From Picochlorum sp. SENEW3 (lineage: Eukaryota), in assembly GCA_034226945.1 (NCBI GenBank), contig CP120457.1:868001-932000 (forward strand): a stretch of 64,000 bases of DNA, written 5' to 3'. Every line of letters starts with the position of its first letter. Position 1 is the stretch's first letter. A program made the position numbers and the translations under genes. This document shows, in pieces, positions 1 to 64,000 of this stretch. The notes beneath the pieces were generated by a model. That model searched no databases. It saw only the letters and a program-made list of their open reading frames with translations, and was not told the origin of the DNA.

Positions 1-11
1 AGACGATTTGA

Positions 12-1976
12 TTGAACAGGATGGCAGCAAGAATGACACTACGTGGGGATACATTATCACAAACTAGGGATTATAAATGCAGTAGGAGTGCATCATGTCG
101 AATCCAAAGGCTGGCAGGGTCACAGAGGACACTCCATTGCGGGGTGCCTTGTCTTCTTCGAAAGGTCTCTCGGCGAGACATAGCATCTGTCCGGATCAGT
201 GCTGCAGAAACACCAGAGTTTAATAATATACCAGATGATAGCCTGTTGCCTGTTGAAGAGGTCCCTCGACGCATTCAAATGTCAGATGTGATTGACTGGT
301 TCATCAACCTGCCATGGCCAAAGATGGCCTCGTGGCTTTTGGTGATTGCGCTTGCAACGCAGTTGAAAGACTTTTTAGGTGTATGTGTCATGTGTTGCAT
401 GTATTGTGTGATCGGCGGAGGTATCTGAGGGGCTCTGAGTTCCGGATTTTGACCAGAGTCTTGTTGTCTGCCTGATTGATTGACAAAATGGCGACGTGAA
501 TCTGACAGTGTTGTTTCGCTTCTATGTGTAGATAACTATGGGAACTTTCATAGTATCATTCATAGGAAACAGTTTTGTGACAAGTGCTCAAAATATCCCT
601 CAGTTGAAGACTCTGTCTCCTCAGCGCAGAAGAAGGGTGCTTGTCTTTGTGTACTATACTTGCATTGTTCTTCTTTTCACCCTATTTGGAGTATTAATAA
701 TTCCAGATGTTGTCAGGGAAGGGTACGATTTCGTCTCGAGGCTTCAGACAGAAAACTTATGGGTAGTCGTGCTAGAGAAGATGAGAAAAGGACTTGGGTA
801 TGTCTCATGTCTATCTGTTCTGCGGCCTTCATTATATTCACCTATTTTCCTTTGGTTTTAGGGATGGTGTCATGGATCAGTTAGAAAGGTTTTTGGTTAT
901 ATCTTCCAGTGGAGATGTGACAACAGCTTTAGATTTCCGCACTCTTGATACTTTGGGCCCAGAGGCTAGGACAACGTACTTAGGAAGTGCTCTTCAAAAA
1001 GTCCTCAAACAATATACTAATGCAGCAGCAAGCTATATATCGGATATGCTTTCTTTCATCAGTCGCTTTGTAGTTCAGGTAGGTATATTGTATCTTGTAG
1101 TTTGAATATTGTTTCAGGGAGGACGTTCAGTAGTAAACAGATATGGGGGCAACTATGGTTCTTGTAGCAACTCTCACAATCATTTTGAGGCATGATGTTT
1201 TCATCTCGAATAACGTGATTGAGAAGGCTACGTTGAATTGCCCTCCTGTGCTGACTTGAAGGCGATTCTGAGAAACACTGCTGCATTTCTGCTCTCATGG
1301 TTATGTCATCAATCTGACTTTTGTATTGGTCTAATTATATGTATTCTTTGCATCGCAGTTGGGAGTTTCGTTCGTGCTTTCCTTCATGATGGTGTGGGAC
1401 CTTCCCAGAATTGCACAAGGGGTGGAGTCCCTCAAGTCTTCAAGGATTGCACCAGTGTACAATACCATTGCTCCGTCCGTCAAGGTCTTTGCGACACTGT
1501 TTGGAAAAGCACTTCAGGCACAAAGTCGAATAGCTTTGGTGAATACAGTGCTCACAGCTCTAGGAATGTGGGCCCTGTGTATTCCAGGCATTGGATTGTT
1601 GTCGGTTTGTGTCTTCATATGCGGATTCATTCCAATTGCAGGAGTGATAATTTCGACAGTCCCTATAGGATTTGTAGCACTCACTGAGTACGGTTTCATG
1701 AAGTTGGCGCTGGTTATTCTCATGATTGTTGGTGTACACTTTGTTGAGGCATATGGACTAAACCCAGCAATTTATTCAGCACACCTCAAACTCCATCCAT
1801 TGCTCGTGCTAACAGTTCTTGTTGTAGCAGAGCATTCACTAGGTATATGGGGACTCCTTCTTGCAGTGCCATTAACCGTGTTCACCCTGGATTACTGCAT
1901 TTACTATCCGTCTTATTCAGCAGAGGATGTTGCACAGAAGGAACTCTACGTTATCCGAAGTCGCGATGATCTGTGA
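12..1976 (+). CDS. AI-2E (PerM-like) family transporter, likely organelle-targeted; exons ~12-380, 532-797, 862-1078, 1359-1976
   Basis: Four ORF pieces joined in frame by GT-AG introns (381-531, 798-861, 1079-1358). Hydrophobic C-terminus has FIPIAG...HFVEAYGLNP...LHPLLVL...GIWGLLLAVPL, typical of AI-2E. Start codon uncertain (TTG 12 or ATG 21). Confidence 0.85.
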
Positions 1977-2156
1977 AGACTGTGACAACTTTTGCTCTAT
2001 ATGGAATTTAATGTAAATTATTTTGCCCTTTTCCTCGTCGATAGCACATATTTCGTGCCTGAGTAGCCCCGGCGACTGTCTTTTGTTGAGAAACGCCGTG
2101 CGGTGCTCAGGGCAGAACTGTGTATAAAGATCGATCTTTAGCATATTTACATATAT

Positions 2157-3284
2157 ATGCCTGAAAAAGGAGGTAGAGAGGACGAGCGGGGGGGTGAAGA
2201 CGGCTTTTTCTTCGGCTTGGTAGGAAAGACAAAAGCAGACCTCACCGCCAAACAACTTCCTCTTCTACGGGTGATCGAACTCGATGCACAGCCCAATTCA
2301 AAGATAAGTGGATCTCGTAAAATTGCGATCAAAGATCATGAGGGCTACGGGATCAATGGCAAAAACGCCTTCGAGACATTAGGCCAAGTAGGGATCTCTT
2401 CGCGGGTAAAAGGCCTTCTCCTTCTGAACTTGGTGATGATAGCATGTTCTAGCACTTTTGTAGTCTTGAAAGATGGACAAAAGAACATTGATCCGTTCAT
2501 TTTCTCCACAGTACGTTTCCTGTTGGCAGCACTGGCCTTTTCACCCTTTCTGGGGAAGGCAATGCAGCAGCCCAAAGTTCATCTCCCAGGTTTAGAAGTA
2601 GGCTTCTGGGCTGCTGGTGGATATCTAACGCAAAGTGTGAGCCTTTTGACGACAGATGCTTCTCGGGGAGCTTTTTTGAGTGCATTTACTGTTGTTGTTG
2701 TACCTCTGCTTGAGGGTACTTTTGGCTCAAATAAAATCAAAAGGGCTCATTGGATAGCCGCTGTAATGTCATTGGTTGGAGTCATGCTCATCGAAGATAG
2801 TGGAACACCCGCTTCTTGGGGAGATTTTTGGAGTTTTGCTAGTGCTGTGTTGTTTGGTGTGCAAATTTTTAGAACAGAACATTGGTCTAAAAGGCTGGGA
2901 TCAAATGCATTCATGCCAATGATATCGATATCCATTGCCTTTATTGCTCTCTTATCTATTGTAGGGGCTATATTTACCAATCCAGTAGAATTAGTCTCGT
3001 TGTTTATGCGACCGTTCAGTGATGTTTCAGAGAGTGTCAGCTTGCCATGGGTTGAGATCCTATATATGGCTTTCTTTGTCACAAATTTTGGACTATGGGC
3101 TGAAGTAATCGCACTTCAATACATCAACTCTACCGAAGCTGCAATTGTATATACGTTAGAGCCAGTTTTCGGGGCAGGCTTTGCATGGCTCTTCCTGGGT
3201 GAGCATTTTGGTGGCTGGGTTGGATGGCTGGGAGCCATCCTGGTTACTGTGAGTCAACTGGTCTCTTTCGTTCTACCTAAATAG
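2157..3284 (+). CDS. EamA/DMT superfamily transporter
   Basis: About 10 hydrophobic segments in two repeats; RFLLAAL, TDASRGAFL and EAAIVYTLEPVFGA motifs. Confidence 0.85.
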   Translation: MPEKGGREDERGGEDGFFFGLVGKTKADLTAKQLPLLRVIELDAQPNSKISGSRKIAIKDHEGYGINGKNAFETLGQVGISSRVKGLLLLNLVMIACSSTFVVLKDGQKNIDPFIFSTVRFLLAALAFSPFLGKAMQQPKVHLPGLEVGFWAAGGYLTQSVSLLTTDASRGAFLSAFTVVVVPLLEGTFGSNKIKRAHWIAAVMSLVGVMLIEDSGTPASWGDFWSFASAVLFGVQIFRTEHWSKRLGSNAFMPMISISIAFIALLSIVGAIFTNPVELVSLFMRPFSDVSESVSLPWVEILYMAFFVTNFGLWAEVIALQYINSTEAAIVYTLEPVFGAGFAWLFLGEHFGGWVGWLGAILVTVSQLVSFVLPK

Positions 3285-3852
3285 ATCTGAAGTCGAATGA
3301 AATGATATCTGAAGTAGTGTTATTTTTCATTGTAAAATTGATATTGAGAGTGCAATTGCAACCAACCAACCAATTTCCTAAAATATCCTAAACAAGGACA
3401 TTCGCTGGCGGTTGAACCGATGACTATTGATTGCGTGCGAGCAGCTCCAGGTACCATACCAAATTCACCAAACATTACCTCAAACAAATATTACACCAAA
3501 AAACAAGAGCATTGGTGACTCACTGCACCCATTGATCCTATTCACGAGCTCGTTCGTTTTTTGAATCTGAGATCGATTCGGTTTGGGTCAAAATCACTTT
3601 GCTCATCGAGCCGATATTTCTCCTTTTCTGCTATCAGGTACGATTATATTATTATCAAACATCAGAAAGTCGTCATACCATGGCGGTTGGCTCTGTTTGT
3701 TGTTGTTTTGAGGTGCTTGGTTGTTATGTACCCAGCAACCGTTTTCTCTCTGCTGCGAGAACAGATGGCCGGGGGTAACAATCGATTCGCTCGTTGGCGA
3801 CCGATTTCTTTACTCTCTAGATATTTTGAAGATATTGTAATGTCGTTTTGCA

Positions 3853-5178
3853 GTGATGGGAGATACTTTGCAAGCGCCAATGTCGCGCAAGGCGATCCGA
3901 AAAGCCAAGAAGGCTCACGTCAAGGCTGTCGCGCAGGCTCAGAAGGCTGCTGCTGAGGAGGCTGCTGAGGAGGCCGCGCTCCAGGCTGCTGTGGAGGCTG
4001 CCCAACGAGCCAATCTTAAAACTTCAACCATAACTAAATCCGATACTAGAACGCAGAAGGATGAGAACCCAAGGAGAGCGCATTTGACCGAGACACCAGA
4101 GGATACGATTCCTGCAGTGGTAGCTACAATCACAGTCAACAATGGTGACAAGACATTGGAAAAGCCCAAGGAGGACTCCACTGCCGCTCCAAATCCTTCG
4201 ACAAAACTGAAGAAGAGGTCCAGAAGACGCCGATCTCGTAAAAGCAAAAATGCTCCAGCGCAGCCTGTTGAGCACGAGAGGGCATCTGACGAGCAGGTTG
4301 AAGAACCTTCAGATTCAGCCGAAAATGCTGTATTTACGGAGATGCTGCAAAATTCGCATCTTGATTGGGTCGAAAATCAGGCGTATAGAGTATATTACGA
4401 AACATCAGCAGATGGCAGGAAGGCTGCATTCGTCTATGATGGGGCATTGACGCCGTTCCAGAAGATATCTTGTGCTCTTGAGTCGATTGATTTGAGCACC
4501 ATGGAGAAGGACGATGGCCCACATCCTCCGACCGAGTTCGACCATCAACTTCGATGGGTTTGGTTACCACATATGAGTGATGGATGCTTCTATGCAGCTC
4601 GTATGTGCTACAGGCAGTACTCCAAGAATATCCAGCCCGTTCCATGCTATCAAGTCCAATGCCGAGGTGCTTCTGGCATGGAGAATGGAGACTTCTACAC
4701 ATTTTTGGGCGATGGAACGCCATTCCACCAGCACATTGACTTTTGCGAGCATTACGATACCCAAAGACCAAAGTTTGAGACTGCCCGACAGGAGGAAAAG
4801 TTTGAGCAGCAGGACAAACAACAATTGGTCCATGCCAAGTCCATGAAGATTGGCCCAGATCGCAATCCACTTTCCCAGTCCCTTTCTTCTCTGCGAGAAT
4901 CAGGGTTCGTGTATCGTGGCAAACCAAGAGTACTGGAGAGGCTAGTTCATGCCTACTGTGGTCAAGTCGATGGAGAGGACGTGTGGGCCCCATTGTACAC
5001 CTCCACCATCCTGGCATACAAATCCTATTACAGAGTTGCGAGCAACAGCACAAGAGAGCAGTACTGCTATGGAGGAGAGCACTTTTTCTACCCATCTGGC
5101 CGCAGATGCTCGGCATACGTCAATTTTGAAGTGGATTTCCCATCAGGCATAGTCGGCATTGACGAGTTCCGCCAGTAA
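3853..5178 (+). CDS. Hypothetical protein (Ala/Glu-rich and basic N-half, aromatic/Cys-rich C-half); probable 5'UTR intron ~3638-3852
   Basis: Uninterrupted 441-aa ORF, first ATG at about 3856; no family recognised. Confidence 0.7.
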   Translation: MMGDTLQAPMSRKAIRKAKKAHVKAVAQAQKAAAEEAAEEAALQAAVEAAQRANLKTSTITKSDTRTQKDENPRRAHLTETPEDTIPAVVATITVNNGDKTLEKPKEDSTAAPNPSTKLKKRSRRRRSRKSKNAPAQPVEHERASDEQVEEPSDSAENAVFTEMLQNSHLDWVENQAYRVYYETSADGRKAAFVYDGALTPFQKISCALESIDLSTMEKDDGPHPPTEFDHQLRWVWLPHMSDGCFYAARMCYRQYSKNIQPVPCYQVQCRGASGMENGDFYTFLGDGTPFHQHIDFCEHYDTQRPKFETARQEEKFEQQDKQQLVHAKSMKIGPDRNPLSQSLSSLRESGFVYRGKPRVLERLVHAYCGQVDGEDVWAPLYTSTILAYKSYYRVASNSTREQYCYGGEHFFYPSGRRCSAYVNFEVDFPSGIVGIDEFRQ

Positions 5179-5319
5179 TTACCCGTACAAGTACTTGCAG
5201 TAGTTGATCACATACGTCCCTACATTGGAGTTTCGCATTGTCGGAAACACCTTGTGTAATTATCATCAATACCATAAAGTAGATCGCTACCTGGCGGTAT
5301 CATTCATAGATTTGGTAGC

Positions 5320-6516
5320 ATGTCGTCTGCCAGGGACTCTCAGAGCAGAAGAAGACTTGGAGTTGTCTCCAGCCATCTAGGGTCGTCTGATACATCTGGT
5401 ATCCCGGAGATGCGTTCATATCATGTGAATGCCTGCACTGGTGGCAGGGATTCCGTGGTACCGCACGCATCAGCGACGGGACAGAGTAGCAGTTACTCCA
5501 GAGTCCATGGCCACGTATCCACCCACAACGTGGAATGGATTGGTATACCCAGTGTTGGGGGCAGTTCACTTCAAGAAACAATTTACAAGAAATCCAAAGG
5601 GGAAGGTATTGCGATGGTACGCCGGATGCTGTTTTGAACGACATGTGGGTTGCACTCCATGGGTATACACACTATCAATGGCTGCTTCACTCTTCCACGC
5701 AGATTATGATCAACAGGGAGTCCAAAAGAAACGCTTTTACACCTTTAACCATCAAGGAATTATCGATGTGTTTCGCTGATGCTCGGGACGACCCACAGGT
5801 TGGGGTAATTATCTTAACAGGTGCTGGGGACCTTGCTTTCTGCAGTGGTGGGGATCAATCTGTCAGAGGAAAAGGTGGATATGTGGGTGCAGATGGTGTG
5901 CCTCGGCTGAATGTGTTAGATCTGCAGATTCAGATACGACGCCTTCCGAAACCAGTCATTGCCATGGTTGCAGGGTATGCTGTTGGGGGAGGCAACATTC
6001 TGCAAATGGTTTGTGACATAACCGTACGTGGCTGCATTATCGTCATATTTGGTGGATGGTATCGTTCATGAAATGTATATTATGATGCAGATTGCGGCTG
6101 ACAATGCCGTATTTGGGCAAACTGGGCCCAAAGTTGGATCATTTGATGCTGGATATGGTTCAACGCATATGGCTAGGTTGGTCGGGCAGAAGAAAGCACG
6201 CGAGATATGGTTCCTCTGTAGATTGTATAGTGCAAAAGAGGCTCTTGAAATGGGCTTGGTCAACACCGTTGTTCCTCTGTGCGATTTGGAAAAGACAACA
6301 ATTCAATGGTCGAGAGAGATGCTGAAGAACAGTCCCACTGCCTTGAGGCTCATCAAGTCCGCGTTGAATGCTGCCGAAGATGGTCAGGCAGGTATTCAGC
6401 AATTAGGCGGGGATGCCACAATGCTTTTCTATCAAAGTGAGGAAGGCGATGAGGGGCGAAAAGCTTTTCTGGAGAAGAGGCCTCCAAATTTTGAATCCTT
6501 CAAGAGGAACCCATAA
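5320..6516 (+). CDS. menB: 1,4-dihydroxy-2-naphthoyl-CoA synthase (phylloquinone pathway); exons 5320-5616, 5703-6023, 6091-6516
   Basis: [23 protein letters not shown] and [16 protein letters not shown] motifs; in-frame GT-AG introns 5617-5702 and 6024-6090. Confidence 0.95.
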
Positions 6517-6561
6517 AGTTTTTCTCATTGCTTTTCAAAATCATTCTTACATGTGAGACAT

Positions 6562-6870
6562 TCATTCTTGATCTTTCAGTTTTTGCGACTTTGCTGCCCG
6601 CCTACATCTATCTGAACAGAACTTTACAGCCTCAAAATTGTTTGACCATTTCGCCCTCTCCACCATGATTAACTCACAGTGAGAACAGTATTTATACTTC
6701 TTCCAAACTCCTCTATCTAAGACCCTACTTTTATCACTATTGAATGTATGGAATGGCTTTCCTTTGCCTCCTTTCTGTTTCATTTGCACACAGAAGCTTA
6801 CTTGCCGAACGACTCCTCTAGGACGACTGGATATTGCCCGCACCAAGGATGTTCCTATCATTTGTGGCAA
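6562..6870 (-). CDS. DUF2256-like small protein with probable transit peptide
   Basis: KYCSHC...RAKWSNNFEAVKFCSDRCRR matches the DUF2256 pattern CxxC...RKKW...VKYCSERCR. Confidence 0.75.
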   Translation of the reverse strand: MPQMIGTSLVRAISSRPRGVVRQVSFCVQMKQKGGKGKPFHTFNSDKSRVLDRGVWKKYKYCSHCELIMVERAKWSNNFEAVKFCSDRCRRAAKSQKLKDQE

Positions 6871-7130
6871 TATTGGGATGTTAAAGTGCTTTTTTCAATA
6901 TATATATGTGCCTTTTTCATATCAAGATGATACTTTCAGATGGGTTTGTTGCACCTGGTCCATGTGGGTTGGTGGCGCCATCGGTCATGATGCCCACCGG
7001 TACCCAACTGCTATGTATATGTAGATTGATATATTTGCATCTCTTTGCAATAACATGGTGATAAGATATTCCTTCATGAATTGTAGATGCATGAAATGAG
7101 TCGAATTCGACGCGAAAAATCTATAACGGC

Positions 7131-8893
7131 ATGTGTGGCATAGCACTTCTTGTTGCCGGGCTGAGCAAGGAAGATCCTCGCGGAGGGAAGGATTTTAATG
7201 AAGTATTAGACCATATAAAAGAAAATCTGTGGAGAAGGGGTCCAGATTGTAATTGGTGGGATGTTATCGAGGTAGGTGACTGCATACAGGTGTGGTGGTT
7301 GTTCTAATGGGCCTCATCATCTTCGTGACTTGTGTGATACAGAAAGGTGAACATTATCTCCTATTTGCCAATTCTTTACTTCAGCTGCAAGGCTATGAAG
7401 ACAGAAGCCCGTATTTGAGAGATGCAGACACAGGGAGCATATTGCTGTGGAATGGGGAGGTTTACTCTGGTTTGCACCATACAGTTGAGGAAAACGATGG
7501 TGTGGTCCTCTTTCAGAGTCTGATTTCATGTCGAAACTCTGAGGATATTGTATCAACATTCTCAAGAATACGCGGGCCGTGGTCAGTAATCTACTATGAT
7601 GGTGTAACTAATGTAGTTTGGTTTGGAAGGGATTTCATGGGAAGAAAAAGCTTATTATTCCAGCAATCAGAAAATCATGGTTTAGTGATTACATCTACTG
7701 CATCCAAAAGAGACAGCGAAGCAGAGTTTATAGAGGTCCCGCCAGGTCTTTATAGGCTGGATGTGGATACTCTACTGCAATGGTGCCATGAGCCTGGTTG
7801 GTTTCCTGAAAAAATACCCTGGGCAGATCAAACCATCACTCGGCTATCCGAGTACCATCGAACAAAAAGCTATTTTTCTGGGAAAGTGAACGATGAGAAT
7901 GATCTGATAGACGCCCTTCTTGCGATTCTGAAGAATGCTGTTCATCAGAGGTGCGCTAGGCTGGTACACAACAGTGACCAAAAGATGATGACATCCGTCC
8001 ACGAACCCAGTAAGTTGATGATTCTATTTAGTGGTGGTGTTGACTCAACTCTTCTAGCAGCAATGATGCATGCCACAGTTCCACAAGAAGAGCCAATCGA
8101 ACTCTTCTCCGTGTGTTTTGCCCAGGGTGGGTCCCCAGACAGAATCGGTGCAATGGATGCTTATAAGGAACTTAAAACAATATACCCTGATAGAGAGTGG
8201 CGCCTTATAGCCGTAGATAAGACATATGACGAACTAAATACATTAAGGGACCATCTTTTGGATATTTTGTACCCATCTGATACAGTAATGGATTTTAACA
8301 TTGGAGGTGGGCTTTGGCTTGCTTCTCAAGGCAAAGGCTCCTGGGTTGAATGCTCAACCCTTGACCCCAATGTCTCTGATTTCGAGGTTATTGATTCAAA
8401 TTATGCATCATCTGCCAGAGCAGTTTTCCTTGGCCATGGCGCAGATGAGTTATTTGGAGGATATGGAAGGCATCGGACAAAATTCAGAGAAGGTGGTTGG
8501 GATGGGCTCTCAGACGAATTGCGCCTCGACGTCAGGCGGCTCTGGCAAAGAAATTTCGGGCGCGATGATAGAATCATATCAGATCATGGTAAAGAAAGCA
8601 GGATACCATTCGTCGATGAGCATGTGATAGAATTTGCCCTTGATGCTCATCTTCAAGACTTGGTAGATCTGAACCTTCCAATTGGTGTTGGTGATAAAAT
8701 AATACTAAGACGCTGCCTCAATAGATTAGGATTGGAAAGAACTAGTAAAAGACATAAACGGGCTCTGCAATTCGGGTCAAGATTGGCAAAAGCTGCCAAT
8801 GCAGCCTGCTTTGGGAGCACTCAAATGGCAAACAAGAGAAAGGCCGGGGAGAAGAAGATTGAGCCCATCCTTCGCAATCAGAACAACCTATGA
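7131..8893 (+). CDS. ASNSD1: Asparagine synthetase domain-containing protein 1; exons 7131-7271, 7343-8893
   Basis: N-terminal MCGI, RRGPD, WNGEVY, LFSGGVDS, GADELFGGY and RNFGRDDR motifs; intron 7272-7342. Confidence 0.9.
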
Positions 8894-8933
8894 CAAGAAT
8901 TGAGACACTCTGACACAAATTAAGTATACATAT

Positions 8934-11425
8934 ATGATATTTTCAGTTTTTGGTAAAATCCTGATGTCAGTCAGTATACAGCAGAGGCATCATAGTTTGA
9001 TTTTGCACGACAGAAGGCGACAGATAAGAACCTGGAACAAGCATTTCCTTCCGATCAGCTCTATCTCTAGATATCAGAGCATTTCATCCAATAAATTACT
9101 GTCTGCAATGCCAGAAATCGCGACAGAAACTCCAGGGATGTTGGAGGAAGAATCTTTGCTTGATTCGTTTACAAAGATTCCATCCATCTCCAAAGCATCC
9201 ATGTTCGATACTGAACACGGTACTAGGGTGTCAATGGAGGTTTCTCAAAGGGATGTTCCTGCCAATGCGACGAGGAAGAGCCTGGTACATTTCTTGCTGG
9301 ATGAGAAGACGTTGGAGGACGGTGAAGCAGAGACATTCTTGTCACCATTGATGGAGAATATCGTATATATGACACCATCACCGTCAGGGAAGAAAACGTT
9401 TGTGGTAAAGAAAGAGAATGATAAGAAATCTGTGATACTCCAGATCTATAACAGGATGTCTCTTGAGTTTGAAATAGTTGTGCCAGAGAAGCTGCATGGC
9501 CCTGTTGTGAATGATGGATGGTTTGGGATTGGAGCTTCTTGGTCAAAGGATGAGCGATTCATTGCATACACTGCAGAGGTAGGTACTGCGTTCTTGTGAT
9601 ATGAGTGGGGAGTCTCTACAATGTCTCACTTTGGTATATGCAGCGAGCCAAGTCAAAGCAAACGCCTGAATGGGGAGGATTGGGGAATGGCTCGGATGAC
9701 AGTAAATCGGACGCCGACCCCAAAGAGAAAAAATGGCGTGGTGTAGGAGAATTTGAAGAAGATTGGGGGGAGTTGAACACTGGGAAACGTGCTCCAGCAG
9801 TATTTGTCTTTGATGTTGTTGCCAGGTCCGTGACATTAGGGGCTCTTCCGGATGATCATTTTAGCTATGGTCAGCCTGTTTGGGCACCTGATGGCGAGCA
9901 TTTGGCATATGTGTGCTGGGAACACGAAAGTAGCGTTTTTCCGAGAATGAAACAGAAGCTTGGAATCGTGTATTGCTTTAATAGACACTGTGTGATCAAA
10001 TGCTGCAAATGGCCAAATGTTCAAGAGGCAAAAATTTTAACACCTGAGCACCGCAGCGCTTTTTCTCCAAGATTTTCATCTAATGGGGATCTTTTCTTTT
10101 TGAGTCAGGATAATGCTGTCAGATCTGGTACCCATAATGCAACTCCATCTCTGCATTCACTGTGTAGGGAGAACTTCCTTTTAGGGATGGAGGAAACAGG
10201 TGTGCCCGAAGCGACAGGCCTTGTGGGAACAAAAAATTTTAAAGATTCAAAAAAAGAATTCCCGGGCTTCTATACTACAGTGTTACATCATAATCCGTTT
10301 GTCGAGCTGGGCAATAAGAGGTATGTGTGGGCAACTGTTCAGTGGAGAAGTGATTTGGCAGTTATTGCTGTTGATACCGAATCAGGGCAAGTTATTCGAG
10401 CATCACCTGACAATGGATCCAGTTGGTCTCTCCTTGGAATCACTCAGCATTCTATTTTAGTGCTAGAAAGCAATCCGGGATGTCCAGCAAAGCTCCATGC
10501 TACACCGTTGACAGGAGAGGAACAAGACCTCGATGCTTTGGAGTGGACTTCTATCATGGTGCCGGATCTGGAATCATATCCTGCAATTGTAGCCAAATCT
10601 CTTCAAAACATTCAGCATAAAACATTACGAGTAGAAGCACATGACAGCACTGAGAATCCAATCAATTCTTTCGAGGCAACAGTGATACATTGTGGAGAAG
10701 CAAAGCCCACCCTTCTGGTGCCACATGGTGGTCCTCATACAGCATATAGCTCGCAATTTGTCATGTCTATTTCTTATCTAGTCGCGTCTGGGTATAATGT
10801 CATCACCGTCAACTATAGAGGCTCAACAGGATTCGGTGAGGACTTTGTCCAAAGTTTGCCAGGTAACATCGGAGATCAGGATGTTAAAGATTGCTATCAG
10901 GCCCTTCTTCGGGCCAAAGATGAAGGTCTCGTAAGTGAAGAGCAAATTGCAGTTGTAGGGGGCTCGCACGGAGGGTTCCTTTCGTCACATCTCATCGGAC
11001 AATATCCTGATGTATTCAAAGCAGCAATCCTTCGTAATCCCGTCTGCAACATATCCATGATGGTGCACTTGACTGATATTCCAGATTGGTGCTTCATTGA
11101 AACATATGGTAGCGATGAGGGACTAAAACGTGCTCAAACATGTGTATCGGTCGAAGATTTGTTAAACATGGAGAACAAGTCACCTGTCAAGTATGTTGAA
11201 AATGTCAAAGCCCCAGTGCTGATGATGCTTGGAGGCGGTGACAGAAGAGTTCCCATGGATGATGGAAAGCGCTATCTTGCGCGGTTAAAACAGCGTCACG
11301 ATTCTCCAGATAGTCGACTGATTGTATTTGATAATGACGACCACGGCCTTACAAAACCACAAACAGAATTTGAACAATGGATTACTGCCTTGTGGTGGCT
11401 TAAAAAGTTTATTCATCATGATTAG
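8934..11425 (+). CDS. APEH: Acylamino-acid-releasing enzyme (peptidase S9C); intron 9579-9643
   Basis: PHGGPH, NYRGSTGFG, GGSHGGF nucleophile, RNPV, DRRVP and catalytic His; start may be 8963 or later. Confidence 0.9.
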
Positions 11426-12325
11426 ATCGATGCAATTATCTTCACTACTGGACTTTTGTTCCCTTCTGAACTTTTTGTAATGGACTTGTCATCGGGTTGT
11501 ACGGGTCTTTGTGTTTCTGTTCCATCGAGGACTGGTCCTTCCCTTTTCACAGGAGAGGCAGGAGCTTTCTTTGGACTCCTTCCCCCAGATTTGCCGTATC
11601 GAATACCACGCTGAGGCTGCATTTGTAAAGTATAAAAAAACCAGATCACCTCTGTGCACGTAAATACAACTATGCAACAATTGACGCACCATTATTGGAA
11701 TGAGCTGTTTTGACCTCAGCCATCTTGTCCCACATGCATTGCATAATATGGGCGCCTCAGGGGGACCACGACGCCACTGCGGCGACTCATTTGGATTCAA
11801 ACAGTGCTTATTAGTACACGGCCCATGTGGCTTTTCATGTCTACTTCTCGTCGGAGAAGCATTACGCGAAGCCTTTTGAGGACTTTGTGCAGGTGACTTT
11901 ACTTGTTTCCTTGGACTAGTGTCAGCATCATGGGCTCCAGAATGCACTGTATTTTCTTGCCTGGTATTTTGATCATTTGAAGAATTGCCCAGAATTTCAC
12001 AAGCTCTCAGCAGAACTGAGAGTCCATCCTCAGGCGAGAGTCCATCCTCGTACGATGGAAACCCATCATCATATCCATCCTGGGCAATGCTCTTTCTCTT
12101 CCCCGGAGATGCACTTCGTGATCTACTACTAGTACTATGGCCATCATTTTTATGGATTCGTCTCATGTCTGCCCCGGAGGTGCGCTCGTCACCACCATTC
12201 TTCGGCACGCTTACTCCAGGTTCATCCTCAGTACCGAAAGTCGGTTGCAAACACGTCAGGGTCACCCCTCTATCCGCGGCCGATCGAATTTCATGCACAA
12301 CACCACTTACAATGGTACGAACCAT
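11422..12325 (-). CDS. GATA-type zinc finger transcription factor; exons 12325-11690, 11616-11422
   Basis: CTNKHC...SPQWRRGPPEAPILCNACGTRW; GT-AG intron 11689-11617. Confidence 0.85.
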
Positions 12326-13244
12326 AGTATATATTTATTGAGAAAATATCTCAAGCCTAAAAAGGTCAAGTATCGGACAACTGTATTACAACAGAAATCA
12401 CTCAGATTCTCTCTTGCACAGTCAACGTCGAATACCTTGATTCATTGGACACATATGGTCATTAATTCTTCATATACTATGCTAATAAGGTTATATTGAA
12501 TATGAACAACCTTGATACAGGCCCACAATGTTGGGACGAAATCCTCCAATCGACGTCGGCCTTCCGAGATGTCAAGACCGCGCGTCATCGTCTCAATTTA
12601 ATTATTGGACGAAATCGCCAGATTTGGCTAGAAATCCTTACTTGAGGAATAATATGGCCAATTTATGGAATATTGTGAAGGTTTCTGCCGAAATTGTCCG
12701 ATAACCTACGAGTAACTTTCTGTACAACTGGGCAGGAGTGCTGCCGTGCTCACAAACCTCGCAAAGTTTCTTACACGTGCTCGTCGGTACCACACTGTGA
12801 TGGAAACTATCGATATTGTGAATTATTGTAAGACAGAAGTTTTGTACAATAACTTACTGCTTCCCTGGCTCCATGTCCAAGCCAAACTTAGGCACAGGTA
12901 GAGAAATCTGTGGCTATTGTGGCCAACTCTTACCCACATTCAACGGGGCTTTTTTGTCAGCGAAACTTTTACATGGACGTACTAGACGTCGGTGTTCAAA
13001 AAGAAGCGTTTTCGCTTGGTTCGGGGATCCTTTTGAAAGTACACAGGCTTGATAATCTCCCGTACAGGCCTAGAATCTGTAAAGTCCACCTTGGGGTGTG
13101 AATCTTGCCCTTGTGCAGTTTGGCATCATCAAATTCAATGGACTCAATCGGCCATGGCAGATTGGCCAAATCGAGCATGCATGGGTTGCATAATGGTAAA
13201 GAGATTGTTTATTACATGTCGTGACGCACTTGAAATCAAAGGCA

Positions 13245-14322
13245 TCAAAGAAGACTCATCTGATTATCCTCAATCACCTCGAGCAAATTCAGCTCCTCCT
13301 CCTCATTGGTAGCATATCGCACCCTGCACATAATATACAATACGCGACATTATAATACCATCACAAGAGCAAGCAATTCATGCCATATGAACACGCACAT
13401 TGCCATCTTACTGTCCATATCAATGGATTGAATTTCAACTAGGTACCATTTGCCATCATCTGGCCAGTACAATTCTGCTTTTCTACCACAAAGAGCCGGA
13501 GTAAGTTCGCTCGGCTGAAGAATTCTACCAGATGGGCGTGATCGAATTGGAGGCTCTTCTACTCTTCTATATTGCTCTGCATATGCAGTTGGGCCATTGA
13601 TATCTTGCCGCTTGTATACTGTGTCTCTGCTAACCCTCCCTGTGACAACTTCGTAAATGGTGGGGTGCTGGTTCACCAGCGCAAACAATTCTGCCCTACC
13701 AACATAATTAAATCGAGCTCCGAAAAAGAACAAAATAGCCATGAGCCACGAATCACTATGCACAGCACACAGAGCAAGCCAATCCTTCAGCTCCATCCCT
13801 GTACACATTCATGACCAGTTCAGCCCACATCCATCATCAGGCATTAAATATAAATAGACACGTACCATTTCTGGCAAAGTTGATGCCAAGGACTGGCTCT
13901 GGCAACTCTGTTGGAACCTCTGCTGCGGGCAGACCAACTGACCATGTACCGTCCTCGTGCCCTACACACACACAACCCCATCATCGGCATCATACTATGT
14001 ATCATACCACGTATAATTCAAAATCAAACCAATCGACGACAATACAAGCGCCAGGAAGCGGTATCGCGAATGTGGAATAGAAAGCAGTTGCAACACAAAT
14101 CGTACCATACAAACACAGGTTATCCTTCTCAGGATCGCACTTCTCATAAAATAAACTTTGTTCTACAGATCAACGTGGGTATGTTCATCAATCATCGCCT
14201 GCAAAATCAAAGACAACCCAACGGTGCCACGTACCATCGACTAAAGCCCGTATCAGCGCTTCTCGTCGTTTTAGAAATTGTTCATATATATCAGGGATAG
14301 TTTTTGGAGGATATGTCATCAT
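13245..14322 (-). CDS. Alfin-domain chromatin protein with C-terminal Tudor-like domain; exons 14322-14235, 14162-14106, 13961-13866, 13798-13399, 13323-13245
   Basis: Spliced translation [22 protein letters not shown]...[12 protein letters not shown]...[42 protein letters not shown] is the Alfin N-terminal domain; four phase-compatible GT-AG introns. Confidence 0.88.
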
Positions 14323-14631
14323 TCATAACTTTGATTTACAATCAATGGTCGAGAGGAGGTGGTATGCCTTGTGTAGACGACGACGTTGAGCTCTCAAAGT
14401 AGATATTCCGATTGCTGGGATTGTTTGATGGGACTTGTACGTAGAAAGGACAGTTGTTGTTGTTGGGATATCAAAGGAGGGTAACCCATGGTTTCTTATT
14501 CCTATTACAGTTCAATTGTCCTTATATATGTATATAAATATGGAATGATTGATGTCGATTTGATAGGATTGGCTGTCCACCACAGGTGACCGAGTTCAAA
14601 CAGTCATTGTGTATCAAACACGTCCATCGCC

Positions 14632-14859
14632 ATGGGTCTTCAGAGGCAGGTTTTGTCTTTATATAGACAAGCATTACGGGTATCAAGGGAGAAAGGTGGA
14701 GAGCCTGTTGCTCGGATAGTACGGAAGGAGTTTGAAGAGTTTAGGCATGTGGACAGGAAGAATTTCAGTCGGATTGAATACTTGCTTCGCAAAGGTAGCA
14801 AGCAATTAGAGACGTTGAAGATGAGTTCTGTGAAAAAGATTACCACGGATGCGTCTTGA
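14632..14859 (+). CDS. SDHAF1: LYR-motif protein, SDH assembly factor 1-like
   Basis: GLQRQVLSLYR...EF...DRKNFSRIEYLLRKGSKQLE. Confidence 0.8.
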   Translation: MGLQRQVLSLYRQALRVSREKGGEPVARIVRKEFEEFRHVDRKNFSRIEYLLRKGSKQLETLKMSSVKKITTDAS

Positions 14860-14880
14860 GTATGGGTGGTGTTTCTTGGT

Positions 14881-14950
14881 TGTAACCTCTTCTATTGATT
14901 TGCACATGTTTCTTAGTTACATGTAACCTCTTCTATCGATTTGCATATGT
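14881..14950. repeat. Imperfect direct repeat (29-bp unit, 41-bp period) between convergent genes
   Basis: tgtaacctcttctattgatttgcacatgt (14881-14909) vs tgtaacctcttctatcgatttgcatatgt (14922-14950). Confidence 0.85.
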
Positions 14951-14963
14951 AATGACGAGTCAA

Positions 14964-16081
14964 CTAGAACTGGGATCCAAATGCCTCTGGGGCAGCATAC
15001 TCGATTGGAGCTCCTGGTGCAGCAGCTTGAGGAGCAGCTGCTGCCTCAAATCCTACGGCTGCGTCAAATCCAGCAGCAAACCCTGTTGCAGGCTCTCCTG
15101 CTGGGTTATATCCATATGGGTCGTAGCCCTCTCCTTCTCCTGGAAGCTGAGCAGCTCCAAATCCGGCTTCAGCAGCCTCGGCAGGTTCCTGCTCGGCTTC
15201 AGCCTCCTTGACCTCTTCTGGCTCGCGGTAGAAGAACATATCAACCATCACATCCCATGGGTTTGAGGTGGATACAGTTCCTCTCATCTGAAGAATCATT
15301 CTGGTCAAGAGCCAGTACAACATACCAATGGCGTGTTTACCCTTGTTATTCGCTGGAATAGCGATATCAACACCAGCCAAATCAGAGTCGGTGTCACAAA
15401 AGGCAATGACTGGAATGTTCATGTATCCAGCCTCGCGAATGGCCTGGTGATCGGTACGAGGATCGGTGATAATCAAAAGGCGTGGCTCCTGGAATCCCTT
15501 TTGCATCTGATTTGTGAAGGATCCTGGAGTATGGCGACCGACAATGGAGTTTGCCCCGGCGTAGTGGGCAAACTTGAGCACACCACGCTGTCCATATGGA
15601 CGGGCTGAGATGGCCACGATATCCTGAGGGTTCTCAATGGCTACAATAATACGAGCAGCCATCTGAAGCTTCTCCCAAGTCTTCTCCAAGTTGAAGACGA
15701 ACACACCATCGTTGCGGCGCCTGTAGACGTAGCGCTCCATGTGCTCCGTGCAGTTCTTGGTTCCAAGATGGCACTGGGCGGCCAAAAGGTTCTGCAATCA
15801 CATACATCAAAACCACATGATATCATTAACGATAGTTGGGACCAAAAGACAACGTCTGAGCGGGAAATTTGATGTCGCCGTCAGAGGACATTTCCTCAGG
15901 GAAACGACAGCGTTGATGCCATTGACCCGATGGAAAGCTCAAGTATCTTTTCAATAACAAGTAGACTATCCAGCCACTGGTATTTGAGCGTCATCCCTTC
16001 TCAAGCTCAGTCCAGAGTCTCCTCCCTAGAGAGAAGGCAAAAGCATACCTGAATATCGTTCTCTTTCATTGTGACAGCCAT
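14964..16081 (-). CDS. RPSA: 40S ribosomal protein SA (uS2); exons 16081-16049, 15791-14964
   Basis: [29 protein letters not shown] and IPANNKG motifs; intron 16048-15792. Confidence 0.96.
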
Positions 16082-16399
16082 GTTTTTACGCTGAATAAAG
16101 TTTTAAATAGATTTATAATGCCTTGCAGCGGGTTCAATTTGGATCGATACGAACAATGAGTCCTGCGGCCGACCTTTGGTCGCAGCGGCGGTGTCGTGCT
16201 GGATGATGGACAGAGGTTCGGGACACACATGCCTCTATCCCCACATTGCTTCCATCTGGGGGTGAAAAACCACGACATGGTCATTAAATTTCTTATTATA
16301 CTTCTCATTGACTTTATCGCCTGTGCTGGGAAGGACTGACGCGAGAATACCCTTTTTCTTCTCTCGTGTCCTGCAGGTGTCCAGGGAGGTTGCGTGACC

Positions 16400-17400
16400 A
16401 TGGTCGATCATGTCGCATGGGGACTTTTATTATCCTCTCTAGCAGGTGGATCAACGACGATTGGAGGAGCGATTGGGGTGGGTTGTTGTGTTCTGAGAAT
16501 GGTTGTTTGAAATTCACAACAGACTGTTGTCTGGCCATTGTTGTAACTGGAATAAGGACTGAGTGTGATCACGGTCTTTCTGTTGTAGGTCCTGAGAAAA
16601 CCTTCTGATGATCATTTATCATTTCTTCTTGGTATAGCAATAGGTGTCATGATGCTGTTGTCAGTGGTGGAGATGTGGATCCATAATGCTATAGAGCATG
16701 GATGGGGACCAGTGACTGTCGCCGTATCCTTTGGGGCCATCCTGTATAGGGTAGTGCAGCCTCTGCTCCCTGAAGTACACCTTGATGCGGTGGATCATGA
16801 TCACAAAATAGGGGCAAAGGTGAAGAATGGGAGCAAAGAAGATGCATACACGCGTGATCCAAAGTACGGTATTTGAGTTGTCTGCATATCGCTGTGGCGT
16901 ATACTCATATATATAGTACAATACACAGGGTAAAGATGTCGCTGGCTCGATCAGGAGAGCTGCTCAGATTGGGACTGCTCATGTCTTTGACCATGACCCT
17001 GCACAATCTCCCAGAGGGATTTGCAGTTGCTTTTTCTTCATTGACAGACTTTGGTCCGACCATGGCTCTCGCAATTGCTATTCACAATATTCCTGAAGGA
17101 ATCATTGTAGCAGCACCTGTCTATGCCGCGACCGGAAGCCGTTGGAAAGCTCTTGCCATGGCTGCACTCTCTGGCATATCCGAGCCAATTGGTGCACTCA
17201 TTGCCTTGCTGTCGGTCAAACCAATCATATCAGAAAATAGTTTGCACATCATATTAGCTGTAGTAGGAGGTATTATGGGAGCTGTCTGTGTGTTTGAGCT
17301 ATGGCCCGAGGCCAAGAAATGCAATGCAGATAGGAACCTTGCCCTAGGTATTTTTGTGGGCGCTTGTATTATGGGTTCAACACTGCTCTTGGGCGTATGA
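16400..17400 (+). CDS. ZIP family metal transporter (ZupT/ZTP29-like); exons 16400-16477, 16589-16863, 16929-17400
   Basis: LHNLPEG and IHNIPEG signatures, SGISEPIG, His-containing loop; two GT-AG introns. Confidence 0.9.
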
Positions 17401-17738
17401 TCATAAGGACGAATATATTGAGAGACTGCTGCTGTACATATACTGATGATATCACAATACGATGCATGTGCGAGTGATTCTCACATTGCTAGAGGTAGCA
17501 CAACCCTCCCTCTAGACGAAGCAAGATCTTGTCCGGACCGACATGTCGCTTGAAAGCGGCGCACAGAATCAAGGCGTTGATGCCCTGCACTCAATGGGTC
17601 ATACCTAGCACAGTATCCTTCGATGCATAGTACATTTTTCTTTCTTTATATTAAAAACACGATTGATTTGATACGACAACCAATCGGCCCATTTTCTGTT
17701 CTGGAAAGAAGACCTTCCCATCAACGCAACACAGAATC

Positions 17739-19425
17739 ATGGATAGTTCTCAAGGAAAGGCGCTCCTTTCTGTAGGGGTGGATGCGATATTGGCACATCA
17801 GCCACAGCCATTGAATAAAACAAAGGTATGATTGCTCATTGTGTTGAATGCATACGTCTTTGTGGCATGCAGTCACACGGGGTTGCATTATCCACGCCGA
17901 ATGCCATTTACGATGATTCTGAGGATTGTTTCTGACACCAGTGACATCATTTCTGTAGATTATCTGTACTCTCGGCCCAGCCAGTCGTGATGTGCCCATC
18001 TTGTGTGAAATGCTTCGCTCTGGGATGAATGTGGCTCGCTTCAATTTTTCACACGGATCTCATGATTATCATCAGGAGACTTTGGATAATTTGAGAAAAG
18101 CTATGGAGGAAACTGGAATTATGGCTGCGGTGATGCTTGATACCAAGGGCCCAGAGATCAGAACTGGATTTTTGGAGGATGGAAAGCCAATTGACCTTCA
18201 GGTTGGGCAGGAAATCACCATTACGACTGACTATGAGGCGAAAGGGAACAGTAATTTGATTGCTATGAGTTACAAAAAGCTTGCTGAGGATGTGCACAAG
18301 GGATCTGTTATTCTTGTTGCAGATGGGTCCATTTCACTTGAGGTGATTTCGACCAATCCCTCTGCAGGCACTGTTCAAGCAAAGTGCTTGAACACTGCTA
18401 CTTTGGGAGAGAGAAAGAATGTGAATCTTCCAGGAGTGATCGTTGATCTTCCAACGCTTACTGAGAAGGATATTGAGGATTTGGTGAACTGGGGAGTTCC
18501 AAATGAGATTGATTTGATTGCAGCATCTTTTGTGAGGAAAGGGTCAGATCTGGACTATATTAGATCTATTTTGGGTCCAAAAGGTAGATACATCAAGATT
18601 ATCTCTAAAGTAGAGAACCACGAAGGTGTCTCTAATTTTGATGATATTTTGGACAAGTCTGATGCAATCATGGTTGCTCGTGGAGATTTGGGAATGGAAA
18701 TTCCTACTGAGAAGATCTTTTTGGCACAGAAATTGATGATCCAGAAGTGCAACTTGGCAGGAAAACCAGTCGTGACAGCTACGCAGATGCTTGAATCGAT
18801 GACAAAAAGCCCAAGGCCAACTCGTGCCGAGGCTACGGATGTTGCCAATGCTGTTCTGGATGGCACAGATTGTGTGATGCTTTCCGGAGAGACAGCTGCA
18901 GGTGCATATCCAATCCAAGCTGTCCAGGTGATGTCTAAAATCTGCCGTGAAGCCGAGGCATCGATCGATTATCACTCCTTGTTCAAAGCCATCATGAAGC
19001 GTACACCACTTCCAATGACTCCTCTCGAGTCTTTGGCATCATCAGCAGTGCGCACAGCTCACAAGGTCCAGGCATCTTTGATTGTCGTGCTTACACGCGG
19101 TGGTGCTACTGCAAGACTAGTTGCAAAATATCGCCCAACTGTTCCTATTCTCACAGTTGTAGTGCCGGTGCTGACCACAGACAATCTGACATGGCAGTGC
19201 TCCTCAGAGGCCCCTGCCCGTCAGTGTTTGATGTCCAGAGGATTAGCTCCAATCCTCGCCGAAGGATCAGCACGTGCATCAGATACTGATACAACTGATG
19301 AAATTTTGCATGCAGCCCTTCGACACGCCAGGGAAATGAAATACTGCAACGTTGAAGACACTGTCGTTGCTCTTCATAGGATTGGAAATGCGTCCGTCAT
19401 CAAACTTGTTGATATCAAGTCCTGA
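17739..19425 (+). CDS. PYK: Pyruvate kinase (cytosolic type); exons 17739-17825, 17959-19425
   Basis: KTKIICTLGP, ARFNFSHG, DTKGPEIRTG, MVARGDLG and ATQMLESM motifs. Confidence 0.97.
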
Positions 19426-19543
19426 TTTTTTTCTGTTTTTTAAATAAGGCGTTTTACATTGGGGCCAATGTAAGGCTATGTCTTATTATAGACTGGTTGA
19501 GGCGAAACAGGTTTGTCGTTGAGGGAGTAGACATGAAGAATAC

Positions 19544-19688
19544 GCATTCCGCCTCCTTTTGCGAATACTTACACGAGATCTTGTAACAGATATATACTGT
19601 ACATCATAATTCTTGCATTCCGCCTCCTTTTGCGAATACTTACACGAGATCTTGTAACAGATATATACTGTACATCATAATTCTTGCA
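19544..19688. repeat. Perfect 71-bp tandem duplication
   Basis: 19544-19614 is identical to 19615-19685, followed by gca. Confidence 0.95.
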
Positions 19689-20170
19689 GTTGTTTGATCA
19701 AACTCTCTTGTGTGCTTATGAGATTTTCCCGAGTTGCCTTGGAACTCTTGAGCTCAGAATCATGCATCTTCACCGTCTCTTCCAACTCGGCCAGAATCTG
19801 ATTCTTTGGCTTGAACAGATACCTGCAACGTAAAAGAAATGTATCACATCACACATCCCAAACTCAATGCCGTGTCACAAAGAACGCACGCTTTGCCAAC
19901 AGCCATGTATGTTGCAACATCCTCTGGCAGCTCGTCCAAATGAGCTGCGGTAAACGCAGCTCTCCGTATCTCCACCTCTAACTGCCTTTTCTGACCTTCC
20001 AACTACACACCAACATCCATGTATCAAGGTACAGCGATATCACACACACAAGACCTGCATCCTTCTTGTCAACCTACCTGCTTCAGTCGGGCACTATTTT
20101 CCTGCAACTTTCTAGACAGCTCAATAACTTCCTTACTGTCTTCGTCCCCAGATTTTAAACTAGTACTCAT
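19675..20170 (-). CDS. PFDN1: Prefoldin beta-type subunit (subunit 1-like); exons 20170-20078, 20002-19890, 19822-19675; absent from ORF track
   Basis: Spliced coiled-coil protein with HLDELPEDVATYMAVGKAYLF hairpin motif; two phase-compatible GT-AG introns. Confidence 0.8.
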
Positions 20171-20557
20171 TTTATTTCGCTGCTATCCCTCCGTTGATGC
20201 GAATATTCACGCGTGAATCCAAGTATTTCAACTTGAACAGGCCCCTATTTCAACGCAACAAAACCTGCCGATATAGATCGAATCGAACGAATCCAAGCAA
20301 CACTATTCGATCTTTGATATTGATCAAATACTGATCTAGTTTTAAAGCCGACAGGAGGAGCTTGAAATACCTGGTTTTGACCATGAGAATGGAGAGGCTG
20401 GAGGTGGCAAAGCATGCAAGTCTACATACTACGGTCAAACCATGTCTGTGATCGAATGTACTGTATGCACCTTGCGCATTCGCGTATTCTGGCGAATGAG
20501 CTCGAGTATAAGGATGCGTTGCATGCTTTGATTCTCTATAGTAGAATATGTGATAAT

Positions 20558-21018
20558 ATGAGTGCACGGCGAGGTCTTGGAGAACTGCTGACACTGACGA
20601 GTAAGCACATTGGTGCGTTTGAGGGTTCGATACTGCACAAGGTATCATCCTTGCATACAACCTCTCGTGCTATAGGTTCTACTGCGAATGTATCTGTTTG
20701 GTCAGGGGATGTTCGTCATGGGATGGGTAGGCAGGTGCAATCGCTGCGGGGTTTTGCCTCAGGTATGGGTCTGACGCTGTACGCGGCTCTGTATCACATA
20801 TGATTATCTATGCGGTGTGTATTACAGGTGGTGGAAAAGAGGTGGTTCATGGTGGTTTGAAATTGCACGCGACAGGGGGCTGGCACAAAGCTGCTGGAAC
20901 AGCCATGGCATCTGTCATGTGGTTCTGGTTTTTCTATAGGATGTATCACGACTATGAGACTTTCTTGTTTGGACATGCTCAGCATTTTGAGCATGAATTG
21001 CATGATGATCATGAATGA
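20558..21018 (+). CDS. NDUFB2: Complex I subunit NDUFB2/AGGG-like with mitochondrial presequence; intron 20763-20827
   Basis: ...RGFAS|GGG...WHKAAGTAMASVMWFWFFYRMYHD...GH; start codon choice uncertain. Confidence 0.75.
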
Positions 21019-21068
21019 TGTGTAATTAAATGATAAAAAAGAACAAACATGAAACGTAACAATAGGAA

Positions 21069-21124
21069 AAATGCCTACACATTCTGGGCTGAGAAATGCC
21101 TACACATTCTGGGCTGAGAAATGC
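21069..21124. repeat. Perfect 25-bp tandem duplication spanning the sigma-factor stop codon
   Basis: aaatgcctacacattctgggctgag twice, then aaatgc. Confidence 0.95.
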
Positions 21125-22854
21125 TGAATTCTGGATGGGCTCTTCAACTTTTTGATTGTTTTGACTTCAAGCTGACGGATTCTTTCACGTGTGAGGTCAT
21201 GTACTTGACCGACTTCCTCAAGAGTGCATTCACGTCCATCAACCAAACCATACCTCAGCCTGATGATATTTGCCTCCCTTGGCTCTAATGTGTTGAGCAC
21301 TTCATCCAGTTCGAGTTGCAACATTTTCCTTGCGGCATATACGAATGGGTCTTCGACCCCTTCGTCTACGATATACTCGTCAGTCAGATTACGCCCATCC
21401 TCTGCATCTGATGGGTTTGGAGTCTCATAACTAGTTGGAGATCTAAATGTCTTGTACAATGCAGCAAGCTTTTTGAAAGACAGTGAACTATGTGCTGCTA
21501 CTTCCTCAGCGGTTGGTGTTCTTCCAAGGGATTCGCACAGTTCTTCCTCAACCTTTCTGACGCGGGCAAGCTGCTCATGAAGATGGACAGGAAGGCGGAC
21601 AACCCGGCCCTGGTCCGAAATCGATCTTGTCACCGCTTGTCTGATCCACCAATGAGCATATGTAGAAAATTTAAATCCTTTGGATGGATCAAACTTGTCA
21701 ACGCTGCGTTTGAGCCCTTGAACACCCTCTGCCACCAGATCCTGCAAAGCCATCCCTCTTCCAACATACCTCTTTGCAATTGATACAACCAATCGCATAT
21801 TACAGGCAATCATATGCTCCCTTGCTTGTTGTCCTCTCCAGAGTTCCTGTCGAAGCATGTCGCAGTTCAATCCAACAGCTTCTGCCCACTCATTCTCATT
21901 TGGCAAGCGCTTCAATGACTTGCCTAGTTCCTTGCCTGCATTTTCCAACTCTACTCGACGCTGCACAAATCTTGCCAGTTGCTTCTCTTGATCTGCCGTC
22001 AACAACTGATGGCGGTTAATACTGTCAAGAAACTCTTCTGGGTGCGTCAATGCAAAGTCTGCCTCTGCCTCAGCCGACATCTTCTCAGGCTTGGCTTTTG
22101 TAGTCTTTGCTTCCGAAGAAACAGCTCCCCACCTCTTCAAACGAGAGCTACGAGACGACTGACCTTGAGACGCCCTTGACGACACAGTCTTGGTTGTTCT
22201 ACTTCTCCTACCCTTCACTTTAGTCTGAGACATCTCGCCAGTCGCCAGGACATTGGACTTGATACTCTCATCTTTATTTGCTGTAGCCACTGCCGTCTTT
22301 TTACCATCAGCAGCAGAATCTTCTTTATTACGTTTACTAAGATCTTTGAATTCTTTACGAGCGCTCATGAGAGCGCTCTCCAATTGCTCATCCAACATTT
22401 GCAAATCCTCTAACAGGGCGTCCACGTCCTGGAGGGCCTTGGCACTCGTCGCATCCACACCCACATCGGAGTCATCATCCTGGAGAACATACAATTTTTC
22501 CAAATGCTCCTGAACAAACACCATGCTTGTATCTCCGGAAGCAACACCACCGGCCTGAGGCCGTCTCTGTTTCCCGTTCCTAGACGTGGACGGCGGACCG
22601 ACATCGGCGATATCCGTCTGTGCTGCTTGAGGCAACCTCAGCATACTTGATTTTCTAACAGATCCTGGATTTCCATTTGGTTTTCCATCTTTCATAGCCT
22701 CAATGCCGCACTTCCTGGCACTTTTCTGTGTCCAGTGTCGCAACAAGGTGGCCTGACTCGGGAGGAGCCGACGGGTCTGCGGCAGCCCCCCTGACAGGGC
22801 ACTGCACTTGAGCAATCCCATATCAACTGACATTATTACCTTGATACTATACAA
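21100..22854 (-). CDS. RPOD: Nucleus-encoded plastid RNA polymerase sigma-70 factor
   Basis: Region 2 [12 protein letters not shown]...[22 protein letters not shown]; region 4 TLEEVG...TRERIRQLE; long transit-peptide-like N-terminus. Confidence 0.93.
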
Positions 22855-23195
22855 TTAACGACAATGTAATTGTTTCTAAAGGTATATGCGTCCTATCCCT
22901 TCCTGCGCTGCGAGATGCCGTGGTTCTCTACAACGATGCGGGAAATCCTGCGTGATAGTCTACACCCGTTCAAATATTTATTCAATATAATTGCAATTGC
23001 GCAATGTGAGTGGCACGGTTGTTTTAGCCGAGATTGATAGTGGTTTGTGGGCAGAGCATCCGCTCGAATGGATATGTCTATCAAACGATGGCTTTGACCG
23101 AATATCAGTGCTCCATCTATTGGCAAACACGCGTATGGTACAATGCCATCCTGATGCGCTCTCTTCAGCTCAGACAGTATTCATATATAGAAGCC

Positions 23196-24431
23196 ATGGG
23201 GTATAAAGGTTGTATATACCATGGTGGGTCATCGCCATTGGTCTCCCAGTCGACTGGGAGCAGGTGTATGGCCATACGGACAAGAGCACTGTCATCTGGT
23301 GGAGATGATAGGATTCTTTGGCTGCATGCGCATGAGAAGGGTCATATCACATCGATGCTGGAAAGTGGACTCGGTAATAGGTGCTCTCTTGTGGTAGATG
23401 AGGCTGATATTGACAATGGGCGTCTACAGGACTGGCAGCGTCTAGGAACTCTTGGGGACATTATTGTCATGAGGGAGGGTGGTACCCTGGAAGAATGGAG
23501 CTCTGATGGAATTGGCAATGTTATAGGAGAGTACTGGGAGGTTTGTGGACCAGAGGATGTGAAAATGGTGGAAGATTTGGCCAAGGGAGAGGCGTTTGAG
23601 CATAACCATCATGTTGTCATGGATGCCAAGGATTGGAAAGTCATTCCAGTGGAAAACGTGATTGCTGCGTTTCAAAAGAGAGATGATATGAAACTGCTGA
23701 TTGCCGTGAGTGATGTCGAGGAGGCTGAGCTGATGTTATCCATTATGGAAAATGGATCTGATGGTCTTGTGTTTTTGCCTCCTCCAGGTGACGGTGGAGG
23801 CTCCATGGTGAGAAATGTTGCCGCATTTGTGGAGAAAAGAATGAATGGTTTAGAAGATACAAGGAAGTACCAGATAGGGCGGGTGACGAAAGTGAAACAA
23901 CTGGGCTTGGGGGATCGAGCTTGTATTGATTTGGCAGAGAATCTGTCTCCAGGACAGGGTTTGTTCCTTTCTAGCTTTGCTAGAGGCTTTTTCCTGGTTC
24001 ATAGTGAATGTGAAGAGACGTCATATATCAATTCACGACCGTTCAGGGTGAATGCAGGGCCAGTACATTCATACATTGACCTTGGAGACATGACTGGTTA
24101 TGTGGCAGAGATCAAGTCGGGTGATGAAGTGACAGTGTTTGATCAAGACGGCAATTCAAAACGTTCTGTTGTTGGAAGAGTGAAATTAGAGAAGCGACCC
24201 CTTGTTATGATTGAAGCCGAGGGCATAGATAGCGGAATATCATACAGCATCATGCTGCAGAATGCAGAAACTGTCAAGTTGGTTGGGCCAGAGGATGCAT
24301 CCACATCAGGGTGGAAAACTCTCTCGGTTTCTGAGATCAGTGAAGGGGATCAGGTGTACCTGTTCGAGTATCTTGAGAGTGGTGCTCGTCATACCGGTAT
24401 ATTAATAAACGAAACAATAAATGAATATTAG
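23196..24431 (+). CDS. 3-dehydroquinate synthase II (archaeal AroB'-type) homolog, probably plastid-targeted
   Basis: DWKVIPVENVIA, GDRACID, LVHSE, RPFRVNAGPVHSY, VGRVKLEKRPL, LQNAETVKL and ARHTG motifs; start uncertain. Confidence 0.88.
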   Translation: MGYKGCIYHGGSSPLVSQSTGSRCMAIRTRALSSGGDDRILWLHAHEKGHITSMLESGLGNRCSLVVDEADIDNGRLQDWQRLGTLGDIIVMREGGTLEEWSSDGIGNVIGEYWEVCGPEDVKMVEDLAKGEAFEHNHHVVMDAKDWKVIPVENVIAAFQKRDDMKLLIAVSDVEEAELMLSIMENGSDGLVFLPPPGDGGGSMVRNVAAFVEKRMNGLEDTRKYQIGRVTKVKQLGLGDRACIDLAENLSPGQGLFLSSFARGFFLVHSECEETSYINSRPFRVNAGPVHSYIDLGDMTGYVAEIKSGDEVTVFDQDGNSKRSVVGRVKLEKRPLVMIEAEGIDSGISYSIMLQNAETVKLVGPEDASTSGWKTLSVSEISEGDQVYLFEYLESGARHTGILINETINEY

Positions 24432-25486
24432 ACAGGATGTAGACCCTGTTTGAACAATTGACCAAATGTAGCACGTCTAGGGCTGCTCATGTGCTGTAAA
24501 ATAAAATCAACCATTGTAAGAAAGACTTGCTTATTCATTCCACAGTTTAAAAGAACATTACGGTTTACGAGTGCCGCAAACTCGTCATCAGAGACAAGGT
24601 CACGAATGTCTTCAATCATCCTCTCAGCAATCATGCGCTCTTGTGTCAAATACTGCCAAGAAATATTCAGCCCAGAGCTATCCACCCAATTGTGATTGAT
24701 TGATAGAGAATTGTCGAGGTTAAAAACTTGGTGATACCAATTTGCTGGAACGTAAAAGATCTGTCCTGGATATTGCACTATGTGTGTGATCAGTTCTTTG
24801 GCTGACTCACTCTGTTCAAAATCCTGCATGTGACAGATACCTTGTTCATTTTCGACAAGACTCGAATATTTTGGGTGAAGAAGCTTCCATTCTTTCCTAC
24901 CCGCAATTTGTGCACTCCAGGAATTTGAACGAATAACATCTGTATGTAGCCGTGTCTTACTACCAGCCGGCCCCAAATAGCAGAATTTGTAGTCTGCATC
25001 CCGGTCGGGTAAATCACTAAATGAATTCAATACACCGCGTTCATCTTTCTCAAACCAATCATTTAGCCAGTCATCACGAAAGTAGCATGGCGTATTGTAG
25101 GCACAATACTGTTTGTGCTCCTTGGCAAAATGCCAGTCCTTCAAGTAGAACAGCCTTGCAGGATCCTTCCATATATATTCTCTTGATGCCCTCTCCCAAT
25201 ATATGTCAGAGCAGAATTCAGACAAGGTCATCGTTGTCTTTTCCCCTGTCTCAGAATCCACGACAGGAACAACCGATGAACCAAAATGTTTACTCAAAAA
25301 GTCAAGGTCTGGCGACTGCGTCTCTCCAGACGACTCAAGAACCCATTCTCTGCAACACCGCCAATCCTTCATACAATCTGTAATAATGACAGGAATTTTA
25401 ACATCCAAATACTTGCTCTGGAAATCATGGAGAGATAACTCCGTGGCAGAAACCACGTCAATTTCTCCGTGTTTATTTTGAGACAT
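24428..25486 (-). CDS. JMJD4: JmjC 2-oxoglutarate dioxygenase, JMJD4-like
   Basis: YLKDWH, DDWLN, DYKFCYLGP, HxD (LHTD), WYHQV and SINHNW motifs. Confidence 0.88.
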   Translation of the reverse strand: MSQNKHGEIDVVSATELSLHDFQSKYLDVKIPVIITDCMKDWRCCREWVLESSGETQSPDLDFLSKHFGSSVVPVVDSETGEKTTMTLSEFCSDIYWERASREYIWKDPARLFYLKDWHFAKEHKQYCAYNTPCYFRDDWLNDWFEKDERGVLNSFSDLPDRDADYKFCYLGPAGSKTRLHTDVIRSNSWSAQIAGRKEWKLLHPKYSSLVENEQGICHMQDFEQSESAKELITHIVQYPGQIFYVPANWYHQVFNLDNSLSINHNWVDSSGLNISWQYLTQERMIAERMIEDIRDLVSDDEFAALVNRNVLLNCGMNKQVFLTMVDFILQHMSSPRRATFGQLFKQGLHPV

Positions 25487-25603
25487 GCACGGGACTCAAA
25501 CACGGTGAAGGAGTCATTTCCTCATGAATTATACATTACAAATGCGAAACGTGTACATATTAATGAATATTGTATTACATACAGGCTGCCGCGATGGTTC
25601 CAA

Positions 25604-28358
25604 TCAATAATCAGCGACAGAGTGCGACTTGAGTTTGGTACCCCAGGAAGCATTCAGAGATTTTGGATCCTGAATGCTCTGAGTTTGCGCCACTGTTGAG
25701 TTGTATGCTGCATTCAGATCCACCTCATTCTGCATTTCTGATGATTGTCGCGCAATGCCGGACGACTGAGATACGCTATCATCTCTTGTCGCAGAAGATT
25801 GCTTCTCCATCGAATCTGATCGCTGATCTTCCTTGATGCTAACCTTGCCATTCCTGGCCAATGTATCTCCTAAAATTCTTCTCAATTCAGCAATAATTTC
25901 TTGGAAACAGGGTCTATCCTCCTGTATATGGGACCAGCATCTCTTCATGAGGGCGACATAATCCTCAAGGCCCTCAAAGCTTCCTGTATCTGGGCCGGGC
26001 AAGTCATACCGTGTTGGAATGGAGAGGCGTCCTCCTTCCATGACCAATGTAACCACCTGCCAAGGATTTGTCACTCCCCAAGGGAGTTCCCAGGTCATGA
26101 GCTCCCACATGACAATTGCAAATGAGTAAACATCCGAAGCAAAGGTGGCATTATTGCCACCTAAAATCTCTGGGGCTAACCATCTTGGATTCGTTGCTGC
26201 CATTGAACTCATCACTGTGCTATCATCCAGCAGTTTTGAGAGGTTGAAATCCGATACTTTAACCCTCCAGTGCTTATCAACCAGGAGATTTGGAGATTTT
26301 AAATCCCTATGGATAATCGGCGGTGCATGATTGTGCAAGTACAACATGCCCTTTGCCGCATCTAACGCCATATTCAATCGTCTGGACCAATCAAGCATAC
26401 TAGCTTTAGCTGGAGATGCCTTTGCCCCACGAAGGACATCTGTTAAACTTCCTCTCGCACAGAACTCTGTAACAATGCATGGGGGATCCAAACAAACTCC
26501 GAGGAAGCTGACGACATTTGGATGCCTAAGTGCTGCCATCATATTACTCTCTTTCGCGAGACTGGAGAGGACAGGGTTACTCAATGCGAGTTGGCTGTCC
26601 TCGTCTGCGGAATTCATGCTCAGGAGTATTTTAACTGCTACTAATGTTTCGTTCCATTTTGCCAAATACACTCTTCCAAAAGAGCCCTCACCAATCTGCC
26701 TCTCCATTTGCAAGTCGTTGAAATTCACTGTCCACAATTTCACGTCCAATCCAATGGCTGCAGAGGATGGCACTCTACCATGTGCAGGGGACAGATTTCC
26801 GCTCTCTAGACTGACAGAGTTCTGGCTGCCTATTGATTGTTGCTTTTGAATGGAGCTTTGACTCTGGGAGCGTGCATGCATGATGGCCCCTTTAAGGAAC
26901 AGGTCATTTAAATCTTGACCTCTTTGGTCGGGAACTGGAAATTCATTTCCAGGCTCAATGGATTTGAAATTATCAGCATCCTCTATTTTTCCTGATCTGT
27001 CTCTCTTTGGTCTACAGAGGAAGAAAAGCAGAAGAAGCAATAGCACTAAAGCAGCAGCTCCCCCCACAGCAATTCCAACAATTGCTCCTGTGCTCAGACT
27101 AGAGGATGAGCTAGGAACGGGAACAGGTGGAGAATTGCTTGGTGTGACTGGAGATGGTGGTGTCGGAATAATAGATGGGCTTGGAGGTGGTGGTGGAGGA
27201 GAAGCAGGAGGCGGTGGCAAGTCTGGATTACAACTGGGAAGGCTGTTTAGCTGAACAAGCTGCCCACCCTGGGCTTCTGCCCATGTTGGGCCCGGTGGCA
27301 AGTCCCCACACACCCTATTCTCACCAGACTGAGGCATGATGACAATGGCATTTCCATCTCTGACTGTTTGAGCAAAATAATCCGGAATAAAGGTATTCAG
27401 ATTATTATTGTTCACGCGCAGTATCTTCAGATTGCTGAAAGACCACTTTGGGAAGAAACCCAATAAATTACTCTCCAAATTGAAACTTTCAAGCTTTTGA
27501 CATCCTGCGTTCAAACAACAATGCTTTCAAATCGCAAAAATGAAAAGAAATATATAGAAAAGTGCACCTACCTTGCATTCCAAAGTCCGCTGGCCCACCA
27601 ACCAATTGATTGAAACTCAAATCCAAACTTTGCAAGTTTGGCAAGGCTCCTGCATTGTTGAATGACGTGGGGATTGAGCCACCCAATTTGTTCCTGGAGA
27701 AATTGATCGATCTCAAACCAGAAAGTGAACTGTCTGCTAAAGAGCTAGAAATCGTTCCCTCCATGCCCAAGTTGGAAAGATCCAGGTTCTCAACACCCCC
27801 CTGGTTATTGCACCTTACACCACTCCAAGAGCACTCATTTGTGCCATCTTCCCAGGAATTGAATTCTGATATCGTATCCGCGTTCTGAATTCCACCTTTA
27901 AAATTTTGAAGCGCCTGGGCTTGTGGGCTATTCTGTGGAGGAGGAGGAGGAGGAGGAGGGGAAGGAGAAGGTGGTTCTGGCACCGGCTCTGGAGATGGCT
28001 CTGGCACCGGCTCTGGAGGTGGCTCTGGCACCGGATCCGGTGATGGTTCTGGGACAGGAGACGGCGATTCATCTACCACTTCTGGAGAATTATCAATCGG
28101 CCCGGGTGGAACATCTGCATCAGGCAGTGGCCCAGTGGATGGGGCCTCTGCAAGAACATCTTCATATGCCATTTCCATTTGAAGGGCTGGAGCTATACTA
28201 GGAGATTCAGATTTGATCGCCCCTGGCGCTGATACCTGCGTGATCTCTCGCAGACTTCTTCGACTAGCGCCCATCGACACAGTCGAAAAGAGCACGGTCA
28301 AGAAAAGCAGTCTCATACAAACAACCGAGGTTGAGGGTAACGACGGCATGATGGACAT
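25604..28358 (-). CDS. LRR receptor-like kinase: signal peptide, Pro-rich region, LRRNT/LRRs, Pro-rich region, TM helix, Raf/CTR1-like TKL kinase; intron 27571-27505
   Basis: SW...CSWSGVRC cap, LxxLDLSxNxLxG repeats, TM GAIVGIAVGG...LLLLFFLC, kinase GEGSFG/HRDLKSPNLL/DFNLS/WLAPE. Confidence 0.9.
27973..28058. repeat. 24-bp coding tandem repeat, about 3.5 copies (PEPSPEPV), next to a poly-Pro (gga)n tract
   Basis: gg(t/c)tctggcaccggctctggag(a/g)t units. Confidence 0.85.
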
Positions 28359-29314
28359 CTCACCACCACTTCCTTACTCTCTTCTTCTAAATCCTATAAC
28401 AGATCAAATCCTATCACTATACTAATCCTGGTATACCTACGCGTCGTCATAGAAATCATTGTCAGCAAGAGCACATCACCCATCATCTCCACGTTTCTAG
28501 GGACTGTCCTCGGCAAGAGGGCGAGCAACTACCTTCCTGCAACGCGTCTATCAACCTAGCACCCCCGTCCTTTGGATACTTGTTCCCTCCCCATCAAAGG
28601 ATGAAACTTTATAGATTATCAATACTATTGACGATGCTAAGAAGACCCTCTTCGCTGGATATCGAGCAACCTGTCCAATCAGCCCGAGGCAGCGAAACAC
28701 GTCAGGGGAGTTGGCAATGTGCCAGAAGCGGACGCAGAGCGAGGGAGATATCCTAGTTCAATAATTTATAATTATATAAATGTGAAAAGAACGCACCATG
28801 TCGGAAATCCCAATCTTCTCGAAAACGGTCGGCAAAGCCGTGTCTCGCCCCTTGAGTGACCCACTCTACACAGTGATACAGACAAAGACTGGCTTTTGAG
28901 TACAGTGAAATTGATCAAGTTGATTATGCGCTGCTGATCTGTGTCTGCCCGAACCATGAACAGTCCAGTCCTTGCAACATGCCATTGACGCGTTCCATTC
29001 CACTCCTATCAATGGATTGGTTTGATGGTAGCACATATCAGATTGCTCTCCCTTGTCGATACAAATTCATGGTTTTGGTACGATACGAGGCATTTTATAC
29101 ATACAGTTATTGGCAACATAAAAAGACGAATAGGGTGGAGCATTCTGTCTAGATCTATACGGTATTCATGAATAAAATAAAATAAGAAACTGATCTGCCA
29201 TGTGCAATGCTGCAAGTCACAGGGTTTGACGGAGTTGCTCCTCCCTAACACGGGCTCATGATGTTGAAAGATATATCACAGGCGTTTCCGTGGGTTTAGA
29301 CCCCGAGTTGATTC

Positions 29315-30808
29315 ATGGATGCTATTGACAGAGAGTTGCTGCTTCTGGCACTCGTCTTCTCTCAGAACATGCACCATGGTGTGGACAGTGTTGTTCAAGG
29401 TGTGCGCTCATCCCTTTTGGATGTCTCCCTTGAAGCGGATGTTCATGTTCAGTTGACACGCGTGGGAGTGAAACAGCAGTACATGGTTGCCGAGGTTGGT
29501 GATGTTGTGTTCCTCACCTTGCCAGGCACAAGGGCACTGCGAGATCTATTGGTGGATGGGAATGTGTCGAGAAGAAGGATACCTTTTGGATTTGTTCACG
29601 GAGGATTTCTGGAGCAGTCTTTGTCAATCCCTGTGGAAGAGTTGTACAGACTTTTTGTGTACAAGGGTGGGAAAAGGCTGGTCTTGTGTGGGCATTCCTT
29701 GGGAGGTGCTTTGGCCGTGCTGTGTACGATCCGAATGTTGCAGATTCTTGATCAGGATTCCCGAGATATGAAGGCGATTCGGTGTTTCACGTTTGGATCT
29801 CCTGGTGTTGGAGATGAAAGAGTGAAAAGGCACGTTCAAAGGAGAGGATGGGACAAGGAGATTGTCAACATTGTTGTGGATGATGATCCCATTGCATACA
29901 TGACGGGGTACTATAAGCATATTGGAACAGTTGTACGCTTTAGAAGAACTGGAGCTCTGACGCTTGAAAAGCATCGGATGCGAAACTATTTAAAGCATGT
30001 GCGTAGTTTCATCTCTAGCAGACCTGAAGCACAAACTGTCCATTGTGAGCCTGGTGCTCTGATACCATCTCCACAGATCACACGTATCTTTTGTCGTAGC
30101 ACATCACGATACATATGCATACAAGGAGAGAATTTAGGCCTTGTGACGCATATAGGTATTGTTCATCCGGCATCAGGTGATGCCACTGTGGGGTCATGCA
30201 AGATTATTGAAAAGACGCATGCTCGCCTGGTGGCATGGTACGAGGAAAATGCACGATCGTTTGGGAATGGATGCTGCGAACCTCATGCATTGATTCATAC
30301 AGATTTTCACACGTCTCTGTTTCCCGTACGAATGGTGCGCAGCGTTGTCTGGGTCCTGTCAACATCTGGTACGATGGAGTATTCAGGGCTGCATCACTGT
30401 CTACTCCATGGTGCTGATGTTTGGGATGTTACTGCCAAACTCCTATCTGTTATAAATGAGAAGAATTTTATATCAGTGATCAAAGCCCTCAGTGCCTATT
30501 TTGCTGGGGATGGAAAATCCTCAATCTCCAGCGTATTGAAAAGCATCCCTGACCCGAATTGTATACTGATACATAGCAACCACATTCTTGATGATATTTT
30601 TTACGATGCTTTGTACCAGCTAAGTGGAAGGATGACAGTATTGCTATCTCACACAGAATTTCTTAGTGCAGAGTTGACAAGGAAGATTAAAACACTTAGC
30701 GGTGCCCATACTGTACTAGATCTTCAGAGAGGTATAGAAACATCCATTGGTATCTTTATGGAATCCCAACAACAACAAAATTTACAGTATCAACATAGTA
30801 GATTATAA
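29315..30808 (+). CDS. Class 3 lipase family protein
   Basis: PGT, VHGGF, LVLCGHSLGGALA, TFGSPGVG and DDPI motifs. Confidence 0.88.
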   Translation: MDAIDRELLLLALVFSQNMHHGVDSVVQGVRSSLLDVSLEADVHVQLTRVGVKQQYMVAEVGDVVFLTLPGTRALRDLLVDGNVSRRRIPFGFVHGGFLEQSLSIPVEELYRLFVYKGGKRLVLCGHSLGGALAVLCTIRMLQILDQDSRDMKAIRCFTFGSPGVGDERVKRHVQRRGWDKEIVNIVVDDDPIAYMTGYYKHIGTVVRFRRTGALTLEKHRMRNYLKHVRSFISSRPEAQTVHCEPGALIPSPQITRIFCRSTSRYICIQGENLGLVTHIGIVHPASGDATVGSCKIIEKTHARLVAWYEENARSFGNGCCEPHALIHTDFHTSLFPVRMVRSVVWVLSTSGTMEYSGLHHCLLHGADVWDVTAKLLSVINEKNFISVIKALSAYFAGDGKSSISSVLKSIPDPNCILIHSNHILDDIFYDALYQLSGRMTVLLSHTEFLSAELTRKIKTLSGAHTVLDLQRGIETSIGIFMESQQQQNLQYQHSRL

Positions 30809-30816
30809 AATACAGT

Positions 30817-32388
30817 TTAGATGAATGAAACCTGTCTAGTAGTTTCCCAACTGTTTCGTGACCACATCCGAACTATCAGGGTCGTGATATCATCCCGCGA
30901 TCCCAGTGACTGAGCCTCTCGAACAATAGCTGCAGCAATCTCTGAAACCGTTCCATGGGAGTCTTCATCTACCTTGATAGCTATGGCTCCTACCTGGTCA
31001 ATTGATAGTACATCCCAGACTCCATCTGAGGCTATGATGAGAATGGCACCATGGTTTGCATCAATCTCATGAGCTGGACTGATTGATGGCTCTGCGGATA
31101 AACCCAAGTCCTCATCCTTCAAAAATCTATCACCTAGTGCTCTGGCGAGATTAAGCCCATATAGTCTACGTGTCTCCTCTCCGATAGGAATGCCATTCCG
31201 TTCCAATCGCTCTCGTTCCCTGGGATTTGAAAGACGATGATCTTCAGTGAGATTGTGGATAGTTTTCTTATCGCCTGTTTCTGGCAATGTAATTAAAATT
31301 GCCATCGAATCCCCAACATTGGCCCCTTGGATATATACATGATCATCATGCAGCTTCCAAATCAGGATGGATGTTGCAGTGCATCCCGCTTCATCAGCAA
31401 TTCTGTCATCTGCGGCTAAGAACGCATCATGCAGCGGTGTCTTGAATTCTTTTGTACTATATGATTCTGGGTTGATTTTCTCACGATCGACCGTCTCCTG
31501 CACTCGCATGGCTATCTCCTCTGGTAGCGCTGAACTGGCTGCCTCGGCTGCAGTCCTGCCACAGTGTCCATCAAAAACACAAAAGAGCGACGCATACATC
31601 GAATCTGTATTCATGAAGGGAGATTGTACAGTCGTCACATCTTCTATTTCTTGACTCTTACGCGCATGGTCCCGCCCAGTGCAAGAAACAATGCAGCACT
31701 CAAACCTCAGCTCCTCTGACACTGCAACACAAACTGCATTTGAACTCGGACTTGCATCCAACTTTGGCGACACAAGAGAGTGAAATGATGGCACCCTATT
31801 CTTGAATATTGTTAAACTTTTGGGAAATGACTCTGCAGAAAGACTATGCCGCCTATCACTCGACTCTGCTGCCGCCATCTCCTCGGGCATGAGGGACACT
31901 TTGAGCCGAGTCATGGATCCCAACTGTATCATGTCATCAGCACTCAACCTATACAAATCTCCCTTCACCTTGTGCTCCCTCGATATTTTCTCTCCATTCA
32001 AAAACGTCCCATTCAAGGACCCTTCATCAAATATCGTCCAACAACCCCGCGGATAGCTCCACTGGAGCGTTGCATGCCGACCCGACACTTCAGCATCATG
32101 GCACACCAGCATATTCGAAGGCGCTCGCCCAATCAAGATGGCGTCCTGCTCAGACCCCACGCAGAGCTTTGTTTCTGAACAAGCCCCAGCTATCACATCG
32201 ATTTGAATAGCAAGCCTCGCGTGAGACCCTAGTTCGTCGTCGTCGTCAGTGTCGGACGTGAGTTTTCTTTCACTCGCTGTGCTCTTCATCGTCGAAGAAA
32301 CTAGCTTCATTCTAGATTCCAAGTTTAATAGGTCTTCGCTCATCCTAAATGGTGGGAAATTATCCCCATCATCGTCGTCCTGACTCAT
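30817..32388 (-). CDS. FHA + PP2C phosphatase (KAPP-like)
   Basis: FHA: IGR, VSGRHA, GSLNGTFLNG. PP2C: VFDGHCG, ANVGDS, ARALGD, ASDGVWD, DDIT. Confidence 0.9.
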   Translation of the reverse strand: MSQDDDDGDNFPPFRMSEDLLNLESRMKLVSSTMKSTASERKLTSDTDDDDELGSHARLAIQIDVIAGACSETKLCVGSEQDAILIGRAPSNMLVCHDAEVSGRHATLQWSYPRGCWTIFDEGSLNGTFLNGEKISREHKVKGDLYRLSADDMIQLGSMTRLKVSLMPEEMAAAESSDRRHSLSAESFPKSLTIFKNRVPSFHSLVSPKLDASPSSNAVCVAVSEELRFECCIVSCTGRDHARKSQEIEDVTTVQSPFMNTDSMYASLFCVFDGHCGRTAAEAASSALPEEIAMRVQETVDREKINPESYSTKEFKTPLHDAFLAADDRIADEAGCTATSILIWKLHDDHVYIQGANVGDSMAILITLPETGDKKTIHNLTEDHRLSNPRERERLERNGIPIGEETRRLYGLNLARALGDRFLKDEDLGLSAEPSISPAHEIDANHGAILIIASDGVWDVLSIDQVGAIAIKVDEDSHGTVSEIAAAIVREAQSLGSRDDITTLIVRMWSRNSWETTRQVSFI

Positions 32389-32668
32389 ATTCTTCGCTGC
32401 ATGAGTTGCAAAACCGCGGAGGATTGATTGATATCACACAGTATCTATTACTAGATACATTTGAATGAAAATAGTATCGAGAATAATGCACACTTGTTAC
32501 GGGCCTATGAGTTTGAGTATACAATGCGCGTATGCTTTTTTCTTAAAAACAGTTTTCAAAACAAACTAATTAAGGCAGTTTTTTTGGATGGATGGAAAAG
32601 ATCACGTGCTCTACGGCATGATTGTGTATTAAAAAAAAAGAAAAAGTACTGTTTATTATTAGTGCAAC

Positions 32669-33469
32669 ATGGGAAAGCAGGGAAAGCAGAAGAAGAGAAC
32701 GAGGGACGCAGAAGAGGAGGACGAGACTCTGCATGCTGCGTCTGATGAGAGCGATACAATCGATACTACTAGTACTTCTACCAGTAGCAGTGAGGAGGAA
32801 GGTGATGACGATAGTGAGGGGGCTTTTGATACGATTGATGTAGACTTTGAGTTTTTTGACCCAGACCAGAGTGATTTTCATGGTATCAAGACGCTGCTGA
32901 CCAATTATTTGGATGGCAAAGAGTACAACTGTTCAGATTTCGTAGACGAGGTGATGGGTAGTCAAGGGAGCACGGTTATCAAGTGTGGTGATGGTGAGAA
33001 TGTGATTGGTATTGCTGCTGTGGTGGATATTGGAACCAGCTCCCTCTTTGGAGTTTTGGATTTTATCGAGGGAAAATGTCCTGAAGACATGTTGCCTGCG
33101 TTGAAAGAACTAAAGAATGCCAAGTTTATTGTGAGCGAAAGGTTGATGAATAGTCCACCACAGCTTGCACCGCCGCTGATGGATGCCATCTTGGATGGAC
33201 GAGAGGATGGGACGGAACATTACATCCTACTTGGAAGAGCGTACAAGGATAACAGTACGCCGTCCTCCAAAGGGTTCAAACTTATATTTGCTCTCCCAGA
33301 ATACCAGTTTCTGTATGATGCATCCAGAATCAAGTTTGAATTTGAAGTGGCTGCAGGTGGACACTATGCGCGAGAGAAGGATGATCTGAGGCCCATGCGC
33401 TTTGTCTGTTGCATTGATAGAACGTCATTGAATACAGCGCTTGGTGCTATGAAGAAAGTCATTCAGTAG
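32669..33469 (+). CDS. BCCIP: BCCIP/Bcp1 family protein
   Basis: Acidic N-terminus; VDFEFFDP..DFHGIKTLL and SERLMNSPPQLAPPL motifs. Confidence 0.88.
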   Translation: MGKQGKQKKRTRDAEEEDETLHAASDESDTIDTTSTSTSSSEEEGDDDSEGAFDTIDVDFEFFDPDQSDFHGIKTLLTNYLDGKEYNCSDFVDEVMGSQGSTVIKCGDGENVIGIAAVVDIGTSSLFGVLDFIEGKCPEDMLPALKELKNAKFIVSERLMNSPPQLAPPLMDAILDGREDGTEHYILLGRAYKDNSTPSSKGFKLIFALPEYQFLYDASRIKFEFEVAAGGHYAREKDDLRPMRFVCCIDRTSLNTALGAMKKVIQ

Positions 33470-33471
33470 TA

Positions 33472-33717
33472 AAGAAGAAGCTATTTATCAAAGGAGCAGC
33501 TCCAAACATGCCTTTCTATCAAACATTCAAAGAGCATGCAACAAAGCAAGCAAAGGTGTACAGGCCGAAGCGATGCAGAAACAACACCTGTATTAGAATA
33601 GTATGGAACAGGGATGTGAATGCTGCAATCAACATGATACTCAAGATGCTATGGAGAGTGCTGTGTGGAGACTGCCCTAGAGATTTCGCAAGAAGGCAAC
33701 AACAACATGATGAGTAA
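33472..33717 (+). pseudogene. Truncated Fanzor/TnpB-like nuclease C-terminus (transposon relic)
   Basis: KVYRPKRCRNNTCIRIVWNRDVNAAINM...GDCPRDFAR resembles the second zinc-finger half, RuvC-III (RDxNAAxN) and tail of Fanzor1; RuvC-I/II and the first CxxC are missing. Confidence 0.7.
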
Positions 33718-33820
33718 ATACATTTGATGAGTGCCATTGTGTGAAGATCATTTGCCTGCTACGTGTGTATGTATACGTTACATATCCTTGTGAAAAAGGA
33801 AAAAGAAAATGTAAACGATA

Positions 33821-33894
33821 TGCCCCCACACCGGATCGAACGGCGGACCTTGAGAACTTCAGTCTCACGCTCTCCCAAACTGAGCTATAGAGGC
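33821..33894 (-). tRNA. trnF: tRNA-Phe(GAA), intronless
   Basis: GCCTCTA TAGCTCAGTTTGGGAGAGC G TGAGA CTGAAGT TCTCA AGGTC CGCCG TTCGATC CGGTG TGGGGGC A folds as a full cloverleaf; oligo-T Pol III terminator downstream (A-runs at ~33793-33809 on +). Confidence 0.95.
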
Positions 33895-34508
33895 TTTGAA
33901 CCCGGGACCCATCGGTCACTGAGTCTGTAACATGTCATTTTTTCAAGATACAATACCCGTGTATTTTGCACGCCGAGGCTCCGAAATAGCGAATCAGACC
34001 GCCCCATGGTATGCTGAAGAAGCAAGAGAGTGCAAAAACCGGGGCCGACACAAAATTGATGTTGTGTGGGTGGCATTCTCGTGAGAAAACCCGGCTGCCT
34101 GTGCGACTGAGGAAGCTTGGGGTGTCAATGAGAAGCGCCCTGGTTCCTTCCTGGTGGCCCGTGCCTATCAGGAGACAGAGCAGTGGCCACCAGCTGGGTG
34201 TCCAGATACCATTCCAGGCATGGGAGCATTGCGCTCACTAAAAACTCACTCCCACACCTCGGGATGGGATCACCCAACACCTTGGCATCGACTGGTTGTT
34301 CTGGGACTAGGATCCTATGGCCTTTTTAACGATGACATCCTACAGAATTCCACTCTAGGAGCTCCTTTGCTCAAGTCAAAGTCAATCCGGATACTGGTTA
34401 CAAAACCAATCAAACAGAAGAAGAACATGGGCATGCGCAATTCAAAGGAGCAAGAAGAACAAGCAAACAAACAAAAAAAGAACACTATACAGCAGAAATA
34501 CAACTACA

Positions 34509-34946
34509 TCAGTCCTGAAGAAGCTCCAGTCTCACCATACATACCGGGCACTTGTTGCTCCTCTCCAACCATTCATACACACACTGCATGTGAAAGTGAT
34601 GCCCACATGCAGTGACAACCCTTGGATTCTCCTCATCATACATTTCTAGGCATGTAGGGCACACATCCTCTTCATTCTGAGAGAACATGGGTGAGGATAC
34701 AATTGCATTCTTGTCCTCAGATGCCCCATAAAAATCCGAGGAAATCCTCCGTGGCTGGACTATACCCTCTTCGCTCCTGCGGAGCAACCCAGCCCGTTCC
34801 TCGTCCCTCCTAGCCACCATGTGACTGTTCTGTACATAGTGAGAATCATCTCCTCCAAAGCAGCAGCAACACATTGTTTTGACTAAAACGGTCAGGAGCG
34901 TGTCGCCCCTCGAAATACTAGTAGGGCTACCACTGCTCTGCTCCAT
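34509..34946 (-). CDS. RING-H2 E3 ubiquitin ligase
   Basis: CPTCLE...CGHHFHMQCVYEWLERSNKCPVC; N-terminal Cys cluster. Confidence 0.9.
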   Translation of the reverse strand: MEQSSGSPTSISRGDTLLTVLVKTMCCCCFGGDDSHYVQNSHMVARRDEERAGLLRRSEEGIVQPRRISSDFYGASEDKNAIVSSPMFSQNEEDVCPTCLEMYDEENPRVVTACGHHFHMQCVYEWLERSNKCPVCMVRLELLQD

Positions 34947-35333
34947 ACCCGCAATGTGTATTTCAAACTATACAAATATGAGGGATATACAAGGGTGGTT
35001 GTTCTGCTCGCAGCCTGCTCCCTGTCCTCTTTTAATCGCCTCGTTCTAACTTTTGTTTTCTTCTTCTTCTTCCTCTCTCTTTCTCTCTCTTCCAGTACTA
35101 CTACTGCGACAGTGAATGCGCCTTTGTATCTAAAGTTCCGAAAAACTATGCTTTATTTCAAGCAGTGTCGTGAGACACATTGCCAATTCATGAGTGTGGG
35201 TTGAACCAATGAAACCAAGTTGGTTTCAGCACTATCCAACTCGTAAGAGATCTAGATCTCATGGGTCAATGCAATACTATTGATCGACAATGCGCTTGAT
35301 ACATCAACAGGAAAAGAATATTTAATAATAAAT

Positions 35334-36224
35334 ATGGCTAGTACAGTATTGGCCGATGATAGAACAGCATTGCAAGAATTTGGGAAACAGTACCCCACGG
35401 CTGCTGGTTTTGCTGCCAGTTCTGCCAGCGTTGCCACTGCCACATTCCTTACAAACTGGATCGATGTCATAAAAGTTCGACAACAGCTTGCTGGGAATGA
35501 AAGCAGAAATATGGCATCGACGCTGGTGGATATTGTGAGGGGGGAAGGGGTGATGGCACTAAACAAGGGAGTGACCCCAGCTGTGGCCAGGGGTATGCTT
35601 TATGGAGGGATGAGAATAGGACTATACACTCCCATCAAGCAGGTGTTATCACCCGAAGATAATTCATTAATTATCAAAATAGCATCTGGTATGACGAGTG
35701 GTAGTATAGCTGCTGCAGTGTGCAATCCAACAGACTTGGTCAAGACGAGAATGCAGGCTGCAAGCAATCAAGGAACACAGCGCTCTCCCATGCAAGTTGC
35801 GCGGTCTATTGTCCAGACAGAAGGAGTCAAAGGCCTTTGGAAAGGGACAACACCTAGTATGATGAGAGCAGCTTTATTAACTGCGGCACAATGTGCCACA
35901 TACGACGAGGTCAAAACATTTTTCACTCGGTCCCTTCAGTGGGATGATGGCATCAAGACACACCTTGCTGTCAGTGGGGTTGCTGGCCTCGTGACGACAA
36001 CGGTGATTGCACCAGTTGACATGGTAAAGACACATATGTTTATGAATCAGTCGTCTGAAGGCACAACGTTTACCAAGTGCTTTGCGGATATCTATCGTTC
36101 TCAGGGTCTGAGAGGGTTGTTCAAAGGATGGAGTGCCAATTGGGCCAGACAGGGCCCCATGACAACCGTCGTTTTTGTAGTCAATGAGGCAATCCGACCT
36201 GCATTTGGATTGCATTCTTTATAA
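35334..36224 (+). CDS. Mitochondrial carrier (UCP/oxoglutarate-carrier-like)
   Basis: Three carrier repeats (WIDVIKVRQQ, PTDLVKTRMQ, PVDMVKT) and EGVKGLWKG. Confidence 0.92.
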   Translation: MASTVLADDRTALQEFGKQYPTAAGFAASSASVATATFLTNWIDVIKVRQQLAGNESRNMASTLVDIVRGEGVMALNKGVTPAVARGMLYGGMRIGLYTPIKQVLSPEDNSLIIKIASGMTSGSIAAAVCNPTDLVKTRMQAASNQGTQRSPMQVARSIVQTEGVKGLWKGTTPSMMRAALLTAAQCATYDEVKTFFTRSLQWDDGIKTHLAVSGVAGLVTTTVIAPVDMVKTHMFMNQSSEGTTFTKCFADIYRSQGLRGLFKGWSANWARQGPMTTVVFVVNEAIRPAFGLHSL

Positions 36225-36249
36225 TTTTATATTCCATCCTAATTGTGTA

Positions 36250-36636
36250 ATGAGTATTCGGCAGAAGAGATTCGGAGCAACAGTGCTCAGAACGATGCAA
36301 GCAGTCTTGCAGAAGAATGACACGCTGTTTCAAAGTCTTGTCAAGGATGGGGGCATTTGCTTTCGAGAGATCCGCATGTCCCCTGATAATACAAAGGCAT
36401 TTGTTTTATGGGATACGTACAAGGAGGATACCATGCATGCGAGTGAGGTGTTGCGACAACACACTGGTACCCTGAAACACCTTGTCAGCAAAGCCTTGGC
36501 GACGAAAAAGGCTCCTTATTTTGAGTTTGTAGCAAACTTTGACGATGAGGTTGTTCGTCGGCGAGAAGAGTATGGCAAATTACAGAGAAAGCTCGATGGA
36601 ATCCGTCTAGAAGACAGTGATCAATCAATTTTATGA
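36250..36636 (+). CDS. Ribosome-binding factor A (RbfA)-like protein
   Basis: RQKRF..., EIRMSPDNTKAFVLW and LKHLVSKAL..KKAPYFEFV match the RbfA pattern. Confidence 0.7.
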   Translation: MSIRQKRFGATVLRTMQAVLQKNDTLFQSLVKDGGICFREIRMSPDNTKAFVLWDTYKEDTMHASEVLRQHTGTLKHLVSKALATKKAPYFEFVANFDDEVVRRREEYGKLQRKLDGIRLEDSDQSIL

Positions 36637-37518
36637 CTGATGCGTCTATTCAAATATTGATGCTTGAAACGAATGATTCTTTGAACGAGATAGCTGGACC
36701 CCAACCCCATGAGAGAGAGGCCAAGATAGGCTACCCAAACGGGATGACCAGTCTTTTTGCTCGTGTCTAGGAAGGGATAGATGGCTTGTCCAGTGAAGGA
36801 AAAGAAGATGAGCGACCATATGCCAAACAGAATGCTCCAGAGAGCGACGACGCCGTGGCTCCAACTATTGGAATTAGGAATTGTATTGAGCAGGAATTCT
36901 CCAAACATGATGATGGCATTCCCTCCATGCTGCATGTAACTAATTGGGCTGTACATGACTGTTCTCCAGTGAAGTGCTCTCTCAGGGTCTGGTACATTCA
37001 CGAGCATGGGCGTTAATATTGTCCATGTCACCACATCAATAAACAGTGTCATCGGTAGAATGGCATGGAACAGTGAGACCAAGAGCCGATCGACAATGGT
37101 GGTTGTCTTGTGCCTCTTCTCTTCCTTTCCTGCTGCTGGTACGAGTTGATGCTGTATACTGGAGATGGATCCAAGGAAAAAATAGACTATGATTGCAATC
37201 CAATTCCATACTGTAAAATACCTCAATGCTCTCAAACTACGATAGGTGAGCTGTATGTACTGCACAGCAAATGTGACCAGAAACATGCACACTCTGTACA
37301 CTAGTAGAATCCATGGCTTGCCAGTGCTTGACAAGGTCGTATGGTGATTTCCTATGCTCGTAATCTCCTGAGCACCCTGCAGTAGTACGATGAATGGTTA
37401 TACTGGGTACACAAGGGTACTTCTCGTTGAACATTTGGAGACGTGCCTTTGTCAAGAACTTGGCACACACAATACAGCCTACGAGTTTAAACAGGATCAC
37501 CGATAGAGGAATCACCAT
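36621..37518 (-). CDS. Multi-pass membrane protein (rolling stone / AIG1-FAR17a-like); 5' exon structure uncertain
   Basis: RYFTVWNW, YMQHGGN and IYPFLD motifs with about 6 hydrophobic segments. Confidence 0.65.
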
Positions 37519-37744
37519 TATGACGGGTTTCCGTGATGGTTGGACCCATTAAATTTCAAGTATATGGGGTATTTAGTCAATGCTGTGGCAATAGAGATGC
37601 GGTTTTATGACGTCAGATGCGAATGTTCCTAATTTTGACCACCGGTGAAGATCTAGATCTCCAGTGGTCTTTTAGACATTGATCCAAGGGGAAAGATTCC
37701 AGCATTCGTACTGAAATCAGTAGTATAATTTAATAAATGATAGG

Positions 37745-39139
37745 ATGACGGATGCTGATGATGTATCCGTGCTTCTTTCGTACAGTAAAGATTCGAACAC
37801 ATGCAGACAGTTCGTGATTCCTGCATTGGACAACATATTGAAGGAATGCAAAGAAATTCTATCTCAATATAGTAGTGAGAAGAAGAATGCCGAGGTAAAA
37901 CTGTATCAGAGGCTTTGTATTCTGAGGAATGTCTTTGCGTTTGCTGACAGTTGTACGATACAGTCCTTGCTCGAGAGTGGATTGCTGAGGCTGTTGCAAG
38001 CGGCGATAGAGTACACATCATCAATGGAAGATGATGGGAGGATACGGAGGGTGGTGTCGCAGTTGATTGCCAATGCGACGACATCGTCAGAGGCATGGTG
38101 TGGGGCTGTGGCTGAAAACATGTTCCCCAAAGGGTATTTCTTGTTGATGGGAGGCTCGGCGTGTGAGGGTGCTTTGGCATTATCTTTGTATAATATGTGT
38201 ATGCGTTTAGGAAGTGGGTTTATGGAATGTCTCGTGGTTGACAACCCAAAGGTGGTGGCCAATCTCTTGTTGCTGACAGACCGACAGGCACAGCAAGGTG
38301 ATGATTCTCGTGATGAGTATGATGAACTCGATTTGCTTCTTGTTCATCTGTGTCTCAAACATGATTATCTTGAAAAGTTGATCGATGGTATCGGTGATGA
38401 CGGTTTGAAATATGCTTCCGCACTGCTTCCTAGGATATTGTCTGGGCTCATTGCGAGACATGACCAGGAAGAAGAAAAAAAAGAGGCAATCACTGCCAGT
38501 CCTAATGCACAGCACGCAGGATGCCGATGGATGTTTGAAAATATTGTGACAGAAGTTGGACGCGTGGAAGGAAGGTACAAAAACGAGGCCACATCGTTGC
38601 AGATCCAAGTGATGAGGGATTCCATACAGATTTTTAGGGAGATTGCTGCGCTCCAAGATGATGGCCTTGCATTGACTGGTGGGATATCGCTCGCAAATGA
38701 ATTCATCAATGCTCAAATTCTTGAAACCTTGTTAGTCATGCTGGAATCTTTGGACCAGGGTACCACAGGCAGCTGCAGAATAGTCCAATCACACCTGTGG
38801 ACTCACACTGAATTCCGACGGGCACAACTATATCCTGGTTTTATTAGTGATATCCTCTCTGTTATAGCCAATGCATGCTATCGAAGGAAACGGGTTCAGG
38901 AGCATGTTGTTGAGTTGCACGGCATCATGGTGATTTTGAATCACCTTCAAGGCAACTCTGGTTCCCCATTAGCCAGAGAATGGGCACTATGGGCAGTTCG
39001 AAACCTCTGTGAAACGAGTGCTGAAGCACGGCAAGCAATACAAGAGCTGCAAAAGATAGATGATGCTCCTGTACCTGGGGACTATGATGTTGTGTATGAA
39101 AAAGAACATGGCAGGCTGAAGATTGGACTGAAACAATGA
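37745..39139 (+). CDS. ATXN10: Ataxin-10 family ARM-repeat protein
   Basis: C-terminal IANACY...VQEHVVELHGI..IL...PLAREWALWAVRNLCE. Confidence 0.85.
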   Translation: MTDADDVSVLLSYSKDSNTCRQFVIPALDNILKECKEILSQYSSEKKNAEVKLYQRLCILRNVFAFADSCTIQSLLESGLLRLLQAAIEYTSSMEDDGRIRRVVSQLIANATTSSEAWCGAVAENMFPKGYFLLMGGSACEGALALSLYNMCMRLGSGFMECLVVDNPKVVANLLLLTDRQAQQGDDSRDEYDELDLLLVHLCLKHDYLEKLIDGIGDDGLKYASALLPRILSGLIARHDQEEEKKEAITASPNAQHAGCRWMFENIVTEVGRVEGRYKNEATSLQIQVMRDSIQIFREIAALQDDGLALTGGISLANEFINAQILETLLVMLESLDQGTTGSCRIVQSHLWTHTEFRRAQLYPGFISDILSVIANACYRRKRVQEHVVELHGIMVILNHLQGNSGSPLAREWALWAVRNLCETSAEARQAIQELQKIDDAPVPGDYDVVYEKEHGRLKIGLKQ

Positions 39140-39145
39140 ATTTAT

Positions 39146-40285
39146 TTATTTATTTATTTGCCTTTTTGGAATGACTCTATGTAAAGCTTCTTCCCAAGAT
39201 GCTCCACCGTGGACAGTAATAAGAGCCTCCACGACAGCATTCACATTCAACACCAACTTTGGCTTTGAAGGATAATATTCTTTGAGCGGAAGTCTGCGAC
39301 ACTCGATACCATTCTCTTGGGCAAATCGAGATGTTGCATGCTTCTTGATGGTCCGATCTACTAGTCCTCCAACAATGTATATCTTTGACTCGTCAATATC
39401 GATAAGCGGCTCTGTGGCATCTGGAGACAACACACACATGTTGCTCTGCTCATTGCTGAAAACATCCAATGCAGATTCATGACACAAGTGCGCTTTCCAT
39501 CGATCTGCCCTCATTGTTTCGACACAAAATCTCTCCAACTCTCCCTTGAATGACACAAAATGCAACGATACTGGCCGTATAGCTCTCTTATTTGCGCCAA
39601 TCGAGTACTGCAACTGACGTGCAAGTGAGTGCATCTCTCTCAAACTTCCCTTCTCTCCAAATCCGCATTCCACGGCTACTTTCAACCCATACCGATATCC
39701 TTGCTCCACGGCTTTTTCTTGTCTCATCTTTTTACCCACACCAATATGCCAAATCTCATCCTCTTTTTGCACAATCTCCTCCTCTGTCAGATCCTTATAG
39801 GCTTCTCTCTGAGCCTCCAACTTCACCAGCTGCCTCTTTTCCCTCACAATCTTGTTCCTCTGGGTCCTAATCTTATTCTTCACCCATCGACGAAGCTCCC
39901 AAAACGTGGCCGGCAACTCTCTCTTCTTCATCTGCACCATTCATGAAATATCGACATGTGAACATGAATTCATGAACCATTTGAATAAAACTAATGAATT
40001 TGCTTCAGTGTTACTTCATACCTGCAGGAATTTCAGATCCTTGTTCACACACAGATGCACCATATCGACAATCGTAAATCTGTCGTCCTCAAAATTCTTC
40101 AATGTGTGCTCCTCACGCAACTCTGCTACTGACACTGGTAAACACTGACCAGCAACCACAGCTCCCTCTGCCTTCAAATGTCTCTCCTGGCACTCAAAGT
40201 CCCGTCTCAGAAATTCAAACAAATTCTCTGTGTAATCCTGAATTCTCTGTCTTGCACATTCTCGTTCGCGCTCGTCCTGTGTCAT
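39146..40285 (-). CDS. TRM10: tRNA m1G9 methyltransferase (Trm10 family); exons 40285-40022, 39931-39146
   Basis: SLARQL, LSPDA, YIVGGLVDR, RLPL and VLNVN motifs; ORF 40016-40285 ends at CAG|GTATGA and splices in phase to TGCAG|ATG. Confidence 0.88.
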
Positions 40286-40649
40286 TCTCAGCTGCCCTGT
40301 TCAAGCCATGCACCAGCTGACAGCCGCAGACACCATCTACATAGACTGATGTTTATCAACTAGCCATTCATTCATATTAATAATTCATATACAAATTGAT
40401 TAATATGACGCATGAGACACCAACAGTTTCGTAAATAGAAATTAAAAGGCATGAACTGGACAGTTGTTGGGATTGTGTCCAGACTTTCGAGCATTACGTA
40501 TTATTCGAACTTTATGATTATCTAGTACTGTTCATTCACGGATACCTTGCTGATATCTGGTGGGTGATACCGGTACACACCGTGTCTGTTGCGGTTCCGC
40601 TGGAATCAGTGTTGGTTTGTGATTTTAAAAATACTCGCGGATACGAACA

Positions 40650-42401
40650 ATGGATACGGTTATTCGACACACTCCTTCTCCATACGAATCTACTATTCCT
40701 TCCTTGAATAGACAAGCGGGGGAGGAGGACACGGCGTTGCGAAGGAGCCTTGAAGACACCTCTGAAGACCCAACGAGCAAATTTGACCTTTTACAGCCTC
40801 TGGGGAGGGGATCGTATGGTTCTGTGTACAAGGCACGGTTGTTAGATACTGGTGATATTGTAGCAGTAAAGATTATACCTTTGACGGACAATGATGAGAT
40901 TGATAGTATTCAGAAGGAGATTTCTATTCTGAGGGATTGTAATCATCCAAATATTGTGAGGTATTATGGTAGTTGGAGAGCGCCGGATGCACTATGGATC
41001 GCCATGGAATACTGTGCTGGTGGTAGTGTGAGTGACGTGATTCATGCGTTGGAGCGGCCTCTGGAGGAAAGCGTGATTGCGTATATTTGTGGGGAAGTGC
41101 TACAAGGACTGTCATACCTGCACCTTTCTGGCAGAGTGCATAGGGATATCAAGTGTGGTAATGTGCTGCTCACGGAGCAAGGAGAAGTGAAGCTTGCTGA
41201 TTTTGGCGTTGCGGCGCAGCTCACATCGACCCTGTCCAAGAGAAATACATTCATAGGAACACCTCATTGGATGGCACCAGAAGTTATTCAGGCAAGCAGT
41301 TATGATGGCAAAGTGGATGTGTGGGCTCTTGGGATCACAGCCATTGAGATGGCGGAGATGTATCCTCCACGATGGCGAGTAAATCCGAATAGAGTGATTT
41401 TTATGGTTGTGAGGGATCCAGCACCCCATTTGGCAAACAGGGAGACATGGACACTGTCATTTCAGGACTTTATTTCTCAGTGCCTGACAAAGGAAGCAAA
41501 GTCAAGGCCTACAACTCGACTCCTACAGCAGCATAGGTTTGTGAGCTCGAATACAACCGAGGGTATGCGGAAAATTCTTCCCCTGATCAAACTGGCAAGA
41601 GATGCATATCAGGCATTGCTTGAGAAAGAAAAGGACAAGCAAATATTAAGAGGAAGCCTCGCTGGCCAGTCGATAGAGTCTGTTACTAGTATGCGTGAGA
41701 ATAGTTATCCGAGGCAAGGAATGCAACAGTCTGGAACAGTGATGCAGAAGAAACTGAGCAGCCCAGCAGCACAAGGGACTGTGGTCATTCGGCAGGAAAG
41801 CACCAAGGCAAGCCCTGCTGTCGAGAAGGAACAGCCATCGGGCACCATGGATGATTATTCAAAAGCAATACAAGCATTAGAAACAGAAGAATTCGAGTTA
41901 AATAACGGAGATATCATGCCTGGAGCATCTGTACCACCAGGCATGCGGGACCATGTCATGTCAAGTAGAAACAAAATGGTGGAAAGATTATTCACGATTC
42001 AGAGTGGGGGCGCCGTTGTCCCATTGCCTGTTGTGAAAGCTACTGATATCGCTCCTCTCTCTCATATACGATACGATGTCTTTGATATTCAGCATAGACT
42101 GGGCACAGGGTCGACAGAGGCTGCATATGACGGTAGCAATCCATGGAAACAAGACTTGATGGCTATATTGGAGAGTGCAGAAGATGGTTCTGGGTCATAT
42201 TCTGATGAATCAGGCAAACTATCACCAGATATCATATTTGAGAGGGTGCATGCGAGCCCCACACTTCTCTGTTTGGCAAATGCACTGCATGCTCATAAAC
42301 AAGCAATACATGCCCTGCCAATTTCCTCATCAGTTCACGAAGAGATACAGGGACAGATAGATTCCTTGATTGATACACTGCGCACTATACTTTGCTTGTA
42401 A
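40650..42401 (+). CDS. STE20/MAP4K (MST/SIK1-like) Ser/Thr kinase
   Basis: LGRGSYGSVYKA, HRDIKCGN, KLADFGVAAQL and KRNTFIGTPHWMAPE motifs. Confidence 0.92.
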   Translation: MDTVIRHTPSPYESTIPSLNRQAGEEDTALRRSLEDTSEDPTSKFDLLQPLGRGSYGSVYKARLLDTGDIVAVKIIPLTDNDEIDSIQKEISILRDCNHPNIVRYYGSWRAPDALWIAMEYCAGGSVSDVIHALERPLEESVIAYICGEVLQGLSYLHLSGRVHRDIKCGNVLLTEQGEVKLADFGVAAQLTSTLSKRNTFIGTPHWMAPEVIQASSYDGKVDVWALGITAIEMAEMYPPRWRVNPNRVIFMVVRDPAPHLANRETWTLSFQDFISQCLTKEAKSRPTTRLLQQHRFVSSNTTEGMRKILPLIKLARDAYQALLEKEKDKQILRGSLAGQSIESVTSMRENSYPRQGMQQSGTVMQKKLSSPAAQGTVVIRQESTKASPAVEKEQPSGTMDDYSKAIQALETEEFELNNGDIMPGASVPPGMRDHVMSSRNKMVERLFTIQSGGAVVPLPVVKATDIAPLSHIRYDVFDIQHRLGTGSTEAAYDGSNPWKQDLMAILESAEDGSGSYSDESGKLSPDIIFERVHASPTLLCLANALHAHKQAIHALPISSSVHEEIQGQIDSLIDTLRTILCL

Positions 42402-42417
42402 TACAAATGACCGGGTT

Positions 42418-43164
42418 TCATGCAAAATCCGAAATAATGTTGTTGGCAACATCCCGCAATGCATCTTCTCCAGACAAAGTATTCGCACCGCGGTACCACT
42501 CACAAAGGTCTTCAAATTCATCAATATCTCTCAAAGAAGGAATGCCAGCATCTTCCGAAGACACGACAAGGTACCCAGCCCTCCCAAGTGCCTGTGATGT
42601 CTCTCCCAAGACTGCATCCGTACTCCATGGAATCCCATCCAAGGCACCTTCTTGTATACTCATACCACAGCAATCTACAATCATGGCGTAAAATCCACCA
42701 TCCAGAGAAGGTCCCAGCACCGCTGCACTCCTCTTCGTCTCCTCAGATGCATGTAACACTGCATCAATTGCCTTTTCTACAATACAGCCTTCCAGTTCAG
42801 GCACATCAGTCCCAACGATGCCAATGATCGAGTACCCCTTACCACGAACCACTCGAAACGCATCTATAATACGATCGCCGAGATTATCAGATTGCTTTTG
42901 CGCACACATGTCCTCAATCAATGCAGAACATCCAATAGTACCAAGCCAGTTCCCTACTTCTTCCTTCTCTTCTGCAACAGAATAGAATACAAAGCACCTT
43001 GCCCTCCCTCTGATGCCATGCATTCTTCTCAAAACCCTTTTCGCACATTCTTCGTATACTGAACATGCATTATCAGCTCCAATGCGTCTCGCCAACCGAC
43101 TCTTCACCTGGCCAGGCTTTGGGCAGCGCAGAAAGACAATCACAGCTACCTCTGTAGAGGTCAT
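42418..43164 (-). CDS. DUF2064 / TIGR04282-type glycosyltransferase-like protein
   Basis: PKPGQVKSRL, NLGDRI..AF, VGTDVP, VLGPSLDGGFY, IPWST and LRDIDEFEDL motifs. Confidence 0.85.
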   Translation of the reverse strand: MTSTEVAVIVFLRCPKPGQVKSRLARRIGADNACSVYEECAKRVLRRMHGIRGRARCFVFYSVAEEKEEVGNWLGTIGCSALIEDMCAQKQSDNLGDRIIDAFRVVRGKGYSIIGIVGTDVPELEGCIVEKAIDAVLHASEETKRSAAVLGPSLDGGFYAMIVDCCGMSIQEGALDGIPWSTDAVLGETSQALGRAGYLVVSSEDAGIPSLRDIDEFEDLCEWYRGANTLSGEDALRDVANNIISDFA

Positions 43165-43394
43165 GAGGCATTCTTCATTTTTAATTAAAATTTTGACACC
43201 TGGATCCTCGGCGACTCTGGACTATGAGGCAACGTGATGGGGTCGAAAGATTGGACAGAGTAATTCGTTAATCACCGTTGACTTTGGTCCACGTCCATTC
43301 TTGTAGGTCATATAGAGCAGATTAGCCTCTATAAATCAGACAAATATATATTAAATAGTTTCATTTACCATAAAGGATCATTAAACGTGCCATC

Positions 43395-43758
43395 ATGTCT
43401 GATAATAAGGCTCTGTTGGGAGATTACGAAGAGAAGCCTGATATTTGGGCCAGTGCGGTGCGTGCTTGTGTTTTCATACATACGGAATGATTTTCTATCA
43501 ATGATATTTATATGTAAAATCAGCATTGAAGAAGGCTGAAGACGAGGAACGGCCCAGGACTCACACCCTCAGTTTCTTCCTTTCCCACTGTAGGCTCATA
43601 ACAAAATTCCAGATGATGCTTGGGAGTATCAGATCAGGAAATCATTGAATGATGCTGCATACAATGGTTTGGATTATGTCCCATACTGCTCGACAATGCC
43701 TGTGCAGGAGCATTGTGAGGATCCAAAGTTTATGTGGAAGAAGAAGGGCACCAAATAG
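43395..43758 (+). CDS. 75-aa spliced hypothetical microprotein; exons 43395-43457, 43594-43758; absent from ORF track
   Basis: Phase-0 GTGCGT...TGTAG intron gives MSDNKALLGDYEEKPDIWASAAHNKIPDDAWEYQIRKSLNDAAYNGLDYVPYCSTMPVQEHCEDPKFMWKKKGTK; TGTAA downstream at about 43806. Confidence 0.7.
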
Positions 43759-43837
43759 GTGTCTTGTTGTTTGTCTTGCATCGCCTACGATGTATTTTCA
43801 CTGGTTGTAAGATTCATACATTAATATTTAAATTTAT

Positions 43838-46800
43838 CTAGGTGTCTTGAAGTGAGCATTTGCCACACGTGAGCGCGCAATACCCGCCGCTTGTGATGTA
43901 GGCATCATTGCAGTTTCCATTGATGAGAACATTGTAGCAAAACTCTTCAATATTACTTCTGCCGGGGAATGGATAATAATCCCTACAATTGTCTGAAATT
44001 CTTGGATCAGAGGGGATAATGTCTTCACTCCTGGAGGTGGGAAGTGTCGCAGCACTGATTGCTTCAGGGGGCCCTGCTCTAGAGGGGAGTGATGCAAAGT
44101 CTGTATTCAGGTTTGTGTCTATATCGTAATGAAGGTCCCACCATCTCGTTCCATACACAGTAATATTGTCCAGCACTAGATTGAGGTTATTTTGCTGTGG
44201 ATCCACTAATTTCAAGTACAGATATGTGCCGTCAAAGAAGTATGACAATCCATTTCCATCTTGAAGGACTTCATTGAGGGATGAGACTTGGTTCACTTCC
44301 TCATTGAGATTGCTATACCATTTGAATATCCGTTGAATGGTAAACTGTGTTCCTGGAGGATACTGTGTGGCAAAAATAATGTACTTCTTGATGGGCAGCT
44401 GCGTGACCCAAAGTTCGAGTGATTTTGGGCTACCCTTGTCCAAACTTAGATACCAGCCTGTCGTGCCAGTCACGCCTGTGATTCCCTCATTGATGGTGAC
44501 TGTCATCCGTTTTTCTTCACTCCCGAATTGTGAAATATATCCTATATAGTTTGTTGGTGACGGAGGGAGGGCTTCTTCACGCTTCTTTGTGTAGCCTGGC
44601 ACTCGAGCATCTATCCTGGCAATGGCTTGTTGGGGTTGCTGAGGGCAGACCCAGGTGTTCCATACCTTTTGGAAGAAGCACCCAGGACTCACGTCCCACC
44701 ATGCAGGCCACCCACCAACAATCTGGTTTGATGTCTCTTCTACAGCACTTCCATCAACTGCTATGAAGTTAAACATACGACTAGATCCAGTTTCTTTCTT
44801 GTCCAAGCGGACAATTGCATCGTAGTCTACGTTTTCGTATGTAAAACTTTGTAATGCAGCCATCCCTTCTGGCTTGTATTGGTCAGAATGTGTCATTGAA
44901 TAGATGACACTTGGTCTGTAATACCCCAAATTTGGCAAGTATTTGAAGTTGGCAAACGCCATACGGTTTAATATTGTTTGTGTTCCTGTATCGTACATCT
45001 GGAATCCAGCCTGAGGTTCGAAATCCTCTCGATTCCCTGGGAAGTTGGCAGCCTCGGCATTTTTGGATTCTGCCGAGACAAAAGCCCCGTCCACAATGCT
45101 TTTGGAAAACAGCGTGAGTGATCGAATTGTGTCATATGATGTCCATTCTAGAACATTCATGCGATCACCCCAAAATAGTACCCCTGAGTTACAGAGCCAC
45201 ACCTTGTTGTTTCTCATTTCTGCTGTTTCTTGTGTGCTGCCATCCAAGCTCCTCGTTGGGAAACTGGCCCTTCCACTATTGTATATTAGTTTAAACTCGT
45301 AATTAGACAAGCTTTCTTCTCTCAAGCTGCCCCCCAAATACATGCATGAACCAGTTTGAAGACTAAAGTATCCAGAAGAATGAGCAGTGTTGCCAGTAAC
45401 GAGTGCAAATGGTCTGGTTGCTGGAGATATGTCAGCATTTCTGCTCATACCTACAGCTTTTGTCAGCACAGGGAAACTGAAGCCAGAAACACCACCCGAA
45501 GCAGCATTACCAATGACGATATTGTTGGGATTTGATATGTAAAATCCAGCTGCCCCTGCATCGGCAGGCTGGGACACCCCAGGCCTTTCTTCAAATGTCA
45601 TCCCATCTTGAGAGAACCCCGACGCAGGCGGCCCAATCGGATGAACAAATGCAGCCAAGTTACTCATGAAAACATTTTCTTCTTCCGCTCCATCCTCCAA
45701 ATAGAAGCAATGACCACTTGCATCGAATGCAACGTTTCTTTCCACAACAGTCTGACGAGTCCCATGAACAACAAAGCATCTATAATACGAACGATACACG
45801 ACATTATCGATAAAATACGACTCAGAAGATGCACCAAGCATATGAAAGTGGAATGGATATGCTCCTTTCACATTCCTCTGCCCAGCACGATATGTCAAGA
45901 GACCACGAATCCGTCCTCCACCACCCCCAAGGAATATCTGGGGTCCAATACCATTGTCCTCCGTACCCTTGGTCCCCATGAGAATGATGTTTCTAGACAT
46001 AAGAGCAATCTCTGATTGATATTCACCTCCCCTGCAGCAGATGGATACACACACACAAAGAATGAAACCAGAATGCAGTCATATAAAACCAGAATAAATA
46101 ATAAGCAAAGACTACATCGTACCCATAATGAGAGAACTGTAAAGAACTTTTGAGAGTTATTCTATTTCCAACAACCCTGTCAATCTCAACAATCTCATTC
46201 TCATTGAAAATCTCATCCTTGAATTGCGAGGTTGTGATCAATATCTGCTGGCCTGGCTGCCACGAATCTTCCACAGCACTGGTCTGCAGTACAATCACTG
46301 AATCACCCTTCTTGGCAGTCTCAGCCAATCGAGTCCAAGTAACACCGTAATCTCTACCATGAATATCGACCTCTCCCTTGTCAGATATAATCCCATATTC
46401 AAACTCGTCAATTTTCTCCGATGGTTCCATGACGATTTTAATCTGCGCTCCAATTCTACACGTATCAGACCCAATAGACAACTTCCCTCTCACCAATATA
46501 CTGGACACAAACAGCTCCATATCTTTGTTTGCAAAAACAAGTTCAGACGTCTCTGGAACCACAATCTGAGAAAACCGAGCCGTCTGACCCAATGTAGAAC
46601 AAGGCTCCAACAGCACCTTTCTTCCAATAGGAATCACAATTCGCCCCTGGTCTGATCGATACCCACCTCCCCACATATCCCGATCACACCAACTCAACAT
46701 ATCATCCTGCAAATGAGGACATCCTCGCTCCTTTTCAAGGCCTGCAGGCACCTTGATATCAGCAACAGCATACACAGGACCATTGTTCTCTTGACCTTGT

Positions 46801-47315
46801 GCAAACTGATCCCTCAACTCCTGCACCTTGCCCACCACTCCATTTGGAGAGTAATAGAAACTTGTATCGCCCACTGCATCCGAAAATTTCGGTTCAGGAT
46901 ACTCGAGAACAGGGGCATCCCGCCGACGAACATCATCCTCATCATCTGCAGTCATGCAGCCCTCCATAGAGTCATACGCACTATGCGATGTGCACTGCAG
47001 ACAATTTTGCCTCTCTCCTGGAGTACCAGAGCAATCAGCTCGTAAGCACACACACGACCGCACGGGGTACCTTGTGACTGGAACATAACACCGAAACAAC
47101 CCTTCCTGCACGCCATCATCATTCACCTGTGCTGGAATATACCTGGACGACAACGTATCCTCTTGTCCATTCAAACACAGCGCTAGGTCATCTATAGACC
47201 CATATGAGGGGGTATTCTCCCATTCATTAGAACCTGTTGCCACACAAACACCCTGGAGTAGTAGGACGTGTACTGCCAGGACGCTGAGCAGAACTACCCA
47301 GGCCTTCACTGCCAT
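43838..47315 (-). CDS. Secreted G8-domain / parallel beta-helix protein (CEMIP/TMEM2/PKHD1-like); intron 46122-46032
   Basis: Signal peptide; G8-like ILVRGKLSIGS...TWTRLAETAKKG; YPFHFH, VVHGT and GHCFYLEDGAEE motifs; Cys-rich C-terminus. Confidence 0.85.
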
Positions 47316-47753
47316 ATCGCACTAGAAAGTGTATTAAAAAATTCCACACACTCCTTTTTTGTAACGTTGCTACTGGAAAGATTGCCTGAATCTACGAGAG
47401 GTGGTACTTCCACGTGACAAAGACACTGCGTTCATTTCTGCCTACAATATCACCATGAAATACCCTCGTTTCCCATCCATGACTCAAAGAATATTATTTA
47501 TTGTATCGAGAGATCAGAATTGAGGAATATCATGCAACTGAGGCTAATCTCATCTCCATCGATTCGTTCAAGAAGGACGTGGGTCAAGTGCAGTTGACCC
47601 CACTGATCCGTGGCTTCTCTTCTCTTCGAAGAGATTGGCAGTTCCCATCATAGATGGCCTTTGACCGATTCTCAATTCTGAACAGGTTCTAACATGAAGC
47701 AGGGTCTCATCTGTCGTATCCTCCATAAAATTCACATAGATAAACATCTAAAA

Positions 47754-49611
<1,858 letters not shown>

Positions 49612-49642
49612 TACCATGTACATGTAAAATAAATACTGCGAA

Positions 49643-51408
49643 TCAGGCTGATTTTCCAAGCATGTTGAGCATATCACCAACCAAATACAGGCTACCTGTG
49701 ATAAGTACATGAATCTTTTTATTTGGGAATGCCTTTGATTTCATTCTCACGCGATGAAGAGTGTCAGATAATGATTTTGACACGACATGCGAACATCCAG
49801 GCTTTGAATCTCCTGGTTGTCCAGTAGAAAACCGAGCCTCATACAGTCGCTGCCACGTGTCCTTCAACGTGCCTTGCCATGTCGTATCGATCATATCGTT
49901 GGGTGTATTTAGTTTCGTATACGAAGACATAGTAGGCGAAAAGATAATTTCCTGAGGCAGGGTGTTGTGCTCATGCAGCGTTGTCTGTAAGGGCTCAAGC
50001 AGAGATGCAGGATCCCTTTCCTCCATACAATTAAAAATAATGAATCTTTCGATGATGCTGTTTCGTTCCCGAGATTTCGATGCCGAAGAAAACCATGAAG
50101 CACACGCAGCTAGACTTTCGGAGGTGTGTGCACCATCAACAAAATATGTAATATTGTCCTCCTGTGCATCATCAAATATCTCTGCTCTCCCTGGCCATCG
50201 GGCAGACTCTATACCTTTTCTATATTCCTTAGGAATGCAAAAATCCTTTAAAATGCTATCTGATCTCTCAGACGCCATCCCATCACCAGACAAGTATTTC
50301 CCATACCGGGATTCCCACACAGCTGCAAGCCGAACAGCCAGCGCAGTATTTTCAATCTGATGCTCCCCTGCCAGCCCTATTTTGATCTCTGAACCACTCC
50401 GTTTTGTTCCTGTAGCATCAAAATAATGATATAGATCCATCTTTGGAACTACTTCCAAGGGAGTTTGCTTTTCTTGTGCAACAGTCTCCAATGTCTCCAT
50501 GGCATCATCCCTCTGTGGCACAGTATAGGCAGGACACCCAGCTTTGAAAATGCCCGCCTTTTCTCGCGATATTTCAGGCAGCGTATATCCTAGAACATTC
50601 ATGTGATCAAACCCCAGAGCCGTCACTCCACAGACAACAGGCTCCCGTACACAATTGGTTGCATCCAACCGCCCTCCCAACCCAACCTCTAGTATGGCCA
50701 CGTCCACGCTCAACTCCAAGAAAATTCTAAAGCATAAGAGTGTCAAGAATCTAAAATATGCAGGCTTTCCAGAATCTTCACCCGTCTTTTCATCTAATAT
50801 AGAGTATGTTTCAAACAAATGTTTCAAAAATGTGTCCTTGTCAATCTTTTGACTGCATACATACAATACGATTTTGATGATATTGCATCCACACGATGAA
50901 AAGAATAGCCAGATATTAAAAAAATCCACCCACCCGTTGATTCGTATCCGCTCCCGCACATCAATCAAATGCGGAGACGTGAACAACCCTGTCCTGTACC
51001 CACACTGTCTCAGAATACTCTCCACAATGGCACATGTAGATCCCTTTCCTTTAGTACCCGCAACATGAATAGCATGCAGTTTCGGCAACGTATCAACGAG
51101 ATCAAGCCTCTGCAGAAGCAATCATGTCATTATATATCCGCCATTGCGTGTAAACATATGGCAAGAACACTGGTCAGTGACCCTGCTCTTCTCGAGTATG
51201 TTTTCGAAATCAAACAGGCTAGCTACAAAAGTCGACATCCCGACACAAATCATACGTATCAACATACCTCAAGATAGCATTGCATCATGTCAAATGCGTG
51301 CTCCCATTGTGTCCCGTCTTGGCGTTTCTTACCGGTAATGAGAGACTCGAGAAGCCGCAGGCCTCTGTCATAGTCGTCATCATTACCTCTAATGACACCA
51401 TCTGCCAT
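49643..51408 (-). CDS. FPGS: Folylpolyglutamate synthase; exons 51408-51268, 51109-50934, 50852-49643
   Basis: HVAGTKGKGST, FTSPHL, EVGLGGRLDATN, WPGR, DGAHT and TGSLYLVG motifs. Confidence 0.93.
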
Positions 51409-51884
51409 TTTAACGATGAAATTCTATCGAATAAATACCAGCCTCATAGGAAGAGGCTTCCCCACAAATCACCAATCCTGAAAACTGATCAGTATTGTTT
51501 CCACATGCATGTGCCACAGGACTGTGATACATCACCAGTGATATTCATTCACCCAAGGTGGATCATTGAACAGTAGGAGGACGTGGTTCAACTTTGCCAA
51601 AGGCGACTCTGTTCGTACAGATCTGCCTGTCCAGATGGCATGATTATTAGTATTGGAAGAGACACTGACAGATTCCAAAGGCCTGAATCCGATGTGTTTG
51701 GTACAGCCATGGCCTCTGTGTCCATGGCTACCTTGATCAGAGGGATAGCGACGAAGTTCCTTGTATTAAAGTATAGCTCCAGTGGGTTACAATAGTCTAC
51801 TTGGTAGAACCAAGGAATATATACACCATCCCTGTGGAGACATGCAAATGAGATGACGTCAGAAACATTGACGGTTGCGTGTCT

Positions 51885-53319
51885 CTAAAACATGATATGA
51901 TACAAGGTGACGATTGAGTAAAGATTCAACATGAGGACTTTTGTTACCCCTGCTGAGGAAGAGGCTGTGTCCTGGGATGCATCAGCAGATGAGTCAACCT
52001 CACCAGTCATTGTGCTACTCGAACTCTTCAATCTATTCTCAAATAGACCCAATATCAATGAATTCCCAGATTCAATGGCATACATTGTTACCGGAGCACC
52101 ACCCCCATCTCCTGTTGCAGCCAATGATGGCGGGAGGCTTATTGATTGACCAGAAAGCCAGGTTCCATTAGTGGCTTGATAGACGGGATTTGGGATACTA
52201 AAATCAGACGTTGCCCGTAAAATGACATATGGAATGGCTATACCCGTAATATTTTGTGCCATACGTAGTGCAGCCATGAACCCGATGCCTTCCATTGCTG
52301 TGGCAGCAACTGTCTCTGTAGTGTTTGGTGCACCACCAACAGCGTTTGAAACAAAACCGCGTGCCTGAGTATCCCAAGGAGTGCCAGTCCACCAGTAGAC
52401 GCTGTCAACTTCCGCACACTCATTCCTTCCAAAAACCCTTGGTGCTGCAGCGGTATCAATAGTCCATGTTCTATTTATCCCCTGTGTCACATTGCCCCAA
52501 TACCATCCTAAATATTCCTGGACGCCCTCTGGAGGAGGAGCCACTTTATTTGTGTAATTTTGAGCAGCATACATTTCATCCGCAAGATCCAACGATTTTT
52601 GGTCTGGATCATTCACGAAACAGTCCCAACCCCTGTATGACGCAGATGATGCATCTTGGAGTGCATCCTGAAATGGAGCATCTGGGCTCCCTGCCAAGGA
52701 GCATTCGTTCGGCCAATTAGCCGCGGTATCACTCCATTCAGCACCCTGACAATCCCAATTGATGGCATGGTTCGTAATGCAAATATCACCATATCGAACG
52801 AGATCGCCTTCTTCTACAGGTGGGGTGCAATCTGAGGGAGGATTCAGGATACCGCCTTTTCTTGGAGAAAATCCGGCTGTGCCAAAAAACATGGTTTCTT
52901 TGATGTACTCCGAGCATGTGAGAACTTCAAATACACAAAGTTGAGCCGTCGATGGACCCTCCCCAGTCGTAACAAGCACTACCTTTGATGAGAATAAGTC
53001 CCCCCTCACAGCAGAGAAGCATGCTGGAAATGTCACATTCTTGGCGTTCTGTAAAGATTGGAGGATGAAATAGTTCTCCCCAATTCCTCCATACTGTAGC
53101 CCAGGATCGGCTGTGAATATCACAGAAACATCTGTTCCTCCAAGTAACTCGGTGCACTGTTCTTTGCTGGACAGGTATGGCAGAGCATTCTCACCACCTG
53201 CAGGATCGCTCGCAATGAATCAGATATGATATGATTCTTATAAATAATATTCTGATGAAGTATGACGGACCGTATACCGAAACAAAAAGAGCCGAAAGAA
53301 GAAGAACGGTATTAATCAT
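51885..53319 (-). CDS. Secreted, possibly GPI-anchored nucleoside phosphorylase-fold protein (purine nucleoside permease NUP-like); exons 53319-53271, 53197-51885
   Basis: Signal peptide MINTVLLLSALFVSVYG; VTTGEG, GTAG, AMEGIGF and LRATSDF motifs; Ser/Thr-rich then hydrophobic C-tail. Confidence 0.7.
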
Positions 53320-53857
53320 CCGTGACGGTGTTAAACCCAAAACGACGATGGCAGATGGATGAACAGCTATACATTACAGAGAAATTAGTATGACATCATG
53401 TTAAACCATACCGATTGGCGACAAGGAAGGCGATCGCATCAACGCCATCGATGGCGATATCGGCAACGCGATGGCCGGTACAATCCTTCTTCCCAGGTGA
53501 ACGCAAGCTCAACTAGGATATGCAGGAAATGAGCGTTTCACCTGATACAATGCTCGAAGATGAGAGCAAATATCAAAGCATTTCCACTTTTTGTAGGGAA
53601 TAATCTACCATGCCATGACGCCGCTGGTTCTCAGCATGCCGTATTTTTCAGATGTCACCGCTCTAACACTGTTATGTTACAGGCCATCTGGTGTAACGTA
53701 ATATCATGCGTCGCCAAGATACTCAAATTTGAGCCGACTTCTCTACCCTCACTAATAATTTGAATATCATATAACGAATCTGAGCACTCTGATCCTAAAT
53801 CAGTAGTATCAGCCTGCTTCTCAGAATCGTGCGCTTAGTTACTAACGGTAGAGCAGC

Positions 53858-55586
53858 ATGTTCGACACTATGGCTCTTGTACTTGTGCTGCTGTTCACTT
53901 TCCTATCGATGTATGTCGTGGCAGATGCTGAGGCAGATCTAATTCCTGTAGCGTATGGGCAGCGAGAGTCGACGCTTAGTGGGATGTGCTTTCAGAGCAA
54001 CATTCTGGATGGATCAACTTTGAAAGCTCTGCGACAAAAAATTGTCAAATTTAATCTGAGGAAGACGTACGACATGCATACATTGAATGCAGGATGACTT
54101 TATCACAAACCTTGCTGATGAGCAAATGAATACTTCATTTATATTGTTACCATGCAGCATGTACAGAGATGCAGACATAATTGCCGTGTACAAGTTGGAT
54201 AGACCTGGGCATAAGAGCCTTGCCGGTTGCGCGAATGCTTGTCTCTTGAACTGGAGATTGACAAATGACAATAGTCAAGCTCTTGATACTGACTGTTCCG
54301 TACCCGATAACAGCCACTGTCCCATGACATCAGACATCATTGTTGCTGACAGAAAGTGTGAGGCATTTATGTTCAATCGCCTGACTGGTGTGTGTTATTT
54401 GCTTTCTGGTGAAGAGCCCTTGACACTTATTGAGAGTAGAAATTTTTGGTCTGGAAAGCTTGTTTGTGAGGACATGAGTGGCGTTGATGAATGGGCACAA
54501 GGTGTTGTAAGCAGGCGTAGCCCACCACCTCCTGCTCTTCCACCACCTCCTCCACCTGTTGATTGGACTTTGGTAGGCACAGCTAGTTTCACTGCTGCAG
54601 ATGCTTACAGCGAGAGTCTTGCCCTTGACTCATCTAATATGCCGTATGTGGCATATCAAGATTCAGCCAATGGTTTGAAGGCTTCAGTGATGAAATTTGA
54701 TGGCAATAACTGGGTACAAGTGGGCAGTGCTGGCTTCACTGCTGGCGTTGCTACAGATATCAGTCTTGCCCTTGACTCATCTAATATGCCGTATGTGGCA
54801 TATCAAGATTCAGCCAATGGTTTGAAGGCTTCCGTGATGAAATTTGATGGCAATAACTGGGTGCAAGTGGGCAGTGCTGGCTTCAGTGACGGTCTGGCTG
54901 CCTTTGTTGTTATTGCCTTGGACTCTTTTGACACACCATATGTGGCATTCAGGGACGCTGCGCGCAGCTACAGGGCTTCTGTGATGAAGTTGAGCGGAAC
55001 CAGCTGGGTACAGGTGGGAAGTACTGACGCAAGTCCTAGTCTTGTCTACGGCATCAGCTTGGCTTTAGACTCTTCCAATATTCCATATGTGGCATATGTG
55101 GACGGTGGTTTGTCAAATAAGGCCTCTGTAGTAAAACTCACTGGCAACAACTGGGTACTGGTTGGTAGTGCTGGCTTCAGTGCAGGACAGGCAGAATACG
55201 TCAGTCTTGCTCTAGACTCGTCGAACGCTCCATATGTTGCATACAAGGATCTACAAAACGGTGATAAAGCATCTGTGATGAAATTTGATGGCAACAACTG
55301 GGTACTGGTTGGTATTGCTGGCTTCAGTGCAGGAGAGGTTCAGTTTGTTAGTCTTGCTCTAGACTCGTCGAACACTCCATATGTTGCATACCAGGATAAA
55401 CAAAACGGTAACAAAGCATCTGTGATGAAATTTGATGGCAATAACTGGGTGCAAGTGGGCAGTGCTGGCTTCAGTGCAGGAGTTGTTTACTTTACTAGTA
55501 TTGCCCTTGACTCATCCAACAGGCCATATGTGGCATATCAAGACTCTGGTAGTGGGAATGGGGCATCTGTCATGAAGTATGGCTGA
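53858..55586 (+). CDS. Secreted protein: Cys-rich PAN/apple-like domain, Pro linker, seven 49-aa beta-propeller repeats; probable intron 54067-54157
   Basis: Signal peptide; CANAC...CEAFMF...CYL; SPPPP linker; repeat SLALDSSNxPYVAYQDxxNGxKASVMKFDGNNWVQVGSAGFSAG. Confidence 0.8.
54615..55583 (+). repeat. 147-bp coding tandem repeat, about 7 units
   Basis: Units starting 54615 and 54762 are nearly identical at DNA level; later units also pair closely. Confidence 0.9.
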
Positions 55587-56072
55587 TGATGCTACATTCC
55601 ATACGCTGTGTCACATCTTCATGCTCGCGTTGACATCGCCATGTATCATATGCGAGAGCTTGACCGTTTGATCAACCCATCTGCAAGTAAAAGTGGCAAC
55701 CCATGGGTCAACGATGGACATTGTTCTCATTCTCTATTGAACTGGTGTCAGATGGCACCACATGTTGGTGATCAACAGTTTCATATGAAACCTATTGACA
55801 TAAACTTGATCCCCATATCTCACCGTTTTATGGGGCCTCTTTAATCGATAGGATGTGCCAACAGTTGCCTATTCACAATGGTGCCATGCTTTGACAGATG
55901 GGGGGACCCTACGAGGAGTCTGCACAGGAAAAAAGACTGTCGTTGACTCGATCACATATTCGCCTTCTATCATCGTTTGGATGGATATAAACTCGTAACG
56001 ACCATTACAAGTCATGTAATACATGGAAGTCTGACTTTTTTTGTTGTTATTATAGATACATACTGAAGCACC

Positions 56073-57505
56073 ATGCAGGAGACACATCCCACTATTCTTG
56101 CCGGCAGTCTGTGGTTTGATACCAAGGATCTCATGGAATCTTTTCACCAAAAGATAGAAAACGACAAAAACATATATTTTGAGAAGGTGAGGCGTTTCCT
56201 GGACGATGCAGCAGTAGACCAGCATGGTCACGACACAGAAATCATTTGTAGGCGAGCTCTGTCGTTAGCAGAGACTGCCGAGGTTGAATTGATGGAGAAG
56301 CTTCCCTCATGCATACTTTATAATTTCGACAACCCTAATACGCGTATGCATGTTGACGGAGATGACGGGTATCAGTCATGCATGGAGATGTTACATGGCA
56401 TGCATGTGAGGCTCCATGCTGCCATGTTACAACAGGCGAGTGAGCGAGTTCACCAAAAAGACGAATTACATGGGCTATGCGCTCATGCTTCTCTGGTAAC
56501 ACAAGACTTTTCAGTATGTTTGATTGATCATATGCAAGAAGCTTTGCTGGCACTGTTGGCCCGGAAGAAGCATCATGCAGAGACATGGCAATCGACCGTT
56601 GTTCGTCTGTGCTACGAGAAGATGAATAGATCTGATGACAATATACAAAACACCATAGAAATGGCATATGATATGGAGAGTACAATGGAGCATGCCATTA
56701 GACGGGGCATTCAGGATAGATTGGAGTTGGAACAAGATGTCATCTCAGGTGTTTCTACTGATATCAACCAACGAATTGAGCAAACGAAAACACGTCTGGA
56801 GGCAATCAAAGCGATGGAGGAAGAAATACATGAGAAAAGTGCGTCATTTGTATGACATAAATGTGCTGTCCTTGTCATACATTCTGCTACATCACTGATG
56901 CTGTTGTTTGTGCAGAATGCTCAGTCAAAAGACTTGTAAAGGACGTCGAACGCGAAGAACATGCCCTCCAAAAGATGAAGAGCTCACACAAGCAACAAAT
57001 GGACCATGTACGGGCCAATCAAGAGTGCATGAGAAAAGTGCAGGACCGTATCCAAGCTCGCCATGACAAGGCTGCTTCCCTTCTGCAAAAGATGTCTGAC
57101 AAGAAGAGATTACTACGACAGAGCCAAAGATATGTGCAAGCAAGAAACAAGGTATGATCTATCTCGTTGATATCACGAAGAGCAATGCTAATCCAATGTC
57201 TCTGGATGCAGTTGGTCCGATACAAGATGTCCTGTTTCAAAGTCTTGCACACTCGACTACAGAATGCCTTGTTGTCCATGCCCAATACAAATTCATGCCT
57301 GGAATGCCTGGATTCCTCATTGACAGATCTCAGAACATATCTGGAACAATTTGAAGGCGCCTCTGTCAGCCATAGCGACGTTGATACACTTGACCAAGGA
57401 TGGAGTACAGCGTCCTTTTGGGAGTCAATTGGAGACGTGGCAGTACCACGCAAGGTTCGAAGATTTCTTATAGAACGACAGCAGGCTCCATCGCCGATAC
57501 ATTAA
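56073..57505 (+). CDS. Hypothetical coiled-coil protein; exons 56073-56838, 56916-57151, 57212-57505
   Basis: Three ORFs joined by phase-compatible GT-AG introns; helical, heptad-rich composition. Confidence 0.65.
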
Positions 57506-57675
57506 TTGTATTATTATTACTGTTACTGGTATTATTATTGTCATAATGGTGGTCGTAGAACGTCCATCTGGAGAGTCGTAGCGACATTGTGAACGAGTGA
57601 ATCATGCCTTTCGGTACTAACGGATTCCGTATGTTGTTTTCCCTATCGATTGATACCCTGATCATCATCTAATAA

Positions 57676-58263
57676 ATGCTGCATGTACCATCTATAGGAG
57701 GTGCTCCCGTGTCCAAGGGTCTTCTCATCCTCATAACGACTGTGTCTCTGCTTGTCAGCCTCTCTGCAAAGCCCTCTAGACGACGAAATAGTGGGCTCCT
57801 TCGTGGTATCACACATGCATTTGGATTTCAGTACATTGGTGAATGGTTTATAGCAGCCTCTCTGCTGTACCAGTTCCGTGTGAATGAGCGCCAGATGGGA
57901 CCAGGAAAATATGCAGTCTTCATCATGGTGTGTTCCTGCATTGGCTATGGAATGCAGCAGCTATTGTTCAAGTTTGGAGGAATATCGAGCGCAGCGGGCA
58001 TATATCCTATTGTATTCGGGAATATTGTGGAATATTATTTGGAAATACCGAGCCAGAGTTCATTCCAGGTGTCTGGAATGACAATGTCAGACAAGATATT
58101 TCTGTATGTTGCTGCACTGAAATTAGCATGGTCGGTGTCTCAGAAATCCCTTTGGGCTGCAGTGTCTGGTATACTGGGCGGAGTGCTGTATCGATGTAAT
58201 ATATTAGACTGTCAAAACAGCAGGGTGCCAGACAGCATTGAGTCTCTCTTCTTTTCAATATGA
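57676..58263 (+). CDS. Rhomboid-like pseudoprotease, UBAC2/Dsc2-like (no UBA domain visible)
   Basis: APVSKGL, LLYQFRVNERQMGPGKY and SDKIFLY motifs; multiple TM segments. Confidence 0.7.
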   Translation: MLHVPSIGGAPVSKGLLILITTVSLLVSLSAKPSRRRNSGLLRGITHAFGFQYIGEWFIAASLLYQFRVNERQMGPGKYAVFIMVCSCIGYGMQQLLFKFGGISSAAGIYPIVFGNIVEYYLEIPSQSSFQVSGMTMSDKIFLYVAALKLAWSVSQKSLWAAVSGILGGVLYRCNILDCQNSRVPDSIESLFFSI

Positions 58264-58331
58264 GAATGTTTGAAAACACACACATCAAAGATCAGTTGTT
58301 TGACACAACATGTAAAACAAAATGTACTAGT

Positions 58332-59813
58332 CTATACGACAGCAAGAACGCGCTGTTGGCCAGCGATGGACAACACTTTGTGCAAAATTCTATCCAGATA
58401 ACCCATTTTTGTGGGTGCTTGGTGGTGCTCGGATGGCACCAAGTCTTCATTCCTGACAAACTTGGTGATCATTTCCAATGCCGATTTCCCCTGATCCATT
58501 GGCACCATATGGCCAGCTCCTTTGACACTGACAAACGATAGTGGACCAACCTGGGTTACAATACCAGCGTCTTCTCCAGACTCCAGTGTCCAGGACACAT
58601 TCTGGGCCTGTGCCCATTCTTTTGAACGCTCCCATTCCAGCGCATCAACCCACTGTCGATTGCCCAACTCATTACAGATAATATCCTTATCTCCCGCATA
58701 TATCATTACTCGTACACCAGCCGCAAGCATCTCTGGCAGCACCGTGTCAAAACGATGGCCCCAATCACTCATCATATCCTCATGCACACTCATATTGCAT
58801 TCCTCCCATGTCATATCCTGTGGCACACCAAACTCCTTCTTCACATGATCTTGATTCAGGAATTCATTCAACAGACTAAAGTCGTAGCACAAATCTCCCT
58901 CACATTTCTTTCTGTAATCATACACATTGATGTCTGGGTTCTCCACCAATATCGGCGTAAACATGAGAGCCTGACAGAATTGCACAGCCAAATAACACTC
59001 TGTCGAAATAGAATACTCATCGCAAGCATCCAATGCATACTTGCATGCTGGATACAACGAATTCATCCTGTCTCTGGATGTCTCGCTCAAAAGCCCATGC
59101 TGATATGCAAAATCTGGATAGGCACCATACTGAATAGCAGGATATGTCAAACCATTCCCAATCGCAAGACCCTTCAATGAAATCTCAAGCGCATCCTTTT
59201 GGATCGCCTTGAACAATTTATAGCTCACAGCAGGAACATAATGTCCAGCATAGCTCTCCCCTGTAATATATAGATCTCTGTTCTTCAGCTCTGGCCTCGC
59301 ATCCAACAACGCCACCATAAAGTCCAGCATATCATTCGACACACACTCTTCATCATAACACCTATCTTCTGGGTTATCAGAGTACGAAAACCCGGTATTG
59401 ATGGGCTGATCGACGTAAATCATCGTGGCCACGTTGTCCCACCCATATGGGGTCTCCTCCAACTGCATCTGTCCATCCTCGCCCTTGTGAATATTCCAAG
59501 GCCCATTCTCGTAAAACACAGCCATCTCAGAACTACATCCAGGCCCACCAGTCATCCATACAACCACAGGAGCGTCCTCATCCCCAGTCCGAGACTCGAA
59601 CATGAAGAAAAACATGTGGGCGTCATACGTCCTCGCCAACTTGAAATACCCAGAATGATACCGCGTCTCTTCCACTTCAGAATTTGTATCATATTGTCCC
59701 TTATATGGATTGACAGACTTGATACGAATCCTACCAGCGTCCTCTGCTGTTGCTCCGAGAGCCAAACCCAACCACGTAAGCAATACAAACGCGAGTGCAC
59801 CCTTGGCAATCAT
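58332..59813 (-). CDS. Serine carboxypeptidase S10 (CPY-like), secreted or vacuolar
   Basis: WMTGGPGCSS, DQPINTGFS, GESYAGHY, GDKDIICN and AGHMVPMDQ motifs. Confidence 0.95.
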   Translation of the reverse strand: MIAKGALAFVLLTWLGLALGATAEDAGRIRIKSVNPYKGQYDTNSEVEETRYHSGYFKLARTYDAHMFFFMFESRTGDEDAPVVVWMTGGPGCSSEMAVFYENGPWNIHKGEDGQMQLEETPYGWDNVATMIYVDQPINTGFSYSDNPEDRCYDEECVSNDMLDFMVALLDARPELKNRDLYITGESYAGHYVPAVSYKLFKAIQKDALEISLKGLAIGNGLTYPAIQYGAYPDFAYQHGLLSETSRDRMNSLYPACKYALDACDEYSISTECYLAVQFCQALMFTPILVENPDINVYDYRKKCEGDLCYDFSLLNEFLNQDHVKKEFGVPQDMTWEECNMSVHEDMMSDWGHRFDTVLPEMLAAGVRVMIYAGDKDIICNELGNRQWVDALEWERSKEWAQAQNVSWTLESGEDAGIVTQVGPLSFVSVKGAGHMVPMDQGKSALEMITKFVRNEDLVPSEHHQAPTKMGYLDRILHKVLSIAGQQRVLAVV

Positions 59814-60322
59814 TCTGAATCTTGATGTATCAAATTCTAATCACACTTGAAACAGAACGACACGCGTCAATACAATCAACACCCGTGCCCTCTTTTATTT
59901 TTATTGTTTTCAAACAAACCAGGAGGCAGAGCTAGCTCTTCCGTGCAATGCTCCCAACCGTACTCTAAATCCTGCTGCTACTGTCTTTACTCAACAGAGA
60001 TGTAAAAATATACAACGGTTTGGGGGTCGAGTGATGGATCATCAACCGTTCATCTGACACATCTCTGTAAAAAAAATGTAAACACATAGAAAGCTGTCTT
60101 TACTTGAAAAGAAGACAATCACCCTTCACCATCCATGGTAATCACCGTTCACTGTTCAAAGACGACGAAGATATTGTGACGAATGTTCGCGATAGTCGAC
60201 CTTGACCTGATAGGTAATACATCTCTTTACAAGCACGTGGTCATGTCTCACAGGAACAAACATTCTTCTGTTTGGTACTCGTCATGCATGGATGACCATG
60301 CAACAGGAAATCTATTCATGTG

Positions 60323-60337
60323 CCTCTAGAACCTTCC
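60323..60337. promoter_or_regulatory. Possible imperfect heat-shock element upstream of the HSF gene
   Basis: cCTCtaGAAccTTCc: alternating nGAAn units with one mismatch; such short motifs also arise by chance. Confidence 0.25.
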
Positions 60338-60635
60338 ACAATGACCTCCTCTGTCTCTTCACTCGCTCAAAAGAATGCCTTGCCCATTCTCCAATCCATA
60401 GATAAACACGCATGCTGAAAGAGATCGTTGATGGCATCCTTGAGAGGATGATGGTATCCAGTAAGTAGAAAAACGTCCATCAATGAATCATGGACCATTA
60501 TTCCATGTCCATTCATGGGACCCAGCAGTGGAAGATGACGTCTATGCACCAGTAGTAGGTACCCAATCGAGACTAAATATTCTAAAAATACTACTGAAAT
60601 AGTAATACCATACTATTCATAGAAATAGAATCAGT

Positions 60636-61964
60636 ATGGGGGTGACGACGAGGTTGAAGAGTGCTCCACGACAGCAGTCTTCCTTCACTGGGATTGACAG
60701 CGTCGGTGACGAGGAGAAGAGTACTGCTGGGGATAAAAGTAAAAAGCAATCGTCTAATCAACCACCCCCATTCCTGGTGAAGACGTATGAGCTTGTGGAC
60801 GAACCTCTGACCGATCCGATTGTGTCCTGGGGAGCCGAGGGACTTAGTTTTATCGTATGGAAGCCTGCGGAGTTTGCAAGAGATTTACTGCCTCTTCATT
60901 TTAAACATAATAACTTTTCCAGCTTTGTTCGTCAGTTGAACACGTATGGGTTTCGGAAAGTGGACCCTGATAGGTGGGAGTTTGCCAACGAGCATTTTCT
61001 GAGGGATCGGAGGGATCAGTTGGTCTTTATCCAGCGAAAAAAGAAGAATGCGTCTGATAAGAGTCAAAAGTATGGGATGTCTGTCGATGGGGAGGTGGGG
61101 ACGCCGTACGCAGCGTTGGAAGTTGGTGCCTATGGTGGGCTTCAGGCTGAGGTGGATGCGTTGAAGAGGGATAGGACGCTGTTGATGCAGGAAGTGATTC
61201 GTCTGAGAAAGTCACAGCAGTCTTCGGAAGGGGAGATACGGGCCTTGTCTAAAAAGGTGGATGTGTCAGAGAAGAGGCAGCAGCAAATGATTGCATTCTT
61301 TGCTCAGGCGTTACAAAATCCATCGCTCGTGCAGCATTATATAGCATCGTCTCCTAGTATAAAGCGTTTGGAGGATGGGACGAGTAGGAGACGTAAGCGG
61401 ACGAAGAAGAGTGCGAATGCAGGCATGTATACTGGGAATGAGTCTGGATCTGATGATGGAGGGTATACTGGGGGAGGAGAGATGGTGGTGCACCAGGGGA
61501 AGCAAAGGGATGGTAATCAGCTCTTTTCAGAGTTGTCGAAAGCTTTTACAAAGATGTTGACAACTGGGGAAGACGACAATGATGATCTTGATCATGATGT
61601 GCCGGGGAGTACAAACAACATCCACGCTTTGCTGGATAATGGTCAAGCAAACATGAAGGGGCCTCGTGTTGAGGAAGCATCAGACTCTTTTGGTCAACAG
61701 AGGGAATTTGGAGACTCTATATATAATCCATCACCAGCGTTTGTGACAGAACCAGAGGGATTTGCAAACTACAATGATGGTGCCAATGGTCTTCCAGAGT
61801 GGCAGGAACCTCACTCTGACGACTTGATCGCCCCAGATAGTTTGCCCTCGCTGAATCTGGAGGATTTAGATCTGGATAAAATCCCTGATATGTTACCACC
61901 CCATGATACGCTGGACCTGACAGAGTCTGAACTGGAGAAATTTGGTCAACAGTGGGAGAAGTAA
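60636..61964 (+). CDS. HSF1: Heat shock transcription factor (class A-like)
   Basis: PPPFLVKTY...[34 protein letters not shown]-binding domain; HR-A/B coiled coil; NLS RRRKR. Confidence 0.93.
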
Positions 61965-62086
61965 TCTTCTGTCATGTTATGATACTACTACGACTATGAT
62001 ACGTTTATTCTTTTCTTTTTTTCATTCATTTAACATGGCAGACTGTTCATTTCGGTCCATTTTCTCATGACAATACCCATGGATTC

Positions 62087-62822
62087 TTACAACAAAGAGA
62101 CAATATCAGATTCAATATCTGCAGGGGTGGTTGTGCTTCCGTACCGCTTCACCACCTCTCCTGATCGATTTGCCAGAAACTTGGTGAAATTCCACTTGAT
62201 GTCGTCTCCTAGGAGACCTCCTTGCTTTGCCTTCAAGTACGTCCATAATGGCTCTTCCTCAGGACCATTGACATCACCTTTCATCAACATTGGGAACTTT
62301 GCACCTTTGCGTTCCGCGAAAGATTTGATCGATGCATTACTTCCTGGCTCCTGCCCACCAAACATGTTACATGGTTGGGCAATGACCTCAAATCCCTGCG
62401 AGTTGTACTTGTTGTACAACTCCACCAAGTCATTGTATTGTGGTGTAAACCCACACTGTGACGCGACATTCACGATCAAAAGAACCTGAATTGTAGATAT
62501 ACCACCCTGGTCACCCTTTATTATTGTGATTGTGACATGCCCGTTCAAACGAGGCACCACCATCCCACCTGGGTCTCCTAGAACAAGAAAACAAGGCCCG
62601 TACCTTTCCTTTGAACTGACTCATGGATACATCCTTTCCGTCGATTGTCTTCACTTGGACATCATACAGAGAGTCTGGAACAGTTTTTCCACCACCGAAC
62701 AAGGCCATTGTGCGAACAGACGAACGACGTGGGCCAGAGACTCTGGCTTGAGCGTTTATCTGGCTACGAGTGGTTCTCGCCACGTATTGGCGCATAGAAC
62801 GCTGCAAGGATACAGACTTCAT
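62087..62822 (-). CDS. GPX: Cys-type glutathione peroxidase with transit peptide; exons 62822-62604, 62485-62087
   Basis: VNVASQCGFT, PCNMFGGQEPG and IKWNFTKFL motifs. Confidence 0.93.
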
Positions 62823-63031
62823 CTCGTTATCAAATATATTACTTGTCAGGTATATTTTGGTACAATAAGTTGTGTGGATCGTGGAATGCGAAGAGATCGA
62901 TCAAATTCCACGTACGTGCCGAGATCTCCAAATGTAAAGATCTGCCTTCCTTACAAAAGAAAACTGTTTTGATCATTGGCTCAGCTGTGCACAGGTATGA
63001 AGCATATATATTGCAAATTAGATGCATAATT

Positions 63032-63392
63032 ATGGGTGATATGGATGGAATAAAGAATGAGCGGCTAAGGCATGATGGTTTGGAGAGTTTTAGTGCAGAC
63101 GGAGACTGGGATGTGCAGAAGAAGCGTAGTCCACTGGTAATGGTTGGTACGACGGTCACACTGACACAATGGTATTATATTGATGCGAAATAATGTTTTA
63201 TTGGTGTTTGTAGGTGCACTTGTGACGGGTGGTGTGCTCATGGGTGGTTTGCTTGCTTACAGAAGTGGGAACAAAAATCTGTCACAGAGTATGATGAGAG
63301 CGCGTGTGGTTGCTCAAGGTGTGACAGTGGCACTAATGCTTGGAACCTCTGGTGCCATGGCAATGGAGAGAGGAAAACAGCATACTGCATAG
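63032..63392 (+). CDS. HIG1-domain protein (Rcf1-like); intron 63147-63213
   Basis: SPLVMVGALVTGGVLMGGL..YRSGNKNLSQSMMRARVVAQGVTV. Confidence 0.88.
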
Positions 63393-63508
63393 GTGTTTGT
63401 TACTGCAGTTGCTTCTGTACTCTTGATTACGCATTCTCCAAGAACATCAGCACTTTCTTGATCATGATGACTATTTCACACGAATAAAAATAATGTCAAT
63501 TTGACTAC

Positions 63509-63952
63509 CTATACATGGCGATTTTTACTCTGATTCGTTGGAAAATTAATGTCTTTAACACACAATATTGATGTCGCCCTTGATGATTCAGGGTGTGGTT
63601 CCCTGACACGAGCTCCTTCAATATCCGATACATCCATTGCGTCTCTCAAGAATTTGCCTTGTTCTTCCAACGGCGGTTCGTCAACAGGCCACACATAGGA
63701 TGGATCCAAGGGATTCCTGACATGGTTGCTCACCATAGGGACCCTAGGGCGGGCTCCTTGGACTTCAACTTTCACTACTTCATGGGGACTGATGTATTGC
63801 TTCGGTTCCGATCCAGTAATACCTTTTGTTGACAAGGTCCCGTGAGGTGCCGATTGAATAGGCACACCCCCGCAATCAAAGTCAATATTGCTCACATGAA
63901 AACTGTAGCTGTCAGAGTACTCTCCCCTCTTTTTCTTTCTTTGGTTTTCCAT
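63509..63952 (-). CDS. Hypothetical protein with NPLxPxY / DIEGA-type motifs; possibly the last exon of a gene extending beyond the window
   Basis: 147-aa ORF with RNPLDPSY and DVSDIEGA; splice-acceptor-like ctttcag just upstream. Confidence 0.5.
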   Translation of the reverse strand: MENQRKKKRGEYSDSYSFHVSNIDFDCGGVPIQSAPHGTLSTKGITGSEPKQYISPHEVVKVEVQGARPRVPMVSNHVRNPLDPSYVWPVDEPPLEEQGKFLRDAMDVSDIEGARVREPHPESSRATSILCVKDINFPTNQSKNRHV

Positions 63953-64000
63953 GGCATACTCCTTTTTCAGTACTGAAAGAGAAAGAGTCGCTTTTGTTTG

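Follow-up and report, generated by a model that had tools for sequence, protein, structure and literature searches.

A C-terminal Fanzor1 relic, very probably a dead transposon fragment, between BCCIP and tRNA-Phe in a Picochlorum-type green algal genome

In the motif definition of Bao and Jurka (2013, PMC3627910), the Fanzor/TnpB proteins are recognized by the pattern D-X(125,275)-[TS]-[TS]-X-X-[C4 zinc finger]-X(5,50)-RD. According to the passages of Saito 2023 (PMC10432273) on Spizellomyces punctatus, the omegaRNA of this organism follows the Fanzor stop codon and precedes the 3' inverted repeat, and there are in addition 'ghost loci' that have no ORF and look like the omegaRNA/right-end region. 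For green algae, the Fanzor passages of PMC12633428 report diverse Fanzors of sporadic occurrence and identify a Fanzor element as the most abundant repeat of Auxenochlorella; a Picochlorum Fanzor is not described in those passages.

The locus examined here lies in a window of 64,000 nucleotides (the whole stretch of DNA that was analysed). The DNA is eukaryotic, densely packed with genes and rich in long uninterrupted frames, and its G+C content is 45%. Like the Fanzor1 proteins covered by the motif definition of PMC3627910 and those of the solved structures 9cer and 8gkh, the short frame under study, hereafter the relic, keeps the C-x4-C ... WNRD.NAA.N ending; unlike the proteins covered by that definition, it consists of the last ~75 residues, and the D ... 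[TS][TS]-x-x-C4 part is missing. It is comparable to the S. punctatus ghost loci, as these are portrayed in the relevant passages of PMC10432273, in having no working Fanzor ORF and in its right-end/omegaRNA position, and it differs from them in that coding sequence is kept and in that the search for a repeat-family copy, an inverted repeat or a conserved tail came up empty. We consider it very probable that the locus represents the dead remnant of a mobile element that carried Fanzor1, eroded in place and now drifting beside BCCIP. The features upon which this reading depends are as follows, three-digit residue numbers referring to an alignment and profile (A1) of eight full-length relatives of the relic.

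32669-33469, plus strand: BCCIP coding sequence (Pfam PF13862, E 2.1e-24), intact; left limit of the relic
33472-33717, plus strand: open frame of the relic, 81 codons (33472-33714) and a stop (33715-33717)
33541-33546, plus strand: deletion junction between T24 (33541-33543) and K25 (33544-33546), with 20 profile columns missing
33574-33591, plus strand: second Cys pair, C35-x4-C40, of the former C4 zinc finger; invariant columns, equal to C728 and C733 in A1
33604-33636, plus strand: WNRDVNAAINM core with the RuvC-III Asp motif; invariant W45, N46, R47, D48, N50, A51, I53 and N54
33718-33820, plus strand: tail of 103 nt between the relic stop and tRNA-Phe, the expected place of the right end or omegaRNA scaffold
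33821-33894, minus strand: tRNA-Phe(GAA), found by ARAGORN and by Rfam (RF00005, 54.9 bits)

The upstream neighbour encodes a BCCIP protein of 266 aa that terminates in a TAG codon at 33467-33469; when aligned with its closest orthologues, the protein (C-terminus ...MKKVIQ) stops where they do. It is 99% identical to one transcriptome entry and one EukProt entry, the next named match being that of Nannochloris at 36%, from which the source would be a Picochlorum-like trebouxiophyte. The frame of the relic begins 3 nt past the BCCIP stop, with recognisable Fanzor homology over ~33487-33702, and its translation holds ...KRC-RNNT-C-IRIV-WNRDVNAAINM...G-DC-PRDFAR...; the pattern that the first-pass annotation had read directly after the BCCIP stop (RC-x4-C-x4-WNRDVNAAIN...G-x2-PRDFAR) is thus present exactly. 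On the other side, the T-run behind the minus-strand tRNA falls inside the tail. Since no tRNA gene was found near any of the 60 Fanzor-type metagenome loci that were scanned (of 70), the tRNA-Phe neighbour looks incidental and not a feature of the family.

The ancestry of the relic was assessed by phmmer against 1.84 billion (1.84e9) representative proteins at a threshold of E <= 1e-3, which returned 17 proteins with E values of 1.8e-9 to 5.9e-4. Five of these are long, namely P0005 (985 aa, E 1.8e-9), P0007 (851 aa), P0011 (750 aa), P0013 (776 aa) and P0015 (808 aa), and throughout this set of 750-985 aa proteins (5/5) the match is confined to the last ~75 residues; the nearest full-length protein is 44-55% identical to the relic over the matched stretch. 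The Pfam profile PF07282 (Cas12f1-like_TNB, the old OrfB_Zn_ribbon) matched the relic at 15.3 bits (E 0.022) against a gathering cut-off of 26.3 bits, with the match spanning only profile positions 39-60 of 60, and among the 11 phmmer matches scanned with the same profile, five were above the cut-off, five below it and one without a match. A search of NCBIfam with the relic gave no match. When the relic alone was compared with the PDB, the only sequence match was to Guillardia theta Fanzor1; it lacks significance (E 1.2) but is located in the equivalent C-terminal position (residues 1053-1080 of the MBP-GtFz1 fusion chain, 9cer_P). The A1 profile matched GtFz1 (9cer) at E 4.3e-10 and SpuFz1 (8gkh) at E 1.4e-6, nothing else among the solved structures falling below E 0.1, and its alignment with GtFz1 takes in the GxDPGK RuvC-I region, the F-x-N-x-x-x-TDG-x-S motif and the C-terminal nuclease half. 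Alignment of the relic to A1 with hhalign gave 99.1% probability and E 1.1e-18 over 73 columns, and reaches well past the motif in both directions (APNMPF..., ...P.dF.R).

Taken together, the phmmer family, the matches of A1 to Fanzor1 structures and the hhalign result indicate that the relic descends from a Fanzor1-type gene, and, as judged from these alignments, the likeness is one of real homology in which the motif lies far beyond chance. The first-pass annotation had called the frame a Fanzor/TnpB nuclease relic and had suggested a comparison with TnpB/Fanzor profiles; the call is borne out, and specifically for Fanzor1, with the hhalign comparison among its support, although Pfam alone stays below its cut-off. 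A word-indexed protein search with the relic found no longer protein, and only P0002 as a near relative. Viral contigs gave no relative when the relic was the query, and with a full-length profile they yielded 23 loci, each of them distant (27-46% identity over 50-120 residues), which argues that no close viral source exists among them.

The extent of the loss can be described in some detail. The relic aligns to profile columns 683-777 of 800 and corresponds to the last ~95 residues of a Fanzor1-type protein minus an internal deletion of 20 residues, and about 90% of the nuclease gene is missing, all of it N-terminal. The gap at T24/K25 is seen in the hhalign alignment, in BLASTP against P0005, and in an alignment (A2) with P0003, P0009 and P0010; it is in frame, and it removes the RuvC-II Glu (..vDEFxTS..) together with the first CxxC of the zinc finger. 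The residues that are invariant in A1 (D518, E702, S706, C709, C712, C728, C733, R740 and D741) correspond to the D ... [TS][TS]-x-x-C4 ... RD motif as it is defined in PMC3627910, and the first five of them are absent from the relic. There is no RuvC-I Asp 125-275 residues ahead of the zinc finger, the sequence upstream of 33472 being occupied by the BCCIP coding sequence; the RuvC-II Glu and the [TS][TS] pair (..DEFxTS..) are missing inside the 20-column gap; and the C4 zinc finger is incomplete, with only the second pair (C35 and C40) kept and the first CxxC (C709 and C712) deleted. The RD motif that follows the zinc finger and carries the RuvC-III Asp is present as R47-D48 within WNRDVNAAIN. 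The surviving residues amount to half a zinc finger, the RuvC-III 'RD' motif and a C-terminal tail; such a remnant cannot be a nuclease. The relic is a fragment of a gene, not a member protein of Fanzor1.

No further piece of the element was recovered from the window. When the 17 relatives were compared with all 64 kb by tblastn, matches fell solely at 33466-33726 (E 4.7e-35 to 3.9e-8), with no other below E 0.01, which bears out the earlier statement that only the 3' portion survives. No second copy of the relic was found within the window, and there were no convincing inverted or direct repeats bracketing 33472-33820. A stray tblastn match at 18445-18531 (E 0.016-0.02) was taken as chance; it is antisense to an open frame of 488 aa, which by eye we take to resemble pyruvate kinase. 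That the relic might be the last exon of a live Fanzor gene is ruled out, given that BCCIP occupies the 800 nt ahead of it on this strand.

The same site could be followed in related organisms by aligning contigs from four public runs to 32600-34500, these runs being X13 (organism B), X15 (organism C), X17 (organism D) and X19 (an oligo-dT metatranscriptome). In X13 a single contig of 5,978 nt spans 32600-33894 and in X15 a single contig of 1,092 nt spans 32862-33951, both with the same order of BCCIP, relic and tRNA, and X17 covers the same ground in shorter pieces. The first-pass annotation had proposed that sister strains be compared for an empty site; the relic instead occupies the same site in three related organisms, and no empty orthologous site was seen among the contigs of X13, X15 and X17. 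Relative to the window, the X15 contig differs at 4 positions in 608 nt of BCCIP, 8 in 246 nt of the relic and 3 in 234 nt after the relic; these tallies use 15 of 18 single-letter differences and one contig per run, and with such small counts the rates are rough, the divergence of the relic amounting to roughly five times that of the BCCIP coding sequence. Five codons are altered by the 8 relic changes (A>S, Y>F, I>L, I>T and I>M, matching P0020) and two are changed silently, and five changed against two silent in 74 codons gives a roughly neutral ratio. Furthermore, X13 and X15 carry insertions of TT and GTGGCC at 33492 and 33495, 8 nt in total, which throw the rest of the ORF out of frame with its first seven, N-terminal codons, and both also have small indels in the tail at 33788 and 33818. 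This pattern fits an old insertion that would be drifting close to neutrally as non-coding DNA.

The contigs also drew our attention to a stretch of ~350 nt at 33957-34305, between tRNA-Phe and a minus-strand frame at 34509-34967, which is deeper than its flanks in all four runs (in X13, 155-440 versus 66 in the flanks). It is split into several diverged contigs, roughly 1-12% different, and its other copies run into unlike sequence past 34305; in X17 it is preceded by a run of 27 T. On either strand the predicted fold of the stretch is somewhat more stable than that of shuffled sequence (z -2.5 and -2.35). It has no credible Rfam match and no convincing ORF, and neither the window nor the fetched loci contain a repeat of it. 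A dispersed repeat or retroposed element of small size may account for it, or else an unrecognised non-coding RNA common to several 3' UTRs. An inverted repeat of 15 nt (33924-33938 / 34332-34346, 87% complementary, 393 nt apart) brackets this stretch, and since it is placed 20-30 nt outside the part common to the other copies it is probably a product of chance. No link between the multi-copy stretch and the Fanzor relic was found.

Several short frames in public data are comparable to the relic, in that P0002, P0003, P0004 and P0020 are likewise C-terminal ends of Fanzor present as short open frames with an internal deletion. Two of these, P0002 (96% identity, with 'transposase' as its source label) and P0020 (89%), are metagenome-derived, have the same 20-residue deletion and probably represent the same locus in sister strains. 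P0003 (60% identity, an open frame of 96 aa) keeps the 20 residues and the ...GDCPRDFAR ending and is without the Cys residues. The fourth, P0004, is WPT11031.1, a hypothetical protein of 104 aa from Picochlorum sp. SENEW3; as it is 49% identical to the relic, has its internal deletion at a different site and keeps different upstream residues, we regard it as a separate relic, and a member of its cluster, P0023, comes from a transcriptome. Extra contigs in X13, X15 and X17 match only 33604-33636 (at a likeness of at least 80%) with unlike sequence on both sides, and these come from a second Fanzor1 relic, a paralogue similar to the P0004 type (P0004, P0022 and P0023); in X15 the contig of this paralogous relic has a depth of 236.8, compared with 12.8 for the BCCIP locus.

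A wider scan of metagenomes found 70 loci at 37-63% identity to the relic, and the near-identical locus behind P0002 or P0020 was not among them. A long single frame is present in 4 of the 70; it measures 700 aa in three of them and 623 aa in the fourth, where the 5' end of the contig cuts it short. The full-length loci with available DNA hardly differ from one another, and their protein is 46% identical to that of the relic. At the DNA level, the fetched loci have no similarity to the tail of the relic, the motif core alone being similar. In many of the loci the short frame is the last coding block, with further Fanzor sequence ~300 nt upstream, and this spacing suggests an intron in many of them. 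In L030, L032-L035, L039, L046, L057 and L058 the upstream flank is at least 5.8 kb long, and several have only the last ~30-55 residues or no match to the long proteins. Solo C-terminal fragments seem to be a common form of Fanzor decay in other eukaryotes as well.

It is reasonable to postulate the following history for the locus. A Fanzor1 element, or its 3' part, would have landed in the short spacer after the BCCIP stop in an algal ancestor, and under strong deletion pressure it would have been eroded from its 5' side up to the stop of BCCIP, a conserved and essential gene; the halting of erosion at this stop would explain why the homology starts at most 18 nt from it. A further in-frame deletion of 60 nt would then have taken the RuvC-II Glu and the first Cys pair, possibly between two similar ..E-x-A-T.. 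codon groups that are visible in P0003. The remainder would persist because it falls within the BCCIP 3' UTR and the spacer that separates BCCIP from the tRNA gene, or has itself taken on this role; on this account the relic is probably transcribed passively as BCCIP 3' UTR, and the tail at 33718-33820 probably serves in the same capacity. The first-pass annotation had also suggested that the relic may be transcribed within the BCCIP 3' UTR, for which the oligo-dT metatranscriptome offers a weak hint in a contig of 236 nt over 33496-33729 (depth 9.7) alongside a BCCIP contig at 33077-33465 (depth 5.1); contigs from an RNA library prove neither transcription nor its ends, and the gaps in X19 (e.g. 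33752-33943) say nothing on transcript ends. It had further noted that the first plus-strand TGTAA past the BCCIP stop is at 33810, and the position is exact; the pentamer, however, is no commoner in the window than expected by chance (121 versus 120.2).

Persistence of this kind raises the question of whether the fragment has been put to use, be it as a small peptide of 69-81 aa with Cys residues or as a functional BCCIP 3' UTR/poly(A) region. The 81-codon frame is open in the window, in P0002 and in P0020 alike, the 6 amino-acid changes of P0020 are without exception conservative and its last 22 residues are identical to those of the window, and P0003 is open as well; the open frames, the conservative changes and the ...GDCPRDFAR kept in P0003 would leave room for some constraint. 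An exapted element would also be in keeping with the presence of the fragment at the same site in three relatives with a gene-dense genome, with an oligo-dT contig whose depth is similar to that of the BCCIP coding sequence, and with the transcriptome member of the sister relic cluster. Nevertheless, the ratio of changed to silent codons is that of near neutrality, the relic changes several times faster than the BCCIP coding sequence, and the 8-nt indel puts the N-terminal codons of the ORF out of frame. In addition, the frame has no Pfam or NCBIfam domain besides the sub-threshold TnpB zinc-ribbon end, and, starting as it does immediately past the stop of another gene, it is without promoter space of its own. 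On balance we consider exaptation unlikely, and the drifting fragment remains our preferred reading.

A second possibility builds on the guide-only locus of the first-pass annotation: the retained 3' end would yield an omegaRNA-like transcript for an intact Fanzor1 elsewhere in the genome, with the guide read from sequence beside tRNA-Phe. The ghost loci of S. punctatus, as described in the passages of PMC10432273 cited above, make such a guide-only locus a legitimate idea. The part that has been kept is that in which Fanzor/TnpB guide RNAs are encoded, the RNA-library contig covers 33496-33729, and full-length relatives do occur in public data (e.g. P0005, 985 aa). However, the predicted fold of 33640-33820 has a minimum free energy of -34.5 kcal/mol against a mean of -34.8 kcal/mol for dinucleotide shuffles (z 0.08), and 99 of 200 shuffles fold as well or better. 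The two small hairpins that had been pointed out in the expected scaffold zone do exist, and the fold pairs 33761-33778, but the region as a whole folds no differently from shuffled sequence. A search of Rfam over 33000-34600 at E <= 1 returned nothing but the tRNA.

The contigs of the three relatives also speak against such a guide. Depth bins over 33688-33815 in X13, X15 and X17 are at the single-copy level of the flanks; none of these runs holds another copy that includes the tail at a likeness of at least 80%, and no right-end boundary is shared, the extra copies having only the 33-nt protein-motif core in common with the locus. The shared right-end boundary that the first-pass annotation had proposed to look for is therefore not seen in these relatives, and neither the fold, nor Rfam, nor the contigs gave a conserved structured RNA at the right end that is common to the copies. 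Relatives differ by indels in the tail (33788 and 33818), no full-length protein comes nearer than 44-55% identity over the matched stretch, and there is no intact copy in the 64-kb window. A guide-only locus served in trans is consequently not supported, on the grounds of the unremarkable fold, the lack of an Rfam RNA, the single-copy tail and its indels, and we hold it to be very unlikely; the locus presumably has no guide-RNA function. Indeed, a single copy and the lack of a conserved 3' boundary are among the signs by which the first-pass annotation itself had set a dead relic apart from a guide locus, and the contigs of the three relatives accordingly place the locus with the former.

The two foregoing possibilities may also be combined, in that the fragment could be kept in a streamlined genome as a trans-acting ghost omegaRNA guide or as an exapted regulatory module of the BCCIP 3' UTR, and we assign this joint reading a similarly slim likelihood; if true, a guide locus of transposon origin would have become fixed at a single host site, and this in no fewer than three related organisms. 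Last, the notion that the motif is a coincidence in 3' UTR sequence unrelated to Fanzor, to which the sub-threshold Pfam match (E 0.022) and the single-sequence PDB match (E 1.2) might lend some colour, is refuted by a phmmer family drawn from 1.84e9 proteins whose long members are all matched at the C-terminus and by an hhalign alignment that extends beyond the motif on both sides, and its probability is negligible.

As a dead Fanzor1 fragment, the locus is an ordinary transposon fossil, whose value is mainly one of annotation and which calls for no new mechanism; were the tail to give a discrete guide RNA, it would instead be a fixed, host-retained guide-only locus and of real interest. The small, repeat-poor genomes of Picochlorum-type green algae once hosted Fanzor1, and at least two different fossils of it remain, the current label being 'hypothetical protein' for one and 'transposase' for another. 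The relic at BCCIP would moreover be a neat case in which deletion has pared a transposon back as far as the stop codon of its conserved neighbour.
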